DNA from: a virus
Taxonomy: Duplodnaviria > Heunggongvirae > Uroviricota > Caudoviricetes
DNA length: 19,784 nucleotides
Reading direction: 5' to 3' (one strand)
Virus record (IMG/VR): IMGVR_UViG_2690316049_000007
Coordinates: 1 to 19,784 of that record
Part shown: one piece after another, positions 1 through 19,784 of the stretch
Numbering within the stretch: the stretch's first letter is position 1
How the letters are laid out: each line of letters starts with the position of its first letter
Position numbers and translations under genes: made by a program
The notes under the pieces: generated by a model
What the model was told of the DNA's origin: nothing
What the model saw: the letters and a program-made list of their open reading frames with translations, nothing else
Database searches by the model: none

Positions 1-477
1 TCATACCTCAATCTCTCTGACCGTTCCGCCTGCTTCTTTGAATTTTGCAATCAGGCTGTCAGCCTTATGCTCGAACTGACCATAACCAGCCCCCGGAAGT
101 GAAGCCCAGATATTGCTGCAACGGTCGATAGCCTGACGGATATCACCGCGATCAATCATCGGCAAAGCGCCACGCTCTTTAATCTGTTGCAATGCCACAG
201 CGTCCTGGCTTTTCGGAGAGAAGTCTTTCAGGCCAAGCTGCTTGCGGTAGGCATCCCACCAACGGGAAAGAAGCTGGTAACGTCCGGCTGCTGTTGATTT
301 GAGTTTTGGGTTTAGCGTGACAAGTTTGCGAGGGTGATCGGAGTAATCAGTGAATAGCTCTCCGCCAACAATGACGTCATAACCATGATTTCTTGTTTTC
401 TGACGTCCGTTATCAGTTCCCTCTGACCACGCCAGCATATCGAGGAACGCCTTACGTTGATTATTGATTTCCACCAT
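1..477 (-). CDS. R: Phage endolysin, lambda R-type lytic transglycosylase (158 aa)
   Basis: Complete minus-strand ORF. Translation ([27 protein letters not shown]...GGTVREIEV) matches lambda R as I recall it nearly residue for residue. ATG at 477-475, stop at 3-1. Confidence 0.9.
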
Positions 478-784
478 CTTCTACTCCGGCTTTTTTAGCA
501 GCGAAGCGTTTGATAAGCGAACCAATCGAGTCAGTACCGATGTAGCCGATGAACACGCTCGTTATATAAGCGAGATTGCTACTTAGTCCGGCGAAGTCGA
601 GAAGGTCACGAATGAACCAGGCGATAATGGCGCACATCGTTGCGTCGATTACTGTTTTTGTAAACGCACCGCCATTATATCTGCCGCGAAGGTACGCCAT
701 TGCAAACGCAAGGATTGCCCCGATGCCTTGTTCCTTTGCCGCGAGAATGGCGGCTAACAGGTCATGTTTTTCTGGCATCTTCAT
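461..784 (-). CDS. S: Class I holin, lambda S-type (107 aa) with Met1-Lys2-Met3 dual-start motif
   Basis: Translation [32 protein letters not shown]... matches lambda S as recalled. ATGs at 784-782 and 778-776 give the holin/antiholin dual start. The 3' end overlaps the R start. Confidence 0.9.
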
Positions 785-1028
785 GTCTTACCCCCAATAA
801 GGGGATTTGCTCTATTTAATTAGGAATAAGGTCTATTACTGATAGAACAAATCCAGGCTACTGTGTTTAGTAATCAGATTTGTTCGTGACCGATATGCAC
901 GGGCAAAACGGCAGGAGGTTGTTAGCGCGACTTCCTGCCACCCGCTTTCACGAGGTCATGTGTAGAAGGCCGCAGCGTAACTATCACCGATGAATTCATG
1001 ATAGCCAGTGGCTACGACTCAGTTTGGA

Positions 1029-1155
1029 TTGTGGCGGCCGGAATCGAACCGGCTTCCATCGGTGCGCTGCCGATTGCAGTACGCGCGGCGGTCAGCTACA
1101 TGACTAGTATTTTCACTGTCGCCTATCTGCTAGCTCGCCATTGAGCTTCACCACA
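1029..1155 (-). ncRNA. tRNA-like element, non-canonical (T-arm, anticodon-like arm and acceptor/D-arm-like 5' part separated by about 57 nt)
   Basis: Minus strand reads ...ATCGG-CAGCGCA-CCGAT-GGAA-GCCGG-TTCGATT-CCGGC-CGCCACA-A. This gives a canonical T-arm with TTCGATT loop and a 5-bp stem with 7-nt loop before it. A 5' TGTGGTG (1155-1149) can pair with CGCCACA with one G-U, followed by a D-arm-like GCTC-AATGGC-GAGC. The total is about 127 nt, with no encoded CCA and a loop that has A at position 33 and C at 37, so it is not a standard tRNA. Confidence 0.35.
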
Positions 1156-1220
1156 ACGATAAGAGCACTCGGTGCATTTAAGCCAAGCCCCATAAGGGAG
1201 AATGCTCTTACCTGTTGTGC

Positions 1221-1249
1221 AAACAAAAAAAGCCCACAGGAGGTGGGCT
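1221..1249 (-). terminator. Rho-independent terminator, tR'-like, downstream of the late promoter
   Basis: Minus strand AGCCCAC-CTCCT-GTGGGCT followed by TTTTTTTGTTT: 7-bp GC-rich stem, 5-nt loop, U-run. Confidence 0.6.
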
Positions 1250-1290
1250 TGTGATGGTTGCTGAATGCAAAAGCAGCAGCATATGTGAAT

Positions 1291-1320
1291 ATTATGGCTA
1301 AATGGCTAATTGCATGTCAA
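1291..1320 (-). promoter_or_regulatory. Candidate late promoter pR' (-35 TTGACA, 18-bp spacer, -10 CATAAT) overlapping the 3' end of Q
   Basis: Minus strand TTGACA (1320-1315), 18 nt, CATAAT (1296-1291). Sits at the Q stop and about 60 nt upstream of the tR'-like terminator, the expected position for the Q-modified late promoter. Confidence 0.45.
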
Positions 1321-1816
1321 GGCTTTTAACAGCAAGATGCTTAACTTTCTCAACACGTTTACGCATTTTGAAAGCATTTTGCATTGGTTGGTACAAAACA
1401 AATAATGACGCTTTCAGGATGTCGTCAATTTCGTTTCTACAGGTTGCCAGTGAAGGTTTTCTCCATCCCTCGCCACCACGTCCACACATCTTGCGTGGCT
1501 TTGCAGTCGCGTGATAGTAGGATGCAATTGCTCGCTTAGATGAACCATGAGCGTAGTAGCTGAGGAGGATGCCAAAGGCTTTCTTGTCAATGTACATGAC
1601 GGAATCAACGACCTGAGAAATCAACATTCCATCATCATCATTACACATTGGCCTTGTCATAACTCTTCCCGGCTCTACGCTCTCCATGAACTTCGCTATT
1701 ACGCTGCTCATGCGCTTTTCCAGACGACCTGAATAAACCCATGCGCCCCACAGTTCAAGCCAGCCATTCAGCCACTCGTGCTGCTCTTTGGTGAGGTTTA
1801 GTTCTCTTATGCCCAC
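1298..1816 (-). CDS. Q: Late-gene antitermination protein Q (phage 82/21, QuuD-like family), 172 aa, GTG start
   Basis: Position between nin region and lysis genes. Motifs ELWGAW ... CNDDDGML ... LLSYYAHG resemble the Q/QuuD family as recalled (ERWGAW, ICDDDAM, LLVDYYVVG). GTG at 1816 preceded by GGGAGAAGG. Confidence 0.8.
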
Positions 1817-2478
1817 GCGCCTTCTCCCTGTACCTGAATCAATGTGAGGTTTCCGCAGAACACTGCGCCGGTATCGATATACATCTGGTTGGAAAACTTG
1901 AGTGGTTTCACTGCTGGCGTATGACCAAAGATGAACGTGTCCGCGCCTTTGATTTCTTTCACGATCCCGTCTTGTGAGTTGCTGATTCGTTCGCGGTTCC
2001 AGATTACCTGCTGATGATCAACTGGCTTTCCAAACTCGTATTTATCACAAGGATAATCGGCGTGGCAGATGACATATTTTTTACCTTTGCTCACCAGTTC
2101 GATGATTAACGGAAGTTCACCTGCTTTATGGGCAAGAGCTTTAGCCAGAATTTCTTTGTCGTAATCGAGATTAAAGAACCAGCCACCGCCATTAAGCAGC
2201 CAGTGATTGACGTTTCCATGCTCTGATAAGCCATCAATCATCATTTGCTCATGGTTTCCACGTACAGCTCTGAACCAGGGGAATGTGATTAATTCCAGGC
2301 ATTCGACGTTCTCTGTACCGCGATCAACCAAATCGCCCACCGAGATAAGCAGGTCTTTTTTGGTGTCGAATCCTATCGTCTCCAGTTTTTTCATCAGGTT
2401 CGTGTAGCATCCGTGCAGATCGCCAACTACCCAAATATTTCGGTATTTGCTGCCATCAATTCTTTCGTAATAGCGCAT
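1807..2478 (-). CDS. ninI: Ser/Thr protein phosphatase (lambda PPase, NinI/orf221 homolog)
   Basis: Translation from [25 protein letters not shown]... with GDLVDRG and GNHE metallophosphatase motifs matches lambda phosphatase as recalled. Start placed at ATG 2478 (GGAG upstream) rather than the longer ORF start at 2553. Confidence 0.9.
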
Positions 2479-2662
2479 CTCTTTCACTCCATCCGCGATG
2501 AACCATGAGAACGTCGTTGACGATGGCGTGCATTTTCCCGTCTTTATCATCAACGTATTTTCTGACCGTACCGCGACTACATTTCAGTCTGCGTGCTACT
2601 TCTGTCTGATTTCCGTATGCTTCAACGAGCATGTCTGGAATGGTTTTTACTGAGAACGTCAT
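2456..2662 (-). CDS. ninH: NinH (lambda orf68 homolog), 68 aa
   Basis: Size and position match lambda NinH. ATGA overlap with ninG stop at 2662-2659. Confidence 0.8.
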
Positions 2663-3270
2663 GCGGCCTCACTTCTGCTATTTCGCAGGTCTTTGAGTTT
2701 CTGTTGGTACTCTGCCTTGATCGCCTTGCACTCTTCGATAGTCCAGCGATGGCGGTTATGGTTTGATTCGATTTCGTCTACTGCTTCCTGCCCGATGCGG
2801 CTAATCAGTTCGACGCGATACGGAACGAGATTTCCGCTTTTGTGCTGGTTGCACACCACGCATTGCTTGTGAATATTGCGTTCATCAAATCGGAGTTGAG
2901 GTGCCGCAGCAGTTGTCCGGTAATGCCCGGCATCCCACTGAGCAGACGTGAGCGTTCCGCACGAGATACATGGTAAGTCGCGGTCTCTTTCTCTGATGAA
3001 GGCGTTTACGGCTTGTTGGGCTTGTTTAATCCAGTAACTGCGGGGCTTTAAGGCGAGTTTTCGAATCTTAAGTTTATCTTTCTGTTTCTGCTCCTCTCGT
3101 CGTCGTTTCTTCTCTGCTGCCTTTTCCGCTTTTTCGCGTTCTTTGCTTCGTCGTTCGAGTGCTATCTTGGTTCCACACTCTGGAGAGCACCACCACTGAT
3201 TAGCGAATGCAGGGTGAAACCATTCCCGACATTCTTCGTTTTTACATCGTCTTCGCGCTAGTTTGGCCAT
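2659..3270 (-). CDS. ninG: NinG / Rap recombination-associated endonuclease (203 aa)
   Basis: Cys-rich N-terminus ([10 protein letters not shown]...CSPECG), basic coiled segment and Cys/His-rich C-terminus, size about 204 aa, position between ninF and ninH as in lambda. Confidence 0.85.
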
Positions 3271-3439
3271 CGTCTTCTTCCTCGTACATTGAACTATTCG
3301 GATCGCTCATCAGTTCTGCGCAGCAGTGCTCACACACGTGAACTTCCAGCACATGCAGCTTCTGACCGCAGTTAGCGCACGTTAAAGCTCGCTCGACGCT
3401 TTCTTTCTGGTATTGAAGGGATTGGGATGGGCTAAGCAT
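3242..3439 (-). CDS. ninF: NinF-like small Cys-rich protein (65 aa)
   Basis: [46 protein letters not shown]... matches lambda NinF as recalled. Overlaps the ninG start. Confidence 0.8.
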
Positions 3440-3815
3440 TATTGGCGTCCTGCATCATGAGAAAGACAATCATGGCGGCACGGAGTGGATTGTCATATGC
3501 GACACCAACATTCGGTCCGGCATCATCAAACAAGTCCCTTGCGTTGTCTGTAGCGCACGGCATTGAGGGATTGTCTAAAATTATGCTGATGTTGTTTTCA
3601 GTGATAATCGGCCATGCGTCTGCTGGGTTTGCGCATGGGTTAAAGGATCCGCGCTCAACCTCTACTTCAACTGCGTCTCCGTTTACAATGTCTCCCTCAA
3701 ATGAGATAAACACCATCGCGCCATTCTCACCTTCTTTGTAATCCGGTGATCCGTTATGAATGGCTTCGAATACCGCCACGTTAATTTCAAAATCACTTAA
3801 CTGTGAATAATCCAT
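3432..3815 (-). CDS. Hypothetical nin-region protein (about 127 aa; ORF extends to 3857 with a GTG)
   Basis: Long minus-strand ORF in gene-dense nin region. Most plausible start is ATG 3815 (MDYSQLSDF...) with GAGG 8 nt upstream. Acidic protein, no motif recognised. Confidence 0.6.
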   Translation of the reverse strand: MDYSQLSDFEINVAVFEAIHNGSPDYKEGENGAMVFISFEGDIVNGDAVEVEVERGSFNPCANPADAWPIITENNISIILDNPSMPCATDNARDLFDDAGPNVGVAYDNPLRAAMIVFLMMQDANNA

Positions 3816-3960
3816 TGTCATTTCCTCGCACGATGTCTTAGCCACCGGATATCCCACAGGTGAGCCGTGTAGTTGAAGGTTTTTACGTCAGATTCTTTTG
3901 GGATTGGCTTTGGTTTATTTCTGGAGCGTTTCGTTGGAAGGTATTTGCAGTTTTCGCAGA

Positions 3961-4135
3961 TTATGTCGGTAATACTTCGTCGCTGTCTCGCCACACGTCC
4001 TCCTTTTCCTGCGGTAGTGGTAACACCCCTGTTGGTGTTCTTTCACACCGGAGACACCATCGATTCCAGTAAGGTTGTCCTGGTCGAAAGCGATCGTCTT
4101 CCTTTCGCTCTCCACATCGATAACAGTGCTTCATG
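3961..4135 (-). CDS. Small zinc-ribbon protein at the NinE position (57 aa)
   Basis: ATG 4135-4133 overlaps the methyltransferase stop (ATGA). [32 protein letters not shown] carries two CxxC pairs. A competing overlapping frame (3915-4115) exists. Confidence 0.45.
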
Positions 4136-4721
4136 CGATCACCATTTTGCATGGTTTAATCGCCATGCCTGGAGCCAGTTCAAAATCGGAGTCGCACTGA
4201 TTTCCCCACATATCCCACCCGGTCACTTTGTCGCGGCTAAATAACTCACAGCGCGGCACGTCGCCAAGCAACTTAGCTAACATGTCTCTTACGATCGGTG
4301 GTTTTGCACTGTGCTCCATTCTCGGTGCGGTAAAGTGCTGGCATATTGAAGCGTCCATTCTCTCAGGTAACCGCCCTCGAACGGCAAACAAGCAATCCTC
4401 GCTATTTGCCCGGGTCATATGCCCCATTCCGATCGCACTGTTGCCTTTGTGCTTATTGGTTTTGTGCCAAGTAAAGCCTTTCATAGTCATCAACCTGAAT
4501 CCCCACGCCTCAATTACCTTTAGCGCTTCGGCTGGCTGTGTCGGCACCCACCACATCGCTAACAAGCAAGATTCTGGATCCGCTAAATCCCATACTGGCA
4601 GTCGGCAAATGTCCTGAACATTCATAACATCGTATTTATGTCCAGCACCGCGATTGCCATCGTTGGCTTTGTCGCGATATTGCCAAGGCGGATCTGCGTA
4701 AATAAGTTGGTATTTGTTCAT
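4131..4721 (-). CDS. DNA N6-adenine methyltransferase, MT-A70 family (DPPW motif), 196 aa
   Basis: [15 protein letters not shown]... shows the DPPW catalytic motif near the N-terminus, typical of MT-A70-like orphan phage methyltransferases. ATGA overlap with ninB stop. Confidence 0.85.
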
Positions 4722-5158
4722 TCAGTTTTATCTCCCCATCTCGCTTTCCACTCCAGAGCCAGTCGCGCTTCGTCTGACCACTTAACGCCACGCTCTGTAC
4801 CGAATGCCTGTATAAGCTCTAATAGCTCCGCAAATTCGCCTACACGCATCCTGCTGGTTGACTGGCCTATTACCACAAAGCCATTCCCGGCAAGGTTAGG
4901 AACAACATCCTGCTGCTTTAATGCTGCGGTAAACACACACTTCCAGCTTTCTGCATCCAGCCAGCGACCATGCCATTCAACCTGACGAGAGACGTCACCT
5001 AAGCAGGCCCATAGCTTCCTGTTTTGGTCTAAGCTGCGGTTGCGTTCCTGAATGGTTACTACGATTGGTTTGGTTGGGTCTGGAAGAATTTGCTGTACCG
5101 CGTGAATAGCGTTTTGCTGATGTGCTGGAGATCGAATTTCAAAGGTTAGTTTTTTCAT
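4718..5158 (-). CDS. ninB: NinB (recombination mediator, lambda orf146 homolog)
   Basis: From MKKLTFEIRSPAHQQNAIHAVQQILPDPTKPIVVTIQERNRSLDQNRKLWACLGDVS... matches lambda NinB as recalled. Start at ATG 5158 with GGAGAGGGAAG upstream; the ORF-track start at 5176 is probably too long. Confidence 0.9.
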   Translation of the reverse strand: MKKLTFEIRSPAHQQNAIHAVQQILPDPTKPIVVTIQERNRSLDQNRKLWACLGDVSRQVEWHGRWLDAESWKCVFTAALKQQDVVPNLAGNGFVVIGQSTSRMRVGEFAELLELIQAFGTERGVKWSDEARLALEWKARWGDKTE

Positions 5159-5173
5159 GACTTCCCTCTCCCC

Positions 5174-5206
5174 CAAATAAAAAGGCCTGCGATTACCAGC
5201 AGGCCT
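5174..5206 (-). terminator. Rho-independent terminator between helicase and ninB (tR2-like position)
   Basis: Minus strand AGGCCTGC-TGGTAATC-GCAGGCCT followed by TTTTTATTT: 8-bp stem. Confidence 0.5.
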
Positions 5207-5234
5207 GTTATTAGCTCAGTGATGTAGATGGTCA

Positions 5235-7700
5235 TCAGAATCCTCCTTTCTTCTTGGACTGCGGTTCCTCGCGTTCACGGCGGCGCATTTCAGCAGACTG
5301 TTGGTCTGTGTCATAAATAGCGCCATTTGCCTGAATGCAATACACCGTGCCGGTATTGCCATGACGATTGAGACGAAGGATTAGTTCGGTTTCACCAGGT
5401 GGAACACTGTCATCAAAAGCACCTTCACGATGGATCCCCACCCAATAATCGCAATCCTGTTCAATCTGCCCTGTATCTCGTGAGTCACTTGGTAATGGGC
5501 GTTTATTGGTTCGGCTTTCCAGTGCGCGGTTAAGCTGCGTCAGAAGCACAACAACGCAATCAAGCTCTTTGGCAAGGTTCTTCAGTCCTTTGGTGATCAT
5601 GCCGTAAGCAAGGTCGTTGCGATCGGCCTTCTCAGCGGTCATTAGTGTCAGGTAATCGACCAGAATCATGCCAACACATCCTTTTTCTCGCTTGATTCGA
5701 CGGCTTTCGCTGACGATTTGAGCCAGAGATAATCCCGGCGTGTCGTCGATGTAAAGCATGTCGATTTCACTCAAGCGATTAGCTGTTTCGATCGCCCTGT
5801 TGAAGTCACCATCGTAATCACCCTGATAGCCGTCATCAGCGTCATTTGTCGCCGGAAGGTAAAAAATATTCGGGTTAACACCTGACTTCTGTCCTACCAG
5901 TTTTTCCAGTATCTGGTCACCGGGCATTTCAAGGCTGAACATCAGAGCGGGCTTTTTCTCATGCACTGCGCAGTTGATTGCCATCTGGCTGTATAGCGTG
6001 GTGTTGTGGGTTAGAATGTATCCGTCAGTTGCATACAAATGTCTCTCGTGGGATACCATGATGCAAATGCACTCTTCACGTCCAATATACTCAACCGACG
6101 TGATAACAGGCGCACTTGTTTTGATGCGTTTTGCAGTGAATTTTTGCTTCAGGCGTGGAGATTTTATGTGTGATAGAACCTCATCAGGCAACCTGATTGC
6201 GCAAATATGGGCATCCATACCTTTGCGCATTTCTCCCTTATAACTGAATTTCGGCTCCTGTTTGGTTGTCATACGACACACGCCACCAAGAGAATGCACC
6301 AGCCGCTTTACACCATCTGACAGGAACTTGCTTGCCGAGCTAAAGCGCAGGGCATTATTTCCTTCAACCCAACCATCGGTTTCAAGTAATCCGCATAGAA
6401 CATCAATACGAGTTTGCTTATCAGCAGAAAAAATAATATCCGGGATAATTTTAATCTCTGACATCCGGCCGTAGATACCAAGCCGTTGCATAACCCGCGT
6501 AAGAGATAATTTGCGGCTAAACTTGTGAGATAGGGAGTAATCGCAGCCAGAAACATGCCTGACTTCAATATCGTCACCCACTTCAGATCTTACTCGCTCA
6601 ATGATGTATGGTTCCGTCATGCTGATTCGTGGCGTACCTGCAAGATTTCCATCACCAAGTAACGCACCTAACAGCCATGGGCTAATCCCTAAATCAACAG
6701 GCAATCCGAAGTCACCGCTAATACCAGGAACATGAATGCGGCTTTGATAGCGAACGCATTCCATCATGTCCCGTAGGCGGCAGGTGTCTACAACATCAAC
6801 GCCACCGGTAATACGGTTACTATGAATTTCCCACAAATGATCATCCGCGCAATCAACGGTTCTTCCGTCAGAGAACGTAACTCGGTAAATATCTCGCTCC
6901 CCTTGAGGAAAAACTCCAGACACGAATGATGGTTGTCCATCCACTGATGCTAGGGAATCTCCAACACATACGTCACGAAATGTTGTCCATGAACCATCAG
7001 CAAGCAAAATGCGTGAATTAAGCGGTTGCGCTTTCCCCATCTTAGGGCGAGCGCCAATGACAAACAGAGATCCTTTCACCAGACCTTTCGGTGACAGCAT
7101 CCTGTCCAGCGATGGGATCCCTGTGCTCATTCCTCGTTGTTCGCCTGACGGGTCAAATCGCTTCTCAAGGTCGCTAACCCAGTCTTCCATGACCTCGCCA
7201 AATGAGCGAAGGCCGCGACGCGATCCGGTTTTTGCATGGTCTGTCAGTTGCGTGAAAATCGCCTGAATAGCTTCGTACTTCTGCGTTGCAGTCATTCCGT
7301 TGCGGGAATAGAGCAATTCCGTCGCTTCAGTCATGCGGTTGATGGCGTAGCGTTCCATTGCGGTTTCACGAACCTGCATTGCATAGGCAACGATGTTTGC
7401 TGCGCTTGGCGTGTTCTTTGCGATCTCAGCGATATAAGCAAAACCGCCAACAGACGCCGTTAACGATTTGCGATCCAGTTCATCGAAAAGCGTCAGGCCA
7501 TCTACTGGCTTTTGCTCCCGGTGCATTCTGGTTATTTCTTCGAAAAGGATTTTGTGTGGTCGGCTGTAAAATGAATCAGGCTTCAGCATCGCCAGAACTT
7601 TCTGGACGCGCTCACTGCTGTCATCATCCAGAAGCAATCCACCAATCACCGCCTGCTCTGCCTCGATGCTATGGGGCGGCGCATAAAAATTATCGGTCAT
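5235..7700 (-). CDS. Replicative DNA helicase, DnaB family (P22 gene 12-like), interrupted in-frame by an intein; precursor about 821 aa
   Basis: N-terminal PPHSIEAEQAVIGGLLLD, Walker A GARPKMGK then TTLYSQ, Walker B ILVDYLTLM, and LTQLNR...DSRDTGQIEQDCD are DnaB motifs. Walker A is split by 343 extra residues. Start placed at ATG 7700 (GAGGGTG upstream); the ORF track uses GTG 7715. Confidence 0.9.
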   Translation of the reverse strand: MTDNFYAPPHSIEAEQAVIGGLLLDDDSSERVQKVLAMLKPDSFYSRPHKILFEEITRMHREQKPVDGLTLFDELDRKSLTASVGGFAYIAEIAKNTPSAANIVAYAMQVRETAMERYAINRMTEATELLYSRNGMTATQKYEAIQAIFTQLTDHAKTGSRRGLRSFGEVMEDWVSDLEKRFDPSGEQRGMSTGIPSLDRMLSPKGLVKGSLFVIGARPKMGKAQPLNSRILLADGSWTTFRDVCVGDSLASVDGQPSFVSGVFPQGERDIYRVTFSDGRTVDCADDHLWEIHSNRITGGVDVVDTCRLRDMMECVRYQSRIHVPGISGDFGLPVDLGISPWLLGALLGDGNLAGTPRISMTEPYIIERVRSEVGDDIEVRHVSGCDYSLSHKFSRKLSLTRVMQRLGIYGRMSEIKIIPDIIFSADKQTRIDVLCGLLETDGWVEGNNALRFSSASKFLSDGVKRLVHSLGGVCRMTTKQEPKFSYKGEMRKGMDAHICAIRLPDEVLSHIKSPRLKQKFTAKRIKTSAPVITSVEYIGREECICIMVSHERHLYATDGYILTHNTTLYSQMAINCAVHEKKPALMFSLEMPGDQILEKLVGQKSGVNPNIFYLPATNDADDGYQGDYDGDFNRAIETANRLSEIDMLYIDDTPGLSLAQIVSESRRIKREKGCVGMILVDYLTLMTAEKADRNDLAYGMITKGLKNLAKELDCVVVLLTQLNRALESRTNKRPLPSDSRDTGQIEQDCDYWVGIHREGAFDDSVPPGETELILRLNRHGNTGTVYCIQANGAIYDTDQQSAEMRRREREEPQSKKKGGF
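6003..7031 (-). mobile_element. Intein (343 codons) in the helicase P-loop, with LAGLIDADG homing-endonuclease domain
   Basis: Insert lies between GARPKMGK (K codon 7034-7032) and TTLYSQ (T codon 6002-6000). It ends with LTHN before +1 Thr. Two LAGLIDADG-type motifs: LLGALLGDGNL (6674-6642) and VLCGLLETDGW (6401-6369). Block B-like DDHLW and block F-like EECICIMV are present. Confidence 0.8.
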
Positions 7701-14607: not shown

Positions 14608-15087
14608 ATGAAAGTCTGCTCAAGATGCCATCAACAGAAGGAAGAAAGGGACTTTCAAATCAGAAGAGCATCCAGAGATGGATTAACTGCCGCTTGCCGG
14701 GCTTGCCTGGCTGAATACGACAAAGAACGCGCTGGATTGCCACATCGAGTATCAGCAAGGAGAGAATATCAATCATCGGAACGCGGAAGAGAACGGTGTA
14801 ACGCAGCCAAAAAGCGGTTCATTCAGAGCAACCCATGGAAAAGAAAAGCCCACATCATTGTGGGTAATTTTTTGCGCGACGGTAAGCTAATCCGACCACC
14901 ACAATGTGAGTGCTGCGGATCAGAATGTAAACCACAGGCGCACCACTGCGACTACAGCAAACCAACCGATGTGATGTGGCTCTGCAAGTCATGTCATGTC
15001 GAGTGGCACAAACATAACAAACCTATCTACCCAGACGAGGAACCAGTAACTCTCCCCTTCCCTCGTCACGCTATTCACGCAATTTAA
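14608..15087 (+). CDS. HNH-like zinc-finger protein (putative HNH endonuclease), 159 aa
   Basis: AGGAG RBS. N-terminal CxxC...CxxC, C-terminal CECCGSECKPQAHHCDYSKPTDVMWLCKSCHVEWH, which fits the CxxC...HH...CxxCH HNH architecture. Confidence 0.65.
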   Translation: MKVCSRCHQQKEERDFQIRRASRDGLTAACRACLAEYDKERAGLPHRVSARREYQSSERGRERCNAAKKRFIQSNPWKRKAHIIVGNFLRDGKLIRPPQCECCGSECKPQAHHCDYSKPTDVMWLCKSCHVEWHKHNKPIYPDEEPVTLPFPRHAIHAI

Positions 15088-15095
15088 GGACTTAC

Positions 15096-15644
15096 ATGAA
15101 TCACTTAATGGTTGACCTTGAAACAATGGGCAACGGGCCATATGCGCCAGTTATTTCTATTGGTGCGGTATTCTTTGACCCGAATACCGGAGAAACAGGA
15201 GAAGAGTTCTCGGTAAATATCTCGCTTGAGTCATCAATGCGATATCGGGCGCGTCCTGACGCTTCAACGATTTTATGGTGGATGGAACAGAGTGAAGAAG
15301 CCAGAAAATCGCTAACCAGCAACACTCAAGAGCTTTCAACGGCTCTTTCATGGTTATCTGAATTCATCATAAAGAACGCTAACCACAAATTCGTTCAGGT
15401 TTGGGGGAATGGAGCATCATTTGACTGCGTTATTCTCCGAAACAGTTATTCACTGACAGGGCAGCCAGTTCCGTGGCAGTGGTGGAATGACCGCGACGTA
15501 AGAACAATCGTCGAACTTGGGAAGGTAATAGGATTCGACCCTAAGCGAGATATGCCATTCAAAGGAACTCGCCACAACGCGCTTGATGATGCCATTCACC
15601 AAGCCAAATACGTTTCAGCGATCTGGAAAAAGTTAGCTAAATAA
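15096..15644 (+). CDS. DEDDh-family 3'-5' exonuclease (DnaQ-like), 182 aa
   Basis: MVDLETMG (Exo I motif), GNGASFDCVIL (Exo II-like), TRHNALDDAIHQA (Exo III with His), typical of phage 3'-5' exonucleases. Confidence 0.85.
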   Translation: MNHLMVDLETMGNGPYAPVISIGAVFFDPNTGETGEEFSVNISLESSMRYRARPDASTILWWMEQSEEARKSLTSNTQELSTALSWLSEFIIKNANHKFVQVWGNGASFDCVILRNSYSLTGQPVPWQWWNDRDVRTIVELGKVIGFDPKRDMPFKGTRHNALDDAIHQAKYVSAIWKKLAK

Positions 15645-15660
15645 TCAACAGGAGAAAACC

Positions 15661-15957
15661 ATGCCAGCGCCTCTATATGGTGCGGACGACCCGCGCCGCT
15701 GTTCCGGCAATTCCATATCGGAGGTGCTGGAAAATATCAAGAATAATCTCGACGCGTTTCTTGCTCTGCCACCGGAAACAAAAGAAGAACGGAAGTACCG
15801 ACGCGATATACAACTCGCAGAAAAACAGGAAAAAGACCGAATAAACGAAACATCAATCCGACCATTCCGCAAATCCATATATACCCACTTCCCTGAATAT
15901 ATCGACCCGCGCCTGCGTAATTACCGCTCACGCTATGGCGCTATCAGTAATGACTGA
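15661..15957 (+). CDS. Hypothetical protein (98 aa)
   Basis: ORF with AGGAGA RBS. No recognised motif. Confidence 0.6.
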
Positions 15958-15967
15958 GGAATTTACC

Positions 15968-16135
15968 ATGAGAGGACTTGCATACAATCCCGGCATTCTT
16001 CCGGCAGAAATGATTATTCGCCAACGCGTAAAGCCAATGCCATCGAGAGAGGAATTGCTTAAAAGGAAGAGTTTCGGTTCTGTTAATGACAACAAATATC
16101 TGAATGCGATGTGGCGTAAAGGAGTCAAGCAGTGA
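15968..16135 (+). CDS. Small hypothetical protein (55 aa)
   Basis: ATG 15968 with GAGGAA RBS. Stop overlaps the GTG of the next gene. Confidence 0.4.
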
Positions 16136-16569
16136 GCAAGATTGATTATCAAAAGCTTCGTGAAATCGCTGAAAAAACAAAAATTGCTGGTGAAGCACCT
16201 GTAATGCCTTTCGATCAGCGAATTAATGCGCTTAACGATTTTATGAAGCACTTTTCGCCAGATATCGCGCTGGCACTGCTGGATGAACGGGAAAGGAACC
16301 AGCAATACATCAAACTCCGCGATCAGGAGAACGAGGAAATTGCGCTAACGGTAGGGAAACTGCGTGTTGAGCTGGAAGCCGCAGAGAAGCGCATTGCTGA
16401 GCTGCAGTTGCGGGAGGTTGTGCTTCCGCAATGCTATAGCATGTTGCATCGCGTCGATTTTGACGAGCCTTACCACACTGAAATGGTTTACAGGCAGCAT
16501 CAGGTTCTTGAGGCACTGCACAACGCTGGAATAAACGTCACCGAAGCAGGTAAAGGAGAGGCATCATGA
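16132..16569 (+). CDS. Ead/Ea22-like family protein (145 aa), GTG start
   Basis: GTG with AAGGAG RBS. N-terminal [17 protein letters not shown]... and central coiled region resemble the Ead/Ea22-like proteins of P22-like phage early-left regions as recalled. Confidence 0.65.
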
Positions 16570-17120
16570 GCACTATTCCCAAAGAACGTCTGGAACAATT
16601 AGCATCTGGAAACGCATGGTATTGCGTTCAAGATGACGAAGCGGCTGAGCTGGCGCGTATCGCGCTGGCATCGCTGGAAGCAAAACCAGTTGCTTATATT
16701 TTCAAACATCCGGCCGGGAAATTATTCTGGGCTTTGACGGATGAAAGCAATAAAGATCAATCGGACGTTATTCCTGTTTATGCTGCCTCACCTGCACCAA
16801 TAGCGTCGGAGGCCATTGAAAACGCTATTGAATACATCCGCAGTATCGCTTTTCACATCGATGAAGACGATTACCACGGCAAACATATTGCGTATTTCAT
16901 GCGACAAGCATTGGCCTGGCTGGAAGGGCATTCATGCAGTGATGACAGTCAGGGCAAATCCGATAATTCACCATTGCCGCGCTACCAGGTGATCGAATTA
17001 ACAATGCTGGTTAAACAATTGGTCAGCCAACTGAAAAAAGCAAAACCTGATTGCAAATTACCTGATAGGGCGATGGATTATCTTTTGCGAAACGAACTGG
17101 TAAGTGCGGAGGGGGTTTAA
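16566..17120 (+). CDS. Hypothetical protein (184 aa)
   Basis: ATGA-coupled to upstream gene, AAGGAGAGG RBS. No recognised motif. Confidence 0.7.
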   Translation: MSTIPKERLEQLASGNAWYCVQDDEAAELARIALASLEAKPVAYIFKHPAGKLFWALTDESNKDQSDVIPVYAASPAPIASEAIENAIEYIRSIAFHIDEDDYHGKHIAYFMRQALAWLEGHSCSDDSQGKSDNSPLPRYQVIELTMLVKQLVSQLKKAKPDCKLPDRAMDYLLRNELVSAEGV

Positions 17121-17122
17121 CG

Positions 17123-17701
17123 ATGACCATTTCTACAAAAAAGCCTCTTTATGCTGAGGTTCACAATGTTCCTGATGATTATGAGTTCACTGACGAGGAA
17201 CTAAACAGAATTATTGCAGGTGATATGTTCACTCCTCGTCAGGACGCAATAATGGCACGGGAGATACAGAAACTCCGCGCCGCCATGCTTCATGGTGCAG
17301 AACCTGTAAAACAGACTTACAAGTTGCCTCCCCTGCCATCCAGCGAAGTAAACGAAGCGGCATGGAGATTACACAACATGCTTACTGAATGCATCCCTCT
17401 AAATGGTCATCAGTTCAACAATCTGAAGGGTTGGTTCTATGAGGCGTTAAAGGTCGCAATGCGCAACTATCCGGTAAATCCGGATGGTTGGATAAGCTGT
17501 AGTGAGCGAATGCCGGATACCAAAACAGCCGTTCTTGTTGCCAAGGAGTTTGATAGGAAAGGTGACTGGCGAATGAAATGGGCGACTTACATCCCGGGGC
17601 ATCCTGACGCTAATGATGGGTGGATCATTCCTGGGGCGTCGTGGAAACCGTCACACTGGATGCCGCTACCAGAACCGCCGCAGGAGGTTAACCGTGGCTA
17701 A
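17123..17701 (+). CDS. DUF551-like domain protein (192 aa)
   Basis: C-terminal ...GWIIPGASWKPSHWMPLPEPP fits the HWMPLPEPP-type signature I associate with the phage DUF551 domain. GGAGGGGG RBS. Confidence 0.7.
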   Translation: MTISTKKPLYAEVHNVPDDYEFTDEELNRIIAGDMFTPRQDAIMAREIQKLRAAMLHGAEPVKQTYKLPPLPSSEVNEAAWRLHNMLTECIPLNGHQFNNLKGWFYEALKVAMRNYPVNPDGWISCSERMPDTKTAVLVAKEFDRKGDWRMKWATYIPGHPDANDGWIIPGASWKPSHWMPLPEPPQEVNRG

Positions 17702-17733
17702 CCTGCAACTTGCCGTTAAAGGTGAATAACAAT

Positions 17734-17759
17734 CCTCGCACTCGCGGGGATTTCTTTTA
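17734..17759 (+). terminator. Candidate rho-independent terminator
   Basis: CCTCGC-ACTC-GCGGGG (one G-U) followed by ATTTCTTTTAT. Confidence 0.4.
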
Positions 17760-17800
17760 TCTGAACTCGCTACGGCGGGTTTTGTTTTATGGAGATGATT

Positions 17801-18100
17801 ATGGCCTGTTCAACATTCAACCATCTAACGTTACAGAAATACCAGACAGACCCTGAAGATTTATGCTCACTGTGTGGCGGAAATCATGGTAAAGCCGCCA
17901 TGATCGAATGTAAGGACAAAATCCACATTTGCCTTAATTGCGTTGATGTCCTCGTTGATATCAAAAATGAGAGAGAAGATAAAAAGCGTAGCGAGGCTGT
18001 TCGCGCCTTAGATTCATGGATGAGGGATGGATATAGTGCCGCGCAAATTTATGACTTAGCAATATCAAAAGGCGAAATACCAGGAGTGCGTATCGAATAA
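17801..18100 (+). CDS. Hypothetical Cys-rich protein (about 100 aa)
   Basis: ATG 17801 with GGAG 6 nt upstream. CSLCGG...CLNC suggests a zinc ribbon. Confidence 0.6.
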   Translation: MACSTFNHLTLQKYQTDPEDLCSLCGGNHGKAAMIECKDKIHICLNCVDVLVDIKNEREDKKRSEAVRALDSWMRDGYSAAQIYDLAISKGEIPGVRIE

Positions 18101-18142
18101 GACGTAACCAACATTCGAATTGAAGAACTGAAAGAACACCAA

Positions 18143-18165
18143 GCCGCCTGATGGCGGTTTTTTAT
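18143..18165 (+). terminator. Rho-independent terminator
   Basis: CCGCC-TGAT-GGCGG followed by TTTTTTTATTT. Confidence 0.65.
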
Positions 18166-18208
18166 TTCCTGATTTGCAGGTTCGATTCCCTATTCGGAGA
18201 TAGCACTC

Positions 18209-18409
18209 ATGCAACACGAACTACAACCTGATTCACTGGTTGATTTGAAATTCATCATGGCTGATACTGGCTTCGGTAAAACCTTCATCTACGACCGGAT
18301 TAAGTCCGGCGACCTGCCTAAAGCCAAAGTTATCCACGGGCGAGCAAGATGGTTATATCGTGACCATTGTGAATTCAAAAATAAGCTCTTAAGCCGCGCC
18401 AATGGGTAA
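18209..18409 (+). CDS. AlpA/Xis-like small HTH DNA-binding protein (putative excisionase or regulator), 66 aa
   Basis: LKFIMADTGFGKTFIYDRIKSGDLPKAKVIHGRARWLYRD fits the AlpA/excisionase HTH pattern. Lies at the distal end of the leftward operon where xis is expected. Confidence 0.7.
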   Translation: MQHELQPDSLVDLKFIMADTGFGKTFIYDRIKSGDLPKAKVIHGRARWLYRDHCEFKNKLLSRANG

Positions 18410-18885
18410 AATAGCGGGTAAAATATTTCTCACATCTAAAAAACACCATTCCAATCAATCCCCTGCCTCGTCAAGTAGATGTCTGCAGGGGACACCAGAT
18501 ACCCTTCAAACGAAATCTACCTTCACCCCGTAAAAGATGGGTTTGGCAGCACACTTGCCTTATATCTACTCATTTTTACTGCAACAGGTTGAAATCTCAG
18601 CACTGTCAGAAAGCGCTGATGACTAAACAGCCCTGGGCCGGGCGATGTAACCATCACACAGAATCCTGATAGCGAAATATGGCGTGACTCGATACTTCAC
18701 TCCGCAATGCATTCCTTGATGAATTCGCAGGACCGTGATACACGGGACAGGTCACTGAATGACGACAATGTCCTGGAAATCAGCGAACCGCGCATCTGAA
18801 GTACATTTGAGCGACTGTACCAGAACATGAATGAGGCGTTTGGATTAGGCGATTATTAGCAGGGCTAAGCATTTTACTATTATTA

Positions 18886-18929
18886 TTTTCCGGTTGAGGG
18901 ATATAGAGCTATCGACAACAACCGGAAAA
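18886..18929. repeat. Perfect 11-bp inverted repeat (TTTTCCGGTTG / CAACCGGAAAA) with 22-bp spacer, 10 bp downstream of the permease stop
   Basis: Arms 18886-18896 and 18919-18929 are exact reverse complements. No adjacent U-run on either strand. Confidence 0.6.
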
Positions 18930-18938
18930 AGTTTACGT

Positions 18939-19784
18939 CTATATTGCTGAAGGTACAGGCGTTTCCATAACTATTTGCTCGCGTTTTTTACTCAAGAAGA
19001 AAATGCCAAATAGCAACATCAGGCAGACAATACCCGAAATTGCGAAGAAAACTGTCTGGTAGCCTGCGTGGTCAAAGAGTATCCCAGTCGGCGTTGAAAG
19101 CAGCACAATCCCAAGCGAACTGGCAATTTGAAAACCAATCAGAAAGATCGTCGACGACAGGCGCTTATCAAAATTTGCCACGCTGTATTTGAAGACGGAT
19201 ATGACACAAAGTGGAACCTCAATAGCATGTAACAGCTTCACTAATGAAATAATCCAGGGGTTAACGAACAGCGCGCAGGAAAGGATACGCAACGCCATAA
19301 TCACAACACCGATAAGTAATGCATTTTTTGGCCCTACCCGATTCACAAAGAAAGGAATAATCGCCATGCATAGCGCTTCGAGTACCACCTGGAATGAGTT
19401 GAGATAACCATACAGGCGCGTTCCTACATCGTGTGATTCGAATAAACCTGCATAAAAGACAGGAAAAAGTTGTTGATCAAAAATGTTATAGAAAGACCAC
19501 GTCCCCACAATAAATATGACGAAAACCCAGAAGTTTCGATCCTTGAAAACTGCGATAAAATCCTCTTTTTTTACCCCTCCCGCATCCGCCGCTACGCACT
19601 GGTGATCCTTATCTTTAAAACACATGTTGATCATCATAAATACAGCGCCAAATAGCGAGACCAACCAGAAGTTGATATGGGGACTGATACTAAAAAATAT
19701 GCCGGCAAAGAACGCGCCAATAGCATAGCCAAAAGATCCCCAGGCGCGCGCTGTTCCATATTCGAAATGAAAATTTCGCGCCAT
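18939..19784 (-). CDS. LacY-family (oligosaccharide:H+ symporter) MFS permease, C-terminal 281 codons; 5' end lies beyond the window
   Basis: Hydrophobic multi-helix protein with FNIFDQQLFPVFY and GPKNALLIG segments paralleling LacY (YDVFDQQFANFF, GGKNALLLAG) as recalled, but divergent. ORF runs to the window edge. Confidence 0.85.
   Translation of the reverse strand: MARNFHFEYGTARAWGSFGYAIGAFFAGIFFSISPHINFWLVSLFGAVFMMINMCFKDKDHQCVAADAGGVKKEDFIAVFKDRNFWVFVIFIVGTWSFYNIFDQQLFPVFYAGLFESHDVGTRLYGYLNSFQVVLEALCMAIIPFFVNRVGPKNALLIGVVIMALRILSCALFVNPWIISLVKLLHAIEVPLCVISVFKYSVANFDKRLSSTIFLIGFQIASSLGIVLLSTPTGILFDHAGYQTVFFAISGIVCLMLLFGIFFLSKKREQIVMETPVPSAI

Follow-up and report, generated by a model that had tools for sequence, protein, structure and literature searches.

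Phage tRNA genes have been described in the interval between Q and the lysis genes, where phage L carries Asn and Leu tRNAs and Stx phages carry ileZ-argN-argO (PMC8022706). The window analyzed here is a stretch of 19,784 nucleotides of a Caudoviricetes record in IMG/VR (IMGVR_UViG_2690316049_000007). It carries, in the same slot and on the same strand, an element that resembles these tRNAs in its acceptor, D, and T arms, its anticodon arm with a 5-bp stem and 7-nt loop, and its 4-nt variable loop. Unlike these tRNAs, the element has a 57-nt arm at positions 26/27, A8, A33, C37, an acceptor stem of 8 to 9 bp, and an inconsistent CCA. Our searches of the literature, including a look-up of the sequence itself, found no description of the element; the Pas sRNA preprint and the phage L paper use “tRNA-like” in other senses. 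From the patterns of sequence variation described below, we propose, with a probability of about 0.55, that the locus encodes a non-decoding structured RNA of tRNA descent that would be processed out of its transcript, dimerize, and act in trans. Every step beyond “conserved structured RNA” is one that we infer.

Several other RNAs invite comparison. The tRNA-like domain of tmRNA, YrlA, and the tRNA-like structures of plant viruses mimic the acceptor, T arm, and elbow of tRNA, as the element does; in those mimics the anticodon domain is replaced or elaborated, whereas the element keeps its anticodon arm and adds another. We rejected tmRNA itself because the element lacks a tag ORF and pseudoknots and has U-A instead of G3·U70 as acceptor pair 3, the tmRNA mode of ARAGORN was silent, and Rfam matched the T arm alone. 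Class II tRNAs and tRNA-Sec were also rejected, as the variable region is 4 nt and the long arm lies between the D and anticodon-like arms, not at 44-48; the 8- to 9-bp acceptor and 5-bp T stem are present, without a UCA anticodon. A tRNA split by a group I intron would have about 200 nt or more, including a P1-P9 core, inserted in its anticodon loop; the insertion here is 57 nt, lies at 26/27, forms a single interrupted hairpin, and has no Rfam intron match. The T4 species 1 and 2 RNAs (rnaC and rnaD) offer a further likeness as small stable phage RNAs of about 120 to 140 nt whose genes immediately follow tRNA-Arg within a tRNA cluster; the T arm of rnaC, like that of the element, is of the tRNA type, and we know of no function for either RNA. 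Both lack an equivalent of the D arm, the extra arm, and the palindromic loop, and homology was rejected because our family model scores them at 14 bits, as it does ordinary T4 tRNAs. Finally, the stem-loop of the lambda N leader, between nutL and N, is said in work attributed to Kameyama et al. 1991 and Wilson et al. 2002 to be an RNase III site that modulates N translation. Some relatives of the element stand on the base helix of this stem (GCUUUGGGGUGUG...CACACCACCAAAGC) and are equally far from the N RBS. The window copy differs in lying in the late leader downstream of Q and tR', where its flanking helix competes with the acceptor stem rather than extending it.

In the window, the element is in sense orientation in the leader of the late operon and begins immediately past the U tract of tR' (Table 1). 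Homologous sites in phage HK75 carry the annotations pR' and Tr', and every late-type relative has a hairpin or terminator directly 5' of CACAACAGG. The minus strand at 1157..1025 folds into the acceptor stem, D arm, 57-nt extra arm, anticodon-like arm, 4-nt variable loop, and T arm, and an MFE fold of the element reproduces this five-way junction. Above its internal loop, the extra arm consists of a distal helix and a large apical loop. The stability of the single-sequence fold is unremarkable (z = -1.1 for the core and -2.8 when the 5' hairpin is included). The original prediction had described these arms on the minus strand between the late terminator and the holin gene, and we located each of them there: the T arm, the 5-bp/7-nt arm, the CGCCACA-TGTGGTG pairing, and the D arm. 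The distance that it gave from the D arm to the anticodon-like arm is exactly 57 nt when counted after U1132, and the A33 and C37 that it read in the loop are correct. The conserved element is larger than the extent of 1029-1155 given there and includes a covarying 5' hairpin that reaches to 1219. A protein-coding reading was rejected, since the minus strand has no ORF of at least 40 aa in 785..1297 and a plus-strand ORF of 48 aa (998..1144) overlaps covarying RNA helices.

Table 1. Features of the element and its surroundings in the window
Feature	Position	Strand	Basis or remarks
Q gene	1816..1298	-	ORF list
pR'-like late promoter TTGACA-18-CATAAT	1320..1291	-	Promoter scan, 11/12 matches; overlaps end of Q gene
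tR'-like intrinsic terminator AAGCCCAC-CUCCU-GUGGGCUU + U tract	1250..1221	-	Terminator scan
5' hairpin	1219..1152	-	MFE fold of 1015..1256 and duplex scan of all relatives
5' hairpin, 5' side: CACAAC, bulged A, GGUAAGAGCA	1219..1214, 1213, 1212..1203	-	
5' hairpin, enclosed variable hairpin	1202..1168	-	
5' hairpin, 3' side: UGCUCUUAUC, GUUGUG	1167..1158, 1157..1152	-	
Acceptor stem, 5' strand GUUGUGGUG	1157..1149	-	Pairs with 1036..1028; 7-bp core UGUGGUG at 1155..1149
A, A	1148, 1147	-	tRNA positions 8-9, directly after acceptor 5' strand
D arm GCUC-AAUGGC-GAGC	1146..1133	-	6-nt loop with G18 G19 equivalents (GG elbow contact)
U	1132	-	Position-26 equivalent, nucleotide after D arm
Extra arm, 57 nt	1131..1075	-	Inserted between tRNA positions 26 and 27
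Extra-arm base helix GCAG/CUGC	1130..1127 with 1079..1076	-	
Extra-arm internal loop AUA opposite GCGCGUA	1126..1124 opposite 1086..1080	-	Conserved
Self-complementary hexamer ACUAGU	1108..1103	-	Extra-arm apical loop
Anticodon-like arm AUCGG-CAGCGCA-CCGAU	1074..1058	-	5-bp stem; 7-nt loop at 1069..1063
“Anticodon” GCG	1067..1065	-	A33 at 1068, C37 at 1064
Variable region GGAA, 4 nt	1057..1054	-	
T arm GCCGG-UUCGAUU-CCGGC	1053..1037	-	
Acceptor stem, 3' strand CGCCACAAU	1036..1028	-	CGCCACA (1036..1030) pairs with UGUGGUG (1155..1149)
CCA	1027..1025	-	After acceptor 3' strand
Holin gene	784..461		Downstream of element

Standard detectors pass over this structure. ARAGORN called neither a tRNA nor a tmRNA in the window, and Rfam returned no match at the gathering threshold over the whole window. 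At E<=10 in 850..1350, no tRNA model matched; the tmRNA and permuted-tmRNA models matched the 17-nt T arm alone (10 to 12 bits versus a gathering score of 47 bits for tmRNA), and the other sub-threshold matches were driven by terminators (MicC, leader peptides), with no phage or prophage sRNA family among them. C4 antisense RNA, IsrK, STnc100, AsxR/AgvB, and YrlA went unmatched by the element. When the 57-nt arm is deleted in silico, ARAGORN with default settings calls a tRNA-Arg(GCG) with an 8-bp stem, followed by U and then CCA. The element goes far beyond a chance arrangement: a covariance model that we built from 63 relatives has a single match in the window, at 1022..1170 on the minus strand with 171 bits, and gives 41 bits to a compact 74-nt cloverleaf with the same acceptor stem in Hafnia phage Pocitis76. 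A tRNA-derived structured RNA, one of the options originally raised, is thus supported by the arm deletion, by the Pocitis76 cloverleaf, and by covariation in all helices.

The covariation check that had been called for across related prophages supports the structure: all helices covary, including those of the inserted arm. Across the 63 variants, 96.4% of cells pair, compared with 30 to 47% in slid controls, and 14 pairs show compensatory double changes (13 compensatory pairs by RNAalifold). In 500 shuffles, the observed value was never reached for four of five measures; that for further pair types was reached in 32. In the acceptor stem, 98% of cells in nine pairs are paired across the 63 sequences; pair 2 occurs as UA, GC, or AU, and double changes are also found in pairs 1, 5, and 7. 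The D arm pairs in 98.8% of cells, with variation that is one-sided only. T-stem variants are GCCGG/CCGGC, GCUGG/CCAGC, GCAGG/CCUGU, GAUGG/CCAUC, GUUGG/CCAAC, and GUAGG/CCUAC. The anticodon-like stem occurs as AUCAG/CUGAU, AUAGG/CCUAU, and ACGGG/CCCGU among members retrieved with a key outside that arm, and the base helix of the extra arm occurs as GCAG/CUGC, GGG/CCC, GUGU/ACAC, and GAGG/CCUC, with double changes in five pairs of the distal helix. The bases of the extra-arm internal loop are invariant or nearly so. A pseudoknot between GCGC of the anticodon-like loop and GCGCG of the internal loop was rejected, as the variants (CAUCGCA; GCACGUA, GAGCGUA, GCGCAAA) do not covary. Judged by this variation, the element is being maintained as a look-alike of tRNA; it is neither a broken tRNA nor the unconserved intergenic sequence against which the original prediction was set, even though ARAGORN and Rfam are silent. 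If this is borne out, the element would be a natural case of a tRNA scaffold enlarged into a five-way junction.

At the tip of the extra arm, the apical loop contains a hexamer that is self-complementary in all 70 unique variants examined, and the palindrome differs from lineage to lineage. It comes in seven versions (ACUAGU, UCUAGA, UCGCGA, ACCGGU, UCCGGA, GCUAGC, and UCUGGA), the last of which is self-complementary only via G·U and hence only as RNA. This pattern points to a predicted kissing-loop RNA homodimer. Kissing-loop dimerization sites with 6-nt palindromes include the HIV-1 DIS and the dimerizing A3243G mutant of human mt-tRNA-Leu. Like these, the element exposes a self-complementary hexamer in a hairpin loop; it differs in having a larger loop (18 to 20 nt), in being a phage tRNA-like RNA, and in that its dimer is a prediction. 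Natural RNA homodimers usually rely on palindromic pairing and kissing loops as their motifs (PMC12990946), and natural RNA assemblies of the class predicted by the covarying self-complementary loop have few known members.

The element belongs to a cassette of about 140 nt that is found in lambdoid, P22-like, Skatevirus, and Pantoea phages. It is present in at least 150 IMG/VR contigs (at least 119 in each of two scans) and in 163 of 5,426 complete E. coli genomes (about 3%), 13 of which have two copies. Identity of the cassette is 93 to 99% in lambdoid phages and Skatevirus, 78% in Pantoea phage PdC23, and 73% in the P22-like BIS08P22, and it holds across unrelated genomic contexts. The family is confined to phages and prophages of Enterobacteriaceae and their close relatives. 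A cellular origin was rejected, since a scan of one genome per species gave four matches only (three in Enterobacteriaceae, one in a probably contaminated MAG) and plasmids gave three. Copies lie in the pL-N leader, in the late leader, or in a transcription unit of their own. The neighbors vary (lambda-type Q, 21/82-type Q, N, holins, an HNH endonuclease, structural genes), and we found no conserved protein partner among them.

How these properties could fit together is best described as a series of proposed steps. The RNA would be transcribed with its operon and excised by the tRNA-processing machinery, with RNase P acting at the 5' end of the acceptor and 3' trimming at the other end. RNase III may contribute at the long flanking helices, which lengthen the acceptor stem in the N-leader type and compete with it in the late type, to which the window copy belongs. 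The released RNA of about 135 nt would form a homodimer through loop-loop kissing and would act in trans by engaging a host factor that recognizes the tRNA shape or a tRNA-Arg-like anticodon loop; as a speculative example, it could be a decoy for a tRNA-directed nuclease or modifier. Excision would incidentally part the upstream leader, be it terminator or nut RNA, from the downstream mRNA. In most contexts the element itself is a leader located just 5' of a gene, an arrangement that is also compatible with a role only in cis.

Such a role is the substance of an alternative that we consider unlikely, in which the element is only a processing or insulator module in cis. Its tRNA-like top half would do no more than give RNase P a place to land, with the flanking helices doing the same for RNase III, so that the leader is cut from the mRNA, setting its 5' end, translation, or stability, and the excised RNA has no function. 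This reading draws on the consistent location of the element in leaders and on the N-leader types, where the element lies 22 to 27 nt before the N start codon at the apex of a lambda-type stem, exactly replacing the lambda apex, on base helix flanks GCUUUGGGGUGUG/CACACCACCAAAGC (L004, L006, L064, and others). Homology to the 130-nt lambda apex itself was rejected, as the sequence is unrelated, the family model is silent, and no convincing alignment exists. The apex that these copies replace is the one that in lambda reportedly couples RNase III to N expression, and at the same apex other phages carry still other tRNA-like inserts, which would offer a handle on early-gene processing in non-lambda lambdoids. 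The acceptor, T, and D parts are all that these inserts have in common with the element, their lower half being completely different, which argues for the top half, that is, processing, as the common denominator rather than an anticodon-specific function. The slot is also filled by real tRNAs in other phages, as originally anticipated for the Q-to-S interval: phages Oslo and CurroJimenez carry tRNA-Thr and tRNA-Asn there, between flanks 94.7% identical to the window. A cleavage signal, however, has no need of a 57-nt arm that is conserved and bears a covarying palindromic loop, or of an anticodon-like loop that does not vary. Moreover, copies of the Skate type (antisense to their neighbors, with a promoter-like site of their own and a terminator downstream) and of the L013 type (flanked by terminators) stand alone without a downstream ORF to regulate, and the cassette has moved as a unit between unrelated phages at about 95% identity.

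The proposal of a trans-acting RNA can be taken further, to a version that is decidedly doubtful. In it, a dimeric tRNA-Arg mimic would be a counter-defense or host-manipulation factor of the phage, with a lineage-specific, “programmable” kissing loop fixing the spacing of two tRNA bodies; what it would trap or inhibit is an oligomeric tRNA-acting protein of the host, such as an anticodon nuclease or a tRNA-modifying defense effector. The A33/C37 loop would then make the RNA an uncleavable decoy, and the pL and late transcript starts would provide the timing. If the RNA does act in trans on a tRNA-binding host factor, it would represent an RNA-based strategy beside the known phage-carried tRNAs against tRNA-targeting defenses.

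The 5' hairpin adds a second conformation. It shares its final 6 nt with the start of the acceptor 5' strand, so the hairpin and the full acceptor stem are in competition. The duplex scan found compensatory changes (GAGAGUA/UACUCUC in L030, AAAUCAA/UUGGUUU in L124, AAUCGCUUUG/CAAAGCGAU in L013); the hairpin is a perfect 20 bp in L071, has CACAAU or GCAAU opposite AUUGUG in L052/L024, and falls into two subfamilies whose registers are one bulged base apart. A boxA/nut-like site was rejected here: UGCUCUUA (1167..1160) equals the boxA consensus by coincidence, as this 3' strand of the helix changes with compensation in relatives. With part of the acceptor 5' strand sequestered in the window, the tRNA fold may form only after processing, or not always. 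The mutually exclusive hairpin and acceptor stem could instead constitute a regulatory switch, similar to an attenuator or riboswitch, that controls read-through into the lysis genes or their translation. In favor of this, the hairpin takes GUUGUG from the acceptor strand, and this pairing is kept, partly by compensation, in all late, Skate, PdC23, and L013 types; a terminator-like hairpin also lies at 938..901, about 90 nt downstream of the element. We nevertheless hold a switch to be improbable, since N-leader types lack the competing hairpin and extend the acceptor stem instead, the near invariance of GUUGUG gives the alternative pairing thin support from covariation, and no known riboswitch or leader model in Rfam matches.

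Could the RNA be a genuine tRNA-Arg, with anticodon GCG or UCG and an extra arm, that supplements or replaces the host tRNA-Arg, for example by escaping an anticodon nuclease through its altered loop? The T arm has the 5-bp stem and T-loop (UUCRANY) of a canonical tRNA and the D loop has G18 and G19, but the single-nucleotide link between D and anticodon arms that makes a four-way junction is lacking, as are U8, U33, a purine at 37, and detection by tRNA models (both ARAGORN and the Rfam tRNA model miss it). U8, U33, and a purine at 37 are near-universal features of tRNAs. The family shows no variation in AA at 8-9 or in C35/G36/C37, has either G or U at 34, and departs from A33 once (U33 in L084), though relatives were retrieved by sequence patterns, which makes the regions covered by those patterns look more invariant than they are; the anticodon-like loop is Y-A-K-C-G-C-A throughout. 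The arginine identity of E. coli ArgRS resides in A20 of the D loop (the main determinant), C35, G/U36, and A/G73 (PMC9976931). At the discriminator, the window copy has U or no base. The invariant C35 and G36, with a wobble position that varies between G and U, therefore speak for decoding, as do the tRNA-Arg(GCG) call after arm deletion and co-transcription with real tRNAs in some phages. True tRNAs lie 5 to 100 nt downstream on the same strand in L124, L134, L071, L081, and L038, and some relatives are directly followed by tRNA-Arg(UCU) and a tRNA with a CAU anticodon. Against this, the base after G18 G19, where A20 would be expected (PMC9976931), is C in the window and in all relatives except PdC23 (A), and the acceptor stem is 8 to 9 bp long. 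The long helix at 26/27 would also be expected to clash in the tRNA sites of the ribosome. The CCA varies as well. The original statement that none is encoded is not strictly true: the stem of the window copy can be 8 to 9 bp, and a CCA follows 8 bp and U; HK75 has 9 bp directly followed by CCA and the N-leader type 9 bp, A, and CCA. Several subfamilies (the Skate, L013, and L030 types) have none, and with a register that varies between subfamilies the CCA is weak evidence. The ACCA of the N-leader type is no proof of a tRNA-like 3' end, because it is part of a flanking helix that lambda shares without a tRNA-like insert. Decoding is unlikely, as the family hardly departs from A8, A33, C37, and a 6-nt D loop that lacks A20, and we regard a functional tRNA-Arg as very improbable.

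That the locus is a decayed tRNA pseudogene, a junk-interrupted tRNA, an integration scar, or a DNA-level site such as a protein-binding palindrome is hardly tenable: tRNA detectors are silent and real tRNAs occupy the slot in relatives, but compensatory changes in every helix, those of the insertion included, contradict decay, the insertion and the non-canonical A8, A33, and C37 are conserved across phage genera and contexts, a scan of 50,697 phage records yielded no version without the interruption, the whole cassette rather than a 3' tRNA fragment is kept across at least four phage groups and in three contexts with no integrase adjacent, and the symmetry of one hexamer type depends on G·U and so exists only in RNA. 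The decayed tRNA and the relic of tRNA-targeted integration, both offered originally, are thereby set aside in favor of the maintained structured RNA.

About 3% of complete E. coli genomes and several phage groups carry an RNA gene that has gone unannotated or been mis-annotated. None of the copies found is correctly annotated, and the labels over the cassette include “polyubiquitin-A,” “hypothetical protein,” and a 58-nt “tRNA-Ser.”

The tRNA-like parts listed in the original prediction are present on the minus strand between the late terminator and the holin gene, and the minimum free energy fold contains the same five-way junction, with an energy that is not exceptional (z = -1.1). ARAGORN reported no tRNA and no tmRNA in the window; no Rfam family matched the element at gathering thresholds, and at E<=10 tmRNA models matched the 17-nt T arm only. 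When the 57-nt segment after the D arm was deleted in silico, ARAGORN with default settings called the remaining 75 nt tRNA-Arg(GCG); in its drawing the acceptor stem has 8 bp and is followed by U as discriminator and by CCA. In tRNA numbering, the extra arm interrupts a tRNA-Arg-like cloverleaf at position 26/27. A BLAST search of 50,697 phage records with the arm-less core yielded arm-containing copies only and no similar canonical tRNA.

Coordinates of the element and its surroundings in the window
Feature	Position	Strand	Remark
Q antiterminator ORF	1816..1298	minus	
Sigma-70-like promoter, strong, after Q ORF	1320..1291	minus	11/12 matches
Intrinsic terminator	1250..1230	minus	U tract to 1221
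5' module, first segment	1219..1203	minus	CACAAC-A-GGUAAGAGCA
5' module, second segment	1167..1152	minus	UGCUCUUAUC-GUUGUG
Acceptor 5' strand	1157..1149	minus	GUUGUGGUG
AA after acceptor 5' strand	1148..1147	minus	
D arm	1146..1133	minus	GCUC-AAUGGC-GAGC
Single U after D arm	1132	minus	
57-nt segment (extra arm)	1131..1075	minus	
Palindromic hexamer	1108..1103	minus	ACUAGU
Anticodon-like arm	1074..1058	minus	AUCGG-CAGCGCA-CCGAU
GGAA between anticodon-like and T arms	1057..1054	minus	
T arm	1053..1037	minus	GCCGG-UUCGAUU-CCGGC
Acceptor 3' strand	1036..1028	minus	CGCCACAAU
CCA	1027..1025	minus	
Holin gene	784..461	minus	
Lysozyme gene	477..1	minus	

We aligned 63 distinct sequences with MAFFT, and RNAalifold predicted the same structure from this alignment, with 13 compensatory pairs. 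Counted on a specified structure of 34 pairs, standard pairs formed in 96.4% of cells, against 30-47% when the 3' partners were slid by 1-3 columns. Fourteen pairs showed double changes; none of 500 shuffles attained the observed value for four of five measures, and 32 of 500 did so for further pair types. Variants include UA, GC and AU at acceptor pair 2, GCCGG/CCGGC, GCUGG/CCAGC, GCAGG/CCUGU and GAUGG/CCAUC in the T stem, and GCAG/CUGC, GGG/CCC and GUGU/ACAC at the base of the extra arm, whose distal helix has double changes in five pairs. That the anticodon-like stem does not vary in this alignment reflects the initial search key, which was placed inside this stem; members found with a D-arm key carry AUCAG/CUGAU, AUAGG/CCUAU or ACGGG/CCCGU. 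A family covariance model made from the alignment has a single match in the window, 1022..1170(-), at 171 bits. The compensatory changes in a conserved family exclude the decayed tRNA pseudogene that had been proposed, and covariation excludes an integration scar as well as a site acting at the DNA level. The remaining proposal, a tRNA-derived structured RNA, is upheld by the covarying helices and the tRNA-Arg(GCG) call: the element represents a conserved, structured, tRNA-derived RNA family of new architecture.

The extra arm begins with 4 bp. Next comes an internal loop of AUA opposite GCGCGUA, with hardly any variation in its bases, then a distal helix that covaries and an apical loop of 18-20 nt. 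At the same position of this loop, 70 of the 70 unique variants examined carry a self-complementary hexamer: ACUAGU (the window's type), UCUAGA, UCGCGA, ACCGGU, UCCGGA, GCUAGC or UCUGGA. UCUGGA is symmetric through G·U pairs only, and therefore only as RNA; it is the fixed type in one lineage, which comprises about 20 contigs. Because the hexamer cannot self-pair within one molecule, an intermolecular kissing homodimer is the simplest explanation, and from the sequences we infer with moderate confidence that the hexamer mediates such loop-loop pairing. Natural RNA homodimers usually form through palindromic pairing and kissing loops (PMC12990946).

Members of the family, whose types are named by genomic context or example, have features that speak against a working tRNA. 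Invariant are AA at positions 8-9 and C35/G36/C37, and A33 is replaced by U in one variant only (L084; L-numbers denote the sequence records compared); C and U occur at position 32, G and U at position 34. In the 6-nt D loop the 5' bases vary (AAUGGC, AACGGC, AGCGGC), but GG and the C after it are retained, except in Pantoea phage PdC23, where A follows GG. The main determinant for E. coli ArgRS is A20 (PMC9976931); with C after GG this base is missing, even though the family has C35 and G36. Acceptor stems measure 8-9 bp. The original prediction held that no CCA is encoded; in the window U and CCA do follow an 8-bp stem, but CCA is weak evidence, because its register varies (directly after 9 bp in HK75), the Skate, L013 and L030 types are without it, and the A+CCA that follows 9 bp in N-leader types also occurs in lambda, ACCAAAGC being the 3' strand of a flanking helix common to both. 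A decoding tRNA-Arg, as the call on the arm-less core might suggest, is thus unlikely given the fixed AA and C37, near-fixed A33, missing A20, long acceptor stem and inconsistent CCA.

In the lambdoid phages HK75, vB_EcoP-611R6/683R2, PDP110P1/P2 and S.Inf 5-2, block 1029..1169 shows 93-99% identity. Equally conserved copies in Salmonella Skatevirus (Skate, seszw, Akira, CECAV_048) run opposite to the structural genes on either side of them; the PdC23 copy has 78% identity, and that of the P22-like phage BIS08P22, just upstream of gene N, 73%. Two pattern scans of IMG/VR matched at least 119 contigs each, and a scan for one arm type 72. Among 5,426 complete E. coli genomes, 163 have the element, chromosomal in every case and with nothing annotated by PGAP at the locus, compared with only 4 species-representative genomes and 3 plasmids. 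Based on this distribution, the element belongs to phages and prophages of Enterobacteriaceae and near relatives. Thirteen E. coli genomes hold two copies (NZ_CP148416.1, NZ_CP100927.1 and 11 others). A near-identical copy (L146 4315-4463 (-), 175 bits) sits on a contig that was assigned to a Cellvibrionaceae MAG, probably a mis-binned enterobacterial phage contig.

The family occupies four genomic contexts, with no conserved neighbouring protein across those examined. In the late leader, as in the window, it comes after tR' and a Q of lambda or 21/82 type, with holin lying about 240 nt downstream; the window's promoter and terminator correspond to pR' and Tr' annotated in HK75, and the 435-nt terminator-holin gap holds no minus-strand ORF of at least 40 aa. 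Real tRNAs fill this slot elsewhere, as had been noted for Stx phages: Oslo and CurroJimenez have tRNA-Thr and tRNA-Asn there, within flanks 94.7% identical to the window. In the pL-N leader (L004, L006, L064, L015, L035, L075, L131, L133, L135, L139), the element follows pL, boxA and boxB, with 22-27 nt left between its end and the start codon of N. Here the acceptor stem extends past a bulged A by 8-10 more covarying bp (AGCUUUGG/CCAAAGCU and AAUGUUUUGG/CCAAAGCAUU), and the flanks, GGCUUUGGGGUGUGUG ... CACACACCACCAAAGCUAACUGACAGGAGA, are those of the lambda N-leader stem-loop, which is processed by RNase III and modulates N translation. Stand-alone units comprise the Skate type, with its own TTGACA-17-TAGATT site and downstream terminator, and the L013 type, between terminators. 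Finally, real tRNAs follow on the same strand, 100 nt downstream in L071, L081 and L038; in L124, L134 and L142, tRNA-Arg(UCU) lies 5 nt downstream, then a CAU-anticodon tRNA (at 85 nt in L124 and L134). These are the types of the Stx-phage ileZ-argN/argO cluster, which suggests that the element travels with rare-codon tRNA cassettes.

In the window and all late, Skate, PdC23 and L013 types, a 5' module precedes the element: a hairpin or terminator, then two segments separated by a variable hairpin and paired over 16 bp with one bulged A. Compensatory pairs include GAGAGUA/UACUCUC (L030), AAAUCAA/UUGGUUU (L124) and AAUCGCUUUG/CAAAGCGAU (L013); L071 has a perfect 20 bp. Six nucleotides at the start of the acceptor 5' strand are taken up by this 5' hairpin, which is therefore in competition with the full acceptor stem. 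Its possible roles are those of a processing intermediate, a folding device or a switch; covariation for the competing part is thin (CACAAU or GCAAU opposite AUUGUG in L052 and L024). Within the module, UGCUCUUA (1160-1167 (-)) equals the boxA (NusB/NusE site) consensus, but relatives differ there and it is the 3' strand of a covarying hairpin, so the resemblance seems coincidental.

A role in cis, as a processing site, is shown to be at least part of the story by the leader position and by the diverse lower halves among N-leader inserts. We argue that the RNA itself is under selection, and is not merely a cleavage site: it occurs in stand-alone units, its cassette has passed between unrelated phages, its anticodon-like loop does not vary and its palindrome covaries. 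With moderate confidence, the selected RNA would be cut out of operon transcripts by RNase P together with enzymes that process tRNA 3' ends, its long flanking helices being possible RNase III substrates, and would then dimerise via the hexamer; more speculatively, it might act in trans on a tRNA-recognising host factor. The element is tRNA-mimic-like, yet does not answer to the definition of a tRNA, tmRNA, class II/Sec tRNA, intron-containing tRNA or any Rfam family. Its nearest functional analogues, the stable T4 species 1 and 2 RNAs, adjoin tRNA-Arg and are not homologous to it; in T4 (L149 909-1172 (-)) rnaD and rnaC (species 2 and 1) directly follow tRNA-Arg, and the rnaC 3' end has a tRNA-type T arm, CCGGG-UUCGAAU-CCCGG. 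Literature searches, including one by the sequence itself, found no description of this member of the phage tRNA-like RNAs; subscription journals were thinly covered, and an earlier description may exist.

Different tRNA-like inserts share a hotspot at the apex of the stem in the pL-N leader (L143 451-530; N-leader regions of L196, L252, L168, L190, L268 and L202; L275 13294-13432(-)), on a base helix of GCUUUGG-G(G/A)UGUGGUG ... CACCACA(C/U)C-A-CCAAAGC. Lambda has the same stem with an apex unrelated to the element. Hafnia phage Pocitis76 carries a compact 74-nt cloverleaf, 'tRNA-Gly(CCC)' with G33 (41 bits, family model), and at least three further architectures have acceptor, T and D parts in common. 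One form joins a canonical D arm to a long central domain and is called tRNA-Arg(tcg) by ARAGORN with introns allowed; others keep the T arm and acceptor alone.

RefSeq E. coli genomes have no annotation over the RNA. Elsewhere in public records, CDSs ('polyubiquitin-A', 'hypothetical protein') or a 58-nt 'tRNA-Ser' are annotated over it (GenBank ON470589/ON470594 (L275 21003-21128), MH321493, OP745620, PV340546, PQ186186 (L001 2999-3056)), and a plus-strand 48-aa ORF overlapping the element in the window (998..1144) is probably spurious in the same way. About 90 nt downstream of the element, before holin, a terminator-like hairpin (901-938 (-); GGCAGGA...UCCUGCC then GUUUUGCCC), missed by the consensus terminator scan because its U run is short, may act as another late-leader terminator or may mark where the small RNA transcript has its 3' end.

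Follow-up and report, generated by a model that had tools for sequence, protein, structure and literature searches.

The late region of bacteriophage 21, in which the promoter pR', a Q-binding element (QBE), a sigma-dependent pause element (SDPE), and the terminator tR' go together with the antiterminator Q21, has been examined by Shi et al. 2019 (PMC6606751) and Yin et al. 2019 and, reportedly, by Guo et al. 1991. Three families of Q proteins that share no sequence similarity are distinguished, represented by Q21 (PF06530), lambda Q (PF03589), and Q82 (PF06323) (Yin et al. 2022, PMC9388147). In phage 21, the C:G pairs at -21 and -13 are essential for Q21 action, and base contacts in the Q21 complex are made by H95, A124, R127, and R128, with R113 placed in the minor groove (PMC6606751). 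Yin et al. loaded Q21 on templates that contained only -40 to -1 of pR'21 plus a pause element; therefore, the QBE lies within the promoter, as it does in the DNA described here. The Q protein of phage L (gp23) shares 80% identity with Q21, from which it departs after residue 94; an altered specificity was expected for it, with the general comment that three of the contact residues are different, and AATTATCC/ATTTAGCC, which overlaps its gene at the 3' end, was proposed as the probable QBE (Zaworski et al., bioRxiv 10.1101/2020.10.05.325894). In addition, an "Sf6" specificity class of late antiterminators was listed in the paper on phage epsilon34 (ε34) (PMC2629481).

A stretch of viral DNA of 19,784 nucleotides (hereafter the window) was analyzed here, which as a whole is Sf6/IME10-like (57-64% covered at 97.7% identity). 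A previous sequence-only reading had placed a TTGACA/18 nt/CATAAT promoter on the minus strand, with its -35 in the last codons of Q, a position with which the promoter scan agreed; the whole observation, i.e., a promoter over the end of Q followed by an intrinsic terminator, was confirmed. The cassette very probably serves a lambdoid (Sf6/IME10-like) phage as its late-gene switch, working by phage-21-family Q antitermination. The annotated genome record OL657228 served as the phage 21 reference for aligning the window; it carries the -35 of pR', the upstream (QBEu, ATTGAGCA) and downstream (QBEd, AATGAGCA) Q-binding subsites, the -10, the late start, the SDPE, and tR', with tRNA-Asn and tRNA-Thr after tR'. 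A comparison with the late promoter regions of phages 82 and 21 had been suggested by the same reading; the phage 21 part was run, and the elements align in order and register with OL657228. The features of the locus are as follows.

3270-2659, minus strand: NinG
2662-2456, minus strand: NinH
2553-1807, minus strand: NinI-type phosphatase
1298..1816, minus strand: gene for the Q antiterminator, 172 aa (open reading frame; PF06530, E=1.1e-25; solved Q21 structures 6JNX and 6P18, E~1e-92)
1320-1315, minus strand: -35 hexamer of pR', TTGACA (promoter scan; aligned with the annotated pR' -35 of phage 21)
1311-1304, minus strand: QBEu, AATTAGCC, with the hexamer TTAGCC at -25 to -20 and C at -21 (aligns to phage 21 QBEu)
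1303-1296, minus strand: QBEd, ATTTAGCC, with the hexamer TTAGCC at -17 to -12 and C at -13 (aligned with phage 21)
1296-1291, minus strand: -10 hexamer of pR', CATAAT, after an 18-nt spacer (promoter scan; pR' in the Sf6 and HK75 records)
1284, minus strand: inferred start A (+1), 7 nt past the -10 (aligned with the annotated late start of phage 21)
1283-1278, minus strand: predicted SDPE, TATGCT, -10-like, +2 to +7 (aligned with phage 21 TAAGCT(G))
1281-1259, minus strand: 5' hairpin of the leader (type B, see below), +4 to +26, -8.2 kcal/mol (folding)
1250-1230, minus strand: hairpin of the tR' terminator, +35 to +55 (scan and folding; rho-independent terminator in the HK629 record)
1231-1221, minus strand: U-tract, T7 at 1231-1225 followed by GTTT, with predicted release at about +60 to +62
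784-461, minus strand: holin S, the first late gene under control of the cassette (PF05106, E=2e-30; open reading frame)
477-1, minus strand: lysozyme R, after S (open reading frame)

Pfam matches of window Q were restricted to PF06530 (the Q21 family) and DUF1133; at E<=0.001 no match to PF06323 (the Q82 family) was obtained in window Q, only PF06530 and PF06576, and Pfam gave no match to PF03589 (the lambda Q family) either. Window Q and Q21 are 85% identical, with identical residues 1-94, and window Q is 10 aa longer; the DNA-binding C-terminus (~70 aa) has diverged from Q21 and carries R95 and N128 where Q21 has H95 and R128. On the basis of sequence, window Q is a member of the phage 21 family and belongs to its Sf6/L specificity subclass. 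The sequence-only reading had instead called the system phage 82-type, in line with its view of the Q protein, which would imply a Q82-family protein and the qut geometry of phage 82. What it linked to phage 82 was the short leader, but such a leader is a known trait of phage 21, whose record has the terminator at +3 to +50; the promoter also matches pR' of phage 21 element by element. As window Q belongs to PF06530, which is unrelated to PF06323, and matches the Q21 structures, the label is wrong and a phage 82-type system is hardly credible.

Inside Q, plus-strand positions 1491-1523 appear to retain paQ, the antisense promoter annotated in phage 21, with a CII-binding repeat TTGC-N6-TTGC (TTGCGTGGCTTTGC) at 1491-1504 and a -10-like TAGGAT at 1518-1523 that aligns with the -10 of phage 21 paQ.

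The sigma-70 promoter overlaps the 3' end of Q and is oriented into the late genes S and R. The -35 lies within the Q codons CTT GAC ATG (the tail of Q at 1321-1298 reads LDMQLAI*), the last eight codons of Q encode the -35 together with QBEu, and the stop codon TAG at 1300-1298 falls inside QBEd, which also takes in the first base of the -10. TTGACA/18 nt/CATAAT is an 11/12 match, albeit with a suboptimal 18-nt spacer, and had the top promoter score within positions 1-4000. It was the single site of its kind (one mismatch or fewer) in the whole window, compared with 0.11 expected; because at least one such site was also present in 18 of 200 shuffled windows (9%), the motif on its own is only suggestive, and the promoter is convincing because of its conservation and context. 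Terminator-like sites were common as well (eight found by the scan vs. 4.6 expected). These figures are what would speak for a chance co-occurrence of promoter- and terminator-like motifs that have no function. The position directly after Q, the exact conservation in about 160 related loci, and the co-variation with Q residues all speak against it; such an accident has next to no probability, and is excluded because of the conservation.

A different reading is that the hairpin mainly ends the early-right (nin-Q) transcript and that the true late promoter lies further downstream. This arrangement is suggested by the record of phage HK629 (JQ182735), in which "rho-independent terminator" is the sole annotation of the hairpin and the "putative late promoter pR'" stands ~90 nt past it (positions 2190-2195 of locus L003). 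However, the annotated hexamer of HK629 is TCTACG and has no Q-binding repeats nearby, and the stretch around it is part of an HNH-endonuclease insertion that is absent from the window. In the window, the promoter scan found no other good promoter on the minus strand from 1290 to 785, and the arrangement of -35, QBE, -10, and SDPE that precedes the hairpin is conserved throughout the family. A promoter further downstream is thus very improbable, and the one annotated in HK629, lacking a QBE, was rejected as the late promoter; its placement is probably a mis-annotation, with the conserved TTGACA-QBE-CATAAT over the 3' end of Q left unannotated there. The two roles of the hairpin are compatible in any case, as it would stop unmodified early transcripts too.

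QBEu and QBEd form an exact 8-bp direct repeat with a spacing of 8 bp, and both subsites sit between the -35 and the -10 in the register of phage 21, as observed in the alignment to the annotated record. The hexamer is TTAGCC in the window vs. TGAGCA in phage 21. The relationship between the hexamer and Q was examined in two sets of loci, i.e., 80 IMG/VR loci encoding window-type Q (Sf6-type) and 78 readable loci encoding Q21-type proteins. The -35 TTGACA was invariant in both (80/80 and 78/78). All 80 Sf6-type promoters conformed to TTGACATGCA(A/G)TTA(G/T)CCATTTAGCCATAAT, with TTAGCC repeats of which the upstream subsite is sometimes TTATCC, and all 78 readable Q21-type loci had TGAGCA repeats, so that the type of QBE was perfectly linked to the type of Q C-terminus.

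A more diverse set of 63 loci comprised the window, seven phages, and 55 usable family members taken from representative genomes of Enterobacterales. A direct repeat with a period of 8 was present in all of them, and the gap between QBEd and the pause element (TA...T), which is 12 nt in the window, was also 12 nt at 58 of the 63 loci, i.e., at all those correctly placed by the scan. The five others (L191, L193, L195, L206, and L210) were mis-registered by the automated QBE caller and were instead read by eye; the gap is apparently 13 nt in three or four of these. Promoters that overlap Q are common in the family; with the stop codon as reference, QBEu starts between -23 and +17. Across the 63 loci, N or K at residue 128 was accompanied by T at hexamer position 2 (17/17) and R128 by G at the same position (45/46), R95 by C at position 6 (23/24) and H, Y, L, or I at residue 95 by A (39/39), while R at residue 124 went with the cores TGGACA and TGACCA. 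All four hexamer combinations were found (TGAGCA, TGAGCC, TTAGCC, and TTAGCA). These counts overstate the number of independent events, because the loci surveyed are phylogenetically related. One locus of Shimwellia pseudoproteus (L174, NZ_WBXP01000045) has R95 yet TGAGCA and is the sole exception to the rule relating residue 95 to position 6.

The co-variation strongly supports TTAGCC/TTAGCC as the predicted cognate QBE of window Q. It may also correspond to a residue-base code, in which residue 128 may read QBE position 2 (R with G, N with T), residue 95 may read position 6 (R with C, other residues with A), and residue 124 may read the core (R with GA/CC); the window may then fall into the TTAGCC class defined by R95 and N128. 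In this form, the code goes somewhat beyond the general remark on contact residues in the phage L paper, and it offers structural biologists a cheap, testable specificity map of Q21-type antiterminators, although as an incremental addition. A broader reading, which joins such a modular code for the Q21 family to expression of the type-B leader as a small RNA in lysogens, is regarded as possible but tentative.

Downstream of the -10, the start context, the pause element, the leader, and the terminator follow in close succession. The stem of tR' consists of 8 bp (AAGCCCAC/GTGGGCTT) with a 5-nt loop (CTCCT), and the hairpin alone has a predicted energy of -11.9 kcal/mol, compared with -19.7 kcal/mol for the tR' hairpin of phage 21. 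A strong intrinsic terminator about 60 nt downstream had been claimed by the sequence-only reading; the distance is right when taken as transcript length, because the U-tract ends near +60 from A1284, whereas "strong" was slightly generous. Its reading of the region as a Q-dependent pR'/qut/tR' unit was supported by the presence of S and R downstream and by base-by-base homology to the late region of phage 21, which is annotated and has been characterized by experiment, as was its remark that the leader is much shorter than the lambda 6S RNA (~62 nt here vs. ~194 nt in lambda). For the 64-nt leader, the folding energy was -21.5 kcal/mol (z = -4.3), and none of 200 shuffled sequences folded as well.

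Relatives of the locus split into two discrete leader types just downstream of the -10. Type A, which is phage 21-like, forms one long hairpin (+3 to +41) followed by U7, with a leader energy of -20.2 kcal/mol. Type B was found in 14 of the 80 Sf6-type loci, in HK629, and in two of the 78 Q21-type loci (L114 and L145), and a diverged form is present in Hafnia phage yong1; the stem of tR' is kept and the loop differs in yong1 and L114. Since type B is spread over Sf6-type, Q21-type, and Hafnia loci, the leader is not tied to the Q/QBE pair but assorts independently. Both leader types retain the pause element TA(A/T)GCTGC, as well as its spacing from the QBE. In one further locus (L064, IMGVR_UViG_2537562173_000011), a type-B leader is broken in the middle of the 5' arm of the terminator (…AAGCCCACC, then unrelated sequence), and tR' is apparently missing after an otherwise intact pR'/QBE.

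The terminated leader of ~60 nt might also act in trans as a small RNA in lysogens, an addition to the late-switch explanation that is speculative and made by analogy with StxS of Stx phages, a short RNA constitutively made from pR' and ended at tR' in lysogens (PMC7547250). On this idea, the two leader types would carry different regulatory cargo. Several features are consistent with it: pR' is constitutive and the leader terminated in Stx phages is a small RNA bound by Hfq (PMC7547250), the type-B leader contains a 5' hairpin, a U-tailed terminator, and the unpaired stretch ACCAUCACA, and the leader type is independent of Q/QBE. Recombination at the short conserved flanks of the leader explains independent assortment equally well, however, Rfam gave no family match, and StxS and the window leader have no sequence relation. 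A regulatory role of this kind appears rather unlikely.

The late-switch explanation itself combines the elements, register, homology, and family co-variation observed here with start, pausing, Q loading, and read-through as known from phage 21 biochemistry. Sigma-70 RNA polymerase would start at pR', at about A1284, and sigma region 2 would re-bind TATGCT at +2 to +7, leading to a pause within the first ~15-20 nt. When Q is absent, transcription would end at the hairpin and U-tract to give an RNA of ~60-62 nt. Once Q has accumulated, two protomers are predicted to occupy AATTAGCC/ATTTAGCC and to dock on the paused polymerase, one of them forming a ring at the RNA exit channel through which the RNA would be threaded, so that hairpins would be blocked and the Q-modified polymerase would ignore tR' and the terminators downstream. 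Window Q would recognize TTAGCC rather than TGAGCA because its DNA-reading residues differ (H95R and R128N), which would correspond to the already recognized Sf6/phage L specificity class.

The right edge of the unit can be located by homology to lambda, which begins directly after the U-tract with the post-tR' region and runs to gene S; thus, the unit of exchange comprises Q, pR', QBE, leader, and tR', and the terminator marks its right edge. The stretch that runs from the -35 through the U-tract measures ~98 bp, and the gap between Q and holin S is 513 nt. This implies that the Q-pR'-leader-tR' unit is exchanged as a cassette, within which the leader and terminator swap independently of the Q/QBE pair. 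Of 5,426 complete E. coli genomes compared with a 206-nt query, 429 matched it in part, and 40 covered at least 80% of the query. Among the loci examined, the window alone joins an Sf6-type Q/QBE, a type-B leader, a lambda-like flank, and the "CTCCCTTATGG" insert; since each piece is known, the combination represents ordinary lambdoid mosaicism.

Several structures were observed in the spacer between tR' and S. Directly after tR' (1220-1150, minus strand), the arms GCACAACAGGTAAGAGCAT and AGTGCTCTTATCGTTGTG pair in a long hairpin (-33 kcal/mol, z = -3.8), whose arms are also found in lambda; the insert at its apex is hypervariable, and different phages have at least seven unrelated sequences there, each about 30 to 200 nt long. 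Further on in the late leader lies a tRNA-like cassette (1157-1030, minus strand), in which an acceptor-like stem of 9 bp (GTTGTGGTG/CGCCACAAT) is combined with a D-arm (AGCTCAATGGCGAGCT) and a perfect T-arm (GCCGGTTCGATTCCGGC); its central part contains about 55 additional nt. ARAGORN found no tRNA gene in the window, and Rfam gave only a weak tmRNA-like match at 1084-1026 (18 bits vs. a gathering score of 47) and, on nine related loci, nothing at the gathering threshold. The 18 related copies of the insert are nearly identical and thus uninformative for a covariation test, and the fold has z = -1.6. In lambda, the same stem arms flank an insert of unrelated sequence, and the changes in the stem appear to be compensatory (GTGCTG/CAGCAC vs. 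GTGGTG/CGCCAC). In phage 21 and Sf6, the post-tR' slot is occupied by real genes for tRNA-Asn and tRNA-Thr, and tRNA genes are also present in GF-2 and HK639. A second terminator-like hairpin (GGCAGGAAGTCGCGCTAACAACCTCCTGCC, then GTTTTGCC) lies at 940-900 on the minus strand, about 120 nt upstream of S, in the lambda-homologous spacer; it is conserved with lambda and falls below the T-run threshold of the scan.

With these results, the late promoter, QBE, pause element, start, and tR' can be placed to the base in the annotation, and the assignment of Q can be corrected from the phage 82 to the phage 21 family. The cassette is otherwise ordinary and already known, having been annotated or described in related phages; the only points that are modestly new are the family-wide residue-to-base co-variation and the independent assortment of the two leader types.

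Compared with known systems, lambda shares with the window a constitutive promoter, a sigma-dependent pause, Q loading, and a terminator in the same genomic slot, but its Q belongs to the unrelated family PF03589, its pR' is separated from the Q stop codon by ~45 nt, and its leader is ~194 nt long; neither a PF03589 Q nor a ~190-nt 6S-type leader was found in the window. What the window has instead is the phage 21-type set, i.e., a PF06530 Q upstream, a promoter, a tandem QBE, an SDPE at +2 to +7, and an early intrinsic terminator. Like the window, phage 21 has the -35 TTGACA, a tandem 8-bp QBE with C at -21 and -13, a 7-nt distance from the -10 to the SDPE, the start context ATTC(A/G)CA|TA, and a short leader with an intrinsic terminator within about 60 nt. 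Phage 21 differs in having a 17-nt spacer rather than 18 nt, the -10 AACACT rather than the near-consensus CATAAT, and one long hairpin with an RNA of ~50 nt, whereas the type B of the window has two hairpins and an RNA of ~62 nt. The 10 additional residues of window Q put the promoter inside its reading frame and, unlike in phage 21, no tRNA-Asn/Thr genes follow tR' in the window. Closer relatives are found in Sf6 (gene 59), phage L (gp23), and HK75 (the "Sf6 specificity" class; Casjens et al.; Zaworski et al.), whose Q proteins are 97-99% identical to window Q; the 30-bp promoter/QBE of Sf6 is identical to that of the window, its record lists "P R' ... putative late promoter", qut, and tR', and the HK75 record likewise annotates pR' with qut and tR'. 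These three phages have the type A leader and terminator, whereas the window has type B. HK629 has the type-B leader and terminator in common with the window (98% identity over the 105 nt from the -35 region to the U-tract), and together with most other type-B loci surveyed it has a different flank past the U-tract, where that of the window is lambda-like. In Hafnia phage yong1, the 105-nt module is 79% identical and the QBE is Q21-like. In the cultured Escherichia phages PhiR12_1 to _5, the same 105 nt are 100% identical to the window.

Follow-up and report, generated by a model that had tools for sequence, protein, structure and literature searches.

A solitary MT-A70 family methyltransferase gene in the ninC position of a lambdoid prophage, with GATC methylation as its likely activity

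What is the function of an adenine methyltransferase gene that stands without a restriction partner in the nin region of a lambdoid prophage? This question was raised by a gene on the minus strand of a stretch of viral DNA of 19,784 nucleotides, the whole of which was analyzed and is called the window below. The window represents the early region of an Escherichia coli prophage of the lambdoid type, with a mosaic structure. Its genes were found in the order holin, Q, NinI-type phosphatase, NinH, NinG, NinX, NinE, NinD, methyltransferase, and NinB, followed by an intein-containing DnaB-type helicase with an adjoining 296-aa ORF, which occupies the replication-initiator position and has no Pfam match, and then by cII and a CI-type repressor gene (9416–10066). 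Further on, there are a weak N-like ORF, a protein resembling P22 gp17 (superinfection exclusion gene product 17), a Rad52-type recombinase, SSB, an exonuclease, Ead, and a DUF551 protein, and the gene at 18939–19784 is probably the one annotated as “oligosaccharide MFS transporter” in matching E. coli genomes. The best genome match in the collection covered at most 64% of the window, and the surrounding prophage modules were mosaic.

The initial annotation had placed an MT-A70-type adenine methyltransferase with a DPPW motif at 4131–4721, and these borders were exact: the minus-strand ORF runs from an ATG start to a TGA stop and encodes 196 aa. Overlapping plus-strand ORFs (e.g., 4228–4617) were rejected as spurious shadows of this conserved gene. 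The Pfam family MT-A70 (PF05063) matched residues 4–175 over the full length of the profile (positions 1–172 of 172) with 90 bits against a cutoff of 23.9 bits (E = 2.2e-25). Matches were also found to PHROG 359, “DNA methyltransferase” (E = 4e-107), and to the PADLOC family MTase_II (E = 2.5e-70), and no NCBIfam model matched the protein. As similarities between sequences, these family matches far exceed chance. Among proteins of known structure, the sequence matched Tetrahymena MTA1 (E = 6e-11) and METTL3 (E = 1e-6), and a profile of 106 sequences matched MTA1 (1e-34), METTL3 (1.5e-27), METTL14 (4e-14), and the Arabidopsis METTL4-type “Methyltransferase-like protein 2” (1.5e-19). When AlphaFold was given 27 close homologues, a model with a pLDDT of 48 was obtained and discarded; the alignment of 106 diverse homologues yielded a usable AF2 model (pLDDT 93.9, pTM 0.89). 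With this model, Foldseek retrieved SAM-bound METTL3 (E = 1.3e-14, TM 0.75) and MTA1 (E = 1.4e-13). The assignment to the MT-A70 type was thus borne out by the full-length profile match, the DPPW motif, and the METTL3/MTA1 fold.

Catalytic motif IV, DPPW, occupies residues 10–13, and its codons lie at 4683–4694 on the minus strand. Considering that missing catalytic residues would have spoken against the assignment, they were looked for in alignments of 29 close and 106 diverse homologues, and they were present and conserved in both. D10, P11, and W13 were invariant among the 29 close homologues; among the 106 diverse homologues, reaching down to 38% identity, D10 was invariant and P11 and W13 were at least 90% conserved. 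In addition, D10 was aligned with D209 of MTA1, the residue changed in the PDB entry “MTA1c (D209A).” A second block, H-S-x-K-P, was found at residues 137–141 in the C-terminal half of the protein (4299–4313, minus strand) and was aligned with an “s-q-K-P” block of MTA1. S138, K140, and P141 were invariant in the close-homologue alignments, and across the 106 homologues K140 was invariant and H137, S138, and P141 were at least 90% conserved. Since DPPW stands at the extreme N-terminus and conserved blocks such as H137-S-x-K-P141 follow it toward the C-terminus, the motifs are arranged in the class-beta order, which has been described for methyltransferases (PMC7544214). Moreover, the catalytic motif and about 60 further positions were invariant in the close homologues, which argues for purifying selection rather than decay. 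Taken together, the sequence and the predicted structure make it nearly certain that the product is a minimal, single-domain, SAM-dependent N6-adenine methyltransferase of the MT-A70 clade with class-beta motif order.

The enzyme shares its catalytic fold and DPPW motif with METTL3–METTL14, which methylates RNA to m6A, and with the Tetrahymena MTA1 complex, which methylates DNA to 6mA. The eukaryotic MT-A70 enzymes, however, are heterodimers with a degenerate paralogue and carry extra nucleic-acid-binding parts (PMC7544214), whereas the window contains no paralogue of the methyltransferase, and the protein of 196 aa consists of little more than the catalytic core, with no obvious target-recognition domain. 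By analogy with the class-beta precedent (PMC7544214), it may work as a homodimer.

The gene lies between two well-known members of the nin region. Upstream is the gene of the recombination mediator NinB/Orf (4718–5158, minus strand; Pfam NinB, E = 2e-54). The initial annotation had set the methyltransferase between ninB and an ORF in the ninE position; the first half of this placement was correct, but the gene directly downstream is ninD (3961–4134, minus strand; 57 aa; Pfam NinD, E = 7e-39 over positions 1–57 of 57), with ninE one gene further (3818–3994, minus strand; Pfam NinE, E = 2e-45). The ATGA overlaps that had been reported on both sides were also recovered. At 4718–4721 the TGA of ninB shares bases with the ATG of the methyltransferase gene, and at 4131–4134 the TGA of the methyltransferase gene overlaps the ATG of ninD (4134–4132), provided that ninD starts at Met7 of its 63-aa ORF, the start used by PGAP in a genome that carries a 100% identical methyltransferase gene. 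A mechanical ORF list shows NinD in its 63-aa form (3961–4152, minus strand), which would share 22 nt with the methyltransferase gene; the start at 4134, with a product of 57 aa, is the one that fits both the Pfam NinD profile and the PGAP annotation. NinE and NinX are likewise joined by ATGA (3818–3821, minus strand) if NinX begins at Met13 of the 141-aa ORF at 3432–3857, matching the general nin-region pattern. The genes of nin regions are as a rule joined by ATGA (PMC8022706), and a direct comparison revealed identical 4-nt overlaps between lambda ninB, ninC, and ninD. Consequently, the coupling is uninformative about the methyltransferase itself.

The comparison with lambda was more informative about how the gene is placed. 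Nucleotide identity with lambda was 93% in the ninE/ninD segment (3821–4136) and 98% in the ninB segment (4718–5236), but homology was absent between 4136 and 4718, which are exactly the borders of the methyltransferase gene. In lambda, this slot is occupied by ninC, which is joined to ninB and ninD by ATGA in the same way, and NinC is a PAPS-reductase-like protein of a family unrelated to MT-A70. Because homology breaks at the gene ends and the slot lies between ninB and ninD, the methyltransferase gene has replaced lambda ninC gene for gene. Its solitary status, which had been claimed from the neighboring genes, also held over a wider range. The flanking genes are ninB and ninD; there is no adjacent gene for a cognate endonuclease such as a Type II restriction-modification system would have; and searches of the other ORFs of the window with Pfam and PADLOC found no restriction endonuclease, nor was there any nuclease partner in 24.6 kb of an annotated prophage of E. 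coli strain 10 (NZ_CP146507.1). The strain-10 prophage carries a 100% identical gene in the arrangement “recombination protein NinB,” methyltransferase, “protein NinD,” again with 4-nt overlaps.

When would such a gene be expressed? The interval between the helicase gene and ninB contains a hairpin resembling an intrinsic terminator (5183–5206, minus strand), with an 8-bp stem that includes 6 GC pairs and is followed by a T-run, TTTTTATTT; by its position, we infer that it corresponds to lambda tR2. A candidate pR-like sigma-70 promoter (9366–9393, minus strand; TTGACT-16-GATAAT, 10 of 12 consensus matches) adjoins the CI-type repressor gene and faces the cII/replication/nin operon. Both the promoter and the terminator were called as consensus matches alone, and judged from these signals the methyltransferase gene probably belongs to a repressor-controlled, delayed-early pR operon. 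It would then be transcribed together with ninB and ninD from pR and past the tR2-like terminator, and its delayed-early expression would need N antitermination and would be repressed in the lysogen, with translation possibly coupled to that of ninB and ninD through the ATGA overlaps. Since the gene lies downstream of the tR2-like terminator and probably in an operon under repressor control, a lysogen probably does not express it.

The distribution of the protein was then considered. An identical protein, WP_021560741.1, is present in RefSeq under the name “MT-A70 family methyltransferase,” and in the P22-like or lambdoid E. coli prophages that encode it, the gene itself is no different and the surrounding modules are mosaic. 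Copies with at least 95% nucleotide identity were found in 38 of 5426 complete E. coli genomes. A protein search returned 1085 homologues at E ≤ 1e-5; the 90% cluster of the methyltransferase has 228 member sequences, and the wider family comprises 12,524 clusters at 50% identity (E ≤ 1e-3). Relatives with at least 66% identity came almost entirely from Enterobacterales. The closest phage homologue in the collection was the “6N-adenine methylase” of Erwinia phage vB_EhrS_59 (82.5% identical), and the product of Salmonella phage epsilon15 (NP_848237; 78% identical) was also among the closest. Phage HP1 “Dam” (orf13), which was tried as a relative, had no similarity by BLASTP (E = 9.7).

These relatives occupy two kinds of position. 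In a species-representative collection, the gene stood in the nin region directly after a NinB or NinB-like gene in 4 of 40 loci, an arrangement seen in a Pantoea cypripedii prophage, where the overlap between ninB and the methyltransferase gene is the same as in the window, and in Erwinia phage 59, where the gene directly follows a NinB-like gene as it does here. In about 11 of the 40, it was placed early-left by the integrase and was preceded by PerC-like or DUF1317 genes (epsilon15, Salmonella, O157 typing phage 9); in epsilon15, unlike in the window, the gene is near the integrase and downstream of a PerC-like activator gene. Because close relatives occupy two genomic positions, the methyltransferase gene behaves as mobile cargo. 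In the Erwinia phage (locus 2042–4932), the gene lies after a DUF1367/NinB-like gene, and a separate gene for a Dcm-type cytosine methyltransferase was observed about 0.8 kb downstream in the same nin region, which places two solitary methyltransferases in one operon.

The initial annotation had suggested, in generic terms, that such orphan enzymes can shield phage DNA from host restriction or change host methylation. As to what the enzyme methylates, our preferred reading is that it is specific for the adenine of GATC in DNA and brings the Dam-type methylation of replicating phage DNA to completion, and by analogy with assayed relatives we consider this somewhat better supported than its opposite. 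Several solitary MT-A70 enzymes have been connected with GATC. When p32 of Serratia phage BZS1 was studied in a dam- host, the DNA became resistant to MboI and sensitive to DpnI, as expected of a GATC-specific enzyme (PMC7556043). This p32 is reported to be 75% identical to the HK639 enzyme (PMC7556043), and HK639 gp35 was in turn 45% identical to the window enzyme (E = 2e-55), a value too low for a certain transfer of specificity. Like the window gene, the p32 and gp35 genes are phage-borne, solitary, and of the MT-A70 type; gp35, however, has about 25 additional residues inserted midway along the protein, and its gene belongs to the early-left region, where the BZS1 paper places it downstream of integrase (PMC7556043). 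The Stx2a-phage enzyme (M.EcoPA8orf6770P / M.EcoGV type) was closer, with 64% identity over residues 2–187. It has been called “highly similar” to M.EcoGV (PMC10810198), for which methylation of GATC upon overproduction is mentioned (PMC10810198; PMC6602927), and M.EfaBMDam of Tn1549 is described as GATC-specific in a citation within PMC7556043. The window enzyme is thus homologous to MT-A70 members with experimental GATC specificity, and all of its assayed relatives are at most 64% identical to it. Moreover, virion DNA of lambda and P22 is under-methylated by host Dam (PMC8022706), which gives a phage-borne Dam mimic a rationale.

If so, the enzyme would methylate the adenine of GATC in DNA and duplicate the activity of host Dam. 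The benefit would be full methylation of fast-replicating phage DNA that host Dam leaves under-methylated, and the GATC-reading systems affected might include MboI/DpnII-type restriction, MutH, and SeqA. There are also results that speak against GATC. The purified Stx2a-phage enzyme alone was near background on dam- DNA in vitro (PMC10810198), the in vivo GATC results came from over-expression, which can relax specificity (PMC10810198), and the bare catalytic core has no obvious target-recognition domain to read GATC. As a whole, the explanation that this is an orphan Dam mimic which replaced ninC, is expressed delayed-early, and is repressed in the lysogen seems to us moderately probable. It bears on how methylomes of lysogens would be read. 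A dam+ lysogen should show no new motif, since the GATC motif of the relatives is already written by host Dam, and the lack of one would not count against activity, given that GATC is already fully Dam-methylated there and the gene is probably silent. The whole window contains 60 GATC sites against 89.6 ± 8.5 expected from shuffles, an under-representation. Within the 591-bp gene there are 5 sites (4137, 4293, 4431, 4577, and 4691), one of which falls in the DPPW codons (GAT-CCG). Both the scarcity in the window and the sites within the gene may be due to chance and point to nothing specific.

Could the enzyme methylate DNA with another specificity? A DNA adenine methyltransferase that recognizes a motif other than GATC, or that is relaxed or nonspecific and gives phage DNA a broader protection against restriction, is the strongest of the alternatives, though we regard it as unlikely. 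The protein has no separate recognition domain, and specificity can shift at 45–64% identity. In the same Serratia work, a different prophage methyltransferase proved to be very relaxed in its specificity (PMC7556043), and the nonspecific prophage adenine methyltransferases M.EcoGI/II are known in E. coli (PMC6602927). These relaxed enzymes, however, have not been shown to be of the MT-A70 type, and in three papers (PMC10810198, PMC6602927, PMC7556043) the bacterial and phage enzymes of the MT-A70 type with a reported DNA motif are all GATC-specific.

A different proposal is that the substrate is RNA rather than DNA. According to Gong et al., the Stx2a-phage enzyme binds the product of its upstream gene, PNB-2, in a 1:1 complex (PMC10810198). 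By analogy with M.EcoPA8orf6770P-PNB-2, the window enzyme would be a 16S rRNA m6A methyltransferase that tunes translation and prophage induction. In its favor, the Stx2a-phage enzyme is the sole close relative that has been biochemically dissected; with PNB-2, it preferred 16S rRNA in 30S subunits, and in vitro it had hardly any activity on DNA (PMC10810198). With its partner, it has been reported as a holoenzyme that methylates 16S rRNA (PMC10810198). It has the DPPW core and the prophage-borne orphan state in common with the window enzyme, and METTL3, an RNA writer, is among the closest proteins of known structure. The RNA preference, however, is conferred by PNB-2 (PMC10810198), and the PNB-2 gene, which was located in a Stx2a phage by means of a published terminator sequence, had no credible match in the 19.8-kb window by tblastn at E ≤ 10; a PNB-2 homologue was also absent from 40 related loci of other species. 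Directly upstream of the window gene, where the partner gene of the holoenzyme would be expected, is ninB. Furthermore, the Stx2a-phage enzyme has 208 aa, against 196 aa in the window, and a distinct C-terminal tail. The last ~27 aa of the STEC-type protein, proposed to be necessary for the complex, are missing here; the two proteins can be aligned up to about residue 187 of the window enzyme, and beyond it their tails are unrelated. Variants of the enzyme that lack the C-terminal tail occur without PNB-2 (PMC10810198). The position differs as well, for the Stx2a-phage gene lies in the early-left region beside the integrase with the PNB-2 gene before it, whereas the window gene is in the nin region. 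With both PNB-2 and the STEC-type tail missing, the rRNA model does not transfer directly, and we consider it improbable for the window enzyme.

The Stx2a-type phages themselves differ directly upstream of the MT-A70 gene. In phage phi345 there is a 76-aa ORF (2768–2998 of the locus), and in Stx2_KIH15-140 there is PNB-2 of roughly 143 aa (1967–2398); the two products are alike in their last residues alone (..YIDEFENAL). The 76-aa ORF of phi345 was not found in the window. Because these upstream genes differ, the PNB-2 partnership is not universal even among Stx phages.

There is a further scenario in which the nin-region form, instead of mimicking Dam, writes m6A on RNA with a partner other than PNB-2, or methylates single-stranded DNA together with the ssDNA-binding NinB/Orf, and we think it quite improbable. 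It draws on the adjacency to NinB or NinB-like genes, which recurs in Escherichia and Pantoea prophages and in an Erwinia phage, and, if it were true, recombination or replication intermediates would be marked during lytic growth. The adjacency is nevertheless best explained by the position of both genes at the head of the nin region, and no functional link between NinB/Orf proteins and methyltransferases was found in PMC4118853 and PMC2034487. Least of all do we favor the modification half of a restriction-modification system with a distant endonuclease, or an inactive remnant, both very improbable: PADLOC labels the family “Type II methyltransferase” and the window holds only part of the prophage, but no restriction endonuclease was found in the window or in the 24.6 kb of the strain-10 prophage, the relatives are flanked by nin genes or the integrase and not by nucleases, and the invariant positions in close homologues argue against decay.

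Returning to the preferred reading of a GATC-specific DNA methyltransferase, the gene taken singly is of little importance. The methyltransferase is already known: the RefSeq entry for the identical protein bears the family name, relatives have been cloned and assayed, and the gene, which is already annotated, belongs to a very large family of solitary adenine methyltransferases carried by phages and prophages. The point in dispute concerns the clade rather than this locus, namely whether the minimal MT-A70 enzymes methylate DNA at GATC in vivo or act on RNA, as has been claimed for the Stx2a-phage homologue. The nin-region allele, which has no PNB-2 partner, would be a clean test case for this DNA-versus-RNA dispute.

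Finally, an unrelated feature was observed in the neighboring helicase gene. The ORF of the DnaB-type replicative helicase (5235–7715, minus strand; 826 aa) contains a 343-aa intein (about 6003–7031) that splits the P-loop between GARPKMGK and TTLYSQ and carries a LAGLIDADG homing-endonuclease domain. The helicase of the strain-10 prophage has 458 aa and is without the intein. Intein DNA of at least 99% identity was present in only 17 of 5426 complete E. coli genomes, and among the matches listed (5 of the 17), no annotated feature lay beneath it. The intein begins with Ala, not Cys or Ser, and ends with T-H-N ahead of a +1 Thr, and we take it to resemble the class-3 (WCT) inteins of phage DnaB helicases.

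Follow-up and report, generated by a model that had tools for sequence, protein, structure and literature searches.

The replicative helicase gene of a P22/Sf6-like prophage of Escherichia coli is interrupted in its P-loop by an in-frame insertion of 1029 nt. The insert is very probably a full-length class 3 intein that splices and homes by the route proposed below, so that replication of the prophage would depend on protein splicing; this reading is based on sequence features, a predicted structure and the distribution of alleles. The window analysed was the whole 19,784-nt stretch of IMG/VR record IMGVR_UViG_2690316049_000007. The positions of the features are listed in Table 1.

Table 1. 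Features of the interrupted helicase gene and its neighbourhood (window positions; residue numbers within the intein count from its first residue).
Feature	Position	Strand	Remarks
Helicase precursor gene	5235..7700	-	821 codons + TGA; phage DnaB-family
N-extein, 223 aa	7032..7700	-	DnaB N-terminal domain, linker and first half of Walker A; C-terminal end ...GARPKMGK
Intein, 343 aa	6003..7031	-	Predicted class 3 HINT splicing domain, split by LAGLIDADG homing-endonuclease domain
Block A (AQPLNSRILLADG)	6993..7031	-	Residue 1 is Ala (GCG, 7029-7031); no N-terminal nucleophile
Block B (GRTVDCADDHLWEI)	6825..6866	-	His65 (B:10) and Trp67 (B:12, "W" of WCT)
First LAGLIDADG motif, LLGALLGDGNL	6642..6674	-	Intein residues 120-130; acidic Asp127
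Second LAGLIDADG motif, VLCGLLETDGW	6369..6401	-	Intein residues 211-221; acidic Asp219
Block F (EECICIMVSHERHLYA)	6030..6077	-	Cys323 (codon 6063-6065) at F:4, predicted initiating nucleophile
Block G, YILTHN, and Thr+1 codon ACC (6000-6002)	6000..6020	-	Thr341 (G:5), His342, Asn343
C-extein, 255 aa + stop	5235..6002	-	Remainder of RecA-like ATPase domain; N-terminal end TTLYSQ
O-like replication initiator gene	7690..8580	-	Upstream of helicase, stop/start overlap; PHROG 345, E 5.8e-85
Iteron-type putative origin in O-like gene	8089-8206		Two clusters of 11-nt TGGACAACCGT repeats
Terminator-like hairpin	5183..5206	-	Just 3' of helicase stop

Insertion in the helicase gene

The minus-strand ORF at 5235..7715 is uninterrupted and encodes 826 aa when counted from an upstream GTG. 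Homologues use the ATG at 7698-7700, which gives 821 aa and an 11-nt overlap with the end of the upstream O-like gene; Sf6 gene 44 and the RefSeq fragment have the identical start. Counted from this ATG, the intein covers residues 224-566 of the precursor (229-571 in an earlier note on this sequence, which counted from the GTG).

The earlier note had claimed a 343-residue insert in a DnaB-type helicase, which splits the Walker A motif into GARPKMGK and TTLYSQ and ends with His-Asn followed by Thr. All of this held on closer analysis. The translated insert contains 343 codons (AQPLNS...YILTHN, junction ...LTHN/T), with GARPKMGK before and TTLYSQ after, and lies between the Walker A Lys and Thr (GARPKMGK/TT; here and below, the slash marks the insertion site). 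The Thr+1 of the intein also serves as the Walker A Thr. An alignment with an intein-free helicase, as the note had proposed, showed an exact 343-aa insertion: without the 1029 nt, the gene (1452 nt) aligned to Shigella phage Sf6 gene 44 with 0 gaps and 13/1452 mismatches, and the restored P-loop GARPKMGKTT is the same as in Sf6 gp44. The boundaries cannot be shifted in nucleotides: at neither end does the terminal base of the insert match its counterpart in the flank.

Profile searches identified the same host protein. The N-extein matched Pfam PF00772 (E 1.4e-30) and is colinear with Sf6 gp44; the C-extein matched PF03796 (E 2.1e-53). The NCBIfam model TIGR03600 (phage replicative helicase, DnaB family) matched in two stretches with 558 bits (cutoff 498.65), and its C-terminal stretch restarts at residue 567, the first C-extein residue, at profile position 208/421. 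Once spliced, the protein would have a DnaB N-terminal domain and a RecA-like C-terminal domain with a GxxxxGK[TS] Walker A motif. Intein-free alleles of about 99% identity are common. The insertion in the helicase P-loop is genuine and no chance pattern.

The putative origin corresponds in position to the one annotated in Sf6 gene 43, and the hairpin is placed relative to the helicase gene as the annotated tR2-like terminator of Sf6. An Rfam scan of the whole window returned zero RNA families.

The gene might instead be a dead pseudogene, disrupted by an insert that no longer splices in a decaying prophage. The RefSeq annotation would favour this: in 3/3 inspected copies, PGAP breaks the gene up into two pseudogene fragments, labels each "incomplete; partial in the middle of a contig", and annotates nothing between them. 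Truncated derivatives also exist, such as P0002, in which the N-part of the intein is fused to a tail gene. However, the 821-codon frame is uninterrupted and every splicing residue is present; the intein frame is intact in 14/14 copies inspected (window, L004, L005, and 11 IMG/VR loci), and the dN/dS of the intein against a diverged variant (see below) is 0.06. The surrounding prophage keeps its capsid, portal, terminase, lysis, Q, nin, O, cII, cro, and cI genes, and other NCBI records label the same 821-aa protein "helicase DnaB". A dead gene is hence very hard to credit; the RefSeq call reflects an annotation rule, not a reading-frame lesion. No annotated feature covers the intein in 18/18 E. 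coli genomes. This is an annotation blind spot, and therefore protein-based intein surveys, and prophage-completeness calls in which the helicase counts as broken, will be wrong for these prophages.

Splicing blocks and predicted chemistry

Residue conservation was counted in the best 150 of 15,603 intein relatives, which were found by an exhaustive protein search (2,794 at E <= 1e-30). A word-indexed protein search had given just 28 matches; the idea of a rare family was rejected on the exhaustive result. Among these best 150 of 15,603 relatives, position 1 is Ala in 118/150 and Cys or Ser in only about five. The His at B:10 and the Trp at B:12 are both found in 150/150, and the Cys at F:4 (Cys323) in 149/150; the Cys at F:2 (Cys321) is found in just 38/150. 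The C-terminal T-H-N is present in 149/150, Thr or Ser at +1 in 148/150, and Lys at -1 in 139/150.

Class 3 (WCT) inteins have been defined previously, with Thr at G:5 and Ser/Thr, rarely Cys, at +1 (PMC3196547, PMC2807308). The insert has all the sequence features of this class: no Cys/Ser/Thr at position 1, Trp B:12, Cys F:4, Thr G:5, and Thr+1. The combination of Ala1 with these four residues supports its assignment as a class 3 intein, in which splicing is predicted to start from the internal block F cysteine; the canonical Cys1/Ser1 mechanism therefore cannot apply. The Ala at residue 1, and hence class 3, was absent from the earlier note.

A phmmer search of the insert against the PDB identified the gp41-1 intein (E 1.5e-8) and the class 3 intein DnaBi1 of Mycobacterium smegmatis (6bs8, E 1.3e-6), as well as MchDnaB-1 (6rix/6riy), PI-SceI, and Prp8 inteins. 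Cys323 aligned with the block F cysteine in ...VRCVEV... of the 6bs8 chain, which is named Cys118 (PMC6195587), and Trp67 (within ADDHLW) was paired with HQW in DnaBi1. At B:7 the intein has Ala, compared with the Asp discussed for DnaBi1; this position is variable across the family. The Hint-associated Pfam model Hom_end_hint gave 20.8 bits on the insert, under its cutoff of 32.1; in NCBIfam there was no match to an intein-specific model, only to models of intein-containing proteins, all far under their cutoffs. In PHROGs, the intein matched only the "DNA primase", "terminase large subunit", and "DnaC-like helicase loader" families, presumably due to inteins within members of those families.

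A mechanism can be proposed from the studied MP-Be DnaB and M. smegmatis DnaBi1 inteins, together with the sequence, the predicted structure, and the population patterns found here. The precursor (calculated mass 91.7 kDa) would not bind ATP, as its P-loop is split. Cys323 would attack the Lys(-1)-Ala1 peptide bond to form a thioester branched intermediate; cyclisation of Asn343 would then release the intein (38.3 kDa, predicted). An O-to-N acyl shift would regain GARPKMGKTT and yield the active helicase (53.5 kDa, predicted). The freed intein, or the precursor, could act as a homing endonuclease, which would cut the P-loop coding sequence of intein-free alleles in co-resident or co-infecting phages; repair of the break would copy the intein plus a few flanking bases into the cut allele. 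After induction, DNA replication of the prophage would depend on protein splicing. The dependence of helicase activity and lytic replication on splicing, which the earlier note had put forward, is a sound expectation.

Splicing might also proceed by a non-class 3 route in which, for example, Thr+1 attacks the N-terminal junction directly (class 2, KlbA-like) and Cys323 has only a structural role. Ala1 is found in class 2 KlbA inteins too (PMC2807308). However, the KlbA inteins are not part of the WCT group, and the member that has been studied (Mja) relies on Cys+1 (PMC2807308). The present intein combines the full WCT triplet with Thr+1, features that go together with class 3 chemistry in those members that have been studied (PMC2807308, PMC6195587), and the F:4 Cys is kept in 149 of the best 150 of 15,603 relatives. 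The class 2 route is considered highly improbable, and initiation by Cys323 is preferred.

Beyond the class 3 chemistry, the intein might be more than a parasite and serve as a post-translational checkpoint on prophage replication, in which conditional splicing would delay helicase maturation after induction by oxidative or other stress until replication can be productive. The model for this idea is M. smegmatis DnaBi1, in which oxidation or zinc can reversibly trap the block F cysteine. Splicing of the prophage helicase would depend on Cys323, and Cys321 and Cys61 (block B:6) lie in neighbouring splicing blocks; the Cys48 partner of the DnaBi1 redox disulfide is missing, and its position aligns to Ile. 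Such a checkpoint, suggested by analogy, is unlikely. If it did operate, this would be the first conditional-splicing switch to occur naturally in a phage of E. coli, a host amenable to genetics.

Endonuclease domain and signs of homing

The LAGLIDADG homing-endonuclease domain and its two motifs, also claimed in the earlier note, were recovered by sequence and structure comparison. The profile search of the isolated insert matched Pfam LAGLIDADG_3 at residues 211-257 (25.1 bits, cutoff 22.5), and in the PDB sequence search intein residues 191-256 matched PI-SceI residues 298-365, the second LAGLIDADG region. Both motifs end in a catalytic acidic residue (LLGALLGD127G and LLETD219G); the Asp219 position is Asp in 148/150 relatives (best 150 of 15,603).

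The AlphaFold model of the intein was confident (pLDDT 90.2, pTM 0.90), with a helix at 118-125 spanning the first part of the first LAGLIDADG motif. [quoted passage not shown] A promoter scan within the helicase gene gave no more matches than shuffled sequence; therefore, a separately transcribed endonuclease is unsupported.

The intein is present in 18/5426 complete E. coli genomes and the full helicase allele in 16/5426. About 375 complete E. coli genomes contain the same gene at only 59% query coverage (the empty form), and 87 phage records have only the empty helicase form. The protein cluster includes Salmonella and Shigella sequences as well. A second intein match was observed in strain ET846.

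Two helicase allele types, with exteins 62-64% identical, carry inteins of 99.6% nucleotide identity, and empty alleles exist for both types. A third type carries an 81%-identical copy. The empty site in the P-loop coding sequence is GCTCGCCCTAAGATGGGGAAA/ACGACGCTATACAGCCAG. All intein-bearing alleles share the flanks GGGAAA/intein/ACC. The empty sites of the window type read GGGAAA/ACG in 120/120, and those of the second type read GGTAAA/ACC in 11/14, with GGG already present in 3/14, which makes this a weaker marker; in this flank association the copies are phylogenetically non-independent. The flank bases would fit co-conversion tracts of at least 3 and less than 9 nt on the C side, and at least 4 and less than 13 nt on the N side.

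Longer co-conversion tracts were considered and rejected. A sliding-window identity profile of intein-bearing and empty alleles of both types showed no extended tract; the raised identity near the junction is ordinary P-loop conservation, also seen in empty alleles, and only the immediate flanking bases differ. In megablast, the second-type gene matched genomes of the window type for 80-418 nt past the intein; according to the same profile, this extension is not co-conversion.

Against the 81%-identical L018 variant, dN/dS was 0.063 overall, 0.053 in the splicing domain, and 0.070 in the endonuclease domain; these values are approximate, as dS between the two variants is 1.1, near saturation. 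From the shared micro-flanks, the near-identical intein in diverged exteins, and the low dN/dS, we infer homing by the intein endonuclease.

The same distribution might have arisen if the intein still splices with an inactive endonuclease and has passed between mosaic lambdoid phages by ordinary recombination, homologous or modular. Lambdoid prophages are indeed highly mosaic. The intein-bearing alleles lie in mosaic, non-identical prophage backgrounds with different flanks of the helicase module between contigs, and no long co-conversion tract is visible. However, to transfer 1029 nt between alleles of 62-64% identity with less than 9-13 nt of flank per side, both crossovers must fall within a few bases of the junction; such tight crossovers are the product of break-initiated repair and are rare in general recombination. 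The endonuclease domain also has a dN/dS of 0.07, like the splicing domain, and keeps both catalytic Asp residues. Spread by recombination is judged improbable, and homing remains the favoured reading. Filled as well as empty sites are available for two diverged helicase alleles, and the apparent co-conversion marks are tiny; together they would provide an unusually clean natural record of intein invasion.

Relationships to known inteins

The P-loop class 3 intein is a known type of element, found here in a new host gene and clade; the understanding of inteins is unchanged. Here a natural full-length class 3 intein, endonuclease included, is available in E. coli, and it has relatives in prophages of Salmonella and Shigella; phage genetics could therefore be used to study class 3 chemistry, homing, and possible conditional splicing in the native host. 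Tori & Perler 2011 reportedly lists class 3 inteins. The earlier note had left open whether such inteins are already catalogued. A literature search for inteins in Sf6/HK022/VT2-Sakai-type helicases found no earlier description of this intein among the papers covered; however, a 46%-identical class 3 relative in the primase-helicase of phi24B, Min27, and Shigella flexneri has been published.

This relative, the P primase-helicase intein of the Stx2 phages phi24B/Min27 and an S. flexneri prophage, is the closest among deposited phage genomes, with the 46% identity extending over all 343 residues (Smith et al. 2012, PMC3430580; "ShP-Sfv ... Primase" InBase entries cited in PMC2807308). It also occupies a P-loop site in an enterobacterial lambdoid replication protein (GVNGHGK/ACPLNEP...ATHN/TEV), and shares Ala1, GDHLW, CLCIMV, THN/T, and two LAGLIDADG motifs. 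However, the two inteins are well diverged, and the host proteins are not orthologues: in phi24B/Min27 it is a TOPRIM primase joined to a gp4-like helicase, and here a DnaB-family helicase. The flanking exteins differ (GVNGHGK/TEV and GARPKMGK/TTL); therefore, the DNA targets must differ.

The mycobacterial DnaB P-loop class 3 inteins include M. smegmatis DnaBi1 (6bs8), M. leprae DnaB, and M. chimaera MchDnaB-1 (6rix/6riy), at site "b" of Kelley et al. 2018 (PMC6195587). They share with the prophage intein the DnaB host family, the insertion between the Walker A Lys and a Ser/Thr doubling as the +1 nucleophile, Ala1, the WCT triplet, and His65/Trp67 at equal residue numbers. At about 140 aa, they are mini-inteins whose endonuclease has been lost, and they lie in the chromosomal essential dnaB of Actinobacteria with Ser+1; whereas the prophage intein has 343 aa, an apparently active LAGLIDADG domain, an enterobacterial phage helicase as host, Thr+1, and Ala at B:7.

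The mycobacteriophage Bethlehem DnaB intein (MP-Be DnaB) is the prototype of class 3, and experiments on it demonstrated splicing through a branched intermediate at block F (Tori et al. 2010, PMC2807308). By its published description, it is also a phage helicase intein, with 341 aa, LAGLIDADG, Cys320 at F:4, Thr339-His340-Asn341, Thr+1, and no N-terminal nucleophile (PMC2807308); it differs in Pro1, the junction ...DQ/TKNTF (GK/TT here), and its actinophage host.

The best structural matches, PI-SceI (Saccharomyces cerevisiae VMA1) and the archaeal VMA/PI-PfuI inteins, have the same architecture of a HINT domain interrupted by LAGLIDADG. However, these inteins are larger (about 454 aa), have only 14-16% identity, and reside in other host proteins and domains of life. 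They use class 1 chemistry, in PI-SceI with Cys1 and Cys+1.

The split helicase gene and its empty alleles

The inserted segment encodes 343 residues (AQPLNS...YILTHN) between GARPKMGK and TTLYSQ of the helicase, and its translation is identical to the layout described in the earlier note. When the 1029 nt were removed, the remaining 1452 nt aligned to Shigella phage Sf6 gene 44 with 0 gaps and 13 mismatches, which bears out the proposed exact insertion of 343 residues relative to an intein-free homologue. The restored protein reads GARPKMGKTTLYSQ. The boundaries cannot be moved even by 1 nt, since the outermost base at each end of the insert is unlike its counterpart in the flank.

The ATG at 7700 is the start in the homologues and in the RefSeq fragment, and gives a product of 821 aa. 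Pfam placed the DnaB N-terminal domain (E 1.4e-30) and the DnaB C-terminal domain (E 2.1e-53) one on each side of the insert. The NCBIfam profile TIGR03600 (phage replicative helicase, DnaB family) matched in two stretches with 558 bits, above its cutoff of 498.65 bits; the second stretch picks up at position 208 of the 421 in the profile, where the C-extein begins (residue 567). The host gene is therefore a replicative DnaB-type helicase, as had been read from the sequence.

This helicase type (window-type, colinear with Sf6 gene 44) was found in 391 of 5426 complete E. coli genomes, only 16 of which carry the full-length, intein-bearing gene. In the other E. coli genomes with this helicase type, the best match covered <80% of the query (among the matches listed, 59% at ~99% identity). 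All 87 matching deposited phage genomes have the empty form, including Sf6, VT2-Sakai, Stx1/Stx2 phages and HK629. The empty allele is the commoner form of this helicase. The exact excision and the common empty form together confirm the insertion and exclude chance.

Features of the helicase region and of the surrounding prophage
Feature	Position	Strand	Description
Helicase ORF	5235..7715	minus	sole ORF, no interruption
Intein	6003-7031	minus	
Intein block B			GRTVDCADDHLWEI; His65 = B:10, Trp67 = B:12
Intein block F			EECICIMV...; Cys323
Intein block G			YILTHN; Thr341, His342, Asn343, then Thr+1
O-like gene	7690-8580	minus	upstream of helicase
Direct repeats	8089-8206		2 clusters, each of three 11-nt repeats (TGGACAACCGT), 66 nt between; in O-like gene
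tR2-like terminator	5183-5206	minus	GC-rich hairpin then T-run, ~30 nt 3' of helicase stop
159-aa ORF	14608-15087	plus	between ssb and 3'-5' exonuclease gene; PHROG 2340 'endonuclease', E 2.5e-47
MT-A70 family DNA methyltransferase	4131-4721	minus	accessory, nin region; Pfam E 2e-25
P22 gene 17 superinfection-exclusion homologue	11500-11865	plus	accessory; PF17420 E 2.5e-55
Prophage end	18409-19784		after torI-like excisionase gene; no integrase adjoining

Splicing residues, fold and proposed mechanism

Class 3 inteins lack an N-terminal nucleophile and carry Trp B:12, Cys F:4 and Thr G:5; their +1 residue is usually Ser or Thr (PMC2807308, PMC3196547). Residue 1 of the insert is Ala, and blocks B, F and G contain the full class 3 signature. 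A PDB sequence search with the insert identified the gp41-1 intein (E 1.5e-8), M. chimaera DnaB-1 (6rix/6riy) and, at E 1.3e-6, DnaBi1 of M. smegmatis, a class 3 intein (6bs8). When the insert is aligned with DnaBi1, its Cys323 stands opposite the block F cysteine of ...VRCVEV... and its Trp67 opposite the Trp of HQW; the DnaBi1 counterparts are named Cys118 and Trp67 (PMC6195587).

When 1.84 billion representative proteins were searched exhaustively with HMMER, 15,603 relatives of the intein emerged, including 2,794 with E <= 1e-30. Most of the top-scoring ones are ~800-aa proteins with the intein around residue 220, and the three relatives examined in detail (P0029, P0003 and P0005) are DnaB-family helicases with a split P-loop. 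Among the best 150 of the 15,603, Trp B:12 and His B:10 are each present in 150, Cys F:4 and the T-H-N ending each in 149, a Thr or Ser at +1 in 148, and a Lys at -1 in 139; position 1 is Ala in 118 and Cys/Ser in only ~5. Cys321 (F:2) is conserved in just 38 of these best 150 relatives, so Cys323 is the conserved nucleophile.

The AlphaFold2 model of the 343 residues, built from an input alignment of 21 sequences, is of high confidence, with a mean pLDDT of 90.2 and a pTM of 0.90. With the whole model, the first Foldseek match in the PDB was PI-SceI (E 3e-16, TM 0.74), followed by the Tli and Pho VMA inteins, PI-PkoII and PI-PfuI, all with LAGLIDADG endonucleases. The splicing domain matched the class 3 DnaB inteins 6bs8, 6rix and 6riy at 2.3-2.4 A and 26-29% identity, and the endonuclease domain by itself matched I-DmoI and I-Tsp061I. 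The acidic residues Asp127 and Asp219 are kept, one per LAGLIDADG motif, and the stretch of the query that holds the second motif (191-256) matches PI-SceI residues 298-365 in sequence. LAGLIDADG_3 scored 25.1 bits within the insert, above the Pfam cutoff of 22.5 bits; this profile match and the PI-SceI fold agree with the LAGLIDADG domain originally proposed.

These results support the reading of the insert as an intein, and more precisely as one of class 3 that carries an endonuclease domain. The C-terminal His-Asn/Thr junction had been recognized in the earlier note and stands; the Ala at residue 1, and hence the class, had been missed.

From the observed anatomy and conservation, the splicing steps can be inferred by comparison with MP-Be DnaB (PMC2807308) and M. 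smegmatis DnaBi1 (PMC6195587). The 91.7-kDa precursor, with its Walker A motif split by 343 residues, should neither bind nor hydrolyse ATP. Cys323 would attack the Lys-Ala1 peptide bond to form a thioester branch, and the N-extein would then move onto the Thr+1 hydroxyl. Cyclisation of Asn343 would release the 38.3-kDa intein, and an acyl shift would give the 53.5-kDa helicase with GARPKMGKTT. Thr+1 would thus double as splicing nucleophile and Walker A threonine; the same dual role has been described for DnaBi1 Ser+1 (PMC6195587). In this mechanism, it would follow logically that lytic replication is dependent on splicing. A conditional form, in which Cys323-dependent splicing is redox- or metal-sensitive as in DnaBi1 and gates prophage replication, seems improbable. 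Because the helicase gene is located in the early-right operon, the intein would not be produced until induction or infection, at which point the cell may hold a second phage genome whose empty site can be cut.

Integrity, transfer and flanking marks

The intein frame is intact in 14 of 14 inspected copies (11 IMG/VR contigs, the window, and 2 E. coli loci where the helicase is a different one). The IMG/VR copy L018 shares 81% DNA and 87% protein identity with the window intein. Against L018, Nei-Gojobori dN/dS was 0.063 for the whole intein, while the splicing domain by itself gave 0.053 and the endonuclease domain 0.070, values that are only approximate because dS is ~1.1. They point clearly to purifying selection on both intein halves.

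The intein of E. coli ET791 and ET846 differs from that of the window at 4 of 1029 nt (99.6% identity). It occupies the same P-loop position in a different DnaB-like helicase allele (the second type), whose exteins share only 62-64% DNA and 59-66% protein identity with those of the window. Empty second-type alleles occur in TOK-001 and ET896, and the 81% intein variant is carried by a third helicase type. The neighbouring prophage modules also differ among the intein-bearing window-type alleles.

Intein-bearing alleles of either type read, without exception, GGG AAA / intein / ACC ACG. Window-type empty sites (GCTCGCCCTAAGATGGGGAAA / ACGACGCTATACAGCCAG) read GGG AAA / ACG in all of at least 120 IMG/VR matches. 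Second-type empty sites (…GGTAAA / ACCACGCTGTAT…) read GGT AAA / ACC in 11 of 14 and GGG AAA / ACC in 3 of 14. The next type-specific differences, at -13 and +9, are unconverted; therefore the intein brought with it a C-side flank of at least 3 but under 9 nt and an N-side flank of at least 4 but under 13 nt. No longer co-conversion tract was seen in a wider sliding-window comparison.

Taken together, the intact frames, selection, transfer, flank marks and differing backgrounds appear to be the pattern left by endonuclease-initiated homing. General recombination across 37% divergence would be hard put to produce such patterns. Judged from the sequences, the intein clearly seems to bear the footprints of recent homing.

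Several other loci were observed. The three GGG AAA / ACC empty second-type sites, among IMG/VR loci L143-L156, match the combination of all intein-bearing alleles; they could be ancestral donor-type sites or products of precise intein loss. In ET846 (NZ_CP100895.1), a search with the intein DNA gives two places, and so does one with the second-type helicase; locus L005 is one of them. This genome may have two intein-bearing helicase genes, or one gene and a fragment; the double match could reflect intragenomic homing between prophages. The relative P0002 (NCBI/Logan, 235-kb contig) is a 565-aa chimera of the N-extein, the first ~108 intein residues (99% identical) and a tail-type protein of the phage stabilisation family PF11134. 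It is apparently an intein truncated by a large internal deletion in a decaying prophage.

Known relatives, annotation and the surrounding prophage

The prototype MP-Be DnaB is also a phage helicase intein; it has 341 aa and Cys320, shares the T-H-N/T ending, and differs in its Pro1 (PMC2807308). The M. smegmatis and M. leprae DnaB inteins are class 3 P-loop inteins too, but endonuclease-less mini-inteins (PMC6195587). Among deposited phage genomes, the closest intein is in the P protein of the Stx2 phages phi24B and Min27 and of many Stx2a phages (46% identity over the full length). It also lies in a P-loop with Ala1 and the WCT residues (GVNGHGK / ACPLNEP...CLCIMV...ATHN / TEV); unlike the DnaB-family host in the window, this P protein is a fusion of a TOPRIM primase with a helicase. 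The phi24B intein was published in 2012 (PMC3430580), and related Shigella flexneri prophage primase inteins were in InBase by 2009 (PMC2807308, section 7). Further relatives with 40-59% identity are inserted at the same site as here in DnaB proteins of lambdoid prophages and of bacteria, including P0029 in the context cI-cro-O-DnaB-NinG-Q-holin, and additional ones occur in PhoH-like and other ATPases. No literature description was found of an intein in the Sf6 gp44, HK022 P and VT2-Sakai P helicase type, although it may have been listed earlier among class 3 inteins. The element extends a known kind of intein and leaves the concepts unaltered. Its use is threefold: it offers a tractable natural system, illustrates homing cleanly and allows the annotation to be corrected.

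No feature is annotated over the intein in any of 18 RefSeq complete genomes. Sixteen window-type genes are annotated as separate 'N-terminal domain-containing' and 'C-terminal domain-containing' features, both marked as incomplete pseudogenes in all three RefSeq records inspected. In NCBI nr, the identical 821-aa protein is named 'helicase DnaB [Escherichia coli]'. Its 90%-identity cluster has 449 members, including Salmonella enterica serovar Alachua and Shigella boydii; none of the 15 members listed has a name mentioning an intein. The Min27 P gene (NC_010237.1, 1888-4470), which carries the 46%-identical class 3 intein in the helicase P-loop, bears the sole annotation 'putative replication protein P', and no intein is marked in it. 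Many Stx2a-phage records have no feature whatever over the intein region.

The window comes from a lambdoid, P22/Sf6-like prophage, and its helicase gene has a 100% match in E. coli WCHEC115106 (NZ_CP043334.1). The annotated gene order is lysis genes, Q, nin region, helicase, O-like gene, cII, cro, cI, pL operon and torI. The helicase start overlaps the 3' end of the gene for the O-like initiator, and a putative iteron-type origin lies within that initiator gene. The direct repeats are placed where, in Sf6, gene 43 has its annotated putative lambda-like origin; they are likely the origin used by the O-like initiator and, once spliced, the helicase. The placing of the hairpin matches that of the annotated tR2-like terminator relative to the Sf6 helicase gene.

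Where the 159-aa ORF lies, the RefSeq record shows a 497-nt gap and no annotation. Its DNA is 99.8% identical to Sf6 gene 26 ('endonuclease' in NC_005344), and its N-terminus weakly resembles the Lar-like and endonuclease VII families; a Pfam search of this ORF gave no match. Past the torI-like gene, ~530 nt of unannotated DNA are followed by a bacterial oligosaccharide MFS transporter gene, which is a pseudogene with an internal stop in RefSeq.

Follow-up and report, generated by a model that had tools for sequence, protein, structure and literature searches.

A probable class 3 intein with a LAGLIDADG endonuclease domain in the P-loop of an enterobacterial prophage replicative helicase

We analyzed a stretch of viral DNA of 19,784 nucleotides (IMG/VR record IMGVR_UViG_2690316049_000007, positions 1 to 19,784; hereafter the window) and found that its DnaB-family helicase gene is interrupted, in frame, by what is very probably a full-length class 3 intein, composed of a Hint domain and a LAGLIDADG endonuclease domain and working by the class 3 route at the helicase P-loop. 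The literature on class 3 inteins at phage-derived helicase P-loops goes back to 2010, and the window intein, an unremarkable addition to a well-described family, leaves current understanding unchanged. The coordinates of its features are collected in Table 1.

As judged from its sequence, the ORF at 5235..7715 on the minus strand is a DnaB-family helicase of the Shigella phage Sf6 gp44 / VT2-Sakai "P" type. Pfam detected both the DnaB N- and C-terminal domains in this ORF, the NCBIfam model TIGR03600 (phage_DnaB) matched at 558 bits (cut-off 499), and the exteins share 99% nucleotide identity with Sf6 gene 44 and VT2-Sakai P. The prophage, from E. coli, is P22/lambda-like, and its replicative helicase is the host of the intein. 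Its precursor ORF is uninterrupted up to the stop codon at 5235-5237, and an nr entry identical to the 821-residue precursor is named 'helicase DnaB'. The first-pass annotation began the ORF at a GTG at 7715, which gives 826 residues and the numbering used here; in PGAP and in the Sf6 annotation the start is instead the ATG at 7700 (Met6), so that annotated residue numbers are lower by 5.

The insert separates Lys from Thr of the Walker A motif (GARPKMGK^intein^TTLYSQ, where carets mark junctions; GARPKMGK is residues 221-228). The intein-less Sf6 gene 44 lacks exactly the 1029 nucleotides of the insert, a comparison that by itself leaves the junction ambiguous by one codon (GCG/ACG vs ACC/ACG). 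This ambiguity is removed by a second allele pair, intein-less E. coli ET896 (...GGTAAA^ACCACG...) and intein-bearing ET846, in which the gap is exactly GCG...AAC. An earlier reading of the window had proposed the same span and a first intein residue, Ala229, that is not Cys, Ser or Thr, with the caveat that the N-terminal junction could be off by a few residues. As both ends are defined by two independent comparisons of an intein-less with an intein-bearing allele, the span of exactly 343 codons and the Lys228^Ala229 junction (Ala229 is GCG at 7029-7031) stand, and the caveat is void. We also considered two further uses of these alleles and rejected both: ET846 and ET896 do not qualify as isogenic strains that differ by the intein, as 57 sites differ between their helicase genes and identity over the 4 kb upstream is only 82%, and the ACC codon at Thr+1 is not a mark of co-conversion or endonuclease immunity, as the intein-less ET896 has ACC too.

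Table 1. Features of the helicase gene and its intein (window coordinates; carets mark junctions).
Feature	Position	Strand	Basis or remark
Helicase precursor gene, phage DnaB-family replicative	5235..7700	-	821 aa from ATG at 7700; ORF list, Pfam, NCBIfam
N-extein: DnaB N-terminal domain and start of ATPase domain, C-terminal end ...VIGARPKMGK (Walker A to Lys)	7032..7700	-	Translation, Pfam, allele comparison
Intein, 343 codons, Ala229-Asn571 (intein numbering Ala1-Asn343)	6003..7031	-	Exact 1029-nt gap vs two intein-less alleles
Splicing block A (AQPLNSRILLADGS)	6990..7031	-	Position 1 = Ala, non-nucleophile
Splicing block B (..VDCADDHLWEIH)	6825..6866	-	His293 = B:10 (intein His65), Trp295 = B:12 (intein Trp67), B:7 = Ala
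LAGLIDADG homing endonuclease domain, ~intein residues 106-300	6132..6716	-	Pfam LAGLIDADG_3, Foldseek, conserved residues; includes KxIP block D
LAGLIDADG motif LLGALLGDG	6648-6674	-	Translation
LAGLIDADG motif LCGLLETDG	6372-6398	-	Translation
Splicing block F (ECICIMVSHERHLYAT)	6027..6074	-	Cys551 (6063-6065, intein Cys323) = F:4, predicted initiating nucleophile; Cys549 = F:2
Splicing block G (GYILTHN^T)	6000..6023	-	Thr569 G:5, His570 G:6, Asn571 G:7, Thr572 +1
C-extein from Thr572 (+1, ACC), stop codon included	5235..6002	-	TTLYSQMAIN... would restore Walker A GKTT post-splicing

The insert is in frame at a conserved host site, is missing from close homologues, carries splicing blocks A, B, F and G and has a Hint fold, as expected of an intein. 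It sits between the GK and the S/T of Walker A in a DnaB-family helicase, the position that defines DnaB site-b (P-loop) inteins (Novikova et al. 2016, PMC4760082), and MGK^T junctions are found in most of its top relatives. Matches to intein models were weak: no Pfam or NCBIfam intein model scored above threshold, with zero matches among NCBIfam intein models and Pfam Hint/intein models below their gathering thresholds (Hom_end_hint, 19.5-20.8 bits vs 32.1), as might be expected if the insert were an unrelated in-frame domain or a free-standing endonuclease gene. However, this reading is effectively refuted by the splicing blocks with their terminal His-Asn followed by Thr, by phmmer matches to solved inteins (E 1e-8 to 1e-10), by Foldseek top matches that are all intein-endonucleases, and by the relatives, of which 2,794 reach E<=1e-30 and the best 150 mostly share the same P-loop site.

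An AlphaFold2 model of the intein (pLDDT 91.4, pTM 0.91) has a PI-SceI-like architecture in which a Hint domain is joined to a LAGLIDADG domain. PI-SceI was the best overall Foldseek match (TMq 0.75), and I-DmoI was also matched. The two-domain architecture is shared with PI-SceI and other LAGLIDADG intein-endonucleases, whereas PI-SceI itself is a class 1 intein (Cys1) of the eukaryotic VMA1 host with ~15% sequence identity to the window intein. Both LAGLIDADG motifs of the predicted endonuclease domain have a conserved acidic residue, and the domain also has the block D Lys and a fold of the alpha-beta-beta-alpha-beta-beta-alpha type; residues K194, P197, D219 and G220 are invariant across our alignment (A1). 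Among mini-intein matches, the top target-normalized TM-scores were 0.83 and 0.79 for the class 3 structures 6bs8_B and 6riy, vs 0.70 for NpuDnaB and 0.64-0.66 for SspDnaB.

According to the published sequence criteria (Tori et al. 2010, PMC2807308; PMC3196547), class 3 inteins lack an N-terminal nucleophile, have a triplet (WCT) of Trp at B:12, Cys at F:4 and Thr at G:5, and carry Thr or Ser as the +1 residue. The window intein has Ala1, His at B:10 with Trp at B:12, Cys at F:4, Thr-His-Asn at G:5-7 and Thr at +1 (in intein numbering A1, H65, W67, C323, T341, H342, N343 and T+1). In the translation, DDHLW of block B falls at residues 291-295 (His293 at 6837-6839, Trp295 at 6831-6833), EECICIMV of block F at 547-554 and LTHN of block G at 568-571 (Thr569 at 6009-6011, Asn571 at 6003-6005), exactly where the first-pass annotation had read them. 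Its assignment of a class 3 pattern agrees with every published sequence criterion and the chemistry is predicted from sequence, the WCT pattern being necessary but not sufficient, since grafting it together with C1A onto the gp41-1 intein gave cleavage and no splicing (PMC7664689).

The signature is no product of chance, as it is conserved among relatives. In the intein domains of the best 150 of 15,603 related cluster representatives, we observed His at B:10 in 179/179, Trp at B:12 in 178/179, Cys at F:4 in 176/177, and both Thr at G:5 and Asn at G:7 in 177/177; the +1 residue was Thr in 156, Ser in 20 and Cys in 1, and at position 1, 120 of 176 domains had Ala and just ~7 had Ser or Cys. 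All 103 complete intein domains in this set have the class 3 pattern. Fourteen full-length relatives, with identities as low as 25%, likewise carry an invariant signature; one of them is the characterized mycobacteriophage Bethlehem (MP-Be) intein, in which position 1 is Pro. The B:7 Ala is a minority state, found in 5 of 178 domains from the best 150 representatives; B:7 is Asp in Msm DnaBi1, where a positioning role has been proposed, and mutation of the B:7 Ser of MP-Be did not appreciably inhibit splicing. According to the account given in PMC3196547, Tori and Perler 2011 placed class 3 inteins in a single monophyletic clade. The uniform pattern of the complete domains among the best 150 and the end-to-end alignment with MP-Be bear on such a clade, as does the class 1 gp41-1 intein, which is also a detectable relative.

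The prototype class 3 intein is MP-Be (PMC2807308), named TerL1-c by Kelley et al. 2016 (PMC5050341). It had been cited, in the earlier reading of the window, as a 'DnaB' intein inserted at the helicase P-loop, a location that proved wrong: the intein was absent from Bethlehem's annotated DnaB-like gene (gp62), and it sits instead in the terminase gene, which encodes a TerL_nuclease domain and lies just upstream of the portal gene, with junctions VSQDQ^P...HN^TKNTF. Both MP-Be and the window intein are phage-borne, full-length class 3 inteins with a LAGLIDADG endonuclease (341 vs 343 residues), and they align end to end with 25% identity (E 5e-19). His65 and Trp67 are the same in both, Cys320, Thr339 and Asn341 of MP-Be correspond to Cys323, Thr341 and Asn343, and both have Thr at +1. 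They differ at position 1 (Pro in MP-Be, Ala here) and in their hosts, as the MP-Be host is a terminase large subunit, not a DnaB helicase, and its insertion site is no GK^T P-loop.

The characterized class 3 inteins at a DnaB P-loop are Msm DnaBi1 (PMC6195587) and MchDnaB1 (PMC7664689). They interrupt a DnaB-family helicase at the same point, where the Walker A Lys meets Ser/Thr, and share with the window intein Ala1, His65, Trp67, the F:4 Cys, Thr-His-Asn and a +1 residue with a nucleophilic hydroxyl. With a mini-intein query, the best natural PDB sequence matches were the class 3 structures 6bs8 (M. smegmatis; E 4e-8) and 6rix (M. chimaera; E 2e-7), followed by class 1 gp41-1. However, these two are mini-inteins of 139 and 145 residues without an endonuclease in the chromosomal dnaB of actinobacteria, whereas the window intein has 343 residues with an apparently intact LAGLIDADG domain and lies in an Enterobacteriaceae prophage helicase; in addition, Msm DnaBi1 has B:7 Asp (DxxH) and Ser at +1 in place of Ala and Thr. 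The gp41-1 intein (6qaz), from a cyanophage-like DnaB-family helicase, is clearly homologous in blocks B, F and G: it has EEHLF, ELIDIEV and ILTHN where the window intein has DDHLW, EECICIMV and ILTHN, and thus shares the G:5 Thr, but it is a mini/split intein with Cys1, Phe at B:12, Asp at F:4 and a canonical class 1 mechanism. The closest relative that we found in sequenced phage is the 'P' intein of Stx2a-converting phages (Min27, vB_EcoP_24B and others), with 48% identity over its full length; the Min27 copy is presumably the one listed in InBase as EP-Min27 Primase. It has Ala1, DHLW, C(L)CIMV and THN^T and likewise interrupts a lambdoid E. coli phage replicative helicase at a P-loop (NGHGK^...^TEV), but its host protein is a Toprim primase-helicase fusion and lacks the DnaB N+C architecture. 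Outside published class 3 intein lists, a search for literature on a helicase intein of E. coli, lambdoid or Stx phages returned nothing specific.

These alignments also bear on which block F cysteine is the nucleophile. The first-pass annotation had pointed to both Cys551 and Cys549. The predicted catalytic residue is Cys551, at F:4, whose aligned counterparts are Cys118 in Msm DnaBi1, Cys320 in MP-Be and, in gp41-1, Asp107 (changed to Cys in the engineered 6riz); Cys549, at F:2, occupies a position that varies (A/C/T/V) among relatives. We regard it as highly unlikely that the intein splices by a route other than class 3, either by direct attack of Thr572 on the Lys228-Ala229 bond, as in class 2 (KlbA-like) inteins, or with Cys549 as the internal nucleophile. 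Class 2 inteins typically have Asp at F:4 and Cys at +1. Ala1 is a hallmark of class 2 KlbA inteins as well (PMC2807308), but class 2 inteins, which share the lack of an N-terminal nucleophile, are without the WCT triplet and have to date been found in KlbA genes only (PMC2807308, PMC3196547), whereas the window intein has the complete triplet, the F:4 Cys, Thr at +1 and a DnaB-family host. Although Cys549 is only two residues away from Cys551 and shares one face of the block F strand with it, Cys551 is the residue that matches proven nucleophiles, and F:2 is Cys in just 42 of 176 domains among the best 150 of 15,603 representatives and otherwise mostly A, T or V.

The class 3 route as defined by Tori et al. 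2010 (PMC2807308) requires the F:4 Cys, passes through a block F thioester branched intermediate and still allows N-terminal cleavage when the +1 residue is mutated. From the homologous inteins MP-Be, Dra Snf2 and Msm DnaBi1, we infer the following steps for the window intein. The helicase would be made as an 821-residue precursor that, because 343 residues split the P-loop, should be unable to bind ATP properly before splicing. The Cys551 thiol would attack the Lys228-Ala229 bond to form the class-specific block F thioester branched intermediate, with His293 activating the scissile bond, Trp295 packing on His293 and Thr569 positioned adjacent. The N-extein would then move to the Thr572 hydroxyl, giving the standard branched intermediate; cyclization of Asn571, assisted by His570, would free the intein; and an O-to-N acyl shift would create the Lys228-Thr572 bond and restore GARPKMGKTT, with a predicted spliced junction of ...MGK-TTLYSQMAINCAVHEK. 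In homing, the putative endonuclease would cut an intein-less helicase allele at the P-loop coding sequence AAGATGGGGAAA^ACGACGCTATAC, and repair would copy the intein in.

We next weighed whether the element is intact. Compared with an IMG/VR variant that is 87% identical (L021; 81% nucleotide identity), dN/dS was 0.063 over the whole intein, 0.046 in the Hint part and 0.078 in the endonuclease part, ratios that are only approximate because dS (~1.1) is near saturation. In E. coli ET791, the intein copy is identical at 1025 of 1029 positions (99.6%), yet the N-extein is 62% and the C-extein 66% identical, and the near-identity starts 12 nucleotides upstream and stops 8 nucleotides downstream of the junctions. 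The intein is thus under purifying selection and has spread between divergent alleles. Together, the low dN/dS and a near-identical intein in a helicase allele only ~64% identical point to a working, recently mobile element, and by these measures it looks functional; the ET791 case cleanly documents a recent horizontal transfer in nature. The intein is carried by 18 of 5426 complete E. coli genomes, the Sf6-type helicase allele by 389, and a search of GTDB species-representative genomes, with the intein as query, gave no relative.

A decayed, non-splicing intein, retained since a prophage helicase is dispensable to the host, is quite unlikely on this evidence. Prophage genes are free of host selection, and there is a published precedent in Arsp-FB24 Arth_1007, a dead class-3-like intein pseudogene in a prophage remnant that is without the F:4 Cys and the B:10 His (PMC3196547). 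In addition, one relative (P0002) is a deletion chimera truncated within the intein, and RefSeq presents the gene as two pseudogene halves. In the window intein, however, no catalytic residue is lost, the ORF is intact in 17 of 17 copies examined with no stop codon in any of them, and both domains show the low dN/dS given above. The RefSeq/PGAP call, which splits the gene into two "incomplete" pseudogene halves in every genome inspected, is an artefact, because the halves flank exactly the 1029-nucleotide intein and no NCBIfam intein model detects it; in GenBank, the precursor is "helicase DnaB". An intact prophage replication gene is therefore scored as broken by this annotation.

A working class 3 intein in this setting would offer a tractable system, in which lambdoid/P22-like prophages from E. 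coli, Salmonella and Shigella naturally carry the full-length intein together with its endonuclease. The intein-less Sf6 and VT2-Sakai, with their 99%-identical target gene, would provide a convenient natural setting for in vivo studies of class 3 splicing and homing.

By analogy with Msm DnaBi1, a class 3 intein that is redox- and zinc-sensitive, the window intein might act as a conditional post-translational switch, in which Cys551 is reversibly blocked by Zn2+ or by oxidation (a disulfide with Cys549 or Cys289), although we consider this unlikely. If it were so, host redox or metal state would gate helicase maturation and hence lytic replication after induction. The redox partner of DnaBi1, Cys48, has no counterpart here and aligns with Ile. 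Position B:6, occupied here by Cys289, is Cys in 110 of the 179 domains from the best 150 of 15,603 representatives.

In 87 phage records, among them Sf6 gene 44, VT2-Sakai P and HK629, the helicase gene matched the exteins of the window intein at 95-99% DNA identity, and the middle 1029 nt were absent from all 87. When aligned to Sf6 gene 44, the window contained a single gap-free insert of 1029 nt, or exactly 343 codons (Sf6: GGG AAA ACG ACG CTA, G K T T L; window: GGG AAA / GCG CAA ... CAC AAC / ACC ACG CTA, with slashes marking splice junctions). The Sf6 comparison alone leaves the junction ambiguous by one codon. However, the second, divergent helicase allele of Escherichia coli ET896, which lacks the intein, reads GGT AAA / ACC ACG CTG, and ET846, with an intein in this allele type, carries the same insert, 1029 nt bounded by AAA and ACC. 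Therefore, the intein runs from Ala229 to Asn571, with the Walker A Lys at -1 and the Walker A Thr, Thr572, at +1. The first-pass annotation had placed Ala229, and not a Cys, Ser or Thr, at the first position and allowed that this junction could be a few residues off; the intein-less alleles of Sf6 and ET896 bear out Ala229 and now fix the junction. All of the residues it had reported were in place on translation (GARPKMGK, 221-228; DDHLW, 291-295; EECICIMV, 547-554; LTHN, 568-571), and splicing would rebuild GARPKMGKTT.

Class 3 inteins are defined by a non-nucleophilic residue 1, Trp at B:12, Cys at F:4, Thr at G:5, and Thr or Ser at +1 (PMC2807308; PMC3196547). The Trp/Cys/Thr pattern proposed earlier was found in the window intein as Ala1, His65 (B:10), Trp67 (B:12), Cys323 (F:4), Thr341, His342, Asn343 and Thr+1, with the His65/Trp67 numbering shared by MP-Be, the prototype class 3 intein of mycobacteriophage Bethlehem, and by Msm DnaBi1. 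HxW, the F:4 Cys and THN/T were invariant across a MAFFT alignment of 14 full-length relatives, among which were the Min27 intein and the MP-Be sequence taken from the Bethlehem genome. Both block F cysteines had been put forward as catalytic candidates; Cys551 coincides in alignment with the residues proven to be the nucleophile in Msm DnaBi1 (Cys118) and MP-Be (Cys320), whereas Cys549 does not, and gp41-1 has Asp107 at the alignment position of Cys551. Every defining sequence feature of class 3 is present; the class 3 interpretation was right in substance, and the element is a real intein.

Searching 1.84 billion cluster representatives exhaustively with HMMER recovered 15,603 relatives at E<=1e-3 (2,794 at E<=1e-30). 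Among intein domains in the best 150 of these 15,603, we observed B:10 His in 179/179, B:12 Trp in 178/179, F:4 Cys in 176/177, G:5 Thr in 177/177, G:6 His in 176/177 and G:7 Asn in 177/177; the +1 residue was Thr (156), Ser (20) or Cys (1), position 1 was mostly Ala (120), then Pro (17), Glu (11) and Asp (5), with Ser or Cys in ~7/176, and the commonest junction was MGK/T. As these counts are near-invariant, the pattern characterises the family rather than arising by coincidence, and the window intein is typical of this very large family, whose P-loop inteins lie in DnaB-like helicases. Additional cysteines, Cys289 (B:6) and Cys549 (F:2), lie near the catalytic centre; within the same best 150 relatives, Cys was present at B:6 in 110/179 and at F:2 in 42/176, and also at B:7 in many. 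Redox or metal control of splicing through Cys289/Cys549 is possible.

An AlphaFold2 model of the intein, built from a 22-sequence alignment, was confident (mean pLDDT 91.4, pTM 0.91). Its best PDB structural matches were the intein-endonucleases PI-SceI (TMq 0.75), the Tli/Pho VMA inteins and PI-PfuI, and its middle domain matched I-DmoI. For mini-inteins, target-normalised TM-scores were 0.83 for Msm DnaBi1 (6bs8_B) and 0.79 / 0.78 for MchDnaB1 (6riy / 6rix), both class 3, followed by NpuDnaB (0.70), SspDnaB (0.64-0.66) and Mxe GyrA (0.54). With a mini-intein query, the top natural PDB sequence matches were likewise Msm DnaBi1 and MchDnaB1 (E 4e-8, 2e-7), the next being the class 1 gp41-1 intein (9e-7).

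Previously, class 3 was described as first characterised in a mycobacteriophage DnaB intein at the helicase P-loop. MP-Be is indeed the prototype; however, this statement conflates two things, because MP-Be sits in a terminase gene and, among characterised class 3 inteins, it is Msm DnaBi1 and MchDnaB1 that truly occupy the DnaB P-loop. The native flanks of MP-Be (VSQDQ/P...HN/TKNTF) agree with published ones, and its host gene, which lies directly upstream of the portal gene and encodes a TerL_nuclease domain, is that of the terminase large subunit; the annotated DnaB-like gene of Bethlehem (gp62) was searched and contained no intein. Kelley et al. 2016, who name MP-Be Bethlehem TerL1-c, place it in a helix that is poorly conserved (PMC5050341). 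As class 3 inteins lie mostly at ATPase P-loops of helicase-like proteins (Tori et al. 2010; PMC2807308), the window case is expected and not surprising; in bacteria, DnaB hosts inteins more often than any other protein, and insertion at its P-loop (site b) is known (PMC4760082). Among phage-borne relatives, the closest shares 48% identity; it occurs in Min27, 24B and other Stx2a phages, where it interrupts the P-loop (NGHGK/A...HN/TEV) of their Toprim primase-helicase "P", and it too shows the class 3 pattern (Ala1, DHLW, CLCIMV, THN/T). Annotation of its host gene goes no further than 'replication protein P' or 'DNA primase/helicase'.

Judging from its homologues MP-Be, Dra Snf2 and Msm DnaBi1 (PMC2807308, PMC3196547, PMC6195587), the ATPase site would be interrupted before splicing, and Cys551 would attack the Lys228-Ala229 amide to give a block F branched thioester, from which the N-extein would pass to the Thr572 hydroxyl; Asn571 cyclisation and an O-to-N shift would then yield mature helicase with an intact P-loop. 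The Trp/Cys/Thr residues are required but insufficient for splicing, as in gp41-1_WCT (PMC7664689), and dead class-3-like inteins exist in prophage remnants (PMC3196547). We found the open frame and all catalytic residues kept in 17/17 copies (five from E. coli genomes, twelve from IMG/VR contigs). Against the diverged copy of contig L021 (81% nt, 87% aa identity), Nei-Gojobori dN/dS was 0.063 overall, 0.046 for Hint and 0.078 for the endonuclease, values that are approximate because dS is ~1.1 but still far below 1. Purifying selection has acted on both functions. Acidic residues are retained in both LAGLIDADG motifs, K194, P197, D219 and G220 show no variation across the relatives in the intein alignment, and the homing endonuclease appears intact.

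At >=99.5% identity, the intein occurred in 18/5426 complete E. coli genomes, 389 of which carry the Sf6-type helicase allele; at the DNA level it was absent from a 50,697-record phage collection. The second helicase allele was present in 9 E. coli genomes, 7/9 without an intein, and where occupied it carried the intein at the same GK/TT site, a combination also seen in IMG/VR contigs L017 and L019. In ET791 and ET846 the intein was identical to the window copy at 1025/1029 positions, with two of the four differences non-synonymous (S26P and C84S), whereas the N- and C-exteins were only 62% and 66% identical (DNA). Near-identity begins 12 nt before the intein and ends 8 nt past it, and these break points independently delimit the mobile unit. 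The pattern is what one would see had a single element recently homed into a divergent target, and is evidence for horizontal spread in the recent past. Repressors, recombination modules and nin regions vary among the surrounding prophages. In the ET846 genome (NZ_CP100895.1) the intein query matched two places, one of which was examined; the second may be another intein-bearing prophage or a fragment. In a 565-aa protein of another genome (P0002), the helicase N-extein and residues 1-110 of the intein (99% identical) run in frame into a phage-stabilisation protein (PF11134), probably through deletion within a related prophage.

Coordinates of the intein, its host genes and neighbouring features
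Feature	Sequence	Position	Strand	Remark
Sole long ORF spanning the intein	window	5235..7715	-	826 aa from GTG
Helicase gene, PGAP	window	5235-7700	-	ATG at 7700 (Met6), also the Sf6 annotated start
Intein	window	6003..7031	-	
Ala229	window	7029-7031	-	
Cys289	window	6842-6844	-	
Cys549	window	6069-6071	-	
DnaB N-terminal domain	precursor	residues 13-117		Pfam
DnaB C-terminal ATPase domain	precursor	residues 572-792 (larger piece)		Pfam; two pieces
LAGLIDADG_3 + Hom_end_hint	precursor	between the DnaB domain pieces		Pfam; weak matches
O-like gene	window	7690..8580	-	
Repeat clusters	window	8100-8140; 8166-8206		66 nt apart
TorI-like excisionase gene	window	18209..18409	+	
cscB-like gene	window	18939..19784	-	LacY-type sucrose permease; internal stop per PGAP
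Stx2a-phage intein host	L004 (Min27 gene P)	1388-3970		also 24B, ~50 Stx2a-converting phage records
MP-Be host gene	L005 (Bethlehem)	7260-9971		
Second helicase allele with intein	L007	8338-10764		
Second helicase allele with intein	L010	4001-6427		

Elsewhere in the window, the O-like gene contains two clusters of three 11-nt direct repeats, TGGACAACCGT, at a position matching the iteron-type origin annotated in Sf6 gene 43. At 18209-19784 the prophage adjoins the cscB-like host gene, and no integrase gene lies between this and the TorI-like gene.

The kind of intein is well known, but the window intein itself is undescribed and mis-annotated. NCBIfam phage_DnaB TIGR03600 matched the precursor at 558 bits (cut-off 499), again in two stretches, with 0 NCBIfam intein models matched and no Pfam or NCBIfam intein model above threshold for the intein. 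RefSeq/PGAP splits the intein-bearing helicase of the window and of loci L002, L006, L007, L008 and L010 into two 'incomplete' pseudogene halves, one for an N-terminal and one for a C-terminal domain protein; the ORF is continuous, and the unannotated remainder is exactly the 1029 nt of the intein. Residue numbers in the annotated protein are 5 lower because of its later start. The intein is of value for putting such annotation right and as a tractable E. coli phage system in which to study class 3 splicing and homing. GenBank nr labels the 821-aa precursor 'helicase DnaB' only, as is every listed full-length member of its 90%-identity protein cluster, which has 449 members, Salmonella enterica and Shigella boydii among them.

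Follow-up and report, generated by a model that had tools for sequence, protein, structure and literature searches.

A torI-terminated prophage edge beside cscB as the highly probable attR junction of a P22-like prophage in the 3' end of argW

The window analysed in this study, i.e. the whole 19,784-nucleotide stretch of the Caudoviricetes record IMGVR_UViG_2690316049_000007, closes with an arrangement that raises a question about the state of the prophage. An excisionase-like gene is followed by an interval without an integrase gene, and a permease gene comes next on the opposite strand. The initial annotation correctly described this layout: in the 529 bp that follow the Xis-like gene 18209-18409 the longest open reading frame (ORF) encodes 44 aa, and the convergent gene 18939-19784 (minus strand) encodes a permease of the LacY family (LacY_symp, PF01306, E = 8.6e-129, profile positions 132-412 of 413). 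It was measured there against the xis-int-att order of lambda and P22, from which two readings were drawn: either the integrase gene and the att site had been deleted, leaving an excision-defective prophage, or the integration module was situated elsewhere and the permease was cargo. Here we ask where the prophage ends and where its integrase gene is located.

TorI, the last gene of the prophage

The product of 18209-18409 was 100% identical to the TorI protein of E. coli K-12 and matched the PDB entry 1Z4H, 'Tor inhibition protein', over residues 1-66 (E = 6.6e-43), and the matches to the Pfam families AlpA and HTH_17 were weak and below the cut-off. In addition, torI is annotated by RefSeq in related genomes (H1-H20). 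The gene is torI, which encodes the excisionase of the prophage KplE1/CPS-53 and of the phages Sf6 and HK620; in KplE1, TorI is known to act as the recombination directionality factor (RDF) (PMC3509656). The features at this end of the early-left region are the following.

18141-18160, plus strand: terminator-like hairpin of the intrinsic type, AAGCCGCC-TGAT-GGCGGTTT, then a T-run
18209-18409, plus strand: torI, 66 aa; excisionase (recombination directionality factor), the last prophage gene

The hairpin is situated between the early-left gene 17789-18100 and torI, and the conserved recombination module that the window has in common with K-12 KplE1 starts at about position 18160. The gene preceding torI (17789-18100, plus strand) encodes a 103-aa protein with a CxxC...CxxC spacing, the match of which to a ClpX-type zinc finger was weak (E = 0.014, below the cut-off). 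The slot occupied by this gene is mosaic, a different gene, Eag, being found there in related prophages. When the window was scanned with Rfam, no family reached the gathering threshold, and near torI a sub-threshold chance match to STnc130 was recorded (23.5 bits against a cut-off of 55 bits).

The search of IMG/VR with a TorI alignment returned solely 100%-identical copies, which were of no use for covariation, and diverged torI/xis relatives were taken from a tblastn search of a phage collection. Many of the IMG/VR prophage predictions (L014-L093) end exactly 3 bp past the torI stop codon and have a locus length of 2701. Automated boundaries placed at this position cut off the attR core described below.

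The attR core and the junction with host DNA

ARAGORN detected no tRNA gene in the window. As the att core is a 15-nt fragment of a tRNA gene, an alignment was needed to locate it, and the core was found by aligning argW of a related genome to the window. This revealed the following elements downstream of torI.

18386-18497, plus strand: phage-derived part of attR (P arm and core), its start being the primer position of a 135-bp attR substrate
18404-18413 and 18416-18425, plus strand: two direct repeats GGGTAAAATA at the 3' end of torI; putative IntS arm-type sites
18459-18466, plus strand: left arm of an inverted repeat, TCCCCTGC, overlapping the IHF-consensus-like AATCAATCCCCTG
18483-18497, plus strand: attR core CTGCAGGGGACACCA, equal to argW nucleotides 61-75 (15/15); the duplicated crossover segment

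The core corresponds to the terminal 15 nt of argW, a tRNA-Arg(CCU) gene, and is located 73 bp past the torI stop codon. Its counterpart in K-12 is annotated as 'pawZ', a 15-bp pseudo-copy of argW. The duplicated core reported for KplE1 is 16 nt long, CTGCAGGGGACACCAT (PMC2951348). The identity extends over 15 bp in the window as compared to 16 bp in K-12, as G instead of T follows the core on the host side, and we found no evidence that the 15- versus 16-bp length of the core matters. The phage-side primer attR-IHF2 of the published 135-bp attR substrate, which served for the in vitro excision of KplE1 (PMC3509656, PMC2951348), matches positions 18386-18405 exactly.

Three comparisons bear on the position at which phage DNA gives way to host DNA. 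The segment 18386-18497 was 97% identical to the attP of Sf6 and HK620, and the free phages Sf6, HK620, N7, Kapi1, HK633, IME10 and others were 96-98% identical to the window over 18100-18497, with none of them matching further. A related prophage in another flank (H21) matched the window from position 1 to 18497 only. Finally, a synthetic empty site, in which yfdC-argW was joined directly to 18498-19100, was present without interruption and at 100% identity in many E. coli genomes, and 2238 of the 5426 complete E. coli genomes covered at least 80% of it. Taken together, the free phages, H21 and the empty site place the prophage/host junction at 18497/18498, and the match of the core to argW together with this junction implies that an att site is present inside 18410-18938. 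Comparison with prophage-free genomes, the approach that the initial annotation had recommended, thus defined the junction, as yfdC-argW and the sequence from 18498 onward form a single 100%-identical piece there. The same comparison contradicts the assertion that the prophage arm abuts the permease gene: 18497 is the last prophage position, and the permease stop codon is reached only after 441 bp of host DNA. The torI/attR module was detected in 1404 and the argW-intS junction in 1881 of the 5426 complete E. coli genomes.

The direct repeats at the end of torI probably represent IntS arm-type sites, as their pattern of conservation suggests. The motif GGGTAAAA has three matches in the window against 0.4 expected, and the arm-repeat motif also occurs, in both orientations, in the P' arm beside intS, for which a TAAA motif has been described at the P' sites (PMC2951348). 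We compared the P' arms of L003, L005, L011-L013, L094 and L095. In both Salmonella phage g341c (Xis 52% identical) and Erwinia phage phiEt88 (39%), the two arms switch together to GGGCATA, and such a joint change is the behaviour expected of integrase arm-type sites.

The inverted repeat noted earlier in this interval is real, although it is 8 and not 7 nt long (18459-18466/18485-18492): its right arm, GCAGGGGA, lies at 18485-18492 inside the tRNA-derived core, and 18 nt separate the arms. On its own, this repeat is not beyond chance. Perfect inverted repeats of at least 7 nt with a loop of 3-40 nt were found in 59% of the shuffles of the interval and those of at least 8 nt in 20%, and the 861-bp neighbourhood holds nine such pairs. 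As a DNA hairpin the repeat was somewhat more stable than the shuffled sequences (-9.2 kcal/mol, z = -2.8). At the same time, CCCCTGC was invariant in seven out of seven diverged attP sites, and the spacer between it and the core diverged. This spacer is 18 nt long in most attP sites and 24 nt in g341c, and the variable spacing argues against a strict dyad. We infer from this conservation that the left arm, CCCCTGC, may be a conserved protein-binding element of the P arm, for which IHF is the likeliest candidate. The CII site and P_I that are annotated in the HK620 record are not conserved in g341c or phiEt88.

Position of the integrase gene, the host flank and competing explanations

A tblastn search of the window with IntS gave a best E value of 13 and nothing in 18410-18938, and the six-frame Pfam scan of 18410-18938 at E ≤ 10 yielded no recombinase, the sole hit being DUF4942. 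The proposed search of this interval for a decayed integrase therefore came out empty. In the Sf6 and HK620 records the order of elements is xis (gp18/HkaC), attP core and int. In K-12, the KplE1/CPS-53 region reads argW, intS ... torI, pawZ, dsdC, and intS has been described as the first and torI as the last gene of KplE1 (PMC2951348, PMC3509656). The prophages that have the torI-cscB junction of the window (L001, L002, L008 and L009) all carry intS at the far end, beside the tRNA-Arg gene argW and yfdC (4/4). In the three intact relatives (L002, L008, L009) intS is about 40 kb away from torI. The fourth, L001 of strain 124, is a deleted remnant of about 12 kb in which intS has been kept, which indicates that prophages at the argW site do decay. 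According to the comparison with L002, the far end of the prophage is situated upstream of the window, at a distance of more than 20 kb from position 1, and it is there that this prophage would be expected to carry intS. The suggestion of an integration module elsewhere was thus sound, since intS stands beside argW in the relatives. When the whole window was searched against the complete E. coli genomes, the best coverage was 64% and none reached at least 80%, because the phage is mosaic.

Beyond the junction, the window contains the following host features.

18498-18938, no strand: host spacer between argW and cscB, 441 bp, contiguous with argW in prophage-free genomes
18668-18841, plus strand: relic of a DUF4942 gene, a decayed N-terminal fragment (PF13708, E = 2.4e-8, profile positions 5-62 of 190) with an in-frame stop
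18886-18929, minus strand: perfect 11-bp inverted repeat TTTTCCGGTTG / CAACCGGAAAA with a 22-nt loop, directly past the cscB stop codon
18939-19784, minus strand: cscB, sucrose:H+ symporter of the LacY family; truncated by the window end, with the C-terminal 281 of 415 codons present

The permease gene is the host chromosomal cscB of the cscRAKB regulon and not phage cargo, contrary to what had been proposed: in prophage-free genomes cscB adjoins argW with the same 441-bp spacer. Both the LacY_symp profile and the csc operon context identify it as CscB, an oligosaccharide:H+ symporter of the LacY type. The genes cscB and torI are convergent. In genomes with an identical junction, cscB is followed by cscK, cscA, cscR, a truncated dsdX and dsdA and by no integrase gene, so looking for an integrase or att repeats beyond 19784 leads in the wrong direction. 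The 11-bp inverted repeat may serve as the cscB terminator, judging from its position. The region of the DUF4942 fragment is a pseudogene in the RefSeq annotation of related genomes, and the relic may stem from an older island at the argW tRNA hotspot. In several prophage-bearing genomes cscB is a pseudogene with an internal stop (L002 2766-4013, L008 1667-2914, L009 45133-46380). It is intact in strain 124, the right junction of which is 100% identical to that of the window, and the 281 C-terminal codons present in the window are open.

We are therefore highly confident that the interval represents attR, the right-hand junction of a P22-like prophage (Lederbergvirus, of the Sf6/HK620 type) that has integrated in the 3' end of argW, presumably with int at its far end. 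The present analysis supplies the identity of the genes, the precise position of the junction, the empty site and the place of intS in relatives, and the mechanism of excision is taken from the literature. In the free phage, with the order xis(torI)-attP-int, the crossover site lies between both recombination genes, and integration at the 15-16-bp core parts xis and int to opposite ends of the prophage. IntS would then be encoded directly downstream of the restored argW, at attL, and torI becomes the terminal gene of the prophage, with 73 bp between it and the duplicated core at attR; from 18498 onward host DNA follows, first the 441-bp spacer with the decayed DUF4942 fragment and then cscB. 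Excision would be expected to proceed as in KplE1, with IntS made from its own promoter overlapping attL and with TorI, bound on the att arms, directing IntS (together with IHF) to recombine attL with attR. IntS, TorI and IHF bring about the excision of KplE1 both in vivo and in vitro, and the dependence of excision on IntS and TorI (and IHF) has been established experimentally with KplE1 and HK620 substrates (PMC2951348, PMC3509656). The transcription of int is uncoupled from that of the RDF gene, and the module is common to HK620, Sf6 and CUS-3 (PMC2951348, PMC3509656).

The idea that the leftward operon lost int and att from its end, so that the prophage became stranded and excision-defective, agrees with the absence of an int ORF after torI and of any ORF above 44 aa in 18410-18938, and related prophages at the argW site can indeed be internally deleted, as in L001. 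However, the attR core and the P arm with its repeats are intact and 97-100% identical to functional attP/attR sites, no integrase remnant was recovered by either the IntS tblastn (best E value 13) or the six-frame Pfam scan (only DUF4942), and xis-attP-int is the native order in free phages. An xis gene without an adjacent int is the usual arrangement in the family (PMC2951348, PMC3509656). Moreover, the 18497/18498 junction equals the empty site exactly, which means that nothing was deleted there. For the att site and the right prophage end the deletion is already refuted, and as an account of the locus as a whole we regard it as very improbable. The lambda/P22 expectation from which it arose is inapplicable to the Sf6/HK620 subgroup of P22-like phages.

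We give even less credence to a permease carried by the phage as cargo (a moron), with the true prophage end beyond it. P22-like phages often have accessory genes near int/att (oac, gtr, wzy-like), but in prophage-free genomes cscB and the same 441-bp spacer directly adjoin argW, cscK, cscA and cscR come next, the phage genomes stop at 18497, and csc is known as a chromosomal locus beside argW, at a hotspot of recombination and phage integration (PMC3032704, PMC11251922). A boundary at the following element, with torI outside the prophage as part of a separate remnant, appears just as hard to credit.

18174-18189, plus strand: 16-mer TTGCAGGTTCGATTCC, 16/16 identical to argW nucleotides 46-61 (5' strand of the T-stem and the T-loop)

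Such a boundary would accord with the CUS-3 record, where this 16-mer is labelled as the attL/attR core and where the record ends, and the repeat is without mismatch and exceeds the 15-nt core by 1 nt. Nevertheless, the free phages Sf6 and HK620 are contiguous from the 16-mer through torI and the core to int, and recombination at the 16-mer would fuse argW to the sequence upstream of torI, unlike the empty site observed. In the NU14 lysogen, torI is present after the end of the CUS-3 record and before dsdC, and KplE1 excision was demonstrated with the CTGCAGGGGACACCAT core (PMC2951348). Thus, an attR junction at 18497/18498 remains by far the best explanation of the locus.

The T-loop-like motif upstream of torI and the relation to known systems

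The 16-mer is located between the terminator-like hairpin 18141-18160 and the torI ribosome-binding site, and it is found upstream of torI/xis in K-12, Sf6, HK620 and CUS-3. As the core directly follows the 16-mer in the tRNA, the final 30 nt of argW are present here as a copy split in two, with torI and the P arm (293 bp) between the parts. The core of the 16-mer (18179-18189) together with the C at 18190 makes up the motif GTTCGATTCCC, which starts 29 nt upstream of the torI ATG. In g341c (Xis 52%) and phiEt88 (39%) GTTCGATTCCC is also situated exactly 29 nt upstream of the xis ATG, amid surroundings that are unalignable, and in Erwinia phage Midgardsormr38 (L011 1685-1714) it is tandemly duplicated. 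Among the relatives examined, the motif was absent from Klebsiella phage RCIP0114 and Erwinia phage EhrS49. This pattern of conservation indicates that the motif would be under selection and would not be a passive relic. It is possible, though on balance doubtful, that GTTCGATTCCC is a functional element so far undescribed.

Several roles can be envisaged for the motif from its sequence and position. It could act as an additional core-type ('B-like') site for IntS, as it resembles the B half-site of attB, or it could be the footprint of an ancestral attP that crossed the T-loop and received the xis-P-arm segment as an insertion. A further candidate is an element that acts at the RNA level close to the Shine-Dalgarno sequence. 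The motif as a putative TorI operator appears weakened: GTTCG is a repeated motif of the P' arm as well, yet in phiEt88 the P'-arm repeat differs and GTTCGATTCCC is kept. The torI promoter and its regulation were uncharacterised as of 2010 (PMC2951348).

The GenBank record of CUS-3 (CP000711) labels the 16-mer TTGCAGGTTCGATTCC as the attL/attR core (L004 2575-2590, L006 1-16) and ends at it, 19 bp before torI, leaving out torI and the true core. In NU14, a CUS-3-type lysogen (L010 2476-2711), torI follows 19 bp after the end of that record, and the true core and dsdC come next.

The closest known counterpart of the locus is KplE1 (CPS-53). The TorI proteins are identical, and hardly any difference is found between about 18160 and 18497, a segment that comprises the 16-mer, the arm repeats, CCCCTGC and the core. 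The target tRNA gene is the same, and intS and torI are situated at opposite ends. KplE1, however, is reduced to a 10.2-kb remnant that lacks lytic genes and has dsdC as its neighbour, whereas the prophage of the window has a full P22-like early region and lysis genes, a cscB flank and a core identity of 15 nt. The resemblance to Sf6 and HK620 (Lederbergvirus) consists of 97-98% DNA identity over 18100-18497 and of an attP between xis and int. In these free genomes int comes after attP, whereas in the window host DNA comes after a recombined attR; the genes of the early region are mosaic, and 64% was the highest coverage of the window by any genome. With this group and KplE1 the window has in common the terminal torI, the argW-derived core CTGCAGGGGACACCA(T) and the exact junction with the empty site.

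With lambda and P22 the family of the window shares a tyrosine integrase, a small winged-helix RDF and the position of xis, distal in the early-left operon. In those phages att lies beyond int and xis and int are adjacent in the prophage, whereas in this family attP splits them, and neither an int ORF nor a remnant of one was found after torI. In addition, int of KplE1-type prophages has its own promoter, which overlaps attL, so that transcription of int and of the RDF gene is uncoupled (PMC2951348). The host side corresponds to the variable island argW-dsdCXA/csc, with cscB-cscK-cscA-cscR, a truncated dsdX and dsdA (PMC3032704, PMC11251922). Nothing in it is notably different, and the DUF4942 relic is part of the host region.

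The architecture is ordinary and has already been published. The analysis places the cscB-side boundary of a very common E. coli prophage site to the base, at 18497/18498, and shows that a search for the duplicated 3' end of argW leads directly to the att core. For annotation, this implies that an Xis-like gene at a prophage edge without an integrase gene is the normal, excision-competent layout in Sf6/HK620/KplE1-type prophages and not a sign of decay. The T-loop-like motif before torI is the sole remaining point with some research value: if it were a core-type site, the integrase could control torI expression or loop the torI gene.
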